Part shown: piece after piece, positions 1-6,495 of the stretch | Layout of the letters: each line of letters begins with the position of its first letter | Position numbering within the stretch: position 1 is the first letter of the stretch | Virus record (IMG/VR): IMGVR_UViG_2681813272_000008 | Strand: one strand, 5' to 3' | Source of the DNA: a virus | Taxonomy: Duplodnaviria; Heunggongvirae; Uroviricota; Caudoviricetes | Length of the DNA stretch: 6,495 nt | Notes under the pieces: generated by a model | Databases searched by the model: none | What the model was told of the DNA's origin: nothing | Seen by the model: the letters and a program-made list of their open reading frames with translations, nothing else | Program-made: the position numbers and the translations under genes

Positions 1-155
1 CAGTAATGGGTTAAGTGATAACAGGTGTCTGGAAATATAGGGGCAAATCCAGCGTTCATCAGCCCCCGCATTGCCGACAGGATCACAGACGGGGGGCGCA
101 ACTGGTTGTCGTTCAACTGGCCCAGCTACCGTTCTTGTATCAGAGGTGTGGCTGC

Positions 156-1547
156 ATGACAACACCAGTCTGGCGTAATGATGACCTGGAAGGCGCTGTC
201 ATTGGCGCATTCTTTCTGCGTGGGGCAGATCATGAAGTGATGGATATTCTGATCACACTACCGGCGGACATTTTTTCTGTACGAGCGTATCGGGATATCT
301 ACACAGGCATCTGCAGACAGGCCCGTGTTTCAGGAGTGATTGACCCCGTGCTGTTGTGTAATGAGATGCCGGAACTTGCCCCGGTGATTACTGATACCGG
401 GCGTAAAACCTGGGTGAAGTCTTCACTGGAGCACTATGTTGCAGCGTTGCGGCGCAATGCCGCACTGCGCGATGCAGAAAAAACACTGAATGAGGCGCTG
501 CAGAAATTACGTGATGCGCATACCTGTGAAGCAGCTGAAGATGCCCTGAAGGATGCGCAGAACATGATGGTCACACTGTCGACAGGAAAGGGCGTCATTC
601 AGCCGGTACATATTGATGATGTGCTTCCGGAAGTGGTTGAGCGTGTTGAATGCCGGAATCAGGGGCTGGAGAAATCCAGGACGTTGATGACCGGTATTGA
701 TGAACTGGACGCAAAAACAGGCGGTATGGAGCCCGGAGACCTGGTATTCATTGCCGCCCGTCCTTCGATGGGGAAAACCGAACTTGCGCTGGACATCATC
801 GACAAGGTGACTGAGCAGGGGCATGGTGTGCTTCTGTTCACCATGGAGATGGCGAACATCCAGATTGGTGAACGTATGGTGTCTGCGGCTGGAGGGATGC
901 CAGTATCACGCCTGAAATCTGTGGCTCACTTTGAAGATGAAGACTGGGCGCGTTTCTCACAAGGGGTGGGGCGGATGACCGGGCGCAATATCTGGATGGT
1001 GGACCAGGCGAACCTGACCATTGATGAGATATGCGCAACAACGAAACACCATCTGATTAAACATCCGGAAACGGCGCTGGTGGTGGTTGATTATCTCGGG
1101 CTGATAAAAACCCGAACCACGGGGCGTCATGACCTTGCCGTGGGTGAAATCTCAAAGGGGCTTAAAGGCCTGGCAAAATCCGGTGGTTTTCCGTTGATTG
1201 CGCTGAGCCAGCTCTCCCGCGGTGTGGAGTCCAGACCCAATAAACGTCCCATGAACTCAGACCTGAAAAATTCCGGAGAAATAGAGGCGGATGCAGACAT
1301 CATTCTGATGCTTTACAGGGATGAAGTGTACAACCCGGATACACAGGCTACAGGCATAGCAGAAATTAATATCACGAAACAACGTAACGGTTCTCTGGGG
1401 ACGATTTACCGGCGTTTTTATAACGGACATTTTCTGCCTGTGGACCAGGAAAGCGCACAGGTTCTTTCCACCCCAATGCGGCAGCCCCAGCCGCGCAGAT
1501 ACAGCAATACACGTACCGACAGCAGTAAGATGGAGCGTTTCTTTTGA
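156..1547 (+). CDS. DnaB-family replicative DNA helicase (phage-encoded), about 463 aa
   Basis: Translation has DnaB motifs: Walker A AARPSMGKT, H2-like VVVDYLGL, SQLSRGVE, and an N-terminal LEGAVIGAFFL resembling the DnaB N-domain. ATG at 156 has SD GAGGTG (143-148) 7 nt upstream. The listed ORF opens at GTG 15, but the first 47 codons are rich in rare Arg codons and look non-coding. Confidence 0.85.
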   Translation: MTTPVWRNDDLEGAVIGAFFLRGADHEVMDILITLPADIFSVRAYRDIYTGICRQARVSGVIDPVLLCNEMPELAPVITDTGRKTWVKSSLEHYVAALRRNAALRDAEKTLNEALQKLRDAHTCEAAEDALKDAQNMMVTLSTGKGVIQPVHIDDVLPEVVERVECRNQGLEKSRTLMTGIDELDAKTGGMEPGDLVFIAARPSMGKTELALDIIDKVTEQGHGVLLFTMEMANIQIGERMVSAAGGMPVSRLKSVAHFEDEDWARFSQGVGRMTGRNIWMVDQANLTIDEICATTKHHLIKHPETALVVVDYLGLIKTRTTGRHDLAVGEISKGLKGLAKSGGFPLIALSQLSRGVESRPNKRPMNSDLKNSGEIEADADIILMLYRDEVYNPDTQATGIAEINITKQRNGSLGTIYRRFYNGHFLPVDQESAQVLSTPMRQPQPRRYSNTRTDSSKMERFF

Positions 1548-1801
1548 ACAACCAGACAATGACTTTTACCTCTGAACAATTGCGTAAACACGCGCAGGAA
1601 ATGTTGCGACAGGCGGAACAACTGGAAAAAACAGGTGTAACAAAAGATGCCATTCGTCGGGATATGGTGCCAGCGCTCAGGGAACTGATGCAGGCGAAAC
1701 ATCGCGCACAAAAAGCGGTGGATGAGCTCGTTGATTGTGTGGCAGAGCTGGAAACCAAAGTTGGAAAGTTTGAAAAAATGGTGCAGGAGGTGCTGCGCTG
1801 A
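1544..1801 (+). CDS. Small hypothetical phage protein (85 aa from TTG 1544; 80 aa if ATG 1559)
   Basis: ORF sits between helicase and rusA. TTG start overlaps the helicase stop (TGA 1545-1547) with GGAG 8 nt upstream; its stop overlaps the rusA ATG. Charged, predicted helical sequence; no family recognised. Start codon uncertain. Confidence 0.45.
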   Translation: MNNQTMTFTSEQLRKHAQEMLRQAEQLEKTGVTKDAIRRDMVPALRELMQAKHRAQKAVDELVDCVAELETKVGKFEKMVQEVLR

Positions 1802-2172
1802 TGCGCCATGAGTTTATTTTACCTTATCCGCCGACGGTGAATACTTACTGGCGACGTCGTGGCAGCACATATTTTGTATCAAAAGTTGGTGAGCGTTATC
1901 GCCGTGATGTGACGCTAATTGTTCGCCAGCAGCGGCTGAAATTAAACCTGTCCGGAAGGCTGGCGATAAAGATTATTGCAGAGCCACCGGATAAGCGCCG
2001 TCGTGACCTGGACAATATCCTGAAAGCACCACTGGATGCGCTGACGCATGCCGGACTACTCATAGACGACGAGCAGTTTGATGAAATCAATATTGTGCGC
2101 GGTCAGCTCGTTCCTGGTGGGCGACTGGGCGTGAAGATTTATGAAATCACAGGTGATAACGATGGCGCGTGA
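1801..2172 (+). CDS. rusA: RusA-family Holliday junction resolvase (123 aa)
   Basis: Translation matches RusA hallmarks: [15 protein letters not shown] near the N-terminus, [30 protein letters not shown] acidic catalytic core, PGGRLGVKI near the C-terminus. SD AGGAGG at 1785-1790. Sits directly upstream of Q as in lambdoid nin regions. Confidence 0.9.
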
Positions 2173-2548
2173 TATTCAGCAGGTTATGGAACGGTGGGGG
2201 GCTTGGGCTGCAAACACTCATGAAGATGTATCCTGGGCGTCGATCGCTGCTGGTTTTAAAGGGTTAATTCCGTCGAAAGTGAAATCACGCCCTCAGTGTT
2301 CTGATGATGATGCAATGATAATTTGTGGCTGTATGGCCCGGTTGAACAAGAAAAATCAGGATTTGCACGATTTGCTGGTGGATTATTACGTAGGTGGAAT
2401 GACTTTTATGAGTCTGGCACGGAAACATGGGTGTTCGGATACCTGTATTGGCAAGCGCCTGCAGAAAGCGGAAGGGGTTATTGATGGCATGTTGATGATG
2501 CTTGATATCCGGCTGGAGATGGACAGATACGTAGAACGAATTATGTAG
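2162..2548 (+). CDS. quuD: Late-gene antiterminator Q, small QuuD-like family (about 128 aa)
   Basis: Translation [23 protein letters not shown]...[14 protein letters not shown]...[15 protein letters not shown]...[10 protein letters not shown] resembles my recollection of DLP12 QuuD. Position after rusA and before a strong promoter plus terminator fits Q. ATG 2162 preferred over listed 2141: SD AGGTGA at 2151-2156 and homologue-like N-terminus. Overlaps rusA by 11 nt. Confidence 0.75.
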
Positions 2549-2552
2549 GTGC

Positions 2553-2582
2553 TTGACCAGACACATTGTCCGGGGCTATATT
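2553..2582 (+). promoter_or_regulatory. Candidate late promoter PR' (sigma70-like: -35 TTGACC, 18-nt spacer, -10 TATATT)
   Basis: TTGACC at 2553-2558 and TATATT at 2577-2582, beginning 5 nt after the Q stop codon. Followed about 60 nt later by an intrinsic terminator, the standard PR'/tR' layout. Not experimentally supported. Confidence 0.55.
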
Positions 2583-2643
2583 CCTCACGCGCCAGCAAAA
2601 TCTGGCGTCGGGATTGGAACCCCGGATAGAGACCGCGACAGAC

Positions 2644-2666
2644 ACACGCCGCGAGCGTGTTTTTTA
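2644..2666 (+). terminator. tR'-like intrinsic terminator
   Basis: 6-bp stem ACACGC (2644-2649) / GCGTGT (2655-2660), 5-nt loop, followed by a T-run to 2665. Would give a short PR' transcript of about 75-80 nt. Confidence 0.6.
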
Positions 2667-2793
2667 TTGTCGTATGCACGCGCACATCTGAATTATGGTG
2701 GGGCGCATGGGGGAGCTGAAAAGCTCGCCGGTCGGTTTCCCGGTAGTTCCAACCCTGTGCGTCTCACCACCCGATGATTGGAACCTGACGGTG

Positions 2794-2822
2794 TTGACAG
2801 TTTCAGGTTTGCAGTTTACATT
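2794..2822 (+). promoter_or_regulatory. Candidate sigma70 promoter (consensus -35 TTGACA, 17-nt spacer, -10 TACATT)
   Basis: TTGACA at 2794-2799 and TACATT at 2817-2822, inside a roughly 360-bp non-coding stretch upstream of the ORF6N-domain gene. A weak hairpin plus T-run at 2858-2885 lies downstream, so the link to the gene is uncertain. Confidence 0.35.
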
Positions 2823-3028
2823 TCCCCGCGGTGCTCAAAACACCTCGAAAGCGGTATCCACACCCGATAGCCATGTGGTTTTTTTGTGTCCAGAATTCTT
2901 GGTTTATGACCGGGTGTGCGGCTAATACAATACCAGCAATGGAAATACGCCCGCCGACTTTCGACGGTTTTGAGCGCCCGGTCACCCTCTCAAAAGGGGT
3001 AAATCAAAATATTCGAAAGGACATGTCT

Positions 3029-3592
3029 ATGAATCGCACGTCTATTGAAAAACTCCCGTCACTTACGCATAACCATCTTCCTGTCATGACAACAGAGCTG
3101 CTGGCTGATTTGTACGGAACAGAGCGCCAGCGTTTGACAAACAATTTCAATCGAAACAAAGAACGGTTTATAGAAGGTAAACATTTTTTCCTGATAGAAG
3201 GTGATGCGTTACGAGAGTTGAAGAACGAAAACTCTTTAAGAGTTTCTGTGAAAATTGCCCGTAACGTTCGCTCCCTCATCCTCTGGACAGAACGTGGCGC
3301 AGCCCGTCACGCCAAAATGCTCGAAACCGATCAGGCGTGGGAAGTGTTCGAAAAACTGGAAGACTGTTATTTCAACCAGAAACAGCCACCAGCGGCACAA
3401 AACACATCTATCGAAAATGATGGATGCGCATTACTGAGCCACTTCGATAAACACGGTCAGGTTGAGTTCACGGAAAAGGTACCCGCCGATGCGATGGTAT
3501 GTACTCTGGAACGGTTTAAATTTTATCTGGAGCAACACGGGTGGATCGTTGCCCGTAAAGAGCAACTGGTGGAGCGGTTGATGCGGTTTTAA
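3029..3592 (+). CDS. ORF6N-domain (KilA-N/Bro-N-related, antirepressor-like) protein, 187 aa; phage moron
   Basis: Translation TELLADLYGTERQRLTNNFNRNKERFIEGKHFFLIEGDALRELK fits the ORF6N signature as I recall it (LAeLYG...RN..RF.edf.f.L). ATG 3029 chosen because SD AAGGA (3017-3021) is 7 nt upstream; the listed 2831 start adds an implausible leader. Followed by a strong terminator. Confidence 0.6.
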   Translation: MNRTSIEKLPSLTHNHLPVMTTELLADLYGTERQRLTNNFNRNKERFIEGKHFFLIEGDALRELKNENSLRVSVKIARNVRSLILWTERGAARHAKMLETDQAWEVFEKLEDCYFNQKQPPAAQNTSIENDGCALLSHFDKHGQVEFTEKVPADAMVCTLERFKFYLEQHGWIVARKEQLVERLMRF

Positions 3593-3667
3593 AAATTTTT
3601 TCCGAAAACTTTACGATCGTAAAAAGTTGAATATCCTGTTAAGAGTGGTTACTACGCCACACAGCTT

Positions 3668-3693
3668 AAACCCGCCGATGAGCGGGTTTTTTT
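3668..3693 (+). terminator. Intrinsic terminator downstream of the ORF6N gene
   Basis: Stem CCCGC (3671-3675) / GCGGG (3682-3686), loop CGATGA, then 7 T (3687-3693); stem extendable by A-T pairs. Confidence 0.75.
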
Positions 3694-3743
3694 ATACCTG
3701 AAAAACGGCACAGGACGTTAAACGTGCTGGTGGTCAGATGAGT

Positions 3744-3772
3744 TTGCAGATGTGATGACATATGGTTATTAT
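3744..3772 (+). promoter_or_regulatory. Candidate promoter for the tRNA array (-35 TTGCAG, 17-nt spacer, -10 TATTAT)
   Basis: TTGCAG at 3744-3749 and TATTAT at 3767-3772, ending about 9 nt before the first tRNA. Weak -35; speculative. Confidence 0.3.
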
Positions 3773-3781
3773 TCTGCCTCC

Positions 3782-3858
3782 GGCCCTTTAGCTCAGTTGG
3801 TCAGAGCGAGCGACTCATAATCGCCAGGTCGCTGGTTCAAGTCCAGCAAGGGCCACCA
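3782..3858 (+). tRNA. tRNA-Ile2 (anticodon CAU, lysidine type; tRNA-Met not excluded), CCA encoded
   Basis: Cloverleaf by hand: acceptor GGCCCTT/AAGGGCC, D-arm GCTC...GAGC, anticodon loop CTCATAA, T-arm GCTGG TTCAAGT CCAGC. Closely resembles E. coli ileX/ileY as I recall them. Confidence 0.85.
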
Positions 3859-3859
3859 A

Positions 3860-3936
3860 CCACCACTAGCTCATCCGGATAGAGCATCAACCTTCTAAGT
3901 TGACGGTGCGAGGTTCGAGTCCTCGGTGGTGGGCCA
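3860..3936 (+). tRNA. tRNA-Arg (anticodon UCU, reads AGA/AGG), CCA encoded
   Basis: Acceptor CCACCAC/GTGGTGG, D-arm GCTC ATCCGGATA GAGC, anticodon stem TCAAC/GTTGA with loop CTTCTAA, T-arm CGAGG TTCGAGT CCTCG. Starts 1 nt after the CCA of the preceding tRNA. Confidence 0.85.
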
Positions 3937-3938
3937 GC

Positions 3939-4014
<76 letters not shown>

Positions 4015-4017
4015 TAT

Positions 4018-4092
<75 letters not shown>

Positions 4093-4228
4093 GCGAGATT
4101 TGAGACGAAGGTTGTTATTTGCACTGACACAATATTGTGTGGGAATGTCTGACTCCTTACCATCTCCTGTTCTGTGATGTTGTTTTGTTGCAGTTCCAGT
4201 GCTCTTTTTTCAGCACCAGAATGGTGCA

Positions 4229-5718
<1,490 letters not shown>

Positions 5719-5754
5719 TGGAGCACCTGTGTTGTTCTGAGGTGAGCATATCAC

Positions 5755-5790
5755 CTCTGTTCAGGTGGCCAAATTCAGTGTGCCACTTCA
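5755..5790 (-). repeat. IS911 left terminal inverted repeat (IRL)
   Basis: Reverse complement of 5755-5790 is TGAAGTGGCACACTGAATTTGGCCACCTGAACAGAG, ending in the IS3-family TG...CA terminus. Directly abuts the first base of repeat copy B. Confidence 0.8.
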
Positions 5791-6264
5791 TTGTCGGTCA
5801 GGTTACGTAGTGAACCTCTGGCAGGGGACTGATAATGCATCATTCTGGTGTTGTAAATATCTCTTCGGACAACTTACAAAATATTCTAAGCAAACCCCGG
5901 GAACACACTCTTAACTGCCTTGGCTGGCGGTTTTTTGTACAGCGCTCGGTATGTGTGAGCTGGAAATCAGATTTTGCATGGACTGGAATCATGCTGTTAT
6001 TTAGGGGCGAAGAACTGGCTTTTTCTTCCGCCTTCTCACCAGTAACGATTAGAAAAATAATGAAATGCCCCCCTCCGGGGAGGAGGACCGTAGAAAAAAG
6101 GACCCGCCAGCAAAAACATTGGGGATGAACAGCTTTCGCTACTCAGATTGCTGGCGGGTAAAGTTCCTCATGAATTAAGAATGCTACGCGATCTTTTTTA
6201 ATGGAAATGAAAATTATTGTCAATTAGTCGTGCGTGTTTTTTCATACAATATTGGTAAAGGTGA
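5791..6264 (+). repeat. 474-bp direct repeat, copy B (partner 4229-4702), between IS911 IRL and the holin-proximal terminator
   Basis: Same comparison as copy A. Carries the imperfect palindrome TGATAATGCATCA (5830-5842) and the opposite orientation of the 34-bp segment. Confidence 0.9.
6102..6159. repeat. Same 12-bp inverted repeats with the 34-bp inner segment in orientation B
   Basis: Left arm 6102-6113, inner segment 6114-6147 (AAACATTGGGGATGAACAGCTTTCGCTACTCAGA), right arm 6148-6159. Confidence 0.9.
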
Positions 6265-6268
6265 TTCA

Positions 6269-6299
6269 GGCCATCAGAGTTTTGCTGATGGCCTTTTTT
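6269..6299 (+). terminator. Strong intrinsic terminator just upstream of the holin gene
   Basis: Perfect 9-bp stem GGCCATCAG (6269-6277) / CTGATGGCC (6285-6293), 7-nt loop, then 6 T (6294-6299). No T-run on the other strand, so + strand only. Confidence 0.8.
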
Positions 6300-6334
6300 C
6301 TTTCCGATAGCACAGGTCTGTCGGGGGGCGGGAT

Positions 6335-6495
6335 ATGTATCAGATGGAAAAAATATCAACAGGCATTGCCTACGGCACCTCCGCCGGCAGTGCCGGCTAC
6401 TGGTTTTTGCAGTGGTTGGATCAGGTCAGTCCATCACAGTGGGCTGCGATTGGTGTGCTGGGAAGTCTGCTTCTGGGGCTTCTGACTTATCTGAC
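6335..6495 (+). CDS. Class II holin/pinholin of the S21/EssD family, 5' part only (runs off the window end); dual start
   Basis: Translated by hand, not in the ORF track because no stop lies in the window: [53 protein letters not shown]. Matches S21/EssD as recalled. Two in-frame ATGs at 6335 and 6344, G-rich SD upstream. The listed ORF 6234-6485 is in another frame. Confidence 0.85.

Follow-up and report, generated by a model that had tools for sequence, protein, structure and literature searches.

Between the stop codon of a Q antiterminator gene and the late promoter PR', the stretch of phage DNA analysed here (the window, 6,495 nucleotides) carries about 1.06 kb (2549–3609) that are best explained as a mobile regulatory cassette, with an ORF6N antirepressor-like payload behind two tandem antisense-RNA modules of the P1 c4 and Gifsy-1 IsrK kind. 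A probability of roughly two in three is assigned to this explanation as a whole. The locus is most likely a c4/IsrK-type RNA lock on an antirepressor, a kind of device that is itself known, and its two tandem antisense-RNA switches, one of them masking the ribosome binding site, apparently prevent the expression of a prophage-inducing antirepressor. Both modules (A and B; all features described are on the + strand) lie in the 480-bp spacer between Q and the ORF6N gene, where Rfam matches above the gathering score were obtained for isrK, c4-a1b1, C4 and sRNA-Xcc1.

The ORF6N gene (3029–3592) is intact and encodes 187 residues, as an earlier note on this DNA had stated. Its ATG matches the start codons of the relatives in alignment and is preceded, 7 nt upstream, by a Shine-Dalgarno (SD) sequence (AAAGGA, 3016–3021); an extended frame of 253 residues from a GTG at 2831 was rejected, since it overlaps structured RNA and the extension is missing in the relatives. 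Pfam ORF6N (PF10543) matches residues 13–97 with an E-value of 8.8e-21 (74.4 bits against a cut-off of 27.8; profile positions 5–86 of 86). It is the sole family found: Pfam gave no match to ORF6C, KilA-N, Bro-N, P22_AR or ANT at E ≤ 0.01 and NCBIfam gave none, so that of the four profiles proposed in the earlier note (ORF6N, ORF6C, KilA-N and Bro-N) the first was recovered and the other three were not. The N-terminal ORF6N domain is followed by a disordered linker (residues 113–130) and a swappable C-terminal domain, which belongs to no Pfam family and is modelled with moderate confidence; the C-terminal 87 residues match unnamed PHROGs only. Over its full length the protein is covered by PHROG 2379 ‘anti-repressor’ (E 4e-85), and 4660 homologues were collected at E ≤ 1e-5; no homologue of solved structure was found. 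With the ORF6N protein that takes the anrP position in a Gifsy-1-like locus, itself 94.8% identical to phage Gifsy-1, it shares 49% identity.

This identity suggests that the protein is antirepressor-like and related to AnrP of Gifsy-1, the expression of which induces Gifsy-1 and raises transcription of the antQ operon (PMC4825925). Antirepressor likeness had been proposed before and agrees with the PHROG assignment; control of prophage induction, raised earlier as one possible role, would be the best-supported function, judged from the resemblance to the anrP-position protein. It seems unlikely that, with the architecture as described, the product serves instead as a regulator that binds DNA or as a factor for superinfection exclusion or defence. 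PADLOC returned only weak matches, to the candidate system PDC-S05 (E 1e-7), and the protein has no ANT, P22_AR_C or ORF6C domain, both of which would suit such a factor; against it stand the relationship to AnrP, the fusion of ORF6N to the P22 antirepressor C-domain in antB of Nil2, and the presence of the same Xcc1-type RNA leader before bona fide P22-type antirepressors.

The left flank of the cassette is a Q gene of the Q21/Q933W family (2141–2548; Pfam PF06530, E 2.7e-52), whose product shows 78–81% amino acid identity to Q of Stx1a and Stx2a phages and 82% to Q of E. coli VL40, a relative without the cassette. The earlier note had read the locus as a simple promoter-gene-terminator moron placed directly after PR'/tR', expressed as the first late gene upon Q antitermination and possibly, in the lysogen, from a promoter of its own. 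A sigma-70-like promoter (2553–2582) and a terminator (2644–2660) do follow Q immediately, and the ORF6N gene itself has another promoter-like site before it and a hairpin after it. The first pair, however, belongs to an IsrK-like small RNA and is found behind integrases and ninE in places where there is no Q, and the same initial transcribed sequence occurs behind three unrelated Q-like families. The homologue of the mapped Q933-type PR' (3610–3645) lies after the gene, beginning 18 nt past the ORF6N stop codon, with its promoter elements at 3610–3637 (TTTACG at 3610–3615, a 16-nt spacer and TATCCT at 3632–3637). The ORF6N gene is thus upstream of PR', and Q antitermination at that promoter cannot drive it. 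In VL40 the 82%-identical Q is joined straight to the PR' unit (the order being helicase, Q, PR' unit, tRNAs, holin), with no cassette between them. The simple moron placed after PR' is therefore already contradicted by the data, and we regard it as very improbable.

Neither candidate promoter revealed by eye a QBE of the Q21 type (direct 8-bp repeat), so PR' was assigned by homology to the Sp5 promoter, which has been mapped. For Q21, the QBE falls between −40 and −1 of PR' and is made up of two 8-bp subsites repeated in direct orientation (10.1101/651190); in Nil2 the repeat is visible as two copies of TGAGCAA. Positions 3610–3698 are 85% identical to the Q-proximal end sequence in Stx2a phage VT2phi_272, and the sequence is present in Sakai Sp5 too. 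The putative start of transcription at ~3644 was transferred from Sakai by a 258-nt distance calculation that uses what we take to be the coordinate offset between the Sakai assembly versions. In the Stx phage the PR' start was mapped by dRNA-seq, with a 258-nt StxS transcript (PMC7547250). The likeness to the StxS unit (Sy et al. 2020, PMC7547250) extends over the Sp5/933W-type PR', the StxS start and the first hairpin, all within 3610–3698, and a tRNA cluster with its own promoter comes next. The window differs from it in having neither the ~230-nt segment that holds tR' of Sp5 (258-nt StxS-L) nor stx genes, and in the separation of the PR' unit from Q by the 1.06-kb cassette. The promoter-proximal hairpin and U-run (3668–3696; hairpin scan match at 3668–3689) are kept immediately behind Q and PR' in relatives without the cassette and in Stx phages, and the unit 3' of the ORF6N gene varies with the Q family while the cassette does not change. 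The strong terminator previously seen downstream of the gene does exist at 3668–3689, but it belongs to the PR' unit and not to the ORF6N gene. An IS911 with a duplicated flank is located just downstream of the locus, directly before the lysis region, and the prophage is probably defective.

Two tandem antisense-RNA modules had been missed in the spacer by the earlier note. Module A starts with a PisrK-like promoter (2553–2582; TTGACC-18-TATATT, promoter scan), whose TTGAC and TATAnT elements are conserved in position behind Q21-, Q82- and DUF1133-type genes, integrases and ninE. The IsrK-like short RNA (2589–2665; Rfam isrK, RF01394, 77.5 bits, GA 50, full model) overlaps a c4-a1b1 match (2576–2628; Rfam 50.1 bits, GA 46.7), carries the loop b1, AUUGGAAC, at 2613–2620 and ends with an intrinsic terminator (2644–2660, terminator scan) and a U-run. 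It is followed by a C4-type antisense RNA (2691–2774; Rfam C4, RF01695, 71 bits, GA 45) with b' (GUUCCAA) at 2746–2752, and by the downstream target b2, also AUUGGAAC, at 2777–2784, recognized by its pairing with C4 b' across leaders. The b1:b' pairs form in 100% of cells, with double changes in 4 pairs, and the b':b2 pairs in 98.3% of cells in 17 leaders, where slid controls give 25–50%. In two other composite leaders b2 of module A is mismatched to its own C4. A small ORF of 76 aa runs from 2695 to 2925 and ends 104 nt before the ORF6N ATG; it is not conserved in the E. coli relatives, and a coupled small ORF of the orf45 type is absent here. An ATGA overlap of the small ORF with the ORF6N start in E. 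coli relatives did not survive a systematic check, which found it in Gifsy-like loci only, and translational coupling was consequently dropped for the window.

If the IsrK promoter and terminator also responded to Q, the cassette would be subject to RNA control and to Q antitermination alike, and its frequent adjacency to Q would be explained. Most loci indeed have the cassette immediately after a Q-like gene, from one of three families, and AnrP and AntQ are functionally linked in Gifsy-1 (PMC4825925). That link, however, runs through derepression of the antQ operon and not through Q at PisrK; no QBE-like 8-bp direct repeat is present in 2553–2588, and homology among cassettes behind different Q families begins only at 2566. 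Such a double role is given very little credence here.

Module B is read from a second promoter (2794–2822; TTGACA-17-TACATT, promoter scan), which is the TTGACA candidate of the earlier note, although it lies 235 nt and not 200 nt upstream of the ATG. Transcription is predicted to start at ~2830. A TTGACx −35 and a TAnAnT-like −10, the latter weaker in some loci, recur across divergent leaders 7–10 nt 5' of GGTGCTC, with unrelated spacers. The short leader or decoy RNA (2830–2885) was delimited from b1:loop covariation, stem covariation and duplex energy: a1 (CUCAAAA, 2834–2840) is a hairpin loop, b1 (UCGAAAG) stands at 2845–2851, and its 3' end consists of a hairpin (CCACA/UGUGG, 2858–2878) followed by U7 (2879–2885), the stem covarying among leaders as CCACA/UGUGG, CCGCA/UGCGG and CCGUG/UACGG. 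Next comes the sRNA-Xcc1-type RNA (2908–2991; Rfam sRNA-Xcc1, RF02221, 77.4 bits, GA 53, full model), with the loop of its hairpin 2 forming b' (CUUUCGA, 2958–2964) and with a' (UUUUGAG) at 2968–2974. The target (3004–3021) comprises a2 (UCAAAA, 3004–3009) and b2 (UCGAAAG, 3013–3019), and b2 overlaps the SD of the ORF6N gene. The CUUUCGA loop is complementary both to the upstream decoy b1 and to the UCGAAAG that overlaps the SD. Between the leader and the 3' half of the Xcc1-type RNA a duplex of −35.5 kcal/mol is calculated, against −11.6 ± 3 for shuffled sequences, and MFE folding makes the decoy:antisense duplex of module B far stronger than the antisense:target duplex. Duplex predictions between whole segments of the leader were dropped as uninformative, since long sequences pair anywhere, and were replaced by covariation counts and by short-segment duplexes compared with shuffles.

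The pairings of module B hold across the family. Loop and b2 pair in 100% of 161 cells (23 leaders) and b1 and loop in 96.9% of cells, each with double changes in five of the seven pairs; none of 500 shuffles reaches the observed value and slid controls give 31–55% (32–53% for loop and b2), figures to be read with the covarying columns having been picked after the pattern was seen and with related sequences inflating the shuffle statistics. About nine specificity types are represented among these leaders, which corresponds to few independent events. In a genome-wide scan, 51 of the 109 usable matches (Pseudomonas, Xanthomonas, Haemophilus, Desulfovibrio, Azospirillum and others) showed the triple arrangement, in which a 7-mer of the b'/a' region has an exact reverse complement both upstream and downstream; the controls gave 1 and 0. 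In distant taxa, too, b2 abuts the SD and the ATG. The gene after the Xcc1-type leader belonged to the antirepressor guild (ORF6N, Rha, Bro-N, KilA-N, P22_AR_N/C) in 18 of 20 tested cases.

The balance tips slightly towards a broader proposal, that the sRNA-Xcc1 family, instead of being a set of orphan trans-acting sRNAs, forms a second class of antisense ‘immunity’ RNAs of the c4 type, and a very widespread one, with a programmable 7-nt loop (plus a') that pairs with a decoy in a short terminated leader and with the SD of the next gene, almost always of antirepressor class; stacked here behind IsrK/C4, it would make a two-key RNA lock between Q and PR'. The mechanism appears to be undescribed in the literature searched. 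One paper points out that in APSE phages an Xcc1 RNA precedes an ORF6N gene, and proposes no mechanism. The RNA of the window matches the covariance model over its full length and shares its outer stem and both inner hairpins. The founding sRNA-Xcc1, of Xanthomonas, is integron-encoded and trans-acting according to the account cited in 10.1101/2020.03.17.996009, and was described as virulence-linked, with no defined target; here and in the 51 of 109 genomes, by contrast, two copies of the loop complement flank the RNA and an antirepressor-class gene comes next. That founding description, and a repressor sign that is drawn from analogy, would also fit an Xcc1-type RNA that activates the next gene, or acts in trans on host mRNAs, instead of repressing in cis. 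We consider this improbable: the loop covaries with two flanking sites of the same locus and, in enterics as in distant taxa, one of the two overlaps the SD of the gene that follows, a combination that is the signature of a local antisense target; moreover, pairing at an SD normally blocks initiation.

The cassette is found in many contexts. The same leader with its promoter stands behind genes of the families PF06530, PF06323 and DUF1133 and behind integrases and ninE, so that the IsrK promoter and terminator travel along into places without a Q gene; of 20 relatives scanned, essentially all have the pair of isrK and C4 ahead of ORF6N genes. Lambdoid morons are promoter-gene-terminator insertions between conserved genes. 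The cassette resembles them in being autonomous, in occurring in many genomic contexts, in its own two promoter-like sites, whose −35 and −10 elements keep their positions in divergent contexts, and in its absence from the collinear VL40; it differs from them in its elaborate RNA control and in having no terminator of its own, using instead the hairpin of the neighbouring PR' unit (3668–3689). The moron label of the earlier note thus holds for promoters and distribution and fails for the terminator. By count, promoter-like sites (4, with 2.3 ± 1.7 expected by chance) and terminator-like sites (2, with 2.1 ± 1.7 expected) are not above chance in the scans, and the case for their reality is therefore built on conservation. 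In the Nil2 record ant is annotated as ‘disrupted by a putative bacterial retrotransposon’, an interpretation we rejected: the inserted segment is an Xcc1-type leader and bears no sign of retrotransposition.

The composite leader might also be a product of recombination in a defective prophage, an inert relic that regulates nothing now; the nearby IS911 with its duplicated flank, the uncoupled small ORF and the mismatched b2 of module A in sister composite leaders could be taken this way. We hold this to be highly unlikely, given that the ORF6N ORF is identical and intact in 11 independent viral contigs (variant or truncated ORFs stand behind the same leader in 2 further contigs), and that composite leaders behind other Q types, at 80–89% identity, still have loop, b1 and b2 matched, including one (L052) in which the specificity has switched.

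The mobile antirepressor cassette is closest in order to Gifsy-1, antQ-isrK-orf45/STnc1160-anrP (Hershko-Shalev et al. 2016, PMC4825925). Shared are a Q-like gene, PisrK, a terminated IsrK, a C4-like stable RNA (STnc1160, to which the C4-type RNA here is equivalent) and an ORF6N antirepressor-like gene, and both AUGs, +107 and +119 in the transcript, are kept (2695 and 2707). The differences lie in Q, which is Q82 there and of the Q21/Q933 family here; in the 45-aa ORF overlapping the antirepressor start, essential there and absent here; in the extra ~230-nt Xcc1-type module between C4 and the gene, with its SD-masking site; and in isrJ, which is missing here, with the PR' homologue in its place. 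The immI operon of phages P1 and P7, reportedly described by Citron and Schuster in 1990, has the order c4 antisense RNA, icd and ant. As in P1/P7 c4, the antisense RNA is transcribed together with its own target and ahead of it, its a' and b' stretches match a1 and b1 on the upstream side and a2 and b2 on the downstream side, the latter at a ribosome binding site, by complementarity, the loop sets specificity (compare the heteroimmunity of P1 and P7) and the payload is an antirepressor. Unlike P1/P7, the module B RNA comes from another Rfam family, sRNA-Xcc1, outside the C4 clan, its b2 masks the SD of the antirepressor itself instead of the SD of an upstream ORF coupled to it, the leader with a1 and b1 is self-terminated like IsrK, and there are two modules in tandem. 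In the immI region of P22, ant is controlled by Mnt, Arc and sar RNA. There, too, lysogens silence an antirepressor through local control devoted to it, an antisense RNA included, and P22_AR domains stand behind Xcc1-type leaders elsewhere, but the locus here has no Mnt/Arc repressors, no sar family match and no P22_AR_N/P22_AR_C.

In the proposed mechanism the Xcc1-type RNA would pair, through its 7-nt loop and the a' stretch, with the ORF6N ribosome-binding region and block translation, so that the antirepressor stays switched off during lysogeny. Acting as a separate RNA or in cis, the short leader, being more extensively complementary to the antisense RNA, would titrate it as IsrK does and so turn ORF6N translation on; the protein would then inactivate the prophage repressor and promote induction. 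Transcription of the gene would come from the promoters of the cassette and from early-operon read-through past Q, and not from Q-modified polymerase starting at PR'. The direction of control, with the antisense RNA repressing and the decoy activating, follows by analogy from P1 c4 and Gifsy-1 IsrK, and we likewise infer any RNA processing and the target of the protein. What the analysis itself shows are the homologies, the positions, the covarying base pairs, the mobility of the cassette and the place of the PR' homologue.

Antirepressors allow prophage induction without RecA cleavage of the repressor, and through them one prophage can wake another; how they are silenced decides when toxin-carrying and other prophages fire. 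IsrK/C4-controlled ORF6N antirepressor cassettes are common mobile inserts between Q and PR' in prophages of E. coli and Shigella. An apparent PR'/tR' after Q can be an unrelated sRNA unit, which makes the annotation of late promoters by position unsafe. The sRNA-Xcc1 family, for its part, gains a concrete and testable target and mechanism: its short loop, in setting specificity, would provide a natural set of orthogonal RNA switches and is a likely basis for heteroimmunity among co-resident prophages.

The window is the end of the right operon of a lambdoid prophage. It carries genes for a DnaB-type helicase (15-1547), a small coiled-coil protein (1544-1801), RusA (1801-2172), a Q antiterminator of the Q21/Q933W family (2141-2548; PF06530, E 2.7e-52) and the ORF6N protein (3029-3592), then four tRNAs (3782-4092; anticodons CAT, TCT, TGT and TCC) and IS911 (about 4703-5788). 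Coverage by any complete E. coli genome is at most 64%. The protein cluster nearest to the ORF6N protein (99% identity) is labelled Shigella sonnei, and the identical ORF and leader occur in 11 IMG/VR contigs, with the identical leader in 2 more. The locus is of a known kind, an antirepressor gene under IsrK/C4 control, in a new arrangement, placed between Q and PR' and equipped with a second RNA module.

The earlier note had put the ORF6N gene right after PR'/tR', as a moron expressed on Q antitermination; comparison with Stx phages places PR' downstream of the gene instead. The Q of the window is 78-81% identical to those of Stx1a and Stx2a phages. In the Stx2a phage VT2phi_272 and in Sakai Sp5 the sequence TTTACG-16 nt-TATCAT overlaps the end of the Q gene, with a GC-rich hairpin and U-run 3' of it. 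Sy et al. (PMC7547250) used dRNA-seq to map the Sp5 PR' start and Term-seq to map the 3' end of StxS-L, which is 258 nt long; at that distance upstream of the second terminator, the start falls 7-8 nt 3' of TATCAT. A homologue of the Stx2a/Sp5 PR' sequence (85% identity) occupies 3610-3698 of the window, where homology to VT2phi_272/Sp5 locates TTTACG at 3610-3615, TATCCT at 3632-3637 and the hairpin at 3668-3689. The Q gene of E. coli VL40 (82% identity to the window Q) directly abuts a PR' unit 96% identical to that of the window, and the same tRNAs and a holin gene follow without an ORF6N gene.

The leader and ORF6N cassette is common to all of 60-odd related loci compared, whatever their Q type. 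The sequence 3' of the ORF6N stop is 87-94% conserved wherever Q belongs to the window's family; behind Q82-family Qs isrJ is found instead, and behind DUF1133 genes the hairpin alone is shared. The promoter and terminator at 2553-2665, previously taken for PR'/tR', are also found behind integrase genes and behind ninE in the nin region of phage Nil2. On the simplest reading, positions 2549-3609 form an insert that separates Q from PR', the supposed PR' is PisrK, the supposed tR' is the terminator of IsrK, and the terminator noted downstream of the gene is part of the PR' unit. That hairpin does exist; its strength as a terminator is uncertain, because Sp5 transcripts pass the homologous hairpin and end at a second terminator, which is missing from the window. 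The TTGACA promoter candidate was likewise found (TTGACA-17-TACATT, 2794-2822). By the shuffles of the scan itself, neither kind of site is rarer than chance, so that both need other support.

Two further features concern PR'. A palindrome (CTTTACGATCGTAAAAAG, 3609-3626) covers the -35 of the PR' homologue; it is kept in VL40 with a different centre (TTTTACGTACGTAAAA) and in Sakai as a GATC version, and could be a protein-binding site or a Q-binding element of Q933-type Qs. In E. coli RMDEC364 (locus L085, 3697-4314) a WYL-domain gene and a hypothetical gene fill the slot between Q and a PR'-like unit without the antirepressor cassette, and the junction of Q with PR' has the look of a general hot spot for insertions.

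A scan of the window with Rfam gave four matches above the gathering score in the 480-bp spacer between Q and ORF6N, namely c4-a1b1 (2576-2628), isrK (2589-2665, its 3' end being the former tR'), C4 antisense RNA (2691-2774) and sRNA-Xcc1 (2908-2991). The spacer is not a late-control region. Q, isrK, a C4-like RNA and an antirepressor-like gene follow in the same order in Gifsy-1, where transcription from the IsrK promoter gives both a terminated sRNA and, by read-through, an mRNA, the short IsrK unlocks orf45-anrP translation in trans, and AnrP leads to more antQ-operon transcription and to prophage induction (PMC4825925). A group of viral loci that combine a Q82-family Q with isrK, C4, an ORF6N gene and isrJ are 94.8% identical to Gifsy-1, and the ORF at their anrP position is an ORF6N protein (E 2.9e-19) with 49% identity to that of the window, so that the proposed link to induction control stands. 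Among the relatives, only Gifsy-like loci have the coupled ORF of 45 aa known from Gifsy-1; E. coli relatives have a small ORF of 14-36 aa, with its stop 24-95 nt before the ORF6N gene. In two Gifsy-1-like loci (L051, 3100-3174; L070, 3094-3172) isrJ, found behind Q82-family Qs only, lies between the antirepressor and lysis genes in the exact place of the window's PR' short transcript. In Q82-type prophages the PR'-tR' transcript may be IsrJ, an analogue of StxS.

The ORF6N ORF is intact, its ATG aligns with the start codon in relatives, and a Shine-Dalgarno sequence (AAAGGA) lies 7 nt 5' of it. The domain assignment was confirmed (residues 13-97; score 74.4 bits, cut-off 27.8), and the protein is widely conserved, with 4660 database matches at E<=1e-5 and an end-to-end match to PHROG 2379 'anti-repressor' (E 4e-85). 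Weak PADLOC matches to the candidate defence family PDC-S05 also cover the domain (E 1e-7 to 2e-3). An AlphaFold model built with 30 homologues as input (mean pLDDT 70) shows a confidently modelled N-terminal domain (residues 11-110), a disordered linker (113-130) and a C-terminal alpha/beta domain (pLDDT about 65). Domains shuffle in this family: the C-domain (at 90% identity) is elsewhere joined to a Rha N-domain, Nil2 antB fuses ORF6N to the P22 antirepressor C-domain, and one other locus has an ORF6N-Rha fusion. We infer an antirepressor function, which is well motivated rather than demonstrated.

In module A (PisrK, IsrK and C4), the IsrK hairpin-2 loop (b1), a C4 segment (b') and a site that adjoins C4 on its 3' side (b2) vary in concert over 17 distinct leaders, in the sets GGAAC/GUUCC, GGCGU/ACGCC, AGGAAC/GUUCCU, AGCAC/GUGCU and GGUCU/AGACC. 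Pairing holds in 100% of cells for b1:b' and 98.3% for b':b2, with two-sided changes in four pairs; slid controls gave 11-50%, and none of 500 shuffles reached the observed score. This three-site covariation follows the same logic as P1/P7 c4. The ORF6N start lies 30-50 nt 3' of module A in most relatives.

Module B is an additional stretch of some 230 nt, carried by the window and its identical copies, by five loci (80-89% identity), by Nil2 in front of antB and, as a tandem pair, by one locus. A pattern scan found it in 49 viral loci, with 23 distinct leaders. All have a TTGACx/TAnAnT-like promoter 7-10 nt 5' of GGUGCUC, followed by a hairpin with a CUCAAAA loop (a1), a 7-mer (b1), a U7 hairpin with a covarying stem, the Xcc1-type RNA, UCAAAA (a2) and the repeated 7-mer (b2), which overlaps the Shine-Dalgarno sequence of the next gene. 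In the second Xcc1-type hairpin, the 7-nt loop (b') complements b1 and b2 exactly. About nine versions of the 7-mer occur, UCGAAAG in the window and elsewhere including CAAGUAG, UCAGUAG, CAACAAG, CUCACAG, CAGAAAG, CAGAUAG, CCAGUAG and CAAACAG; a' (UUUUGAG) is complementary to a1 and a2. Loop and b2 pair in 100% of 161 cells (slid controls 32-53%), with two-sided changes in 5 of the 7 pairs, and b1 and loop in 96.9%.

As an independent test, one genome per species was scanned for another conserved part of the Xcc1-type RNA. In 51 of 109 usable matches a 7-mer of the b'/a' region has its exact reverse complement both upstream and downstream (reverse-only control 1, same-strand 0). The sources include Pseudomonas, Xanthomonas, Haemophilus, Pasteurella, Neisseria, Azospirillum and Desulfovibrio; a Shine-Dalgarno sequence and ATG adjoin b2, and the a-sites vary as well (e.g. 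UUUCUUA/UAAGAAA). Of 20 following genes tested, 18 encode ORF6N, Rha, Bro-N, KilA-N or P22_AR_N/C. In many Pseudomonas members (e.g. L140, L160, L194) the ATG after b2 opens a very short ORF (<50 aa), reminiscent of icd/orf45-type leader peptides coupled to an antirepressor gene. Tandem Xcc1-type modules with different loop specificities occur in L074 (2163-2247 and 2369-2453) and in the Oxalobacter locus L203 (two matches), so that stacking of RNA locks is recurrent. Module A b2 is mismatched in L048 and L052, and module B b1 in L125 and L131; such leaders (among L048-L052, L125 and L131) are recombinant, with one of three sites off, and look like natural 'specificity swap' intermediates.

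Regulatory steps may be proposed for these positions, homologies and covariation by analogy with P1 c4 and Gifsy-1 IsrK. The Xcc1-type RNA would pair with a2/b2 and keep the ribosome from the ORF6N start, and leader a1/b1 would sequester it, either in cis, within read-through transcripts, or in trans, as a short terminated RNA, turning translation on. The predicted duplex is much stronger with the leader (-35.5 kcal/mol; shuffles about -12) than with the target (-16.6; shuffles about -9). Module A probably sets how much PisrK and early-operon transcription reaches module B. Lying upstream of PR', the gene would not be transcribed by Q-modified polymerase from PR'; it could be transcribed from its own promoters in the lysogen and by read-through past Q in early lytic growth.

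Other parts of the window deserve mention. The coiled-coil ORF separating helicase and RusA is helical (85 aa), has a match to PHROG 2565 (unknown function) that is confined to the C-terminal end of that family, and is kept in relatives as a separate 85-aa gene. Upstream of the tRNAs, a set unlike the ileZ-argN-argO set of Stx phages, a promoter-like site (TTTGCA-18-TATTAT, 3743-3772) aligns with the Sakai region of a mapped tRNA promoter. IS911 is flanked by a 476-bp direct duplication (4227-4702 and 5789-6264; 99-100% identity). IS3-family insertions are expected to leave 3-4 bp, and the length found points to recombination involving two copies or to a join made in assembly. Inside it, a 58-bp stretch with 12-bp inverted ends (ACCCGCCAGCAA...TTGCTGGCGGGT) has opposite orientations at 4540-4597 and 6102-6159, and against three E. 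coli genomes it is inverted too, which could reflect a small invertible element or a hairpin-mediated flip.

The sRNA-Xcc1 family is not in the Rfam C4 clan, and the open literature searched holds one passing mention of its link to ORF6N, without a mechanism. The mechanism proposed here appears to be new to the literature, and module B gives the family a specific one that can be tested.
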